From contig MU058065.1 in NCBI GenBank assembly GCA_013265495.1, forward strand, positions 2,581,003-2,645,002: a stretch of DNA of 64,000 nt, read 5' to 3'. Of this stretch, positions 1 through 64,000 are shown one piece after another. Numbering within the stretch: position 1 is the stretch's first letter; each line of letters opens with the position of its first letter. The DNA is from Vicugna vicugna (Eukaryota). The notes beneath the pieces were generated by a model. It did no database searches and was not told where the DNA came from. It worked only from the letters and a program-made list of their open reading frames with translations. Both the position numbers and the translations under genes were made by a program.

Positions 1-2164
1 GTGGTTTTGGAAGGGAACACGAAAAGAGGGAATGATGCTACTGTTTTTTGAGGAACAGCATCATGCAGGCTTTTTTTCCCAAGAGTGATAGGAAGGCCAT
101 GGATGTGAAAGTGCGAAAATCCAAGAGGCACATATTCATTCTGAAATTGATTCTGAAGTGACATCCTGCCTCTGTGGGAATCATATCACCAAAGAGGTGA
201 TTCATGAAATCTTTAATAGGCCACTGGGCATCAGGAAGTGCAGCATCTTCTGCTATAAAGTTCACAGAATCGATTAATCCAGTCACAGACCCTGTAGGTT
301 AAATATGTTCTCTGTTCTCAGTCTTCTCGACCTCATTCTGATAAGCAACTTCCTGAGATCCCTGGGGACAAATAATTCTTCCAGAGATCAGAAGGGGGAG
401 AAGAACACGAGGCTATTCAACGTGAAGAGAAATTTATGGTAAAAAGGAAATAAAGAAGGATGAATTCTTCCATTCTTTTTCCACCTGTCACACACATTTT
501 ACCTCCACAAGACTGACAGCTGCCTCTACAACACTGACTGTGATTTTATGTGTCTTTGAATGTATTAAGTCCTTTAATACTTTATATGCAATGGAGTATT
601 AGCTGGAGTGTCTTGGTGTTGAGGACTTATTACCGATGTAACCAAAGTGCTAGTCTTCAAATAGAAGATAGAGAGCCTAGATTGGAAGCCACACGTGATT
701 CTCCTCCCTGTGGCTTTCATGGCACTTTCTGCCTAGTTCTGCTCCTAGCCGTGGGAGCCTTGGTCTTTGGTCTTCCCTAATGGATCAAGAGCTTGGAACG
801 GACTACAGAGGGAACACAAAATAGAAGACATTATATACCAGCTTATCCAGAGAAGTACAGGTTTGAGTCTATTGTCTTGTGTCTTATCTGTTTAACATTC
901 TCTTAAATTTTTCATTTTTAATGATGTGCTATAATTAGAACTTACATTTAGATAAGTTGGGATGGGTTTTGTAGACCCTCCACCGTGCACTTCTAACTTC
1001 CACCATGGTTACACAGTTTTGAGATTCCTGGGCAGAGAACAGAGTTCTTTTAACACATGATTGCATCTGAAAGGCAAGTGGCAGTAACTCATTTCTCTTT
1101 CTCCAACCCTTTCTAGATGCAAGGTAACAATTTCCTTTCAAAGACATTTATGGAGGATGCTTGCTGATGAAGCAAAGTATGTTCAGATACAAGAGGTTAG
1201 GGGAAGCTAACTCTTCCCAGGCTCAGATGGTGGTGGGAGAAGTATTTGAAGCTATTGTCCTTGCTAGCTTTGGTTGTGCTACCCAGTGATGCCATGATCT
1301 TAGCTGTGATCTGTGAGATTCAGGTTGTTGCCAGACTTCCATTTGCTGGGAGCTCAGGTCAAAGGAAAACTCCCAAAACTATAGATTATGTGACCATGAA
1401 ATATGTGTAGGAGAATAACATATTCTTCCATAGAGCACTTGGAAAGTTATTGGAATATTTGCACTATGGTGACTTTATAATTTATTGTATGTTGCAAGTC
1501 AACAGCTGCTTATTTATTTTCTCTGATAGTTAAAAAAAATAATAAGCCTTAAAAACAGAAATGGTCTAATATGATGAATGCATGCTTAATAAATTAAATG
1601 CTAAATTTCTCTTTCTCAGGAAAGTTGATGATGAATTTTTAACTGCTCAAAATTTTGTCCCTATTTGTCATCCACCATGGGAGGTCTCATAATAAAACTG
1701 ACTGTAAAAGAGCCAGGAGGCACAGATCTTTTGAGGTAACATTAGTAACTATTTTAAAAGTCAGTAATTATTTTGTGGACACTTTGCCCAAAACCATTGG
1801 TTTGATATGTGTAGCTGAAGAAGATTAAGGTCTATATCATGACTTTTCATTTAGATCAAGTTACTGCATTTCTAAATTAATTTAACTCATTTTAACTTCC
1901 AGGTAATAGCTGTTAATGTGTTTGCTTCATTAACAGAAGGACTCTGCAGACAAATTCCACCAGTTTAATGTTAGTGTTATTAGGTGTTTTGATAGGAAAC
2001 AGTTAATTTAATCCCAATATTTTTGTAATTTCTGATGTGTTTTTTCCCCCCTTGATGCTCATAAGTATTTAAGCCTTAAAAAAAACACTTCCTTTATTTT
2101 ATTTTTGTGAATTTTCAGGAGAGAACAGAGTTTAAGAAAGTTTCCAAGGCAAGAAGGTCTATGT

Positions 2165-2345
2165 TTGGGAGTGTCACAGTGTCACATCTGGCTCCTTCTC
2201 TTGGTCAAAGCAAGGTGTGAAGCCAGCCCAGATGCAAGGGGTGGAGATAGAGGCTCTGTATCCTGATGGAAGGGGCTGCAAAGTCACATTGCAGAGGGAC
2301 CTCAATGTAGAGAAGGCAATTTTTGTGGCCAGTTTATCAAACTGA
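2165..2345 (-). mobile_element. MLT1 (J/K-like) LTR fragment
   Basis: gccagcccagatgcaaggggtggagatag...gatggaaggggctgcaaagtcacattgcagaggg. Confidence 0.7.
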
Positions 2346-2389
2346 CACAACCTTCTCTTGAAAGTTATATCCACAAACATTATAGATTC

Positions 2390-3090
2390 CATGTCCTAAA
2401 TGTGTCTTTAATGATTATTCTCTCACTCCCATGGCATGGTCATGGATTAGGGACGCCTCATCCTCTCTCACTTTCATAGATTCTTTGCTGTTTTCTTTGC
2501 ATCCAATTTAACCCCACTCCACACCACCATCTCTAATCTAAACTACACCTTATTTGAATATATCACTCCATTGCTTAAAAAATTTTAGTAGTTCTTTGCA
2601 AATGATGAGACAGAGTCCAGAATTATCTTGGCATTGTAAAGTGCCTCATGGTCTTGTAACTTTCTCTGCTTCCAGACTTCTCTTCTGCCATGCTCCAAAA
2701 TGCATCTTTACGGTACTGCTGATTGTCCTACTAACTCTCCAAATATGCTATGATTCTTATTGTGTTGGGACTTTACAGATACTATTCCCTTGCCTGCAAA
2801 AAAAATCCCTCACTATCCCCAACTCCTCGACCCAATAACTTTCCTGTTTAACAAACACTTATCTTCAGGGTCTAACTTATGTGTTTTCTCCTGGAAGCCT
2901 TCCTCATACCTATTCTATGTGATCGATCTTCCTCTGAATAATACTGTGACAGCTGTTATGCTGCATCACAATTAATGATTTACTTCTCTGACTTGCCTAT
3001 GAGATCATGGAGAGCAGGAACTATGTCTTGGATTTCTGATTGTCTAGTTATTAATACTGTTGCCTAGCGTGAAGTATATTTTTGTTGTGT
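2390..3090 (+). mobile_element. L2 3' remnant
   Basis: tcactccattgcttaaaa, ctcctggaagccttcct, gagatcatggagagcaggaactatgtctt. Confidence 0.7.
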
Positions 3091-3899
3091 TTCTTTTACA
3101 GAGAAATGAAATTAGAATAAATGTAATTACACAAAAGGTAGACAATTCATACTAACTCTGCTTTGAAGTTTACCTATTCTCTTCCTTGTAACTAATTATT
3201 GCTCCTAGAAATCCATTTAAAATTTATCAAATGAGGTGTAATGCAATTTTTCAACAAAGGAGATTATTACTTGTGCTTGTAAGTAGAGCAGTAGTTCAAC
3301 TATTAGTTCAAGTTTTATTCTACAACATTTAAAAGTTAGGTCCATTCTTTGATTTATGCACTGAAGGTTTTCTTCTATGGAATAAAATGTGGGCTCGCTA
3401 AAGATTTGTATTTTGATAGTAATTGGAGGGAGGTGGTAATTCTTTTATATCCAGTATATAAAAAGTGTTAGAGACATTTTTAAATTTTAATATTAAATCA
3501 TATAATTTTTCAAAAAATTTAAAAAATCACTTAGACTTAATTGATATCACTTTTTTATATGTGAATCTTAACTCTTCTATAAAGAAAATGTTATAAATAT
3601 ACACCAAAGCCTCCTCCATTCTATTCCTTTTATTGTCCTCTAGACATAATTATATATTTATTTGTTTATTCAAAAATAATTATTGGGTACCTACTATTTG
3701 TCAGGCATTCTTCTAGGTATGGAAAGTAGCTGTAAATAAGTCCCTGTCCTCATGAAATATGCTGTTAGCCCCATTCACCAAGTTGATGTATGCCATACCA
3801 ATGTGTGTTTATGTATTTATCATATACATACATATATAGGCAAATGGTATATGTTATATCTTATATACACTAAAAGTTATGTAGCTTAAGGATATATGA

Positions 3900-4920
3900 A
3901 GTGACTATTAACTATATTAAATGACACATTATATAGATGATCTACTACCAGATCAACTTTTTCCCCTTGTAATTATGTTCTGTGATTTTCTTTCTTCTTT
4001 CTACTCCGTTCATTCATTTTATAGTGTTTCATAACATACTTAGACCAGAGGTGATGTCTCCATTCCCCTCCTGGTGGATAATAAGTTGTTTTCACTGCTT
4101 TGGTACCACAAGTAGTAAATGCACATCTTTGAATATGTCTCATTGTGTATATGAGCGAGTTTCTTTTGGACAGCAACACAGATATGGTATTACTGGATCA
4201 AAGGCATGTACAACTTCAAGTTCTAGAACTTGCTCTACAAAATGGTTGGAACAACTCACTTTTCAGCAATGTATGATTCCCACCCCCTTACATCACTACC
4301 GATATACTAATGATTTTTTTCCCCGATGTCATGGGTGACCTGGAAATATTTTTATTGTTTACTGGTCACTAATTTTCTCTTATGAGTGATTCCTGTTTAT
4401 ATTTTTGTTTAATTTCCTATAAAACTATTTGTCTTATTCATATGTATTTGTAAGATCTGTTTTAATTTGTTTTAAAGATAAATTATGGATGTTTATCTTT
4501 GGTGGCTATAATCTTTTAAAACACCTTCTTTTAAGCTGTGTCTTATATTTTAACTTTCCTTATGATGTCTTATGTTGTGCATAGGTTTTTAATTTTTAAG
4601 GTAGTTTAATTTTAGTTTTTTTCTTCTTAATGGTTTGTATATTTTGCCTCTTGCTTGTTTCATCCTTTTGTCATCCTGGTTATGAAAATTCCCTAAATTT
4701 TCCCCTAAATTTTCTATGCTTTTTCCTAAAAGTGTAAAATTTTTGTTAGTTATATTTAGGTTTTTAGTTCATCTGGATTTTTTTAAATGATACGTTAGGT
4801 AAGGCTCTAACATTATCCTTTACATGTAGAGATATACTTATCCCAAAGTGTTTCCTTGACAAATCTATATTTTCTCCTATGCTTTGCAATGCCACATTGA
4901 ATTTTCTTAGGTGTCCTTTT
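3900..4920 (-). mobile_element. Ancient L1M ORF2/3' remnant
   Basis: Antisense L1 motifs: tactggatcaaaggcatgtacaacttc, cactttcagcaatgtatga, ttttagttcatctggattt. Confidence 0.65.
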
Positions 4921-4982
4921 CCCTACAGTGATCCCAGGTCTTGATGGTTCGAATCTGAGTCATTACATTTGTGTTTAAAGTA

Positions 4983-5292
4983 TAATCATCCCTTGGTATC
5001 CATGGGGAATTGGTTCCAGACTATGCTAAAGATATCAAAATCCACAGATACTCAAGTCCCTTACACAAAATGGCATGTGTGGTATTTACGTATAACCTGT
5101 GTACACATTCCCATAGACTTTAAATCATCTCTAGATCACTTATAATGCCTAGCACAAAGTAAATGTTATGTAAATAGTTGCTGGTACATAGAAAATTCAA
5201 GTTTTGCTTTTTGGAACTTCCCGAAAAATTTTTTTGATGCGTGGTTGACTGAATCTATGAATGCAGAACAAAGGAACAGAGAGAGTAGACTG
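4983..5292 (+). mobile_element. MER2B-like non-autonomous TcMar-Tigger DNA transposon
   Basis: catcccttggtatccatggggaattggttccag...tttaaatcatctctagatcacttataat...aaattcaagttttgctttttggaactt...gactg, flanked by TA dinucleotides. Confidence 0.85.
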
Positions 5293-5864
5293 TATTACAG
5301 AATTGCTTCTACTCTGAATGTAATTTGGGTCTTCTTTGCTCCTTAGAAATTTGAGTAAACTTGGCCAACATCCTCTCTATCTTAAGGTGGGGCGAATTTT
5401 GCATCTTCTTGATTTCTTCTCTTTTGTTCATACAGGCCATTCAGTTCCTTCTCTTATCAGTTGATGCAAAATTCTATTCTCAAGTGTACCTTGTTCTTTG
5501 TTGGTGTTTTTACTGGTGGCTTGAGTTGTTGAGTAGAGAGATCATTCTGTGCCACAGCACTCTGTCTATGGGGTGGGCCCATTCATTCTCTGATAATGCA
5601 TTCGTACTCCACTCCCTTTCAAAGCTTATGATCTAGACTTGCGGCACACAACTCTGGGACATGTAGGTAAGTCCCCTGCTCTACCTACTTTCCTCTCAGA
5701 TGTGTCCCTAAGAATTCTGGTGAACAACGTTAAAAAAAAATCTTATTACATATATAAAACAATAGTCAAACTATTTTTTAAGTTGCTAATTTGCTTCTCT
5801 AAAAATTGCTTTTCAACTCAAAGCAAGTTTTTTGGATACAACTGTTTGAATAGAATTGTTACTG

Positions 5865-6462
5865 TTCAATGGTTATGCTGGTTTTAAATTGCTACATAAA
5901 AAATCACCATAAACTAGTAGATTTAAACAACATATGTTTCTTATGTTACACTTTCTATGGATCAGAAGTCCTGGCATTGTGTAGTTGGCTTCTCTATTCA
6001 GGGTCTCATAGGCTGAAATCAAAGGTTAGCAGGGCTAACAACTCATTTGGATTTTGGGGTCCTCTTCTGAGCTCATTCAGATTGTTTTCAGGATTAAACT
6101 CTTTACTGTTGTAGGACTGAAGTTCCCATTTTCTTGCTGGTTGTTGACGAGGGGTTGTTCTCAGCTCCTAAAGGTTCTAGATACGTGAGTCCTCCACAGG
6201 TATTCACAACACACCTATTTGTTTTCTTCCAAGCCTATAGTAGCACGTCTTGGAGTTTCATCTTCTTTTAGGGAGCATACTTGATTAGACACAGCAGGGT
6301 AACCCCTTTTGATTAACTTAGTCAATTTACTAGTAACTTAACCTCAGGGGTGACAGTCTACATGATTCGCTATATTATTCACACTCAAGGAGAGGGATTA
6401 AACAAAGTGGGAACTCCAAAGGCTGGGAACCTCAAGGGCCATGCTGAAACTCTGTCTACTAA
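5865..6462 (-). mobile_element. MLT1 (E/F-like) MaLR solo LTR
   Basis: ggctgaaatcaaaggttagcagggct, tgtaggactgaagttcccattttcttgctgg, terminal gggccatgctgaaactctgtctacta. Confidence 0.75.
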
Positions 6463-7504
6463 AATTAACTCGCATTCTAAGTCCATTTCCCTTACATTTT
6501 GAATACTTGAGAAAAGTTTAATTGGGAAAGGAAACAGAAGAGCCAGCATATGTAGAAATAACATGTCACTTTCATTACTGATAAATTTCATGGTAAGAAT
6601 GTAGCTTAGTGACAGAACTAAACGGGCTTGTGTTCTTCTTTGCTTACCCAGTTTAGACTTTGGGACTACTTGCCCAAAGGCAAGTTTTAATTTGTAAGGA
6701 AATCATTGCCTCACGCTGATCTAGGATCGAGGAAGAAGGAGAAAGAGACCCAAATCCGCATGCTAAAGGATTCTGACAGGTTAACTCCATCCAAGACCTA
6801 CAGGTATTACTCGTCATCAAGTAACAGGATCCACTGCCAGAGAGAGAGAGAGAGTTTTGGGACAGAGGCTTAAAGGAGTTGAGAAAAATTCCTCCTCAGG
6901 GAAACCAGAGTACGAGGAAGAGAGGTTCCTCTCTAATATTTATTTTTGCTTTATGTATGCTTATAAGAGTCAAATTTTCCTAAACTAAATAATTTTAAAA
7001 TAATAGTAATGACTTTTCCCTTCCCACCAGAACACTAAAAGCACTTGCTGCTTATTGCTGATTAAGTTAGACAAAGAAAGCTGTCTGGGAAATGTTTACT
7101 TCAAAGGACATACCAATCTCACATGAGAATGAGCAGTGTAAAGATTGTATGGCATCAATCCAGGATGCACTGAAGAATGGCCAGGATTTCTTAGGATGTG
7201 CAGGAGGTGCTTTTAGGGTTCACAGTTGAGCCCTGAGGAGCCAGTTAGCTCACTTCATGCAGCTCAAGGTAGAGGAATCTATTCTTTCATTCTCATTGCT
7301 TTCCCATCTCTGAGCAAGAGGAACGATCTATTTTCTCTTCACAGAAATTTCGTTCTCTAGTGCAAAATGATTTTAACTTATCACCAAACTGAAATAAAAT
7401 GACATTGGCAAAAATAGTGAGTATCTGGCTGTACTCCAGACTGTCAACCAGAGGAAAATTAGATTTCTCTGGACTTAGATAGTGGAAAGAGGGAAAATAC
7501 TTAT

Positions 7505-7660
7505 GCAACTCTGGCCCACTCACTTCATTTCCTTTCTAATTCTCAGTTTCTTTATCAGTGAAATAGAAAAAAAATACCCTGGCTATTCCACAGGTTTATT
7601 GTTGGGGCAGAATTAATAAATATGAAAGGGCTTCTGTATAAAACGTTATATAATTTTAAT
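7505..7660 (+). mobile_element. MIR SINE remnant
   Basis: tctcagtttctttatcagtgaaatag core motif. Confidence 0.5.
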
Positions 7661-9139
7661 TTATTATCAGTTATTTACATGGTGAGAATCCAAATTTCTA
7701 AAATCTTTCTTAAAACATTGATGCTTGAAGGGTATATTGATTCTATAAAACATTGATTTAGATTGTTTTTGACTTTCATCTGACATGGTATGAAAACTTC
7801 TCTTGAGCTTTACAAGAGATTGAGCAGGGTTTTTTTTAGTGCTTAAGCTAAACAGTTATTGGAACTTTTACATTTCTTTACAATTTTCTTCCTTCAGTCT
7901 TAGTAGTGCATGACATAGGACCTTTCTGCCACTTTCTCCTAAATTCAACATGTTTTTGATTTTCAATTTAAGTCTGTGGCTTGAAATAATGGAGAAATAA
8001 AGATATCTTGGACTTGAAGACTCCCAGAAAACTCAGGCCTTCTGGGTAAGAAAGGAAACCCATTTGCACATCTCCTATTGATATTGATGTCAATATTCAC
8101 CTTTGTAGTTTAGTGCTAAGTGTTTTCCATTCCATTATCCATCTCTCAAACTTTGAAAATTTGATTCAAATCCCTTAAGGATGGGTTTGTTTGGATAAAT
8201 GCCTTCCCTTTGGCATCATTTGAATTCTTGCGTCATGACTCAGGAGACTTCCAGAATGTCAACAGCGTTCAATAATCTTTGATTAAACCAATTTTTCCTG
8301 AAAATCAAGGGCAGGCCAGCATTGTTCGCAAAACAAATACTTTGGGATGTTTACAGAAGAGACTTGAGAAGAGAGAATAAAATGGTATTCAGGGCTTCAT
8401 AGTTCCCTCCATCTTTTGAAATTATAAAGGAAATAAGGAGGCATGCAATTTATCAGGCTAGGCAGGACCACAGATGGAAATACCGCCTAACCACGGAAGT
8501 AGCCAGGACGAAAAAACTAAAACTAATTGAAAACTGCTATTAAGGCATTACGTATTTACTATAAAACACACAAGAAAGCATAAAAGATAAATTAAAAAAA
8601 GCTACATTAAATTGGTTGTTAAGTTGAGCAAGTCAGGTAAACCAAAGCCTTGAGTACCTGGTTAATAATTTTCAAGCTAAACTTGCAAGTTTGTTTCAAT
8701 TTGTTCAGCTTTCTTGATCTATGAGTGGGAACTTCAGGGGTGCATGCTAATTTTATTAGCCAAGTGTTTCCTGAGCAAGATTTATTTTATGCTTTCTTAT
8801 TCATTCAGCCAGCATTTATTAAGTATATGTGGTGTATATAGTACCACATTAAAAGCTTTATGATGATTTCCATGTAAAAACAGACAGGGGCTTTTAACAG
8901 CAGCTTTTATGGAAGGTACAACATTACTTTATTAACACCAAATCTTGCAACAGTATAAGAAATTAATTTTTACCTAGACAGTCTTCAGATGGTACCCACA
9001 ACATGTCAGAATGAACAATCTACCTCCTAAAGCAGAATATCTAGATGAGAGATGCAATATTTAATAAAATTATTCAAGCATGAGAATTTCTGTTAGAACA
9101 GATCATTTAGAACCACCTACCAAGACCAGGCCATCCATT

Positions 9140-9720
9140 CAATCATTCATTTATTGATTAACTCAGCAAATATAAATGGCGACAGAGTACATGGCGAGAA
9201 TTGTTGGTTTTGAGATACAACTATGACCTAGGCACAGCCCCAGCCTTCTGGTAGTCCAGGTAAATGAGCATTTGTAAGTCTTTTATAATGCAGTCTGGCA
9301 AGTTGTACAACCGTGGTGGGTATGGGGTAGCACAGAGGTGCCCCAGAGGGATGTGAGCTAAAGTCTTGGGTCTCAGGGTAAGCCTCCTGAAGATTATCTA
9401 TGTAATAATAAGGAATATCTAAGTCAGGTCAATAGCGCTGTTACCTAGGCAGTGAGGAGGAAGGGAAAAGTGTCACTCTAAGAGGGAATAGCATGTACAA
9501 ACTCCCAACTTAAGCGAGTATGACATATACTCAGACTCTGCAAGAAATTCAGTATGCTTGTACATAGTATTGGCAAGGGAAGCACTAACAGTGGTGAGAA
9601 ATAAAAGCGAAGGGTTGGCAGGGTAGGATGAAGGCGTCCTTTTGAGCAGGCTAAGCTATCTGCTTTTATCCTGAGGGCAACAGGGAGCAACACTCTTGAA
9701 CATTGGTGCTGATTGCCTCT
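9140..9720 (-). mobile_element. L2 remnant
   Basis: cattcaatcattcatttattga tail; agagggaatagcatgtacaaa; ttttatcctgagggcaacagggagc. Confidence 0.7.
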
Positions 9721-11337
9721 TCTGTACCCAGCACTGTCTAGGCACTGCTAGACATTCTGATAAAGTGAAAGATCTGTTCTGTGGCCCCTGAAGAACCCTT
9801 GACTTAGCTGGTGTGGTAAGAGGAACAAAAAAAAAATAATTAGTGAACAATATCCAGTATTAACCAAATGTGGTCCTGACCACCAAGAGTTGCATTGTGA
9901 GGAGAGGTCAGTGTGGCTGACTGACATGGTGGGACACCTGTATTTAGAGAATTAATTTCCATGTGAGTGCATACTGTTTACTGTTCTTCAAGTCAGAGAA
10001 CTTAGCATCATTCAAATTTTTTGGTCGGTATAACATATCATACAAGATCTGGCCCTTCGACTTGCAATGGTTGCTCATCCAAACAGCCTTCTCTAACTAG
10101 CCTAACCAGCTTGAAGTGTTAAAAACATGTTTAGTGGTTTTTTTTTAAGTTCTCATTTCTTTTTCATAGAGGGGTATACAGATCACACAGTTAAAAATAT
10201 TGAATTTGAGTTAAATTCTTACCCTGAGAGTCAGGGTGAAGGACACAAGGCTTAGGAGACCTCATGTTATGAAAGCAGCTGTTAAAATCCTCATTATGGC
10301 CCGTTGTTTTGTGTTTCCCCTGATGCACCACATTTCTATACTATTTTTAAGCCTTTGACTCAACAGAGGCTATTTTCTGATCAAATTAGTCCTCATTCTC
10401 ACTGCATGATTACCTAATAAAATAGAATACAAGGAACATAATTAATCAAAGCCGGAGCGGGCACTAGAACTGCCCCTCACTGTGTCTGCAGCGCAGAGGC
10501 GGCCTTCCAGTAAGAGGCCATCTCTTGCGGAGGGTGTGTGCTCTTTCACCCTCAGATCATTCTTTGCTCTTCCATAAAAACTGCCAAATGGCCTTCTTTG
10601 CAGTAACCCTGAAAAAATACGTTCCATCTGAGGACAACCCCATAAGCCCTGATTGCACTGCCTAGTTGAATCTGTCATTTTTGAGGAGGACCTGAGGCAT
10701 AAGTCTCATTTAAAAGATTCTTTATGGCTTGCATTTTGCCTTCATTGGTTACTTTGGCTTTCTATAATCAGTCTGAGTATTAACACATGGTTTAATTCAT
10801 GTTCTTTCCTTCATGTATAGCTGCTTGATATTTCCCTAAGAAATGTCAGTATCTAGTCCCGCTTGATCCATGACAAGTTTCCTTTCCCTTGTGTTAGCCA
10901 ATGATCTGAAATGACTGGAATCTAATCACTCTAGTGATATGCTGGGTTCTTAAAGAGAATTTTCTAGAAAAGGGTATTATGGCCAGGCTGCTTAATAATT
11001 CATCTACTCAATATTACAAGTCAAATAATTATATGTTGGCAAAAAATTCAGCTTGTATAAATTATTCAATATTCCTAATTCTAAGTGAGGGATGAGTGTG
11101 CATGTATGAGAGGTGTAGAGTTCTTGCATTCAGTCGCTTCCTTCCCAGTTCTCGGTGGTGACTTGTGTTCACAAAGAACTGAATGCCCCATGGGAACCTT
11201 TATAAATGGCCAAGCAAGTCTTTTTTATTCACTAAAGTGCAGAGTCTCTGGTTGTATGCTCTTTCCTGGATTCCACCTGAAATTGAAGAGAGACACATGG
11301 GGCAGGGACAGACTAATTTACTCACCATTTTATGGGC

Positions 11338-11406
11338 AGAGGAGAGAAGAGAGGAGAGGAGAGGAGAAGGAGGGAGGAAGGGTCCTAGAGAGAGAGAGAG
11401 AAGAGG
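11338..11406. repeat. GA-rich polypurine low-complexity tract
   Basis: agaggagagaagaggagagagg...gagagagagag. Confidence 0.85.
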
Positions 11407-12499
11407 TTGAGAATGGTGAGAATGGTAGTCCTTCTGTAGGAGGCAGATGGAAAAGCACAAAACCCACCCTTTTATCCTGGATTCTCTCTAAATAATCAGA
11501 TGAGTCACTTCTCTTCCCACACGTGGGAAGCTGTGAGTGATCAATAAACATAGATGATGGAAATGTCCACTCCAACTTGCCACAGGCAGAACTAAGAGAG
11601 GAAGCTCGATCGCCTTTAAAACGAGAGTCTAGCCCTTCATGGCCCATGTTAAGAGAATAAAGGAAACAATTCCACTCCTCTGAGCCCTGCGGAATTTCCT
11701 TCTTCCTGTGGGCATGACAAAGCAAGAACAGCATCCAACCTCCTCTCACTTCAGTGGGTGATTTATCACGCTTACCCAAAGGATGCACATTTCAGATACC
11801 ATTTGTGTTACCATGGTGACATAGTCAAACTTGATTTTGAATTTCATTTAAATAGAACACAATTCTTTACTCTCTAATGGGGGAATCTTTCATGCAGCAT
11901 CAGTATATTGCCGAGGAAGATTGTGGAATGTGATGATCCTGGAATTCTCCAATTTTATGTGTCTCCTCTGGCCCTAACTTGAGAAGGGTGTGCAGATGAA
12001 AATTCCAGAATGGAAGAAGTAACAATAATTAACAGGAAGCATTACCTCGATGACCAAAGTCTATGGCAGCATGGGGTGGAGAGAAAGACGCTGTTTGCTA
12101 GTAGTGGTCTAACTAAATAAAAGGTTTGGGTACAACCACAGGCAGAGAAAGGGGCGACCTATAAACATTATCTTAGGACTTTTACAAAGGCCTCTCTGTT
12201 CCTCCAACACCACCTCCTTCTCTTCCCTGATATTCTACTAGCAACAGAAAGAGCAACAAAGACTCATATAGTGCTTACTGTATGTCAAGCTATTCGTAAG
12301 TGGCAAAGCTAGGTTTCACAAGAGATTCGAGGGGTTTGACATTTTGAATAATTCTGCAGACCCCAAAAAGTGGGCTGTCTTTGGGAGTCAGGTGTCTGGG
12401 GACCTCTGGCAGTGGGTACACCTGAGTACTGCAGCATAAGGGTGTGGGAGTCTAATGAGAGAAGCAGTTGGTAAACTGCCCAGAGAGAGGAGTTGAGAG

Positions 12500-12850
12500 C
12501 TTTCAACCATGAATTCAAAACTGGGTCAAGACAGCACTGGTGAGATGTTATGTCACATCTGGGAAAGCTGGGAAGAGCAGAGGTGCCTTCCAAGCCTTGT
12601 CTTGGAAGGTGAGCAGGAGCCTGCTAGACAAAGAGTGTGTGCAAGGGCACGCCAGGTGGGACAACAGCGTGCAAAGGTGCAGAGGAACAGGAGGAATGGC
12701 ATGTTATAGGAATAACAAACAGCTCACAGGGACTGCCTACTAGAGAGTGTGTAGGAAAAGGATGGGAAACTGAGACTATAAGTATAGGCAGGAGCCGTAT
12801 CATGAAATTCCCTGTGGTCAGGAGCTTACATTTTATACTCAGCGAGAACC
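12500..12850 (-). mobile_element. L2 remnant
   Basis: gtcttggaaggtgagcaggag; gggacaacagcgtgcaaaggtgcagagg; ggagcttacattttat. Confidence 0.6.
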
Positions 12851-13569
12851 TCACTTCTCAAATTGAAGCAAGAGATTTCTGGGTGTGCAACAGTGCGGTG
12901 AAAACTCAAAACCAAAAGGAAAATCTGACGTACCTTCCAGGGTATAAATTTTGGATGAAGATTTCGGAAAAGAAAGCTTTAAAAAATATTAACACAAACA
13001 GCAATAAATGGAAAAAATCCTATAACAGAACAAAATGCGTTCAAGAAATTTCACAGTTTCTTGAATTTTCTTCTTGTGTGAAGAGATCCCTTTTTCAGAG
13101 CACATGTTTCCTTCTCTGCCGTTAGGACTCTCTTAAGCCTTCGTATTCCCACTGGACTGGCATCCACTTGGAAAGTCATCAGTTCGTGGTCCTGGGGTTG
13201 TTTCTTCCCTTGATAAATGAGTGATTTGCAGAACCTCAATGGAAGGTGCTGCTGCTTGGAACTTTGAAATCCCTGGTGTACATCTCATTAATGTTTCCTT
13301 GTTTTCTGGGAGCCTTGGCCGTGCGTCACTGACATTTTATCTCATGCCACTTCAATTAATAGAACAACTGACCTTCTTCCTTTGTCACCTGGGGGTCAAC
13401 TTTAAATCAAACAGCCTACATGGGCAGTCTAGTGTGACAGGATCCTCGGGGACGAGGTTCTCTGGTGTCTGTTGTGTAAACACTCAGCAAGCAAATAACA
13501 ACGGGGGAATAATTAACTTGGTTGCTGCCAGAGTTCACTGCTGTTTAAAAGCTTTGCACGAGGGCCTGT

Positions 13570-13810
13570 GTAGGAGGCAACATGATGAAATGGAAAGAAG
13601 CTGGAGCAGGTAGGTCAGATTTTGAATCCTGCACCCCGCCCCCCTTAACTGACGTATGTCCTCAGGGAAGTTAATTATGCAAACCATGCAAACTTTGCTT
13701 TCTTCAACTGTGAAATAGAGATATCATGGATCTTTCGTAGGACTGAAATAAAGAATAAGTAATAAAATACATAAGAAGGCACTTGGATCATATTAGATTT
13801 TTATTAATTG
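13570..13810 (+). mobile_element. MIR SINE remnant
   Basis: tttgaatcctgc...cagggaagttaatt...tttcttcaactgtgaaatagagat core. Confidence 0.6.
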
Positions 13811-14039
13811 ATTTCTTCTTCCAGGCTACTCTCACAGGAAACTGAATTTCTTGAGATATGCTATTCATCTTTCTAGGCCATTGCATGCTCATCTGTAAAA
13901 TTTTAAGGTGGAACTAGAAAAATCTGTAAGATCTCTTTTGGCTTTAATATCATTTTATCAAAGTTACAGTTCTTGAAAAAATCAAATATAAATGAGTATC
14001 TAGAATTAAAGTCATAATTGAAATGTAAGGCTACACAAG

Positions 14040-16230
14040 TTTAGTTATTTTAAAATTTCAAACATAACTTGTAAAAGACTTTTAAAAATTAAAACAATTT
14101 GAAAGTAAAAAGAGAGAGAGAGAGAAAACGAAAATTCCCCACTTATCCTATTGGACTCCTCTCCCCATGGGAAACCAGTTGTACTGGTTTGGGGTATATC
14201 ATTAAAAACTTTTTCCATATAGCTATTGTCACATACACATATAGACACACAGCAGAATGCGTGTGTCTATATGTGTATATATATATGCACATGTATATAA
14301 TATATCATATACAAACATATTTACATAATTTATAAAAACACAAACCAGATTATTTTATACATATTAGTCTGAAAAATGTTTTCTCCTCCTGCTCCTCCCA
14401 TTTTCTGTTTTATTTTTTTTTTTTAGCATATGGCTTTTATCTGAGATAGCTCCTAGAGCTCTAGCCATTGCATCCCTATTCCAGACAAGAATAAGGAAGA
14501 AAGAGATGGGGAGAAAGAAAAAACAAGTTAGCAGCTTGAGCCCATGCCTGTAATGAGTTCTTAGAAATCCACAAACTTTTGTTTATACAGCTTTGGCTAT
14601 AAGCTTTTGCAAGAAAGCCCCTTATACAGGGAAGTTCAATCAGTAAAGAAAAAGAGGAGAGTGGATATTGGTTAGCTTATATGATAATCATGATTGGAGA
14701 TCATTTAATCACTGTATGTCTTCCTCATTCTTTTGCATGATGCAGAGTATTCCATAAAATGGTTCTATCACACATTATGTAACCATTAGCCTATTACAAA
14801 TAATTAGATTGTTTCTAGTTTTTTAATTGAAAATAATATTAACTATTGACATATTTATACAAATATCTGTATGTATGTGTCTTGGGAAATTTTTCAGGTT
14901 AGACACCCAGAGTTGGAATTTCTCAGTTAAAAGATAATGTATACTTCGATTTTGTTATATAACACCAAACTACAGTTACAATGTTTAATTTACACTCTGT
15001 CAGAATCTACAAGTGCCTATTTGCCCATATATATGCCTGCACTGATTTGAAATATAACTATCTGTGTATGAGCATGCATATGTGGGCTTGTTTCTGGATT
15101 CTCTGTTTTGTAAATTTGACCTATTTGTTTACTTCTGAGTCAAAATTACACTTTAAAAATTACCATAGTCTTATACTTTGCTTTGATATATGTTAGAGCA
15201 AGTGAGTACATACTTTTGTTGCTCCTTAACAAAAAATTCGTGTCTGTTTTTGCACATTTTTCTCTTCTGGATGAATTTGAGAAACTGCTTACCAATTTCT
15301 ATACTGTATTTGTAAACATAATACATCTCCTCAGAATGTCTTTTCAACTCTTCATAAAAGTAATGCACAATATTACTGGCATTATTTTCTGGGTGTTTTG
15401 TAGTTACTATTATTATTGTAATATTTTTGTTCCATTACATTTTCTAATTGATTATTGCTAATACAATAAAAAATTGTCCAGTTTTAAAACTTCCTTCTCA
15501 GTTCTTATAGGACATTTTTTTCTCATTAGATTCTCTTGGGTCTTCTAGGTAGACAATAATATCACCTAACTAATGAGTTTTTGATTTCATTTTTTCTAAA
15601 AATGAATGTATAGTTTTATATTTTTTCTTATCTTTTCCATTGGCCAGGACTGCCAACAAAATGTCAAAGAGCAATGGTGATTCTGAAAATCTGTATCATC
15701 TTCCTGATTTTGATGCACATGCTTCAAATATTTTACCAATAGGTAAAATGTTTGCTCTCAATTTCTCTTAGTCAATGTTTATAAAATAAGTCTGTTTCTT
15801 ATTTGCTAATATCATTTTGAAAAGTAGGAACATGTCAAAATCTATCAAGTGCTGAGTAGAATCTATTAAGCTCTATTAAACTGATTATATGGATCTCCCC
15901 TTTAATTTGTTAATGAATGTAGTGTAACTGATGGTTCCATAATTTTCTTTCTTTTTTTCTAGTTTTATCTGGTTTTTGTATTAGGGTTATAGTTGTTTAA
16001 TTGAATGAGTTGGAAAATAAGTCTTATCAATTTTAGAAATTCTGAAGCAGGATATAGAAATTTATATAACATTGATGTTATGTTTTCTATGAAGATTTGG
16101 GAAAATCTGGCTATGGAATCATGAGTCTGATGCTTTAAAAAAAATTAGAGTCATTTGACCAACTTTTCATTTTTTTTCCAGTGTCTATTCATCTACCTAC
16201 CCATGTTTTCTACCTCTTATTGAGTATTCT
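14040..16230 (-). mobile_element. Ancient L1ME-like remnant, with a possible MLT fragment at ~14420-14670
   Basis: Antisense L1 motifs: gttggaatttctcagttaaaag, tttctggattctctgttttg, ttggccaggactgccaacaaaatgtc, catcttcctgattttgatg. Confidence 0.7.
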
Positions 16231-19200
16231 TTTATGACTTAAGGAATCTCATCCATATCTGCTGATGAGGTCCCCAAGACCTTAGATATTCTTTGATTCC
16301 TTTTGGGAAAACTTTCTTTTCCTAGTGAAAGTCATTTTTGTCTTCATGGAGTTCCTTCAGATGTGAACCACTTGATTAGAATGGGTGCTCTCTCCCCCAA
16401 GAATGCTGATTGGTGACAGCAGGGACTTCTGCCTGCCTGGCACACAGTACACACTCTCTAGTATTTGTTGGGGAGTAAATGTTGCAGCTCACTATCAATT
16501 GTTCCATCTTCTGACAACTTTTCTGCCTTTTTGGAGCTGCAGTGGCTGTGTTTTTGTATTTCTTTTGTGATTGTAATGGGGCTTGAGAGAGGGGAGCACA
16601 GGTTTAGTAAGCCATCTTGAAATGGTAGCTGCAACCATCACGCAGTCTTCCCGGTGATTTAATGCCTAGCAATAAAGACACACTGTTCCCTTGGGCAGCT
16701 TTTATCTTTTCTTTTTCATTGTATTCCTCCCCTTTCCACAATTCTCCGAGAGTCACATATTAAGAAATAATTCTATTGAAAGATTTGCTTACCGTTCCTT
16801 ATCAACTTAATTCTTTATCGATAGTCCCTGGTCATCTTAGCTTTCTTAATCCCTTTCTGTCACTCCTTTGAAGTAGAACTCTGGCTTTTTTCATTCTTTT
16901 TTTTTTTTTTTTTTAAATTCTCACATCATCCTCCATTTGTCTCTTCAAACACTATGCGTCCTTTCCAGTGTAACAAAATCTGGATACCAAACTGAAAAGT
17001 GCGTATCACTAGTTGGCCAGGCCTCCCATGTAGGTCTGTTTTAATCATTACGGAAGAAAACCAAAATTCCCATGTTAGAGGAAGAAGGCAACATTATTCA
17101 GAAAGAAAAAAGCAGGCAAGAAAGCAAGCAAATAAAGAAACAAAAGCCAAATTCACAAAAATGTAAATGGTTAATGACTTTGAGTATGAAGTATATAAGC
17201 ATTCTTTATGCCATTCTTGCAACTTTTCTGTACATGTGAAATTACATCACAATAAAAAGTTGCTAAAAACAGCAAGCAAACATTGTCCAGGCACCTACAG
17301 GGAACCACCAGAGCTTATCAATTACTTTGGAAGAAATTTTCTTCTTCACCATCTCAACTCATCTTCCTGGCATTTCTAACCAACTGTTACTTGGTACAAT
17401 GGAAGTTAGTCCCAGGTTTCAGAGATGGAGGGAGTTAAGTGTAAGCACTCGGGAAGATATCAGGCAAACACAGAAAAATGTGGGGGAAAATGAGGGTAGT
17501 ACTCTTGACACGCTCCTCTTTGCCTGACCTCAGAAATCTTTCTCTCCATCAAAAATTATATTCTGTGATAGAATAAGAATTATCTGAAGTGAAAGAATAG
17601 AGTCTTTTTTCTCTGTTACTTGTTATTTTTGTATTATAGTTCCTTGGGTATCAGAATAATTCCCAACTCTTCCCACTTAACGGCGGTAAGGTTACCACAT
17701 TCACTCAAACTGGCAAATGATAATACCAATAGATCTCTATGGCAATGATGTAAATCTGTATCATGATTGTGGTGGTGGTTACAGGAATCTACCAATTACT
17801 ACTGCTATGTTTGTGAAAAAAATAGCATAAGAATATACACACATTGTATCAATATTGAGCTGGGGACTACCATGGGAACAAAGCCACATCCTGCTCTGAG
17901 CACACTGCCTTTCCCTCAAGGTCCCCGGAAATTACTACAGCAGGGCACGGGCTGGGTATTCTTTTGAAGGTTACTTTTCCAAACAAATCAGGCTCCAAAA
18001 GAAAGTTTTATGGAAAAAAAATTATTCTTTGAAGACAGACTAAATACTAATGTTCTGTTGAGAGTTTTATTCTGAGCTTTTAAGAAGACGATCCATTAAT
18101 AGTAAAGAGCTTTCTTTTTTCATGGTGAAAGCAATCTGATAAACAGGACTTGAGATGAAAGAAAAGATCAGCTGAGTGCATGTACTTGCAAAAACAGAAA
18201 AAAAAACACAAAAGAAAGTACTTAGAAGCTTTTTTTTTTTAATAGGAGTTTTGGAAGCTGGCTGCTTTAGGAGGTGAACCAGTATGTGCCTCATCTGCAT
18301 ACACTTATCCGCAATTCACTTGGTATGTTCCTCCAATCTAATCCTTATGAATGAATGATCAGCATATAAAATTGCATTGAATAGCTGAATGGTAATTCTG
18401 TCCACAGGACATTGTATGTTCTACAGTGGTGATGTCGCGTGTGCCTTCTTCACTGCAGTATCCCCAGCTCTTGGTACAGCAGTGACTTGCATAACTCGTG
18501 AATATGTGCTGAAGGAGTGACCCTGCTCTGAGGATCCCACTGAAGCTCTTCTCTCCAGACCTAAGGGCAGAGGCTGGGACACTCCTGCTTTCCCGAGAAA
18601 TGGACTCAGCAAGCCAACAGCTTCAAAAATCCTCTTCCTAAATCCTCCCTCAACCAGTGTTCTAACCTTTGCTTGCCCCTACTTCCTTATTACAGATGAA
18701 AGGTTTAAGAATTGGCTGATCTTGATCACTTAATTAGAAATTTTAACATTGTAATCTCCCCTAAATCTACTGTTCTTACGCTCAGCTAGAATTGAGACAG
18801 AGACAATCTCATTGTACTAAAGTACACAGTGTCTTAGAAACTTAATTTGCATCTCACTAACAAAGAGTGGCTTAAACACTTGAAAATATCGATAGCTCTC
18901 AGAGTGTGCTTTTCTGCATACGGGCAGGTATTTGAGAACTCTCTTTTCATATCTTCCGTCAGATTTTCTGTTTTGACCTTCTCTTCCTGACTTGTAAAAG
19001 CTCCTTGCATGTTAAAGAATACGTTCTTTGCCCCATGTTCAGGAGGAATAGAGATTAGGAGGAATAGAGATTATATTTTATTCATGGATCCCCAGGCATG
19101 TAATAGATAAATATTTGTTAAAAGAATGAGTGAATGAATATGTATTGCAAATATTTTTCACAGGGAGATTTTCACATGTAATTCTCTTCATTTGCATCAT

Positions 19201-20819
19201 AAAACCAGGATAATTGGACTACTAGCAATATGAAAATTGAGATAAAGACTGCGCATTTGAATCAATAATCATTTCCAATACTCAGAAGACAAACATGGAC
19301 CTTCTGCTTACCTTTATTAACAATAAAAGATTCAACTGGCCTATGAAAATATAGACTTTTGATCATCTGGCCCACTCTGAAAAAGCTTGGTGCTATCTTT
19401 GTGTAAGCAAATATAGAGTAGTATTAGTAGTAGCTGACATTTCTGAGTACGTGTTTTGTGCCAGACACACTGCTAAATGCTTTGCATATAAAGCAAAGAC
19501 ACTCTATTTTGGAGCTTCCTATATCAGCAAAGTGGTTTCTTTTCCTGTTCTCCATATATCTTTAGGACCGAGAGAAGTGGGCAAGCTGAATGCCACCTCT
19601 AAAAGGAGGCTGTGGCATTGCAATGTCCCTTCCAGACAAAGGAAAGCAGTAAAGAGGCTGTGTAAAGAGAGCATTATTGGAAGATGACATATGTTTTGCT
19701 AGCTCTCTCTGGACAAAAGTTCCAGGAAGGGCTAGAGTGAGAAGAGTGTTATATGGGATGAGATAAATTTGAAACAAGCACTTTGATCCCATTCTTTCTT
19801 TGAAAGCCGAGGAGGAGGCTGCCATGCCGTTGGCCCCCTATGTTCAAAGAGATGATGGCGTTAACAAGCGAGTAGGGTGCTAGCCAGACAAACTAGCTTT
19901 CCTGAGCTGCACTTAGCTCCAGTGGGGCATTTATGGGAGCCAGCAGTTCCTAGAAGCCCTTATTGGTGGTAATAAAGAGAAGAACTAAGAATTTTCTAGG
20001 GTTAGAGTCGCCAGACACAGAAGAAAAAAAAAAGGGAGTCACAACGAGATGTCATAGCAAACGTGCATAGGAAAGCAGGGCTCAAGGAACAAGGCAAGTC
20101 TGGACTGAGCCAAAGAAATACATCACAAATGTATCACTTGCAGGCTTGAGCAGTGGGCAGCACTAGAGGGACTGACCCCACCCAGGAACACTGTCATTGG
20201 TCCCTCCACTGAACCCAGGCCTGAGCAAAACCAGAGCAGCCACTCTGCAGTAGAGAGACAGCACGGAATACCCCACACAGCAAAGCACGTGGCGTCTTCT
20301 CGGTCTCCCCTGCTGTGTACATCTCCGGAGAAATCCATCTTGCAGAAGAGACGTAGTGGGAGGATTTGACAATGTTTGCATGAAATATGCTGTTATTCAA
20401 GAGGCAAACTGGAAAGAATTGAGGTCTTGTAGATAGCAGAGTTTAGTGTTTTATTGTGCTACAGTTGTTTCTTTGCCTCTTACTCATGATGGGTGAGGGG
20501 TGGGGATCTTTAGAAAGAGGATTTCAATCAGTTACGGAAATAAGAGCTAGCTTTTCTCAGCACATCGAATAGTGGGGCTTGTATGCTTGTTTGCATCCTT
20601 GTACACCAGGTATCATTAAATTCTTACCAGAAGTCTTGAAATTTAGAGAGATTAAGTCATTTTAATTTATCTATTCAGCAAGCCAAATGGCTAAATCTAT
20701 AGTCAGACAAAAATTAGTAAACTTTTAGTCCCTCTAGTATTTTGTGAACTGTTGTGTACTTTCAGGGTTAATGTCGTGGTGGCAGAGTAATTTGGAAATG
20801 GTCTGTTCAGCTTAGAAGA

Positions 20820-21110
20820 AATATTTTGCGTTTAAGCTCCGCTGCTGATGCAGCTCAGCACTGGGGGGTTGTGAATTGTTTCTGGCTCGCCATCAGAGCG
20901 GAAATGCGTGAGAAAGCACGGCGGGTTGGCTGGGCTCCTACCCTGGGTGAATGCGGTGCAGATGGTCCTACCGAGGATGAAACGCCTGCCGGAGAGATGT
21001 TCAGTAGGTTAATTGTGCACGTTCTCTGATGAGTCAGCCCATAATTGCTGACACCAATATGTTTGATGTTGCTGCCTCAGGGGCTTAATGTGTGAGTCAG
21101 ATGATGGCAA
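20820..21110. promoter_or_regulatory. Candidate enhancer (CpG-retaining unique sequence with two AP-1 sites)
   Basis: About 12 CpGs in 20821-21030 outside any recognised repeat; TGAGTCA at 21030-21036 and 21093-21099. Confidence 0.35.
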
Positions 21111-21689
21111 TGAAGAGAAAGTTGGCCTTGTTTCCTGAAATCTTAGAAACTGAGCAATATGTTATTGAACTTGGTCTGTGATCGAAATCACTTTAGGGGA
21201 AAAATCAAAAGCCAGAATGAAAAACGTATGACTGATAACGCTGCATGCATTGTGAAGGTAACTGAATTGAACCACTAACTGTAATGTAACTGGCTGTTAG
21301 TTTTTATGAAGGTGAATGCAATCAGCTTAACCTAATTTTAATCTCAGTTTTCCTTCCCCAAGCACATATTTCCTATTCACAACCTCAGAGTGCACCTTAG
21401 AAAGCCAGTGAAGTCCTCAAGCCTGCAGTAATTGCATAGGTCACCAGTGGCAGAACAGGCGGGTCATTAGGCCTGCTGATTCCTTGTGAATTTCTTCATC
21501 CTTTATGACTTAGTTTTTATTTTTTGACTATGTAAAGCCCTTATGTGATTTCAAAAACATTTAAGAAGATATATCTGTAAAATTCACATTTTCATCCCTA
21601 GTCCTCCCACCTGATCCAACCCACCCCCATAGGTAACTGTTTTCATTTGTTTTATTAGTACTTTTGTCTTTTAATATATGAAAGTAATG

Positions 21690-22226
21690 TGGAAACAGCC
21701 CAAGTGTCTATCAACAGATGAGTGAGTGAAAAACAAATGTGGTATATATAAACAATGAACTATTATTCAGTCTCAGTAAAGAAGGAAACCCTGCCATTTG
21801 CACAACATGGATGAACCTGGAGGACATCATGTTAAGTGTAATAAGTCAGTGACAGAAGGACAACGAGGTATCTGAAATAGTCGGACTCATAGAAGCAGAG
21901 AACATAATAATGGTTGCCAGGAGGGTGGGTGGGGGAAATGAGGAATTGTTATTCCATAGGTATAACGTTTCAGTTTGCTAGATGAATAAACTCTAGATAT
22001 CAGCTGTACAACATAGTGCTTGAGGTTAACAATATGTGTTGTGCATTTCAAAATTTGTTGAGAGAATAACTGTTCTTACCAAAGCAAAACAATACAAAAA
22101 CAAAAGAACATGTGGAAACTCCAGAAGGTGTTGGAATGCTGACTACTTTGATCATGATGATGGTATTAAAGGTGTTTGCATATGTCCAAACTCTTCCAAC
22201 TGTACACATTAAATATGTTCAGTTCT
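21690..22226 (+). mobile_element. Old L1MA-like 3' end (ORF2 tail and 3'UTR), target of the young L1
   Basis: Degenerate ggaaacagcccaagtgtctatcaacagatg...atggatgaacctggaggacatcatgttaagtg. The sequence resumes as ttgtatatcaattat after the right TSD (28533-28547). Confidence 0.85.
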
Positions 22227-22560
22227 AGGGCGGAGCGCCAAACGGGGCGGAGCGCGACCGTTGCAGAGCGCGCAGCCGCACAGAACAGCGGAGCTACCGG
22301 CGGCGCAGGCAGGGGGAGAGCGGCCCCCCGCCTGTCGGGCAGGAACACAACCCCTGACCGAAGTGCTGGGAGGGGGCACGACCCGCCCTCCTGCCTGGCC
22401 AGTCTGCAACATCTGACTGCGGCATCCGGAGGGGCAGTGACCCGCCCGCCCACAGCAGAGGAGAGCTGCACCTGACCCCGTGTTAGGAGGAGGCGCGATC
22501 GGCTTGCCGACAGGTGCTGGGAGCAGCACAGAAGAGGGCGCCAACGGAGGGCCTCTGAAA
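22227..22560 (+). promoter_or_regulatory. L1 internal promoter / CpG-island-like 5'UTR segment
   Basis: Very GC- and CpG-rich against an AT-rich background. GC boxes GGGCGG at 22228 and 22245; CCGCCC motifs near 22383 and 22442. Confidence 0.8.
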
Positions 22561-23102
22561 ACAAGCTGAGCTTCCAAAACAGGACGAAGACAGAAGGACA
22601 TCACATTAAAAGCACACACACTCCAGAACACCGACAACCCCCTTTTTTTTTTTGTTTGTTTGTTTTTTGTTTTTGTTTTTGTTTTGTTTTTTTAATCTGT
22701 TTTTACCTGTTCTATTTTCAATTACTCTCTTAATTTTTACTTTTTAATTCATTTCTATTTCTCTTGGGTTTTGATGTCCTGTTATTGATTAGACACAGGC
22801 TTCAAACACATAAATTCATCTCCCCACCCCCCCCTTTTTTTTAAAGGTTTTAAAAGGACGTCTCCACCCGATTAATACTCTGCTTCAACCTGCTCTTCTA
22901 TTATTCATTATACATTGTTATCAAACCCTCTTTCTCCCTTCTTTTAAAAATCTTTCTCTCTCTCTCTCTTATTTTTTTCTCTCTTTTTTTCTTTTTTCTT
23001 TTTTTCCCCTAAGTTCTATTCCTAAATAGGCATTAGATAGATAAAATCCTTAAGATCCAAAATAGACAACTGATACTCCATAAACCACAGTGCCAGAGAG
23101 GT

Positions 23103-24005
23103 ATGAGCAAGATGAAGAAGCAGAGAAACCTTTCCCAATTAAAAGAACAAGAGGAATCCCCTGAAAGAAAGCTCAATGAAATAGACATCGATAGCCTACT
23201 AGATCAAGATTTCAAAAAAGGAGTGATCAAATTGCTGAAGGAATTAAAAGAGATAATGCTTAGAGAAATAAAATATGTCAAAAATGAAATTGAAGCTATA
23301 AAGAAGAGCCAAGCAAAATGGGAAAACTCATTGACAGACATGAGGAATGATCTAACAGCTGTGCAAAGCCGACTAGTTAATGCAGAGGAACGAATTAGTG
23401 ATCTAGAAGACAGGGCAACAGAAAGCACCCATTCAGAAGAACTACAAGATAAGCAAATAAAAAATAATGATAATAGCATAAGGGACCTATGGGATAATAT
23501 AAAGCGTCCCAATCTTCGCATAATAGGGGTCCCAGAAGGGGAAGAAGGATCAAAGGGGATTGAAAAGGTTTTTGAAGAAATCATGACTGAAAACTTCCCA
23601 AACTTAAAGAAGGAATCAGATATCCAAGTACAGGAAGCTCAGAGGGTCCCAAACAGGAAGAATCCAAATAGACCCACACCAAGACATATCATAATCAAGA
23701 TGGCCAGAGTCAAGGATAAAGAAATGATTCTAAAGGCAGCAAGAGAAAAGCAAAGAGTGAACTACAAGGGAACCCCCATAAGGCTCTCAGCTGATTTCTC
23801 TACACAAACACTACAGGCCAGAAGGGAGTGGCAAGATATATTCAAAGCCCTGAATGAAAAAAAGATGCAGCCTAGGATACTTTATCCAGCAAGGCTATCC
23901 TTTAGGATAGAAGGAGAAATAAAGAGTTTCACAGACAAAAAAAAGCTGCAGGAGTTTAGCAACACTAAACCCATGCTAAAAGAAATATTGAAAGGGCTAT
24001 TCTAA
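23103..24005 (+). CDS. ORF1: LINE-1 ORF1p, RNA-binding nucleic acid chaperone (coiled coil, RRM, CTD)
   Basis: 300-aa open frame with L1 ORF1 motifs LWDNIKRPNLRIIGVPEGEE, ENFPNL, TPRHIIIK, ARREW, YPARLSF. Confidence 0.97.
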   Translation: MSKMKKQRNLSQLKEQEESPERKLNEIDIDSLLDQDFKKGVIKLLKELKEIMLREIKYVKNEIEAIKKSQAKWENSLTDMRNDLTAVQSRLVNAEERISDLEDRATESTHSEELQDKQIKNNDNSIRDLWDNIKRPNLRIIGVPEGEEGSKGIEKVFEEIMTENFPNLKKESDIQVQEAQRVPNRKNPNRPTPRHIIIKMARVKDKEMILKAAREKQRVNYKGTPIRLSADFSTQTLQARREWQDIFKALNEKKMQPRILYPARLSFRIEGEIKSFTDKKKLQEFSNTKPMLKEILKGLF

Positions 24006-24402
24006 ATAGAAAAGCAGCAGGATGCTACAGAAATGAGAAACGTACAACTGGAAAGGTGATAACTCATGAATTACAAATAAAGAAAACACGAAATTATAAA
24101 AGAAGACATACAAATCACTGAGAGTGGGAGAGGGAGGCAGGGAAATATAGAATTTTTTTTCTTTCTTTTTTAAATTTTTTTAACAGTAGGATGGGTTTGA
24201 GATCATGTTATTATCAGTTTATTAAAAACGGGTATAGGTTAATAGATTTACAAAAAAGGGTAACCACAAGTCAAAAATTTACAAGGGAGTCACAAAAATT
24301 AAATAAAATCCATGATAATACAAAGGAAAATTACCAAACCACAAAAGGAAGAAGAAAGGAACAAAGAGGATATACCAATTCAACTGCAAAGATAAGTTCA
24401 AA

Positions 24403-27400
24403 ATGGCAATAAACACACATCTATCATTAATTACTGTAAATGTTAATGGACTAAATGCTCCAGTCAAAAGACATAGAGTGGCAGACTGGATAATAAAGCA
24501 AGAACCTTCAATATGCTGCATACAAGAGACCCACTTTAGGGAGAAGGACACATATAGATTGAGAGTGAAAGGATGGAAAAGGATATTCCATGCAAATGGA
24601 AAAGCCAAAAAAGCAGGTGTTGCAGTACTGATTTCAGACAAAATAGACTTTAAAACAAAGGCCATAAAGAAAGATAAAGAAGGACATTTTATAATGATTA
24701 AAGGAGTGATACAAGATGAAGATATTACACTCGTTAATATATATGCACCCAATATAGGAGCACCTAAGTACATACAAGAATTACTAACAGAGATAAAGGG
24801 GGATATTGATGGGAATACAATCATAGTTGGAGATTTTAACACTGCATTAACATCACTAGACAGATCTTCCAGACAGAAAATAAACAAGGCAACAGAGAAA
24901 TTAAATACTACAATAGAAAAACTAGATTTGGTGGATATTTTCAGAGCTTTACACCCCCAAAAAATAGAATATACATTCTTTTCAAGTGCACATGGAACAT
25001 TTTCCAGGATCGATCATGTACTTGGACACAAAAGAAACCTCAACAAATTTAAGAAGATAGAAATTATCTCAAGCATCTTTACTGACCACAATGCCATGAA
25101 ACTGGAAATCAACAACAGAGAAACAAAGGAGAAAAAAAGAAAAGCATGGAGATTAAACAATATGTTATTGAAAAAACAATGGATCAATGAGGAAATCAAA
25201 GCTGAAATTAAAAAATACCTTGAGACAAATGATAATGAAAGCACAACCACTCAAAACCTATGGGACACAGCAAAGGCAGTGCTAAGAGGGAAGTTTATAG
25301 CGATACAGGCCTTCCTCAAAAAAGAAGAACAATCTCAAATAAACAAGTTAACCCACCACCTGAATCAATTAGAAAAAGAAGAACAAAAAGCCCCAAAAAG
25401 CAGCAGAAGGAAGGAAATAATAAAGATCAGAGAGGAATTAAATACAATAGAGATTAACAAGACCATAGAAAAAATCAACCAAACCAAAAGCTGGTTTTTT
25501 GAAAAAGTAAATAAAATCGACAAACCTCTGGCCAAACTCACAAAGAAGAAAAAAGAGAGAGCACAAATTAGCAAAATAAGAAAGGAAAATGGAGAAATTA
25601 CAACAAACAAAATAGAAATACAGAATATCATACGAGAATATTATGAAAAACTATATGGAACCAAACTGGATAACCTAGAGGAGATGGACAAGTTTCTGGA
25701 AACATACTGTCCACCAAAACTGAATCAAGAAGAAACTGAACACTTGAACAATCCGATCACTAGAAAGGAAATAGAAATAGCAATTAAAAACCTCCCTACA
25801 AATAAAAGTCCAGGACCGGATGGCTTCACCGGGGAATTCTACCAAACATACAAAGAAGAACTCATACCAGTCCTTCTCAAACTCTTCCAGACGATTGAAA
25901 AGGAGGGAATACTCCCAAACTCATTCTATGAAGCCACCATCACCCTGATACCAAAACCAGGCAAAGACACTACAAAAAAAGAGAATTATAGGCCAATATC
26001 ACTGATGAACATAGACGCCAAAATCCTCACCAAAATTTTAGCAAATAGAATCCAACAACACATAAAAAAGATTATACATCATGACCAAGTGGGGTTCATC
26101 CCAGGGACACAAGGCTGGTTCAACATACGCAAATCAATCAATGTAATACATCACATCAACAAGAGAAAGGACAAAAACCACATGATCATCTCAATCGATG
26201 CAGAAAAAGCATTTGATAAAATTCAACACCCATTTATGATAAAAACTCTCGCCAAAGTGGGTATAGAGGGAACATATCTCAACATAATAAAAGCTATATA
26301 TGACAAACCTACAGCCAGCATAGTTCTCAACGGTGAAAAACTCAAAAGCTTCCCACTAAAATCTGGGACAAGACAAGGATGCCCACTATCACCACTCCTA
26401 TTCAACATAGTCCTGGAAGTCCTAGCCACAGCAATCAGGCAAGAGAAAGAAATAAAAGGGATCCAAATTGGAAAAGAAGAGGTAAAAGTGTCATTATATG
26501 CTGACGACATGTTACTATATATAGAAAACCCTAAAAGGTCCACAAAAAAGCTACTAGAGCTGATCGAAGAATTCAGCAAGGTAGCAGGTTACAAAATTAA
26601 TGTTCAAAAATCAGTTGCCTTTCTTTACACTAACGATAAATCAACAGAAAAAGAAAGTAAAGAAACAATCCCCTTTAAAATAGCACCCAAAGTAATAAAA
26701 TATCTGGGAATAAATCTAACCAAGGAGGTGAAAGAATTATACACAGAAAACTATAAACCATTGATGAAGGAAATTAAAGAAGACTTTAAAAAATGGAAAG
26801 ATATTCCATGCTCTTGGATTGGAAGAATCAATATTGTTAAAATGGTCACACTGCCCAAGGCAATCTACAGATTTAATGCAATCCCTATCCAATTACCCAG
26901 GACATATTTCACAGAACTAGAACAAATCATAATAAAATTTATATGGAACCATCAAAGACCTAGAATTGCTAAAGCATTACTGAAGAGAAAGAAAGAGGCT
27001 GGAGGAATAACTCTCCCAGACTTCAGACAATACTATAGAGCTACAGTCATCAAGACAGCATGGTATTGGTACCAAAACAGACATATAGACCAATGGAACA
27101 GAATAGAGAGCCCAGAAATGAACCCACAAACTTTTGGTCAACTCATCTTCGACAAAGGAGGCAAGAATATACAATGGAATAAAGACAGTCTCTTCAGCAA
27201 ATGGTGTTGGGAAAACTGGACAGCAGCATGTAAAACAATGAAGCTAGAACACACCCTTACACCATATACAAAAATCAACTCAAAATGGATTAAAGACTTA
27301 AACATAAGACAAGATACAATAAACCTCCTAGAGGAAAACATAGGCAAAACATTATCTGACATACATTTCAAAAATTTTCTCCTAGAAGAAATAAAAGCAA

Positions 27401-28200
27401 GAATAAACAAATGGGACCTAATGAAACTTACAAGCTTCTGCAGAGCAAAGGAAACCAGAAATAAAACAAGAAGAAAACCTACGGAATGGGAGAAAATTTT
27501 TGCAAGTGAAACCGACAAAGGCTTGATCTCCAAAATATATAAGCAGCTCATACGACTCAATAAGAAAAAAATAAACAACCCAATCCAAAAATGGGCAGAA
27601 GACCTAAACAAGCAATTCTCCAAGGAAGACATACAAATGATCAAAAAGCACATGAAAAAATGTTCAATATCACTAATTATCAGAGAAATGCAAATCAAAA
27701 CTACAATGAGGTATCACCTCACACCAGTCAGAATGGCCGTCATTCAAAAATCCAAAAATGACAAATGCTGGAGAGGCTGTGGAGAAAGGGGAACCCTCCT
27801 ACACTGCTGGTGGGAATGCAGTTTGGTGCAGCCACTATGGAAAACAGTGTGGAGATTCCTCAAAAGACTAGGAATAGACTTACCATATGACCCAGGAATC
27901 CCACTCCTGGGCTTGTACCCAGAAGGAAATCTACTTCAGGATGACACCTGCACCCCAATGTTCATAGCAGCACTATTTACAATAGCCAAAACATGGAAAC
28001 AACCTAAATGTCCATCAACAGGTGACTGGATAAAGAAGATGTGGTATATTTATACAATGGAATACTACTCAGCCATAAAAACCGACAACATAATGCCATT
28101 TGCAGCAACATGGATGCTCCTAGAGAATGTCATTCTAAGTGAAGTAAGCCAGAAAGAGAAAGAAAAATACCATATGAGATCGCTCATATGTGGAATCTAA
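24403..28200 (+). CDS. ORF2: LINE-1 ORF2p: APE endonuclease, reverse transcriptase, C-terminal cysteine-rich domain
   Basis: 1265-aa uninterrupted ORF. EN motifs NVNGLN, QETH, GDFN, SRIDH, TDHN. RT motifs SPGPDGF, QGCPLSP and YADD (26497-26508). [18 protein letters not shown] knuckle at 27766-27819. Confidence 0.98.
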
Positions 28201-28281
28201 AAAACAAAAACAAACAAAAACAAAGCATAAATACAGGACAGAAATAGACTCATGGACAGAGAATACAGACTTGTGGTTACC

Positions 28282-28310
28282 GGGAGGGGGGGGGTAGAGG
28301 GTGGGAAGGG
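28282..28310 (+). other. G-rich tract in L1 3'UTR (potential G-quadruplex)
   Basis: GGGA-G(n)-TAGAGGGTGGGAAGGG provides at least 4 G-runs. A poly-purine G tract is a known L1 3'UTR feature. Confidence 0.7.
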
Positions 28311-28547
28311 ATAGACTGGGATTTCAAAATTGTAGAATAGATAAACAAGATTACACTGTATAGCACAGGGAAATATACACAAAATGTTATGATAAATCAC
28401 AGAGAAAAAAATGTGACAATGAGTGTGTATATGTCCATGAATGACTGAAAAATTGTGCTGAACACTGGAATTTGACACAACACTGTAAAATGATTATGAA
28501 TCAATAAAAAATGTAAAAAAATGTTCAGTTCTTTGTATATCAATTAT

Positions 28548-28750
28548 GTAAAGAAGATGTGGTACATATTTACAATGGAATACTACTCAGCCATAAAAAG
28601 AATAAAATAATGCCACTTGCAGCAATATGGATGGACCTGAAGACTGTCATTCAAAGTGAAGTGGGCTGGAAAGAAAGAAAAATGCCGTATGACATCATTT
28701 ATATGAAGAATCTAAAAAATAAAAATAATAATAATAAGGACACAAATGAA
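28548..28750 (+). mobile_element. Diverged L1 fragment (end of ORF2 and start of 3'UTR), truncated at both ends
   Basis: aagaagatgtggtacatatttacaatggaatactactcagccataaaaag closely resembles 28033-28200 of the intact L1 but is frameshifted. Confidence 0.85.
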
Positions 28751-29536
28751 CCAATTATTACATTGATTTCTTGAATATGTGTAAGCACATTTGACTGTCC
28801 TTTATGATTGGATTACCTCATTCAGTTGTTTCTTACTTTGTAGTTGACTTTATTTCTTTGATAACTATGTAAGTTTAAAAAGCTAAAGATCTAATCTGTT
28901 CTTAGAAACAATAATTAGTACATATATGAAAATGAAAAAATGTGCAGTATACTGTTTATATGTATTTACATGCAATATAATATGTATGTGCAGTCAAACT
29001 GTAATAATTCTACATAATAAAACTGGAAAAAAAGAAAAAGAAAAACAAAAACAAACAAAAAAGAAGTGCTGAAAGAGGGAGATGAAAATAGCATTTTTGT
29101 TTTTTAGATATTTGTATTCATATATTTCTTCAGAATATTAAAAAGTATTATCATTTGAAAAAAATTATGTCTCAATACAACTGTTTAAAAAAATCAAAAG
29201 TAGCATATGCATTATTATCTATCTTGCCCTTTTAACCTTTCAGTATATATTGGAATCCACTTGTACCCATTCATAAAGCTCTTTTTTTAATATAGCTGCA
29301 AAGTACTCTGTTATGTGGATGTACCATATTTGATTCATTGAATATTTTGAACTATTAAATATTTGGATTCTTTTCAACCTTTTGCAGATGTACATGATAC
29401 CTCAAGGAATAACACTGTTTTCATTGTTTCCTTTTGTGGAGATACGCCTTCAAGTAAATTCCTACCATTGGTCATAGAGTAAATCCATGTGATTTTGTAA
29501 GATGCTGCCAACTGCCCAGCTTAGGTGAGTACCATT

Positions 29537-29889
29537 AATTTTGGGGACATACATATTTTGCTGAAGTATAGTCAGTTTATAATGTTGTGTCAGTTTCTTG
29601 TGTACAGCATAATTCTTCAGTCATACATGAACATACATATATTTGTTTTCATATTCTTTCTCACCATAAGTTACTACAAGATATTGAATATAGTTTCCTG
29701 TGCTATACAGTAGGACCTTGTTGTTTATCAGACTTTGTGAGAATCCTCCTGTATTTCAAAGTGAGAGACACTCTGCCAGAGTTCAGTAGGTGTTCTGTGC
29801 AATTCAGTGGGTCTGTAGATATAATTCTTGGTTTATTTGTGGAGAGGACAGGCTGTGAGTCTCTCTACTCTGCCATCTCGGTTGGAAAC
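29537..29889 (-). mobile_element. Bipartite mini-L1: ~160 nt 5'UTR joined to ~190 nt 3'UTR, TSD-flanked
   Basis: Minus strand starts ccgagatggcagagtag (L1 5' terminus, YY1-like) and continues into ataaacaacaaggtcctactgtatagcacagg, homologous to 28341-28490. TSD aggtgagtaccatt (29523-29536) / aggtgattatcatt (29890-29903). Confidence 0.75.
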
Positions 29890-30624
29890 AGGTGATTATC
29901 ATTTCATACAGCCATCGGCAACATGTGATGATTGTGTCTGTCACCCGAAACCTTGCTAGCAGGTTGTTTCTCAGACTTTTGCTGTTTGCTAATTTGAGAG
30001 AAGAGACATGGTATCTCTGTGTCGTTGTGTTGTGCATTTATTTTACCATAAGCAAAATCGGGTATCTTTTCTTGCTTACATGCCCATATGTGTGTCTTTT
30101 TTTCTGAACTGTATGTTTATGCCTTCTGTCCATTTTGTATGTTTCTTTTTTCTCATTTTTAAGAGTTTATTTATGAATTAAGATTAGTCCATTGTCTATG
30201 TGGCAAATATATTTTTCCTGTTTGTAATTTGGTTTTTACTTTTCTGACTAACTTCTTCCATGCAAAAAGTTTTATTTTAGATTTCGTGATTGAATTTATC
30301 AAGTTTTTTCTTCCTAATTTTGAGCTTTCTCTTCCTTTTAATGGGGCCCCAGGACCACTCTGTTTTAATTACGCCGGCTGTATATTGTGTTTTAATCTAG
30401 CAGAGATTGTTTCCACTCATTGCTCTTATTTTTTAGGATCTTCCTAGATTTTCTTGAATGGTTAAAACGCATGTAAACTTTAGAAACAACTTTTTTAGCT
30501 CCAAAAAAAGTGAACTCTTAATTTAAAAAAATTTGAGATCTCATTAAATTTATATACTACTTTGGGAAGACTTGACAGGTTTGTGATGTTGAATGGGTTT
30601 GTTCAAGAACAAATACATCTTTCT

Positions 30625-30813
30625 AAAAAAAAGAATAGATGGGAATTGCAAATACATGAGATTTCTCTTAAGAGAGAACCAAGCTTAGTAACGTGATAAA
30701 TGATGCAAACTCAGAGACATTTGCAGTCCCCTTTATGAGAGAACTAAGAGATAAGCACCTGAAAGCTGCTGGGTAACTGCTTGTATGAAAAGGAAATCCA
30801 TACAGAAAAAAAA
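30625..30813 (+). other. TSD-flanked, A-tailed insertion of unknown origin
   Basis: Direct repeats aagaacaaatacatctttct (30605-30624) / aggaacaaagatatctttct (30814-30833), 17/20 identical. A-run at the 3' end. The host L1M reads through when the insert is removed. Confidence 0.6.
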
Positions 30814-31894
30814 AGGAACAAAGATATCTTTCTGCTGGTTCCAATCTTATTTTGTGTTTTGGGGAGAGTATTTTAAAGCCTTTTTATTCTGGGTTTTTCA
30901 AATTTATTGTTCAACTTATTTCTTCTTCTTTTTTGAACTATTGTAAATAAAGTCTGCTTTTCCATTATATGTTCTAGCTGGTTATTGTTTGTGTATATGA
31001 AAGTTATTAATTTTTTTTGCTAGTTTTATATCCTCCAAGTTTACTGAATTCTTTGCTGTTTTTATTAGTTTTAGCATTGTTTCCATTTTTTTCCCCAGAA
31101 CCCTATTTCATCATCTGCACAAAAGAAATAGTATTACCTCTTCCTTTCCAATTTCTATAATTCTCATTGCCTATGTAGTGTGTTTTTATTTTTATTTTTA
31201 TTTTTTGCTTGTTTGAATAGCTTCTCATGATGGAGCATAGGCTTTCAGTCTACTTCAATCCCTCCACTCTCTGCTGCTACACTCAGCCTGCTTCTCTCGT
31301 TTCCATTGCCTGGCTCCTGGAGATGTTTGAATTCACGACCCCTGTTGGGGTTAACAGCCTTGATATGACTTGAGTGGCTGCTGCTGCCCTTACAGCATCA
31401 TTGTGCATTTCTTCCATCTGTGGGAGATTAGGGGGCTGGGGCGATGGGGGTGAGTCAGTGCCGTAAACTGGATTAGCCTTGGAGAAGCTGACTATTCACT
31501 AAACTCTTTAGGGATGGATTCTTCTGAGAGGGAGATAAGGGAACCAAAATTAAGCCAGAGAGACTGGAAGCAAATGTCAAAACCAAAGGAGCAAGAACAA
31601 GCTAATAGATGAGCGATAGTCAGGAATAAGGGCTCAGACAATGTTGGATCAAAATAGGAGCAGGCCAGAAATAGGCAGGATGATTTCATTACTTACAGGT
31701 AGGTGTTTGTGGTTTACTTTTATGAGCCAGTGAATGCCTGGATGTGCGGGCATATAGGGCTGATTACAAGTCTCAAGTTCAAAATAGATAATGGTCATCA
31801 CTGTGAAGATTTTAATATTGAGTTATAAATGCATTCTAGAATTTTTTTCTGGCTTCTTTCCTGAGACCAAGGTCATAGAATTTTCCCTTTAGAT

Positions 31895-32090
31895 AAGCAT
31901 CATCTATAATTTTTCTGTAATGAAGAAAATGTTTTATCATCTGTCTTGTCCAAGAAGGTAGCCACATGTGGCTATTGAGCATTTAATACATTTCTAGTGC
32001 AACTGAGGACACTGACTTTTTAACTGTATTTCATTTTAATTGATCTAAATTTAAATAGACAGTGTGACTAGTGAGTGGCTACTGGGTTCG
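31895..32090 (+). mobile_element. MER3 (hAT-Charlie) DNA transposon remnant
   Basis: ggtagccacatgtggctattgagca...gcaactgagga...aaatttaaatag...gtggctac. Confidence 0.8.
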
Positions 32091-32108
32091 TCTCTAGAAA
32101 CTTATATT

Positions 32109-32232
32109 TTTTTCGGGGAGGGGAGTTGGTAATAGGTTTATTTATTTATTTTATTAGTGGAGGTACTGGGGACTGAACACAGGACTCATGCATGCCAGGC
32201 ATGCACTCTACCACTGAGCTACACCCTCCCCC
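32109..32232 (-). mobile_element. tRNA-Ala-derived camelid SINE (vic-1-like)
   Basis: Reverse complement GGGGAGGGTGTAGCTCAGTGGTAGAGTGCATG...GTTCAGTCCCCAGTACCTCC has A and B boxes and a (TAAA)n tail. Imperfect TSD gaaacttatatt / gaaccttatatt. Confidence 0.88.
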
Positions 32233-32667
32233 TGGAACCTTATATTCTATAAAGACAAAGGGTACAAATGCATGGCTTGTGGATGCCTGTGACTTCAGTT
32301 CTGTGCCAGCCATTGGCAGCATGCATGAAACACTAATCTGAGCTCTCATTTGTAAGCAAAAATAATAATAATAATAAAACAATAATTTGTAAGAGAATGT
32401 AGCATTTTACATTTTATTAAGCTCTCTCATAATCAGCTTATGTTACACCAAATGCTCCTGAAAATTATGATGATCCATATTCCATAGACAACGAAATAAG
32501 TTTAGAAAAACTGTGGAATAACTTAGCCAGAGTCATGAAATTATTAGTTTCAACTGTGTGGCTTGAACCACAAGTCTTTTGATTCCAGGCTTAATCTTCA
32601 TTCCATTACACAAAGGTGCATTTTCCAGCTGTGCACAAATGAGTTATTAAAAGTATGCTGCTGTTAC

Positions 32668-33212
32668 AGTGTTAAACACACACTTGCCAAATAACCTGGA
32701 AATTCCACCCCTAGATATTTACTCAAGAAAAATTAAACCATATAGTCAGTCACACAAAAACTGGTACATGGACGTTTATAGAAGCTTTATTCACAATTGC
32801 CAAAAACTAGAACTAACCCAAATGACCTTTAACTACTTAAAGGAAGAACAAATTGTGGTACTTTCCGGTAATGAAAAACTACTCAGTGATAAAATGACCC
32901 ACTGATATATGCAAACACATAGAGAAATCTCAAATGAATTGTTAAGTCAAAGAAGCCAGACTCAAAGGGTTACCTACTCCATAATTCCATTTATCTAATA
33001 TTCTGGATCAGAGCAAAGCTATAGGGAAATGGAACAGATCAGTGATTGCCAGAAGCTGGGGGTGGGGCTGACTACAAAGGTGCATAAGGAAATTTTATTC
33101 TATATCTTTATTATGGTAATAGTTATACAACTGTACACATTTGTAAAACTCATAGAAATGTTTCCTAAGTGAGTGAATTTTACTATATGTAAAATATACC
33201 TCAATAAATCTG
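32668..33212 (+). mobile_element. L1M (MB/MC-like) 3' end
   Basis: aattccacccctagatatttactcaagaaaa...agaagccagactcaaa...tacctcaataaa. Confidence 0.8.
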
Positions 33213-33669
33213 ATATATGCATAATATACATACATATATATATATATATGTGGTATGTTAACACCCTTCTTAGGCTGGTGTTGGGAAAAAGAAGCGGGGA
33301 ATAAGATTTGATCAGACATAGTCAGGACCGGAGCAACTGGTCTGGGGCAATTGGCCAACAATCTAAAATGCAATTGCTAAGGTGATGTGACCAGATTGCC
33401 AAGAATGCAGATCAGGTGGCTTGTGGGCCCAGCCATGAGACTTTTAGGACAGTGATGACACTCAGGTAGAATCTTCTTAATGGGGAATAGGAATGACTAT
33501 ACCTCTTGGTTAAAATGGGGTTCAACCAACCTCAGGAACCAAAAGAACATGGTGATGTCTCCCCTGGGGTTCACACCCTGTTCTGTGACCCCTAGGGAAG
33601 ACATCACCACATGTCCAGGTCCATTCCAGATCATGAGACCAAGGCAGGACTCCACTCATCACACTTTGG

Positions 33670-34075
33670 ACATCTTTCTGTTTTTGCCATATGTCAAAAT
33701 TGTTTCTGCCTTGGTTCCTTTGCACTGGCTTTCCCCTCTGCTTAGATCACGCATGAATAGACCTTCACTGATCAAGTTACCCAAGTTCACCCCCACCTAC
33801 TCTCCTTTCACATTACTTAGCTTGATTTCTTCATAGCACCTATGAGTATCTGAGATTGTGTATTTGTTCATATCTGATGTATGTGTATATATATGTATGC
33901 ATATATAAATGGATGGATGGATGGATGAATGGATTGATTTATTACCTTTATTTACTGGCATGCAAACTTCATGAAAAATGAGATTCTATCTCATTCGCTA
34001 TTGTATCCTCAGCCCATAGCTAAATGCCTGACAGTGGTTGATGCTCAATGAATAATCATTGAAAGAATGAATGGA
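33670..34075 (+). mobile_element. L2 3' remnant
   Basis: cctttgcactggcttt, ttcttcatagcacc, tgtatcctcagccc...gatgctcaatgaataatcattgaaagaatgaatg. Confidence 0.7.
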
Positions 34076-35839
34076 TTGTCTCAGAAACTGGATGGGACTG
34101 AGTTAGCTTGTTGCATGAAACTGGCATGGCTGAGCAGGAAGACTTACAAGCTTCAATAATTGTACAATTCCAGCTGGTGTGTAATTACAGATCGAGTTGA
34201 GCATCTTTATTCTGGCATTCTTTGCTGAAAAGCAAGCATGATGGCAGAAGGCTGGCATGGCATTTGATCCCAGTGTGTCCCTGTTTCTGTAACCAGTACT
34301 CGTTTCCCCAGTGTTTCACACACAGACGTTGTTCCTCTCGGGACTAGGGGTGTTTCATAGAGGTGCTTCTGTTCTTTCTAACATTTGCTTGTCCTCCTGC
34401 TGGTGCTCATCTTGGTTGCTAAGATAGTTTCTATGGCAAAGGCTCACCAGCTAAGAGAGGATTACATACAGTAAATATTTTAAACAGATGAACTTGGCAC
34501 AGGAGCAGCTGTTTGTCACCAAGCAGAAGGCAGCAGTGTACTGGGATCAGATTGGCAACTTAAATAGTACTTTAAACCTTTTCTATGAGATACAATGACC
34601 AGCTTTGAGTTTTTTTGGCATTGGCATTTGCAGTGAAAAATAACTGAAGACCATCCACAGTGTGTGTGCATTTAAGAATATTCCAATTTACTGAAAGGAT
34701 ATATAGAAGCTATTTTACAAAATGGAAGGTTGGCAGACATTTTACAATAAAAAGATGATGTAAAATCAGCTGGAGTTTTGCTACTGATTGCTTGAAAGTG
34801 AGACTCCTGTCAAACTTCAGATCCTAAGAAATGTTACAGGGAAGAAATGTGGAAAGGCTTGGCTTGGCTTGGTGGTTCACCTTGCCAATCAAAGGTTAGG
34901 TTCTTTTCATCTAGCATAGGGACCTTGAAGAGTTTTCAACCAATTTCACTGACAGCTGTGGTCATCAGATAGTCTTTAAAGCCACAGACTATCTTCCTAT
35001 TTTCCTCTATAAAATGGAAATTATAGTCTTTACCGGCCAATTCCATATATTCCTCCCACCGTTGCTAGAAGCCATTTATACATTGGCCAGATAACCGTTT
35101 TTGGTACAGAAAGTGAAGCTAATTTAAATTAATATTAAAAAAAGTGCAACTTGGTGATATTTAAGTATTCAGACCTTACGAAATCCTTAACTGAAGCTTG
35201 TACATACATAAGCTAGCTCTCACCTTCTCTCCATTTCTCTTTCTTTTTTCTTTCTTTCTTTTTTTTTTTTTTTACAGTATTGAAATACAAGTCGCTTTCT
35301 TTGTGTCTTACAGTCTCTTTAGGAATCTTCTAGCAATTTCTGGGACCTTTAGTTACCCCCTTCTTCTCTTATTTCAAAGAGTTATACTTTAACCCCAGTT
35401 ATATGAGGACATAAAGAACAATTGCTTAAATTCAGAGTTCTCCAGCCCATTGCAAGGACAATATATGTTCTCCTTTTCTTTATTCATTTTTAATCAACAA
35501 ATATTTTTTGATCACTACCACGTGCAAAACAACTGTGGTGGGCGTTACAGCAGACAAAGGCAACTGAGATGGCTTACCATGAATGCACGCTCCAGCAAAT
35601 TTTGAAAAATACCCCTAGCACTCAGTGTACTTTTTAATCCTTCCAGGATTTCTTCCTGCAACTTCCCAGGTTTACTGCAATCTTCTATAGTATTATGTTA
35701 TGACACAGTATGCATGCCTGTGTGTGCACGAATAAGTGTCAAGTTGTATTTTGAGTAGAGTATCCAAGGAAGATGGGAATCAAAGATTATCTCAGTCATG
35801 CTTCTGACTTTATTTCTGATCCTGGGTTTATATGAATTA

Positions 35840-36210
35840 TAGAACATCCATTCTACAAAATGCAATATAGCTACTTGGAATGAAAATGCAAGTGTATATT
35901 TAATGATGTGAAATATGTACTTGCTTTATTGTTGAGTGAAGAAAAGTAAATTATAAAATATATTTCATGGTGATTCCATTTGTGAAAAAGAATATATATA
36001 TGTACATATGTACATGTATGTGCATGAAGAGAGCATATTACATTTACATGTTTATATGTACACATTTATATTTCCTAAGATAAGCCTAGAATATTACAGA
36101 TAAAATGTTAATAATGGCCATCACTGACAGGTAGTTTCACAGAACATTAAGATTTTTCTTGCCATTCTCCTCCAAGAAATTTCCACAATGAATGTGTATT
36201 TTGCATAATG
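35840..36210 (+). mobile_element. L1ME-like 3'UTR remnant
   Basis: ttgttgagtgaagaaaagtaaattataaaa, tgattccatttgtg, aatgaatgtgtattttgcataat. Confidence 0.5.
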
Positions 36211-37152
36211 GAGGCATAAGCGGGAAATCGAGTTAAAGATATGGGGAAATATAAGGCTTTGAGGAGGATTCCATGTCACATTGAATCTTCTCATGTGCAT
36301 ATCTGAATCCCCAGTAGGACCTTTTCCCCAGAGGAAATAGAGACTGGCATTTCAAAACTGTGCTGTTTTTAATGAAGCAATGATACATCCAGTCATTTCC
36401 TAGTAATTATCTTTCCACTTGAAAACTGACTCTTTAAATTCAGAGAGTACCCACAGTTCTTTCATACTGAAACCTATGCAGGAAAAAAAAATAGCAAAGT
36501 GTGAAATGTGAAATGGATAAGACAAGGAAATATCTCTGAAGCAATTCCTGCGAAGTTTTGTTAAGAGAGTGTCTGTGGCATTCTGCCTTGCTCCCAGCTG
36601 GGTCTGCTGTTCTAGTAAACACCAGCACTTACTCTAGTTTTCTGCAGTTTTCCCCAAGTTGCCAAAGAGTTATGAAAGCTAGGAAAGAGTCACCAGCTGT
36701 AACAGTGGTGTTCCCGGTAGCAAGGTTTATTTTCCCCCAAGACGATATTCCTGGGTTTGCATACATTTGCTCTTTTCAATGAACCATGTCCTCTAAATGT
36801 CACCTTGCTTCCATTCAGCATGGCCTGTGTTCTGACTGTCCAGGGGCCTCCAGGAACAGCGAGCAGACTGATGGCTTACTGAAAGCTCCCTCATTATCTT
36901 TCACTGTAAATTCCTTTCATGAGTAATCTCTTGTGCCCTGGATACAGAGCTCCTTCATGTGCGTGCTGTGAAATAAAATCTCAGATCATGTGTGAGGTAA
37001 CTTTGTAATACTCGCTCCCCCACCCCCGTTATCCCCACAATGTGACCTCTGAGCTAATTTTTTATTTAATTAGCAAAGCTCAGCTTAAAGACACTAATTG
37101 GTGAAGAATAAAAAGTAGAGGATGTTAGCATGTTTAAACAAAGAACAAGGGG

Positions 37153-37179
37153 TGTGTGTGTGTTTGTGTGTGTGTATGT

Positions 37180-37213
<34 letters not shown>
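37153..37213. repeat. Imperfect (TG)n microsatellite
   Basis: About 60 bp of TG repeat with a few interruptions. Confidence 0.95.
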
Positions 37214-37849
37214 TGGTATGTTCGGAAAGAACATTCTTGAAAAATCAGTACGGGAAAGAATATATTTTTTTCTTGTAAGAGAGTGCATTTATTGTCCTTT
37301 GTCTTAAAAAAAGAAAGAAAATTGCTTCTTTTCTATAATTTTCACCCAAAATATGCTTGCTTCTGACTCTTGCAAAATTAAAGAAAAAATATAAGTATGC
37401 AGGCTATAATCACCTTCTCTAGAGCAATTCCTATTTAAATTGAATTCAGTATACTCTTTTCCAGTTACATATGCAAAAACCTCGAGCTCATACCAAATCC
37501 TTTTCCTATAAACTGTATCTTTTCTTGCAATAGCATTTGAAGGACTCTGGATTCAAAGTATTCACCTTAAAGAAGGCTCTGGGCTCCTCTGTTATAGTTG
37601 TTTTGATCTCACCTGCCCCCATCCTTCTGCCAGGATGGGTTATAGTTGAGAGTAGGAACATTTTGCTGAGTCATGGTAATTGGGAGAAGACCGTCGACCA
37701 TCACAAGCACAGGAGTTGGAACCTGGGGCCATCCACACTGTGGCTGCTTCTGCTCCCTTCTCCTTTCCCTGTGGATGCTCTCCCTGCCTCTCTCACAGGG
37801 GTCGAGTGCAAGGAGACCTGGAGCAGGATAAGCAGTTTGATGCATCCAT

Positions 37850-38225
37850 GCAACAGAACACTATTCAGCAATTAAAATGTATACAATACTGGTATATGCT
37901 ACAACATGGATAAAGCAACATCATGCCAAGTGAGAGAAGCCAGACACAAAAGACCACATTTTGTATAATTTCACTTACATGAAATATCTAGAAAAGAAAA
38001 ATCTATAGAGACAGAGGTAGATCAGTGCTCACCTGGGACTGCAGTGGGAAGGGGGAGTGTTCACAAACAGGCACAAGGGATCTTTTGGGGATTATGGAAA
38101 TGTCCTATAACTGGATTATAATGATGGTTACAAAAGTCTGTAGGTTTACTGAAAGTCATTGAAGTGTGCACTCAAGATGAATCGATTTTAGGGCGTGTAA
38201 ATTATACTCCCAATAAAGTTGATTT
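37850..38225 (+). mobile_element. L1M (MB/ME-like) 3'UTR
   Basis: atgctacaacatggata...gaagccagacacaaaagaccaca...aaattatactcccaataaagtt. Confidence 0.8.
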
Positions 38226-38243
38226 AAGAAATTAGAAATTAAT

Positions 38244-38421
38244 AGGGGGAGGGGATTGCTCAGTGGTAAAGTTACTGGGTTCAATCCTCAGTACCTCCAT
38301 TTAAAAAATAAATAAGTTAATAAAATCTAACTACCTCTTCCTCCCCCACCCCCCTGAAAAACGTATACAGTGCTGTATGTCAATCATATCTCAATAAAAC
38401 TGGAAGGAAAAAATTTTTAAA
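38244..38421 (+). mobile_element. vic-1-like SINE with internal deletion and L1-like 3' extension
   Basis: GGGGAGGGGATTGCTCAGTGGTA...GGGTTCAATCCTCAGTACCTCC. Perfect 18-bp TSD aagaaattagaaattaat (38226-38243 / 38422-38439). Confidence 0.85.
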
Positions 38422-38907
38422 AAGAAATTAGAAATTAATTTCAAATGGGAAAGAAAAAAGACTTGGAGGCAACACTCTTTGGGGACAGTTGCACAAGGAG
38501 ATGCTTGGATGGTCCACCCAGACCAGCTTTGCTCTGGCTGGGGGGCAAACCCCAGATTTTGCTGCCTGTTGGCGTTTATTTTTCATATTGGCTTTATGAG
38601 AAAATCAAGATAGGCTGTCCCAAGGTGCTAAGTGTTCAAGATACAAAGATAAATTTGATGTCTTTGACTTGTTCCCTGTCCTCAAGGAAGCCTATCATAT
38701 TGGAGGGTCAGAAATGTAAATATTCCTTGAAGAATAGCCAGTGCTCAGGAGCAGCTGTTCTGCAGGAGGGAGTTCATCTGATTTTGTCAAGGGGCTGGGA
38801 CTGACCAGTGCTTTTCAATGTTTGCACTATGGATTGACTTCATTGGAATTACCTATATCCTTATTAACCAAGGATTCCTGGGCTGTATCTAAGAACTGCT
38901 AGAGGTA

Positions 38908-39765
38908 TGTGACATTGTGGTTTATAAGAAATCTCCCAAAATGCTTAAGAGCAATGGAAACACTTTTTGTCTTGGTATTTGGTCTCTGTCCTCATTTCCT
39001 GAAAATTGCTTCAGATGAAATGGGTGTCATTATTCATAACAAGTCACCTTCTACTACAACTGGGGCTTATGATAATGAGGTGACTTTTGGAAAGTACCTA
39101 ATGATGGGAGCTGGTGCCAGGGGAATCATCAGTAAATAGGGGGTTGGAACTTTCTTTCCTTTCTTCCTGACTTCTGGCAAGGAGAGAGAGAAGAGAGGTT
39201 GAATCTGTCACCAATGGCCAATGATTCAATCAATCGTGCCCATGTAATGAAGCTGCCATTAAAAACTCAAAAGGATGAGGTTCAGAGAGATTCAGGGTTG
39301 TTGAACAAGTGGAGATGTGGGGTGAACAGTGTATCTGGAGAGGGTATAGAAGCTCCATGCCCTGTCCCCATACTTTGCTCTTTGCATCTTTTCCATCTGA
39401 TGGTTCTTGGGTCATATCTTTCTATAATAAACTGGTAATCTAGTAAGTAAAATGTTTCTCTGAGTTCTGTGAGCCACTCTAGCAAATTAACCAAACCCAA
39501 GGATGGGGTCCTTGGAATCTCCAATCTATAGCCAGTGGATCAGAAGCATAGGTGATAATGTGGGCTTACAAACAGCATCTGAAGTTAAGGGGAGAGGTGT
39601 CGTCTTTTAGGACTGAGCCCTTAACCTGTGAAATAAGATGCCCTGTGTAGACAGTGTCAGAATTGAGTTGAACTGTAAGACATCCAGCTGGTGTTGAACC
39701 ATTGCTTGATGGAATAAGAACCACTCACCTCCACATATCAAACTTGCTGACCAGAATCTTTATGG
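38908..39765 (+). mobile_element. MER21-like ERV solo LTR, nested in a probable MER5-like hAT element (~38805-39840)
   Basis: tgtgacattgtggtttataagaaat start, accaatggccaatgattcaatcaatcgtgcc, tctctgagttctgtgagccactctagcaaattaa, gacagtgtcagaattgagttgaa. Confidence 0.85.
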
Positions 39766-41702
39766 TGTATCTTGAAACTATGAGTTGTAAAGCAATTCTT
39801 CAGGTGATTCATTTGCACATTTATAGTGGAGAACAACTGGCTGAGACCCTAGTATGGGCTCATGATTCAGGATAGAGAACTCAAGAAATACTGCTCTCTG
39901 AATAAAAATTTCTTCTGTTCACTCACAAAAGGGTCTATCTAGACTACAGCACTTTTTATTCTAAAAAGCACAGGAAGTGTAGGAAATTGAGAAGTTCCCA
40001 CCACACACTTGCGGAGGACAGGCAATGCTTATATCTTTCAGATAGGATGAAGGGACTTAGTTGTCTGGCAAGCTAACAACCATTTCAAGCGAGCCAGCCT
40101 GCATAGCTCTTAAAAACACACCAGCGATGTTGGCAGCTAGAGAGCCTTGCAGGTAGCAAGGATGCAAGTATACCAATACTTGGACTTCAAACCTTGGACT
40201 TGTGGGGATGGACTTTTGTGAAATGAAATTCATTAAACTAAACCCAAATGCTTCACTTTATTTTTTTCTGCTTTTCATATCAGGGCAAGCAGATACAAGC
40301 AAAACCCAGGAACCAGAAATACAAAAATTACTGAAATATTACATAACTCTCTGCCCTCTTATGATTAAGCAGATTCACAGCATTCAAGCTCTGGAAATGT
40401 TTTCTGTCCATCGAACAAACAAAGCTCTATTAAGGTAGTAGCTAAAGCAATTATTTTCAGCTTCCCCAACAGACATACAAAGCAAAGAAACAAACAGCCT
40501 CTGACCCCATGAAGCAGCGGCCAAGCTCTGATAATGAAAATGGCAACCGAATGGCTGTCGACGCTGTCTTTTCCCCTGAGTTTGCTTGATAATTTCTCTT
40601 TTCGTGAATGACTAATGGAGAGGCAGCTGCTGCAGCAAATAGAATTCAAAACCCCATTAATATCGGTGACTCATCAGCCGGATTCTTTCCCCATGTCTGA
40701 AAATGTCAGGAAATTAAAAAGCACTGTGACATCTCCCGGAGACAAGTCCCATGTCAGAGCTGTAACCACTTCTAAATATTCTTGGCCTCATTCGGAAATT
40801 GGCTGTCACCTGGGACGTGGCCTAGTTTGTAGTCCCATCCATGGGGGCAGGACAGATTACCAATCTCACCGAGTGAAGGACCCAGCCTGCCCTCCCGCAC
40901 AGCTGGAAGTGGGAGCCTGGAGATGTTGCTGCTTGTTATCAGAGAGAATGGATAGAACAACGACACACATTCTGGGTTCCTGGCTTGGCTTCTTCAAGAG
41001 CAGAAGGAAAGAAGGTAGTAGGTAAAGACTGAAGTTACATGACCCCTTGTTTAACTAAACACATTTGTCTCATGCTTTGTATAAAATATAAGTAACGAAG
41101 GATATTTAGAAATATCTGGATAATCGTGTTTTGAGTTTTAGTCTTTCCCTGGAGAGTTAATGCTAACAATTGGCTTCCCAGTCACTTGGAACAAACTCTA
41201 TAGTCTTATTTTAATTCAACTAGATTTTTTCAGCCTACAATAGAGGGAGGACCAGTCCCTTTGTGTGTATAGGATGAGCAAAAACACATGTTTGGAAAAT
41301 GAAATTTCAAATCCTTACTGCAAAATTGGAATGATGAAGGTAACTAAAACGATAATACGGCTCTTCTGGTTGTCAGTGTCTTTGGCTATAACTCATTTAA
41401 TAAAAATCAGTGTTTTGAATGGAGTTCCAGCCAGGAACGTGGATGACATGAGTCACTAAGGGAAGTCCCTGTTTGGAAGAAAAAGATATGTATGCATATC
41501 TGTCCCAGAGCATGGGCTGTGGAAATCCGGGAAATCGTAGTGAGATTTGTAGCCCTGAAGCAGCAGCTTGGGGGTATGTGAGATGATGAGTAAAGCCGTC
41601 CTGCGACAGTGCAGGAGGAGAGGCTAGACTTCAGAAAACAGTCAGGCTGAGGGGTTTGGGATCCAGTGGGGAGGTGCAACTGGAACAGTGAATTGTGGAG
41701 AG

Positions 41703-42243
41703 TGTCCCGGAGGGAGAGGCTTCCCCCTCTACCTCTCCTGAGTCCTTGTGGCAGGACTAACAATAAAATCGACATGAGCAGATTAACAGGAGAAAAAGAA
41801 ACAAAGTTTATTTTGTGTGCCTGGAAGTCTTCTAGAAATGCAGCCTTCAGAGATGGCCAAAGCAGGCAGCTTTCCTACTTTTTAGAAAAAAGAGACAATA
41901 GATATGTGAGGGATTGACAAGGAAAAGAAACTCAGGTTTTCGGGTGCTCAACTAGTGAAGAATCCAGATTTTGGAATGGGGTGGTAACGCAAAGAAGTCA
42001 CAAGGTCTGTTCATGTTGGCTTCTCAGCTTGAACTCCCTATCTCTGGTCATCAGAGTGTCCTCTGGCCTCCAGGTGAAGGGAGTGCACCTTTCACGAGAG
42101 AGATTTATTTCCTGCTTTCAGGGAGATGGAAAAAAGGATCAAAGTGTCCCTCTTTCATTGTCCACTTCTTTAGTAACTTTAATTCAAAATAATCAATATG
42201 CCAGTGTGGCATATTTTGGAGTGACCCATCCTGAGCCTCAACA
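41703..42243 (-). mobile_element. MER34-like ERV1 solo LTR
   Basis: TG...CA ends; caaaataatcaatatgccagtgtggcatattttggagtg; gacatgagcagattaacaggagaaaa. Confidence 0.8.
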
Positions 42244-42349
42244 GAAGCTCCGAAAGTTGAAGAGAGCAATTTATATGTCATTTCACAGTCAATAAGCATC
42301 ATTGAATGTTTCTTTCTCATCAGGGATAAAAGGGTTTTTTTTTTAACTT

Positions 42350-43420
42350 GTCCATTCATTTGACTGATATTTTTTGAGCTCCTACTATGTGCATTAATAG
42401 TCACTGTGATATAGAAGTGGAAGAAAAAGTCTTTGCTCTAGCAGATTAGCAGGGAGGCAGAGGAGACGGGTAAGAAGCAAACACAAAAGACGCACAATTC
42501 AGCAGAGTAAGTGAGTGTGCTATTTTAGGTAGGATTGTGGTCAGGAGAGGGCTTTTGAAGTTGACTCTTTTGATCAAAGACCTAAAAAAAGTGAATCATG
42601 TATGTCAGGGAAGGTCATTCTGGCTGATGTCATTCCAGCAAAGGCTAAGGCCCTGAGGCAGGAGCTCATGCTTGAGGAAGAGCAAGGAAACTGGTACGTC
42701 TAGCACGAAATGAACAAGAATAAATAGAGGGAAATGAGGCCTAAGACAATTAAGGGTCAGATCTCTTTCTGCCATTTGATGGACTCCGACTTTACTCTAA
42801 AAGAAATGGGAGCCATTGGAAGATTTTGAATATAAAAATCACTATGTATGAGTTATTCTAAAGCATCCTTCTAGGTTGTCTCTTAAGGATAGATTTTAGA
42901 CAGACAAGGACAGGATCAGGAAAAGCATTTAGGGGGCTACTGCAACAATCCAAGGGAGAGGTGATGGTGGGTGAAACTGGGTAGCAGTGATGAAGGCAGT
43001 AAGATGTGGTCAGATTTCAGATTCACTTTGGAGGAAGAGCAACAAGAGTTGCTGATAGGTTGAATGGGGAGAGCGAGAGGAAGAAAATGGTCAATACTTA
43101 CTCCACAGTGTTGTCTTGAGTAATAACTAAATGGGTGCACTTGAGATAACTGCATTGAGAAAAACTGTGCAAGGATAGGTTTGGAGGCATCAGGAATTTG
43201 GCCTGGGCAGGTTGGGCAAAAGAAGACTATCAACCACCCACATAGAGAAATGGAATAGGGAGTTCAGGAGAGAAGCAAAGGCTGTATGTATATATTTAGG
43301 AGTTAACAGTATACACATGGGATTTCACACATGAGTGTGGTGAGCTCCATTACGGATTGAGAAAAGATGCAGAAGTTTTCAAAAGTGAACTGATGATATT
43401 TCAAATTTTAAAGGTCAAGG
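42350..43420 (-). mobile_element. L2 remnant
   Basis: cattcatttgactgatattttttgagctcctactatgtgc; aaatgggagccattggaagattttga; ggctactgcaacaatccaagggagaggtgatggtgg. Confidence 0.8.
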
Positions 43421-44584
43421 AAGTGAGGACTGTCTACCCACAGATCCTGATAGGGAGAAATATTTAGATAAGGGAGGAACCAAGAGTAGACTGGGGCTCC
43501 CAACAATTTCAAGAAGAGTGTCGTCATCATCACCACCTCTTTTAGAAGCGGGCCGAAGGTCACACAGCCTGTAAGTGGCAGGGCGCATACTCCTGAGCAT
43601 TATGCTTTTCTGCTTCTAACTGAACTGACTTACCTGTATCGAGTGGAAACATACAAAAGTATTTTGTTTTATAACTAGGTTTCTGACTTCCATAGTAAAA
43701 AGCTATGCCTGATTCATGAATCTGCTCCACTATTGCTGGAAATCCAGGTGGAAACTTAATAATCCTGGCACTGCATCAAGGAGTGAAAAACTCATCTTGA
43801 GGTTCCAGAGTAAGATTTTAACAGTAAAATGCATTGTATTCTTTTTATAGAAAAATAGCTAGTTTTTTCCATCAATTATTGGACAATTGAAAATGGTATA
43901 GTAGAAAGCTAAGACTCATTTTATTCCATTGGGACAGTGAAGACTCTTGGTTGCTAATTGTACTGAGGAGTGAATGGATATAGCGTTTGGGTTTTATGAT
44001 ACATAACACTCTTCTCCAAGTCCTGTTTTTCCAACAACCTGGGCTGAATTGTCTCCAGTTCCGTCCTGCACTACTGGACTCACTGAATGACCTGTGACAA
44101 GTCACTAAATGTCTCTGGGTTGCAATTTACCCTTCTGAAAAGGAGGGGTCATATAAGTGAGATTATTTTCAGACCCTATTCTATCTCTAGCATCCACACA
44201 TTATTATTTCTGGCAAATTTATCCGTGTATCAAATTCCTGCAGTACAACAAATGATTCCCCAGTGCTGTGTCTGTCAAGCCCTGTATTACTTTAAAATAT
44301 AAGTGTTGAAGATATCAGCTCTGCAGATAAACATTTTAAATGCTCCGAACCAGACTGAACAACTCCTAAAACAAGATGATCTTTCTAAATTTCCTTCTGG
44401 TTTTAGTTTTCCGAGCACAGCAAAAATGCCAATCTCTCCCTCCTTGAAATTCTCACAGCACTTTGTCTCTGTCTCCCTTAGAACATTGATTGCTTAAAAA
44501 AATTCTTTGCACCTATGCACCTTAAGTATTCACATCAGGAAAGTGTGGCTGAATTGATAATCTCCTTATATCTTCCAAACACAG

Positions 44585-45006
44585 TATATTAGGTTGTTAG
44601 AGCTGCCATAACAAAGTACCAAAAACTGGTGGCTTAAAAACAGAAATTCATCTTATAATTCTGGAGGCTAGAAGTCTGAGATCAAGCTGTTGGCAGGACT
44701 GGGTTCTTTTGAGACCTTTCTGCTTGGCTGGTAGTTGACCAGCTTCTCTCTGTCTTTCCTTGGTTTTCCCTCTGAAGGTATACATCCTAATCTCTTTTTT
44801 ATTTTATTTTATTTTTTAATAGTTTTAACTCATCTCTTTTAATAAGGACACCAGTCATACTGAATTAGGGCCCAGCCTAAAGACCTCATTTTAATATGAT
44901 TACCTTTTTAAAGACTCCATCTCCAAATACTGTCAGATTCTGAGGTGTCAGGGGTTAGGACTGCAACATGTAAATTTTGGGGGGGACACAGTCCAACCTA
45001 TAAGAC
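44585..45006 (-). mobile_element. MLT1A/B MaLR solo LTR
   Basis: gctgccataacaaagtacca...ttctggaggctagaagtctgagatcaag...aaggacaccagtcatactgaattagggccc...ggggggacacag. Confidence 0.85.
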
Positions 45007-45819
45007 CCAGTTCCTACTGGATCCTCCATCTGCCTACAACAGTGTTGACGGCTCAGCCTCCATCTCTGAGAAATTTCATCTGTGCTCTGGTTGATCTATA
45101 GGTAAGGCAGGACTCACAAATAACATTAGAAGTAAAAGAAATTAAAAACTGACCTTTACAATTAAGTCGGTATTCATACTCATCTGTCAAGATGTGCTTC
45201 ATGCTGACTTCTGGCCTTTGTGGAGTTTTGTGGCTTTAACTTAAAAGCAGACGGTGTATTTTTGATGAGAAAAATCATGGTCTGCCTTAGGATACCATTT
45301 TGCCCTGAATGGGGTTCTGCGGCTTTGAAACACAGTATCTCATTTGCTCTTTCAGAGGTATATTACCATATCACTTACCTGATGCTTAAAGGTAAATCCA
45401 TAAAAATGCATGTTCCTTTTCACACCTGGTGAAAGCTATGATCCATTCAACATGGTACCTAATTCCTGATAATCATGCCAAGAAATGGCTGATTGTGTTG
45501 CCTTAAAAACTGTGTTTCCTTAAAAACCCACTATAGCTCTTTCATCTGAAATTCTCTAAAACACTTTGGAGCCTGTTAGAGAATTTCAAGCTTGAGGAAA
45601 CTGTTAAGAAAAGTGCTTCCATATTTTGAACAAAAAGTGTCACCTGAATGGCATTTAGGGCACAGAAAATGAGTATAGTCGTATTCATATTTCAATTTAG
45701 GTCCTATTCTTGGAGCTAGAAGATCAGAGCTTAAGTAATGGCTAGGCTCAGACCTCAGGCTAAGACCACTTTTGAGTCTTAATTTCTAAAATCAAAAATC
45801 AGTGTCACTTCTGCCTCTT

Positions 45820-46450
45820 GAATGGTTGAATAACAAAGTGACACAGTTTATCATTGTTTATGAGTTGATGAATTGGCTGGTTAGCTGATCTCATCTAGAC
45901 TTATTTGTGTGTCAGCGGATACGGTTCTAGGAAAGCCTCAGCTGGACAGCTCAGCCCTGTTCTGTTTGTTATCTCATCCTCCGTTCTCAGACAAAGGCAG
46001 AGGAACTAGAGGAAGAGAAGAGAATGCAAGGTCTTGACGTGCTGGCCCAGTACTGGCACCTGGTCACTTCTACATTCCATTGTCCAAGAAAGTTAAAAGC
46101 CAGTCCAATTCTCCACCCACGTTATGTTGATAATCTCAACGCTAACCCTAATCCTGACTCTACCCTTCTGGGCACGATCACTTATGCTTCTGGTTGCATC
46201 CTATGCCACTTCCGCCTGCCAAAATTTAAATCTAAATATGGCTCCTCCACTTCTACTACATCACTTCCCCTTCCCCTCTCCCAGTATCTCCACAGCCACC
46301 TGCTCCCTCCCACATGCCTCCCACTTGCCCTGGGGTGGAGGAATATGAAAGAAGACTGCAGCTCTTGACTGCAGGTACTTGAGTCATCTGGCAATGGGTG
46401 TGGATACAGGGAGGAGTGAAAATTGAGGCCATTTTTGCAGTCTACTGCAG
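45820..46450 (-). mobile_element. MLT1 (H/I/J-like) LTR split by a ~220-bp insertion
   Basis: actggcacctggtcacttc...gccagtccaatt [insert] ggggtggagg...ggtgtggatacagggaggagtgaaaattgaggccatttttgcagtctac. Confidence 0.7.
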
Positions 46451-47679
46451 AGCATAATTGAACAGTAAGATCCATTTTGCCATATGATTTATGACCACTA
46501 CTTATCTTCTGATGTCATATACATAGTAAAAATATTTCTCATGAAATATAGTTTCTTGCCTTTTTTAGATTTGGAATCCAAGTAGAAAGGCTTTTTACTT
46601 TATAAAGTTACCATTTGGTGTTGTTTTTTTTTTATCATTTCTAATTGAAAAAAATACTGCATTTAAAAAAATTGTGAAATTTGAGATGACCCAGGGGAAA
46701 TTTTTAAAATTTAAGGAGCTACATCGGACATAATTTACAGCTTCAATATAAACATGGTGAAAAGTGCACTTTCTTTCCCTTCTTGGGATGGTCAAAATTA
46801 ATTCCATTTCATTTTTTTTGAAGTCATTGAAAATGGTCAATTTCATATTTCTCTAATAGTAAACATACTGAGTGGAAAATTTCAAATTTAGCCATTTCTC
46901 CTGCTTGATGACATGATTTGTGCTGTAAGTCATTTGTAGTAAATGAACTGCTTGGACTATTAAACTAGAGGATTCCAGACTACATGTATTTGTCATATAT
47001 GATTTAAATTTCAACTTTTTTCCAAAAAGAGCTCCTCGTTATTTACAATGAAATGAATGTGTTGTTAAGTCCTTCAAATAATTATGGCAGCACAAAGAGC
47101 AGGCAAAAGTGAAAACAGAAAAAAATTGGAAGCAAGGGAATTACTTTAAGTTAGCATTAAATTTGGCTTTATGATTCATAATTAGAAAGTTTAATTTATT
47201 CTCTAGAGCAGTGAGTGTTCTTATCCAAGGATTACTAATATAGTAGTGTTTCAAGTAATTTGCTGTTAATAACTATTAAAGTTGTTGAATTCTTTCCTTT
47301 TAAAAGATAGATAGGAAGGATTTACTTTCACCCACTTACTTTTTTGAGTGGGAAAGAAAGGCATGTACATACAATTAGGTTGCCATTATCTATCTTTTGG
47401 AGTTTGTACAAGTAAAATGTAAAAAGTTATCTTATGTAAGTGTCACAGTTGTGGAAAGATTGAAAGGTGCTACTCCAAATGGTGGAGATTATTTGCCCGT
47501 GGCCAGTTAATGCATATTGATTCTTTACATTAATTTGAGGTCTTGGTAGAACATTATGAACTTTCAGGATGTCACAGCTGTGCAGGGATCACCAATAAGG
47601 GATGACATAATGACCAGCAGCAGTAGACAGATTAGTACTAATGATATTACCACCATCTGGAATAGAACACTTAAATAAA

Positions 47680-50600
47680 CAGTTTTTAAGAGCAGTTTAC
47701 AGTTCATAGAAAAATTAAGAAGGTACAGAGTTTTCCAATATACCCCACACCCCTACACATGCATAGCTTGGCCCATTATCAATGTACCCCTCCAGAATGG
47801 CACATTTTTTAAAACTTATGAAATTATATTGACAGAAATTATCACCCAGAGTCCATAGTTTACATTAGGATTCAGTCTTGGTGTTGTACATCCAATGAGT
47901 TTAGAAAAATTTATAATGATATGCATTTACTGTTAAAATATAATATGGCATAGTTTCAATGCCCTGAAAATCTTCTGTGAGCCACCTATTCATCTATCCC
48001 CATTCCCTGGTAATTCTGATTTTTTTTTGGTACTGTCTCTATAGTTTTGCCTTTCCAGAATGTCATATAGTTGGAATCATACAATACATAGCCTTCTCAG
48101 ACTGACTTCTTTCACTTCACAATATGCATTTAAGATTCCTCCATGTCTTTTCATGGCTTGATAGCTCATTTCTTTTTGGTACTGAATAACATTCCATTAC
48201 CTAAATGCACCACAGCTTATTAACCCATTATCTACTGAATAATATCTTAGTTGCTTTCAATTTTTGGCAATTGTGAATAAAAATGCTATAAACATCTGAA
48301 TGCAGATTTTTGTGTGGATGTAAGTTTTCAACTCCTTTGCATGAGTACCAAAGGGCACAACTGATGGTTAGTATGGTAAAAGCATGTTTAATTTTGTAAT
48401 CAAAGAGATGTTTGATTTCTTCTTTTCAATTTTATTGATTTCTGCTTTAATTTTTATTATTAAAAATTCTGCTTACTTCTTTTTACTTTGGATTTAATTT
48501 GTTCTTTTTTTTCTAGTTTCCTAAGGTGAAAACTTAGATTATTTATTTAAGATCTGTCTTTGCTAATATATGCATTCAATTCTGTAAATTTTCCTCTAAA
48601 CCTGTTTTTTGCTACATCCCACAAATTTTGATATGCTTTGCTTTCATTTTCATTTAATTCAAAATATTTTTAAATTTCTCTTGGGATTTCTCCTCTGACC
48701 CATGTATTATTTTAAAATATATTCTTTAGTCTCCAGTATTATGGAGATATCTTTCTGTTATTGATTTCTAGTTAATTCCATTGTGGTCTGAGAGCAGACA
48801 TTGTGTAATTTCCATTTTGAAAAACTTCTTACCATGTGTTTTATGTCCAAGAATGCAGTTTATTTTGGTGAATGTTCTATATGAGCCTGAGAAAAAGTAC
48901 GTACTCTGCTGTTGGATAAAGTAGTCTATAAATATTTATTATAATTGGTTGATTGATAACTGAGTTCAATTACATCTATACTGACTTTCTTCCCACTGGA
49001 TCTGTCTATTTATGATAGAGGGGATGTTGAAGTCTCTGACTGTAGTAGTCGATTGATCTGTTTCTCCTTGAGATTCTATTACTTTTTGTTTTGTGTTTTG
49101 ATCATCTGTTTTAGGTACATACACATTAAAGGCCATTATATCTTTTTGGATAGTAGACCTCTTTATCATTATGTAATGCTTCTCTTTACCCCTGATAACT
49201 TTCCTTATTGACTGAAGTCTGCTTTATCTGAAATTAATACAGCTGCTCCCAATATCTTTTGTCTTAGTATTAGCATGGTGTATCTTCCTCCATCTACTTA
49301 ATTTTAATTTATATGTGTCTATATTTAAAGTGCTTTTTTTGTAGTGAGTTTCTTGTAGAGTGGTATGTCTTATAGAGAGAGAGTTGAGTTTTTTTTTTTA
49401 ATTCACTCTTGGTTATTTAAACTATTGACGTTCAAAGTCATTATTGACACAGATTTATATCTGCAGTATTTGTTGCTATTTTCTGTTTGTTGCTCTTGCT
49501 CTTAGTTCCTGTTTTTGTCTTTAACTCTTTTTTTTGCCTTTTGTGGTTTTGATTGAGCATTTTATATAATTTGGTTTTCTTGCCTTTCTTAGCATACTAG
49601 CTATACTTTTCTTTTTTACTTTTTAAAGTAGTTGTCTTGGAGTTTACAGTAGACATTTACACCCAATCCAAATCTACTTTCAAATAATACTGTACTACTT
49701 CATGGGTAGTGTGGATATTTGATAATGACAGAGTAATCCTAATTCCTCCTTCTGTACATTGTAACACTGCTGTCACTCATTTCACCTGTCAATAAGCACA
49801 CACACACATATATTCAAACACAATGTTGCTATTATCACTTGAACAAAGTTTTATTTCTTAGATCCACTAAGAACAAGAGAAACAAGTTTTATTTTACCTT
49901 CACTTACTCTTTCTTCAGTGCTGTTTCTATCTTTACATACATCTGAGGTTCTGGCGAATATCACTTTCCTTTTCTCTAAAGAACCTATTTTAACATTTCT
50001 TGCAAGGCATTTCTACTGGTAACAAATTCCCTCACTTTTTGTTTACCTGAGAAAGTCTTCTTTTCTCCATTACTTTCGAAAGATAATTTCATGGGGTACA
50101 TAATTCTAAGCTGATTTTTTTTTTCTCTTTCATCATTAGATATTCTACTTCTCTCTTCTTTCTGAGGAGAAGTTGAATATAACTCTTACCTTTGTTTCTC
50201 TATAGGTGAGTTTTTTTCCCCCCGCTCTGGCTTCTTTAAAGGATTTTTTCTTTACCTTTGATTTTCTGTAGTCTGAAAATGAAATCCTTAGGTATAGCTT
50301 TTTTGACATTTATTCTCCTTGATATTCTCTGAACTTCCTGGATCTGTGCTTTGTTGTGATATTAATTTGGGGAAATTCTCAGTCACTACTTTTTCAAATG
50401 TCTCCTCTGCTCCTTTCTTTATTTCTTCTCCTTCTGGTGCTCCCATGATGTGCATGTTACACCTTTTGCAGTTGTCTCACTCTTCTTGAATGTTGTGTGT
50501 TTTTGCAATTTTTTTTTCTCTTTGCATTTCAGTTTTGGACATTTCTCTTGAGCTATCCTCAAGCTTGGACATTCTTTCCTCAGCTGCGTCCAGTCTACTA

Positions 50601-51760
50601 ATAAGCCTATCAAAGGCATTCTTTATTTCTGTAACAGTGTTTTTTTTTTTTTCTAGCATTTCTTTTTGGTTCTTTCTTAGAATTTTCATCTCTCTGCTTA
50701 TGTTGCGTATCTGTTTTTCTTGCTGTTTACTTTATCCATCACTGCCCTTAGCATATTAATCATAGCTGTTTTAAATTCCTAGTTTGATAATTCTAACACC
50801 CCTACTGGATTTGATAGGGTTCTGATACTTTCACTGTCTCTTCAAACTGTGCTTTTTGCCATTTAGCATGTCTCGTCATTGTTGTCTTGATAGCTGGACA
50901 TGATGTATTAGGAAAAGAGAACTACTGTAAATAGGCCTTTAGTGATGTGATGGTAAAGTCCAGGGGGAGGGAAAGTGTTCTCTGGTCCTATAACTAGGCC
51001 TTAGTCTTTTAGTGAACCTGTGTGCTTCTGGGCTGTAAACTTTATATGTGTGTCTCAGTTGCCCTCCCTCTTAGGTGGGACGGGTTGGCTAGAGTGGGGC
51101 TGGAGGTAGGTGTTCCCCTCCTCCCAGATGAAAGACTAGAAGGAGGTAGAGTTTGAGATTTTCCTTCTTCAACATAGAAGGTTAGAGCCAGCTGGAGCTG
51201 GGTCTTACTCTTTCCCCAGACCAGTGAGGCTCTGATAAAATCCCAGTAGGTTAGGTTCTGGGTAAATAGTTTCTCCTAAGGGTAGATTTTGGTGGAACAG
51301 CTTTGTCATATTTCAACATTGTTGCTTTTCCCCTCCCCCTGCTGAAAGCATAAAAGGATTTTTTCCCCCAATATTCATTGTGAGAACCTGGTATAGCTCC
51401 AGAAGGTAAAACTCACAAAAACTTGGGGGTCCCCTGATGACTGGAACCCTCTACAGTTTTAATCTGTCAGACTTGTCCACACTGAGCTTCCAGCAATTCA
51501 TCAATTACAGTTCAGGACTTCCTACCCCAGCACTGGTTGCTGGGGAGGTTCAGTTAGAGGTTTTCTGCTTCAGTAAGTTGTGATTCTTTGTGTTTGACTG
51601 TGAGGCACTCCAGTTTTGGAGGCAGTGGATTGCACTGTGACCTATTTCTTTTACAGATCTAAGAAGAGTTGATGATTTTTCAGTTTGTTCAGCTTTTTAC
51701 TTGTTGTTAGGACAGAGTGGCAACTTCTAAGCCTCTACACATCAGACCAGAAACCAGAAT
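47680..51760 (-). mobile_element. Ancient L1MC-like element: 5'UTR, ORF1, spacer, EN and 3'UTR, with RT region deleted
   Basis: ORF1 remnant KNQKEMLE...EIKNAFDRLISRLDAAEERMSKLED (50477-50689). EN remnant MIKRSTIQKDI...VRDFN (48966-49169). L1MC-type 3'UTR at 47680-48400 and 5' end near 51750. Confidence 0.85.
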
Positions 51761-52849
51761 AGGTAAAATACTTTTCAAAGGCATTTTCTGCTTCTTATTT
51801 CATCCGAACCTCACAAATCCATAAGCTTTTTAGGAAAGTATTTTCTTCTTTTCACCATGAGGAATACAAGTCCAGAGAGATGAATGCTTTGCAGAAGGTC
51901 ATGCTGTCCTCTAGGTTTTTAGGAATGGGAACCAGTCTACTTTGGCTCAGGAAATTCCTGCACTGCTTCAGATAAACTGGATTTACCTTGGTGGAGACCA
52001 GAGTCCTTTATCTGAGATTCTTCTTGATTGGATAAAACCAACCATGGTCTGAGAGAGCTTTTCATACCTACTTTAAACTGTAAGCCATAAGCTTCATCTG
52101 TCAGCAGCAGCTGATTGTGGCAAAGACTCTCGTGGCCCAAGTTGTCTTTCTGGTCAGTGCATTGAACCATTTATGTAAATCCTGACGAGGTGCTAAGACT
52201 AGACTGAAAAGGACAAGGTATTTCCCCGAAATGCTTAAAGTCTTGCCAGAATAACTGATTCTGAGAACTGACTGATAATTAAAAGGGACACAATCATGTC
52301 ACAATGTATCTGGCCCTCTTTACTGAGATGTCATTCCATTACACTGGAAGAAACTAGAGTACAAAGAATTATGGTTTCTCCAACTTGTTTTTTTTTTCTC
52401 TAATGACTCACTGGCCAGATAATTATTGAATTTAAAGCATTTTTAAACCCTAAAATGAAAAACTTCACTTAAGTCAACAGAAAGCAGATGGTGTTCATGT
52501 ACAAGAGAACCAGCTCAGGGTTACACACAGCTGTATTCCTTTCTCTGGTGCCACAAGTGAAATTTGATTATGTCTGTGATTCATTTTAAAAATGACACAT
52601 CCTTAACATCATGGTGTAACTCCAAGTATTTGGTGACTATGAAGCTGTTTTTTTGTCCAGGAAATAATGCTGCCTTCTACTTACTCAGGAAACTAATCCA
52701 ATGACAAACTAGTGTGCAATGTTCTTAATTGGCACCAAGGTTTTCCCTAAGAACAGGGGGAAAGTCATGAGAATAATAAAAATAAAAGTAATCAAATAAT
52801 GTCAGAATATAATAACTTTTAGATTATGTCAATATCAGATCTGATTTTG

Positions 52850-53065
52850 GATAGAGGTATAGAGTGCTAGTTTAAAGAAGAGCCTCTGACATCAGCCACA
52901 TCTGAATTTAAATTCTTAATTACTGTGTGAGATCAGAAAGTTATTTCACTTTTCCTTCTCTTAAAATCAGATAATAATATTTATCTTAAAGGACTGTTAT
53001 ATGGATTAGATAAGATTACATAAAGATTATAGAGGTAAATTTCTCATGTAGTAAGCAGTTAATAA
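52850..53065 (+). mobile_element. MIR SINE remnant
   Basis: agtgctagtttaaag...aagttatttcact...taataatatttatcttaaaggactgttatatggattagataag. Confidence 0.6.
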
Positions 53066-54918
53066 CTGACAGAAAAACAAGCAATCACATGGAAAGGGGG
53101 AATATGGACATCTTATTGGGTTTTTCTGCTTATCATTTGCATAATTTAGACATTAGTTGAAATACAAGATCTCCAGAAATATTGTGGTACTTCAGCTTGG
53201 AAATTACTGTGTGATACTCTTAACATTAATATATGTTTCACTTTTTTGTACCTTCTCGGGTGCTTTCTTGAGCTACTAATAAAGAAGATATAAATAATAA
53301 GGTCAAAAGTGGCAATGACTTCCCCTCTCTCATGTGACAAATGGCATCTAATCTGCCAGGGCTGCTTGAACGAAATGCACTCTCTCCAAGCTCTCAGCTG
53401 CCAAAACTAAACTAAAAGGAGGTGATTCAATAGCTGGGCTTGGAAATTAAAGTGTGAGCAGGAATTGATGAGATTTGCCAATTTCTGATGCTTCAGTATC
53501 ATGATTTTTTTTTTTTTTGTAAAGGTTGTTCATATGAAGGTGGAAGGTTGGGATTTCAACCCACTACTCCACAACAAGATTTTGTCCCTCAGTCCTTCCA
53601 TGGTTAGGCGTTGCTCTCCCATTGTGCCAGAGGTGGTTTTTCAAATGATTACCAGGCAGTTAACAGAAAAAGCACAGGTACCTGATGTCTGCCTGATTCA
53701 CTGTTCTGTAAGAGGTAGACGTCAGGCAACAGGAGAGCTGGTGAACACCTACGGGAAAAGCAAACACAGATATGGAAGTCAGGAGCTCTGGTTAATGTTC
53801 TGCGCCCTGCCACTCATGATTTCTGAGACTCCAGTCTTGTCATTTTCCACTTCTGGGCAGCAATAACTAGAGGTTCCTCCCTGAGGAACACTTCTTTTCA
53901 CGAGTTAGCGATGCAGTGTGAGCTGACCTTTGCTGGAAAATTGGACTCTTGGCAGGAAAGTCAGGGCAGAGAAACACCTGAACGAGGCTGGAGGAAGAAG
54001 TCTTCATACCTCTCTCCACCTGGTGACAGATGCAAAGAATCCGTGAGTAAAGGACCTCATGTCCCATGACTTCAGGGTTCAACAGACTTTTCACTGAGGG
54101 ACAAGGCCAGACATTATGACCTTCTGAGCTGTCAGAAAAGGTCAGATGGGCGGGCCAATGGGTGGCACTGTCATCACTTTGCTTCCCTCTTTGGTCGGCA
54201 CAATTCTGTCCCTCTGAGAGTGTGCTAGCCTTTTAAACCTGGCTGTTGCCTTACTACCTATTAATATTCAAACTGTGTTGGCTGTTGAACTTTGTGAGCA
54301 ACACCAGATTAAATAACACCTTTCACATTATGGGCTTTTTAGGATAAACAAGGTAAACTATTTGTGCTTCATTAGTTGTCTGTACTGACAAGATGTAACC
54401 ATTATAGTAAACTGAATCAGCCATCAGCTGATAGCCTGGAATTGATTATAATTTTACTTAAAAATTGTCCCTTTCATAACATATGTAAATGTATGGCTAA
54501 TATTAATTGACTCTAATTTAGATGAATCATATATTTTTAAATAAACTGTTTGGAACCACCACAGCCTATTTCCTGATGTCTATATACTTCCTAAAACAGA
54601 GCAATTCTTTCCCACAAGTCTTGAAGTGGACTAACAGATCCCATGTATGGGAATCTACTTTGCCAAGATCTTACCCTCTTAATAATCTTCAAATACATAA
54701 GGAGGTCCCCATGTGGGACGTCAGTATTAAGGAACATCAGTCTTAAAAACCAAATGCAGTATGTCGCAGTTTTCTTTATGTACTCGCTAGGATTCAGGGC
54801 ATCTAATTTTAGCTGCTGTATTTTGGGATACTGACCATATTTAATAGAATTACACATTAGGTTCTGGATTGTTCCTCTATGTGAATATAACCAGTGAAGC
54901 ATACCAAAATCCAAAAGT

Positions 54919-55036
54919 TCTCTCTCTCTCTATATATATATATGTGTATATATACATATATACACACATATATATACACATACATATATATGTATGTATA
55001 TGTATGTATATACGTATGTATGTGTATATATATATA
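54919..55036. repeat. Compound (TC)n-(TA/CA/TG)n microsatellite
   Basis: About 105 bp of alternating purine-pyrimidine sequence following (TC)6. Confidence 0.95.
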
Positions 55037-58000
55037 ATAAACTAGCTACTCTGACAATATACTCCTGAGATTGAGAGCAAATTTCTAATTATCTACCAGT
55101 TCCCAAGCATTGTGGTTATTTAACATTTTTGTAACTTTTCACTTGTTTTGTTTTTAATGGTGTTGTGTTTTTTTTTTACCATTAATTAGCTAGTGTCTGC
55201 TAGTGTGTGCCTAAGTCTCCACATTTCCAATGACCCCTACAGATGGAATATTTCAGAATAATGAGTCATGATGTATTATTCAGTGCAAAAATAATGACAT
55301 TTTTGGTACCTAGGGTAGATTTTCTGTATTCAACTGAATGTGCAAATAGATGTTCTCAGCTGAAATGGATGTGGGTTCCTTAATGCCAAGCCACTCATCC
55401 TTTAGCAGACGTGTTCTCATGCCTTGTATGAGACATCCTTCCTAGAAATCTGTATTGTTTCTGTCATTCCATCTGCCCGAACTAGACCAAAAATGAGACC
55501 AACCCAGCCAGAACAGGCATATAGATCTTAAGGACCACCTCCTATTTCAACCTCCTGTTGAATTTGGAAAGAATATATCTTTATCGCTATCTCTAGGCAT
55601 AAAGCAATAGACCAAGTATACCTGATCAGCTTGGGCTAAAAAAATGAGACATCAGTGCACAATCTGTGTAAGCCAAGGATATGCGAAGAGGTCTCAGAAT
55701 TGTTAAGAATTAGAATTTTAGCCCCGAGAAAAACCTTAGTTGTGATCTGGTCTAAACCTCCCCAGACTGAGCTCCAGAGAAGATGGTAATTTGTTCAAGG
55801 ATTCCAAGGTGAATCACTGTGACAGTCAAGAATGGAATCCACATCTTAATTTCCTCAATGAAGAAAAAAAAGGGATAACAACAGCCCATCTCACTGAGGA
55901 GAGTAATGATTACGTGTTTCATCTGCAGTACTTTCATCTGTGGGACGTTTTTATTCCAACATAACTGCCATTCTCTCTTGATAGGAGGTTATAACGAAGT
56001 GCATAAAGTGAATATTCCTAACCATGATTATCTGAAATAATATTTCTCACCTTATTTTACCTTATTTATAAAAGATGGCCAATTTGAATAATCTCATGTG
56101 ATTTGAGATTGTTTGAGATCTCGTCAGATATGAGAAAGCGCTGTAATTTATGAGGTAATTCTCAAATACTGGCTGGTGTTACCACCTCCGCAAGTTCTTG
56201 TCTTCGTGTAACCTCCAGTGTGTTCCAGAGAATATCACTTGTTTAAGTTTGAGATACAATCAAGGAATTAGATTAGCTAGCAGAAATAGCCTAAAAATAC
56301 ACCCCTATTAAATGAGGAAAGATATGTTTTGAAATGTAGTTGGAATAAAACAGTGCCATTGTTAAGCGATTTTGCAACCAGTGCATTTTCTGAGCAGTCC
56401 TATTGAAGTGTTTTGATATGTCCTATTTTCCACTGGCCACCATGGCATAAAGTTGGACTGCTACAGATTATCAGGAAATTGTTCTCAGAAGCAGAACCAG
56501 ATAGGTGAATACTAAAGTAAAATGGGGAAGGTGAAAATAAAGTTGAAATAGAAATAAATTACCCTCAAATTCTTTATTTTACAATGATTGCATACATAAA
56601 TAGAGTTATAATAATTGATTGCTAATTTACATATCATGAAATTCCAAACGTACTGTAGTACGTTCTTTTCATATTTATAAGACAACAAAACTTGGACAAT
56701 GTCTATTTAAGCTAGTGATTGGAGAATATGCATTCAGAAAGTTGGACACAGTTTGCTTTTGCTGGTTTCTTGCTAAGCCAAACCTTAGGGAGGCTGTAAG
56801 TAGCATAATTTGGGGAACGTGTCCAGGTCTGAGGAACCGGTCTTTGGGACATTCATTTCAACGTGGAATTATGCGGCTCTGAAAGTAGTTCCAACTCCTG
56901 TTTCCAAGGACAAGATTGACTATTCCAGTGATGCTTCCTATATAGGATTCTGATTATTAGTTACAGAGGCACCATGAATGCTTTCTGGAATGAGGATAGA
57001 GAGAACCAACCAAAAGACCAAGGAGAATATAATTTTCCTGATTCTTGTACTCACTCTACCTATGGTTTCCATTCCTTCTTTCAAAACCTGTTCACTGAAA
57101 TTACAAATGTGTTCTGGTGTGGAAACATCTATTAATTCTCTATTAGTTCAGGATAGCAAGCTAAATGAAGAAACAGCATTGTGGAGAATATTGATAACCT
57201 TAATCAAATTTGAACCCCAACAGTAACTCCTTAGAAAGTTAAATGCTGACTGAACCAATTGAAATAATCGGTCATTTTCCTCTGACTAAAGAAAGAAAAG
57301 AGAGAGCTGACAAAAACAGTGATTATACTGGCCTTAGATTAGGTTGGTGCTCAAATCCTTTACCTAAATGAACTCTATTGAGCAACTTGTACTTTCTCAA
57401 GGAATCACAGCATGAAATAAAGACAAGAGATGAGTCATAGTCCTGTATGGTGCTGAACAAACTGGCTTAAGGCATGATTCATGAGACTTCAGCTTTGGGA
57501 ATTGCAAAGTCTTTCTTCACATTCAAAAGTTAAGGTAAAGAAAATTTAATTCTTAAGTGTGATCCTAAGGAACAACAAAAAAGTACTTTCATAGTATGTT
57601 GATCTTTCATATTCTAAATCATATTGAGTAAATGATCAAAATTTATATCCTATTTGCCTTAAATTTAAGGGAAGTAATTTTCTAGCAGCTTTCGCCCTGA
57701 GCTAGAAATTAAAAGTCCAGAAAGACTTATTTATTTGATTTTAAAAAATAACTGCCTTTGTTAAAAAGCCTAGGATACAAGCACTAAGGCATCATTAAAT
57801 GTTGAAAAAAATTTAGGCCAAGAGATGACAGTAGTAATGCAAAGAAGAAACCAGGGCAGTTGAAAACAGCTCTCAAATAATGGTGCCTCATTAGTACATT
57901 GAAGCAGTCAGATTTTTAAATAATGGTCTAAGACAGAAACTAGGCCACTTGATTCAGACTGGGGCAAGGGTTGTGAAGGTAAGGCTCTTCTACAAGAGGA

Positions 58001-58174
58001 ACACTTTTGGGACAAAAACCTTGGCTCTGTTTCCTTGCATTATGAACAAACAAACAAACAGATGATGGCATGGTGCCACAACTTGAGAAATCTGTGATTT
58101 CTGAGGCTGCCAGTGTTTAAATTATAGCAGGCCTTGAATAAACTCAGCAAACATGTGATATGTATGGAGCGAGT

Positions 58175-58655
58175 ATTTGGCATTTTTTGACTGACTGCCA
58201 AATATTTAGATCTAAGAATACTCCCCAGTTTCTTCTGAGGTGGAAGGATGATCATTCTGTGTTTTTTGGTGGAAGGACGATTGCTTCTGTACGCCTTGAT
58301 CTATAGCGTTCCTCTCTCCCTCCTTGTGTTTCAGTGGGTATATGACCTAACCTTGACTGATTAGGTGCTTTCTTCCAAGACTTTGAATTTTGAGAGTGTG
58401 AATCAAGGGAAGAAGAAATAGTTGAGTAGATTTCTTTATGGTGGCAATGATGGAGAAACCACCATATAGATTTTGCTATGAGACAACTGTATGTTTCCAG
58501 GTCCCAGCCCTCTCACACTCCCTTATGGTCCCAATCTGGTCCTTCTACTTGCATCAATTCTGTGAGACTCTGAATTCTTTCTAATCACTTCCTTTTTGCC
58601 TAATAAATTGAGTCCACTTCTGTTTCTTGCACTGTGGAACTATAACTATTCCATT
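58175..58655 (+). mobile_element. Old ERVL-type LTR (LTR16/LTR33-like)
   Basis: atgacctaaccttgactgattag, tctgtgagactctgaattctttctaatcacttcctttttgcct, tctgtttcttgca. Family uncertain. Confidence 0.5.
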
Positions 58656-59371
58656 GTGTAAGTTAAATATAACCAGATTTCAGGGTTAAGCTTCAGTGCA
58701 ATGAGCTCCAAGGTTCCCTGCAGAGTAGGGGTTATTGCATTCTGAAGGCTCATGGAGATGTTTTAAGAATGAAAGCACTTTGAAAGGAGATGCATAACAC
58801 TAGCGTTCATATATCTTTGATGCCGATAGTGGTTCTTAACAGGGGATGAATTGCTCCTGGAAAGTTTAAGACCTCCTGAAATACAAATAGCCTAGTCCCT
58901 ACAGGATTGAAAATAGAAACCTATCTTTATCCAAAACTATACAGAAGAATATTGTAGTCTTGCTTTAATAGGTAGGGGCTCTTTCTGATTTTTTTCATAT
59001 CTCTTTATTTAAATAGCTACATAAAAGCTGTCAGAGCAGGGCAGAATGAATTGGTAGAATACATCCAAAATTAGGAAACGTCTAGAAGTCATGCAGTCCT
59101 GATGCTGTCATTCCCTCTCTAACAATCCCGAGCAATTGTGTTGTTCATTGAACACCTTTAGTTATTAAGTGCTCACTACCTCACAAGGCAGACTGCTGGG
59201 CTACAGAACAGCTGTACTTATTAGAATGTTTCTTTTGACTTTGGGTCTAAATATATCCTCCTTCAAATTGTATGTATTTATTGATCATAAAATTGATCTC
59301 TGGAGATACAAAAAAAGTTTACTTCAAATGTTTTCTCATGTATCATTAATGAAAGGTTAAAAATGGGGCAA

Positions 59372-60513
59372 CAGATGACATCATGTAATACATGGAAAAT
59401 CCTAAGAAAGTCACTAAAAATGATTAAAGCTAATAACCAAGTTCAGCAAGGTTGAAGGATTTAAGATCAGTATTCAAAAATTAGTTCTATCTCTATATGA
59501 TAATGAACAATTCAAAAATCAAGAAAACAATTCCACTTAAACATTATCAGAAATAACAAAAGGCTAAGGATAAATGTAGGAAAAGAAGGGAAAATCTCAT
59601 ACAAAAGAAGGTTGAAATAAATGAAATAATACATCTAAATATGTCTGTGAAGTCTTTTGACATCTCAGTTTCATGGATCAGAAGACTTAATTTGTTAAAA
59701 TGACAATACTCCCCAAATTGAGAGTTAACACAATCCTTATCAAAATGTTAACTAAATTTTTGCATAAGTTGACATGGAGTTGTATGAATCAACAATTCCA
59801 TTCCTAGGTATACATATACAAAAGGCAAAAACCATATGCCCACACAAAAACTTTTACATGAGTGTCCATAGTGGCATTGTTCATAACAGTCAAAAGGTCA
59901 AACAACTCAATGTCTATCAACTGACAAATACACAAATGTTGTATATCCAAATATCTGTAAGATGGAATACTGTTCAGCCATAAGAAGGAATGCAAATATT
60001 TGTACACCAGTGTTCAGAAGCAACGTTATTCAAGATAGCCAAAAAGTGGAAACAATCCAAATGCTGCTGGAGCAAGAGATGGATGGATAAACAAAATATG
60101 TGTATACATTCAACAGAATGTTTTTCAGCCTTAATGAATAAAATTCTGATACATGCTACATCATAGATGAACCTTGAAACATTGAAAACATTATGCGAAT
60201 GAAATAAGCCAGACACAAAAGACCATATATTGTGTGATTTCATTTATATGAAATGTTCAGAGTAGCTAACTCTATGGAGAGAGAAAGATTAATTGTTTTC
60301 TGGAGGAGTTGGGAGAGGAAATGAGAAGTAGCCGCTAATGGGTATGGGTTTTCTTTTTTGAAATGATGAAAATTCTCTAAGATTAGGTTTTGGAGTTGCA
60401 CAGCTCTGTGAATGTACTAAAAAACATTGAGTTGAATACTTTAAATTGGTGAATTTTATGTATGCATATTATATCTCAGTAAAGCTATTTAAAATATATT
60501 AAAAGCAAAAAGT
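59372..60513 (+). mobile_element. 5'-truncated, internally deleted L1MB-like element
   Basis: Starts at the RT ADD codons (cagatgacat) and ends ctcagtaaagc plus A-rich tail. Perfect TSD aaaaatggggcaa (59359-59371 / 60514-60526). Confidence 0.85.
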
Positions 60514-60589
60514 AAAAATGGGGCAAGACCAAGAGCAGGTCTTTTAGTAGGCTAGATATAGAAAAGGACTATCTTCATCACCCTACATG

Positions 60590-60765
60590 ATTCCTTTGCA
60601 GCCTTCACCACATTTTGTAATTACTTTGCTTGTTTACTTATTATTTCCTCTCTTCTTCACTAGCCTCTGAGTTCCTTGAGGGCAGGGATTATTTCTGTCC
60701 TATCATTGTGTCCTCAGTATTAAATACATTGCTGGAACTTATAGGTACCCAATAAAGATTTGTTA
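60590..60765 (+). mobile_element. L2 3' tail
   Basis: ctctgagttccttgagggcagggatt...taggtacccaataaagatttgtt. Confidence 0.65.
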
Positions 60766-62924
60766 TTGTTGGCAGGCCAACTAAAACCTACTTCTAAGCT
60801 GAAATTAATACATTAAGCAACTTACACAGTAATGTTTTCCAAATGGTTAAGAATCCACTTTGCCAATCTAAACTCTATGCTGCTCATAAAAATATTTTGA
60901 GAGAACACATTAACAGACACACAGAAATCCAGATGTTTGTTATCCACAGTATTACATTGCAATATTAATAAAATGGAGTGAGCTGAGTTGACATAATGTT
61001 CTCAGTGAGCCTGGAACAGCATAAGAATTTCATATGATGGGACTGAATTTATCAAGAGTTCAAGAAGCTAAGAGGCAGTGCATCTGAAAAAAGTTTTCCC
61101 ACACAATCCCTATACCAATGATTCCCATAATATTGACAAGCTACTAATGAGAATGTTATCTTAAATGTATACAGTGTTGTTCATATAAGTCCATCCAGAA
61201 AGCTAGACAATAGCCTGGAGTTATCCCCCAAGTAAAGAGTCTAAAGGTTGAAATCACTGTGTATAAAAAAAGGATAATGCAGTCAGATGTCAGAAATGGG
61301 AACGCTGTAGAAATTGCCATCTTTTAAACTCCACAGGGACACTACAAACCCTGGAGGAATGTTTCATGTTTCATTCATCTATGTAGAAAATTTCTCTCCA
61401 TTGTCTTATACTCTTCTGGCTTCTATGTATGGCGTCCTTTGTTGTAGATCATCTATATCTTATCATCTTCTCTCAAAGCCTTCTTTCAGAATCTGCGTCC
61501 TACTCACCATCCTTTGCTAACAGGGGTATCTCCAGATGGTTCCCTTATCATGTACAGTTACCTTTATCCCGTAGTTGACTCACCATTGTTATGGCTACAG
61601 TTTCTTAGTGGTGGGACCACTAATCTCCCTGTTTGGACCATCTTTGAAGTCATCTAACCATCCTTGGAATGACATCAAATAATTTAGCCCCTAATTGAAC
61701 AGTGATTATCTTTTAGCCATGTTAGACATTAACATTTCTTTCTTTATTCTTAATATCAATAATAATTAGTATATGAGGATTAGAAATGGGAAGTAAGTGG
61801 ATGCTAAAGCAGTGACAAAATTTTTTCTCTGATGTCTTAATTGGAGAAAGGTAATCAAACTGGAGCAAGAATTGGAGTATATTTCCGTCTCTTAATCAGG
61901 AGGAATTTTTGCTTTCTGCTTTACAAACGTGTTGATAATTTACTTTTCAAGCATAGGATTGCTTTTATAATAGGTACAAGCATCACAATATTGCCATTTG
62001 GGACGAACAATTATGCAAAATGATTAGTTGACTCCAACCCCTAAATGTAAAAGACTCCAACAGAATGCTGCCCCTTCTTGAGACCATTTGCCTGGTTAGT
62101 AAATACTTTCTAAGCTTGTAGCTTGGCAGGTATAGTTGTATTTGCAAGGAGTTCCAGAGAACCTATTGTCTTGAAAGAATAAGATTCACTAAAGTCTTCA
62201 CTTCTACATAAATAAATGCCCAAGGTCTATAACAGAGTCAGACTCCATGCTGGTCCCCTCATAGTTAATTTAAAAATTAAAGAAGTGCTTTGAACCCCTT
62301 AAAAAGTGAAAGTGGTAGTCAGAATTGAATCTCTTCACTGGTGTGTTGTTTAGATGGTCATTACTTGACGTGTTTGGGAGGAAAGAGATAAAAGAAGTTA
62401 GAATGATTGCTTCTTGATTATAAACCTAAGAGAGTATAGAGGATAAAGCTTTAAGTCAACCTAGATTTCCATCCCCAAAGACACAATAATCAAGGTTACC
62501 CCCTTTCCCCGGCCCTTGTAGAATGACTACCATATGGACAAGAATCAATGAAAGCTCCTGCTTAACAGAATTATTTTGGGAGGTAAAATTTTTCATCAAA
62601 AAATTCAACAGAGTTCTTTGATCATTCCTTTAGATGTGAAATTTGCTTTCTTTTACAGAATATTTCTTTTCAGTGGTATTTGACTGTACTGTCACTCCAA
62701 TATTCTATTTCTATTTCACGGTATTAATAACTCTTTCTTCCTAGAGAAAATATTAACAAGGGTGGAATTACCTTAAGTGGCTCTGTGACCTCCAAGTATT
62801 AAAAGGAATGTGATGATTTTGGGACTTGATTTTGGTTACATTACTGTTTCTTTTCCTGAGTTGATTATTATATAGTAGTTGGGAAATTGTTTACTTTTTC
62901 TTTCATAGCAAATACAGTAATGCC

Positions 62925-63170
62925 ATAAGCTGTGGAAATGAACACTGGATTTGGCATCAGAAAAGCAGAAGTTGAATCTCATCTCTGGCACCTACTAATT
63001 GTGCAAGCTTGAAAAAGCTACTTAAATTCCATTTTGGTTTCTTCATCTGGAGAGTGAAAATAGATCATAGGCCCTACCTAATAGAGAGAGGTGCTATTAG
63101 ACCTCAAATACCATAATGATAGTGAAAAATCTGGAAATTAGAAAGCACAAACAAGAATTATGTAGTTTTA
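62925..63170 (+). mobile_element. MIR SINE remnant
   Basis: gaacactggatttggcatcagaa...ctactaattgtgcaagcttgaaaaagctacttaa...ggtttcttcatctgg. Confidence 0.65.
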
Positions 63171-64000
63171 TTTCTATGAACAGTTTACCTTCCAAAGGTT
63201 CATTTTTCAGTTAGTTGTTTGGGACACAAAAGACATTGTTTCATAGACAATGCACTGTATGGAAGAGACTGTCAAATTTGTTCAGATAGTGGAACACCTG
63301 GAAAACATATGCTTTTTGGAAAACACCATAAAATACTGATATGCTTAATTCCATAATAGGAAATGGTAATACTCAATAATGGAAAATATGAATTAAGTGT
63401 ATATGTATGCAATATCAAATCACAGTCATAAGCATGTGTCCACAGAGAGCTTTTCTATTTATATCCTGGGTTCTTTGTTCAATTATCATTGATGCCTTGT
63501 TATCTGCTAGGCTAATTGCAGGTAGGAAGCAATGGTTAGCAAAGATTTAAGAAATATTAATGGAAAATTTTAAATCGAGAATATATTTCAAGTAGATGGA
63601 TTCTACTTCATCTTCCTCCCTGTCTCTCCACACCACTATGACTGAAACAGAACTAATTTGTGAATCATCATTATGTGGGAACAGAGATTGAGAACTACCA
63701 CCATAAAGGGTAATTCTGTACCCAGGCCAGCTTGCAAACATCTTTTTAATCCATAATGTGGCTGTTCTAACAGCAATAACAGCTATTTTATAACTGTATA
63801 AAACCAGTTTTTTTAGATTAGAAAATGCTGATTTTTGAAACGATGATGAAGATAAATTCTAATCGTCTTTATGGGTGCTTTTAGGATTAAAGAAAAGCAA
63901 CTTATAAAGTCCTTCTGTACATAAAAATGAAAATCACTGAGATTTAAAGCCCCAAGAAAGTTACTATTGCTGCTCTTGTTAGAAGGAAATATTCTTACTA

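Follow-up and report, generated by a model that had tools for sequence, protein, structure and literature searches.

The window, meaning the whole 64-kb stretch of mammalian DNA that was analyzed, contains a short minus-strand L1 derivative, termed here mini-L1, and a separate intact-looking L1 at about 22227-28520 on the plus strand. The latter comprises a GC-rich 5' end, ORF1 (23103-24005, 300 aa), an inter-ORF spacer of ~400 nt and ORF2 (24403-28200, 1265 aa), is bounded by a perfect 12-bp target-site duplication (TSD; 22215-22226 and 28521-28532) and is possibly a young element. Neither its ORF1p nor its ORF2p had an exact counterpart in a protein sequence collection. Flanking it are older L1 ORF2-end fragments at 21690-21863 and 28549-28728 that match its 3' end at 73% and 83%, respectively, so that an older L1 may have been the target into which the intact element integrated. 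An Rfam tRNA match at 32158-32228 on the minus strand (43.7 bits) leads into a tail rich in AAAT and is probably a tRNA-derived SINE, and comparison of the window with itself revealed short palindromic self-matches at 14233-14278, 33550-33609 and 54931-55036.

The insert enclosed by the mini-L1 TSD is 353 bp (29537-29889, minus strand) and consists of a 160-nt L1 5'UTR head, a 168-nt L1 3'UTR end and a tail. The features, in the orientation of the element, are:

29890..29903, minus strand: TSD, upstream copy; agrees with 29523-29536 at 12/14 positions, the best pair obtained
29730..29889, minus strand: initial ~160 nt of the 5'UTR of an old L1, starting GTTTCCAACCGAGATGGC; aligns with L1 5'UTR starts in metagenome contigs L003-L009
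29729..29729, minus strand: junction G, placed by column alignment with seven relatives and by the loose ends behind 29729
29562..29728, minus strand: last ~168 nt of an L1 3'UTR, to the poly(A) start of paralogues; 72.8% to the 3'UTR of the intact L1
29537..29561, minus strand: 25-nt tail, 40% A; paralogues have poly(A) here
29523..29536, minus strand: TSD, downstream copy, pairing with 29890-29903

The two TSD copies, AATGATAATCACCT (29903-29890) and AATGGTACTCACCT (29536-29523), were the top-scoring direct repeat flanking the insert. In a comparable search over 13x41 offsets with 3000 random window pairs, a match of at least 12/14 occurred in ~0.3% of draws, a result that upholds the proposal of the sequence-only reading that a single TSD surrounds both parts. 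The flanks, 29200-29522 and 29904-30300, resemble a single, far older L1 3' region in antisense orientation that the insertion may have interrupted; they were found at single-copy depth at 80% likeness.

The identity of each half was established by alignment. Positions 29722-29550 aligned with the 3'UTR of the intact L1 (28344-28515) at 72.8% over 173 nt, and the head aligned with L1 5'UTR starts in all seven metagenome contigs returned for the head motif, confirming that an L1 5' terminus is joined to an L1 3'UTR at about 29729. In one of these contigs, L008, the conserved head motif at the L1 5'UTR start is duplicated in tandem over ~43 nt. Nothing else in the window, including the 5' end of the intact L1, matched the 5' half of mini-L1 significantly (best E 0.066), in agreement with the earlier remark that it differs from that of the young L1. 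The intact L1 was rejected as the parent, being only 73% alike in the 3'UTR and unlike at the 5' end.

The head contains an ATGGC core that we take to be YY1-like. It is an L1 5'UTR and not the tRNA-, 7SL- or 5S-derived Pol III head of a classical SINE. On the element's own strand no ORF of at least 20 aa was found inside mini-L1, no Rfam family matched it at gathering scores, its predicted RNA fold was unremarkable (z -0.19), no tandem repeats were found near it, and there was no sign of an effect on a host gene. The 3'UTR part ends where paralogues enter poly(A), as indicated by 325 contigs of one DNA run (X1) that break off into poly(T) just before 29562 when read on the plus strand. The tail itself (29561-29537) is no clean poly(A), a composition that fits either a decayed poly(A) or a short untemplated or transduced piece. 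Cleavage by the L1 endonuclease has the consensus TT/AAAA, to which the flank at the putative site, TGA/AATG, is a loose fit.

Boundaries of the junction

The junction reads ...AAGTCTG/ATAAAC at 29729/29728 (the slash marks the break), and the homologous point in the intact L1 reads GAATAG/ATAAAC, with the AG at 28339-28340. In order to compare further copies, assembled contigs of two DNA runs (X1, X2) and two RNA runs (X15, X18) were mapped to 29430-30029 at 80% likeness; these are four of the 24 runs listed, and X16, X17, X19 and X20, with small shares, were left out. In each of the four runs the most frequent loose end was at 29729, where the match ended in 849, 825, 315 and 94 contigs. Contigs breaking off there read ...AAAATAG/ATAAAC on the element strand and are ordinary L1 3'UTRs that extend further upstream. 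Since both these unjoined 3'UTRs and the intact L1 have AG at this point, the 3' part of mini-L1 begins directly after an AG. The AG noted previously for the intact L1 was verified. In the unjoined 3'UTRs there is no pyrimidine tract before the AG: only 12 of the 30 upstream bases are pyrimidines, a purine-rich run adjoins the AG, and consensus agreement upstream of it is only 0.55-0.72.

The donor side was approached through the seven relatives, which are metagenome L1 5'UTRs belonging to another L1 lineage than the parent of mini-L1. At the column aligned with the last head base, G, all seven read G/GTA, and their donor sites fit MAG/GTRAGT at 5-7 of 9 positions. A second GT lies 8 nt upstream in the relatives and fits the donor consensus equally well or better in six of seven; the spacing from the alignment anchor to the junction is 54-55 nt in the relatives versus 52 nt in mini-L1. 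In the mapped runs, 23, 19, 7 and 2 contigs have G at position 29728 of the element strand, amounting to 12-18% of the depth in three runs, as would be expected of unspliced heads. Two contigs (X18 no. 24 and X15 no. 16) match the head and, on reaching the junction or its vicinity, diverge into dissimilar sequence, behaving as unspliced parents would. No loose end at the donor position was present among the 24 rows listed (1160 more exist). We infer a GT donor in the parent from this genome. Of the two boundaries that the sequence-only reading proposed to check, GT and AG, the AG is borne out by the 3'UTRs of this genome, while the GT is seen in the seven relatives of the other lineage only. 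From local dinucleotide frequencies, a random break would fall on GT..AG with a chance of about 0.030 x 0.067 = 0.002, or perhaps 0.01-0.02 if a slip of a few bases is allowed.

Copies of the junction in the genome

A junction-crossing record was defined as one with at least 31 letters on both sides, so that record 7 of X1, with 8 nt across, was not counted. The junction was crossed by 11 of the 32 pieces listed (79,371 more exist): four of eight in X1, two of eight in X2, four of eight in X15 and one of eight in X18. The crossing pieces differ from the window copy by 10-18%, whereas the contigs of the window's own flanks differ at 0 sites. One pair from X1 and X2 has identical coordinates and likely represents one locus. 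Four such divergent contigs occur in a single DNA run, each near single-copy depth, and are therefore not alleles of the window locus. Thus mini-L1 is multi-copy with one recurrent junction, and uniqueness of the junction, which the sequence-only reading had named among its grounds for refutation, does not apply. The divergence of the copies suggests that the family is old and extinct.

With flank depths of 15 (X1) and 9-10 (X2), the summed junction depth at 29729 was 3974, or 263 times flank depth, in X1 and 2612, or 284 times, in X2; these are rough values, as summed contig depth is no true copy number and perhaps includes unspliced heads at the junction. The copies probably number a few hundred. 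At a point 15 nt into the head the depth is 13962 in X1 and 8920 in X2, of which the junction, with 3974 and 2612, reaches ~0.28-0.29; relative to the 3'UTR peak depth it reaches only about 0.1%. The head (29730..29889) is repeated in the genome at 100-2000 times single-copy depth, depending on the bin, its type peaking near 2,000 times single copy. The 3'UTR type at 29562-29729 is extremely abundant, with a peak summed depth of 260,000-300,000 times single copy. In the two RNA runs the junction stood at 0.20% and 0.095% of the 3' peak compared with 0.10% in DNA, which is no clear enrichment in material where contigs cannot rank expression and the flanks of the window locus were without coverage.

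Three organism labels accounted for 80-93% of the sampled words of 29200-30300 in 14 runs, indicating that the locus is common to closely related species. No second copy of the junction was found in the 64-kb window. The junction pattern had 0 matches in metagenome and viral contigs and the head pattern 0 matches in prokaryote genomes, collections that need not hold host DNA. A 17-base head motif present in two viral contigs was taken as chance, the longer pattern being unmatched there.

Relation to known retroelements

The nearest described counterparts are the human SpIREs, L1 copies spliced from a 5'UTR donor and regarded as dead ends in the accessible text of Larson et al. (2018, PMC5860796). 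According to that text they total 131 copies with acceptors in the 5'UTR or ORF1; SpIRE97/622 accounts for 116 loci, 1.8% of full-length human L1s, and the class needing ORF1p in trans has only 11 copies. Mini-L1 shares with them a junction that recurs at multiple loci, a putative donor in the 5'UTR and, of the L1 insertion hallmarks, the TSD; GT-AG boundaries are established for SpIREs. As far as the source describes them, SpIREs retain ORF2 and have the acceptor in the 5'UTR or ORF1, whereas mini-L1 has its acceptor in the 3'UTR and has lost both ORFs; it would also need all protein in trans, and its copies seem more numerous. By its sequence mini-L1 is SpIRE-like in working but outside the described human SpIRE classes.

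In form mini-L1 is an ORF-less bipartite LINE: the 5' terminus of a LINE is joined to its 3' end, no ORF is left, and there are multiple copies. In the available portion of Kojima (2018, PMC5786205) such elements are reported from RTE, Ingi, Vingi and R2 only, and L1 appears there through HAL1, which codes for ORF1. RIME, NARTc, Bov-A, RTESINE and the Vingi derivatives are, in the portions seen, likewise multi-copy unions of a 5' terminus and a 3' end without an ORF, presumably transcribed by Pol II; they differ in having arisen by internal deletion, while mini-L1 is derived from L1, has a splice-like junction and is only a candidate for self-propagation. HAL1 is also a non-autonomous mammalian L1 derivative (PMC5786205, PMC6501411, each in part), but it keeps ORF1. 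Processed pseudogenes resemble mini-L1, on its proposed origin, in arising from spliced, polyadenylated Pol II RNA that is inserted in trans with a TSD; the source RNA of mini-L1 would be that of L1, and the beginning of an internal promoter is retained in the copy.

A family of L1 copies spliced from 5'UTR to 3'UTR was not found in the full-text literature, a search outside of which lay Dfam, Repbase, most subscription journals and supplements. No such family appeared in the accessible parts of PMC8605555, PMC6675863, PMC6726744, PMC5872511, PMC6501411, PMC13756887, PMC2896524 and bioRxiv 2025.02.02.635956. An earlier description is possible.

Origin and meaning of the family

The best reading of mini-L1 is an ORF-less, SpIRE-like family generated by 5'UTR-to-3'UTR splicing and mobilized wholly in trans. 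An extinct L1 family would have carried a GT donor ~160 nt into the 5'UTR and an AG ~170 nt before the poly(A), and some full-length transcripts would have been spliced from the one to the other, a single intron taking out everything from the remainder of the 5'UTR through ORF1 and ORF2 to the first part of the 3'UTR. The product would be a polyadenylated RNA of ~330 nt that encodes no L1 protein, and its insertion would therefore depend on ORF1p and ORF2p from other L1s acting by target-primed reverse transcription and producing the TSD. Copies would usually be complete because the RNA is short. Recurrence of such events would account for the estimated few hundred copies, the majority of which would be dead ends made directly from parental transcripts. 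That the interior was removed before integration, as had been proposed, is supported by the one TSD enclosing both halves.

Taking all versions together, we infer a splice origin with high confidence, since the junction falls on splice dinucleotides, AG in the unjoined 3'UTRs and G/GT in every relative. The narrower proposal, that full-length L1 transcripts were spliced repeatedly and mobilized in trans with the copies coming mostly direct from parents, is somewhat favored. The missing pyrimidine tract and the upstream GT of the relatives, which fits as well or better in six of seven, count against it, and the junction share of heads, far above the 1.8% of human SpIRE97/622, fits self-amplification better, human SpIREs that depend on trans help numbering only 11.

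The sequence-only reading had held that a multi-copy element would be a SINE-like parasite; repeated parental splicing with trans-mobilization also yields many copies with one junction, so that copy number alone does not imply such a parasite. A conceivable though doubtful alternative is that the copies were splice-born and then self-propagating, with one or a few that retained enough internal Pol II promoter in the 160-nt head serving as masters; the family would then be a non-autonomous, SINE-like L1 parasite built from the two ends of L1 only. Junction-bearing heads appear to make up roughly a quarter to a third of the family's heads compared with ~2% for human SpIREs, a high share for RNAs that get no help in cis. 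This share is inflated, because short RNAs such as one of 330 nt are almost always reverse-transcribed in full, whereas most L1 insertions lose the head and the 5' end survives in few; measured against the 3'UTR depth the junction is rare, and the RNA runs gave no clear enrichment. The depth ratios fit both the parental-splicing and the self-propagation models. Retention of the extreme 5' terminus in the head, usual in bipartite non-autonomous LINEs in the part of PMC5786205 available, speaks for self-propagation. The accessible text of PMC5860796 bears on both sides, as intra-5'UTR splicing cripples the human promoter but leaves weak activity in SpIRE97/622.

Microhomology at the break would allow another route, in which one founder arose by DNA deletion or by a reverse-transcriptase template jump and was then amplified like RIME or Bov-A. 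The junction G fits both the last donor-exon base (G/GT) and the G of the acceptor AG, so that a microhomology-guided deletion could also have produced it. Both ends share, besides this G, an A-rich context (AAA(A/G)TCYG in the head, AAAATAG at the acceptor, then xTA); the acceptor has no pyrimidine tract, and internal deletion is the usual explanation given for bipartite LINEs in the available portion of PMC5786205. This route is nevertheless unlikely, given the low chance of a break on GT and AG together and the GT kept at the break column throughout the relatives. That a full-length insertion later underwent a one-off deletion, or that two independent insertions happen to adjoin, is highly improbable and effectively refuted by the contig mapping, for although the window and the metagenome and viral contigs hold no other junction copy, at least four divergent junction-crossing contigs occur in one DNA run, the depth is far above single copy, and one TSD surrounds both halves, which marks one insertion rather than two.

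Splicing from 5'UTR to 3'UTR would extend the self-splicing of L1 from trimming of the promoter to loss of the whole coding body, and would mean that an ORF-less L1 RNA was, on many occasions, mobilized in trans within a germ line. Copies of mini-L1 may have been annotated as two unrelated L1 pieces. The family offers a natural test of how leaky the cis preference of L1 is for an RNA that has L1 ends but no ORF, and of whether 160 nt of L1 head suffice to keep a non-autonomous lineage going. If self-propagation were true, mini-L1 would be a SINE-like family from a clade for which no such elements have been reported, and would contradict the view of spliced L1 copies as dead ends.
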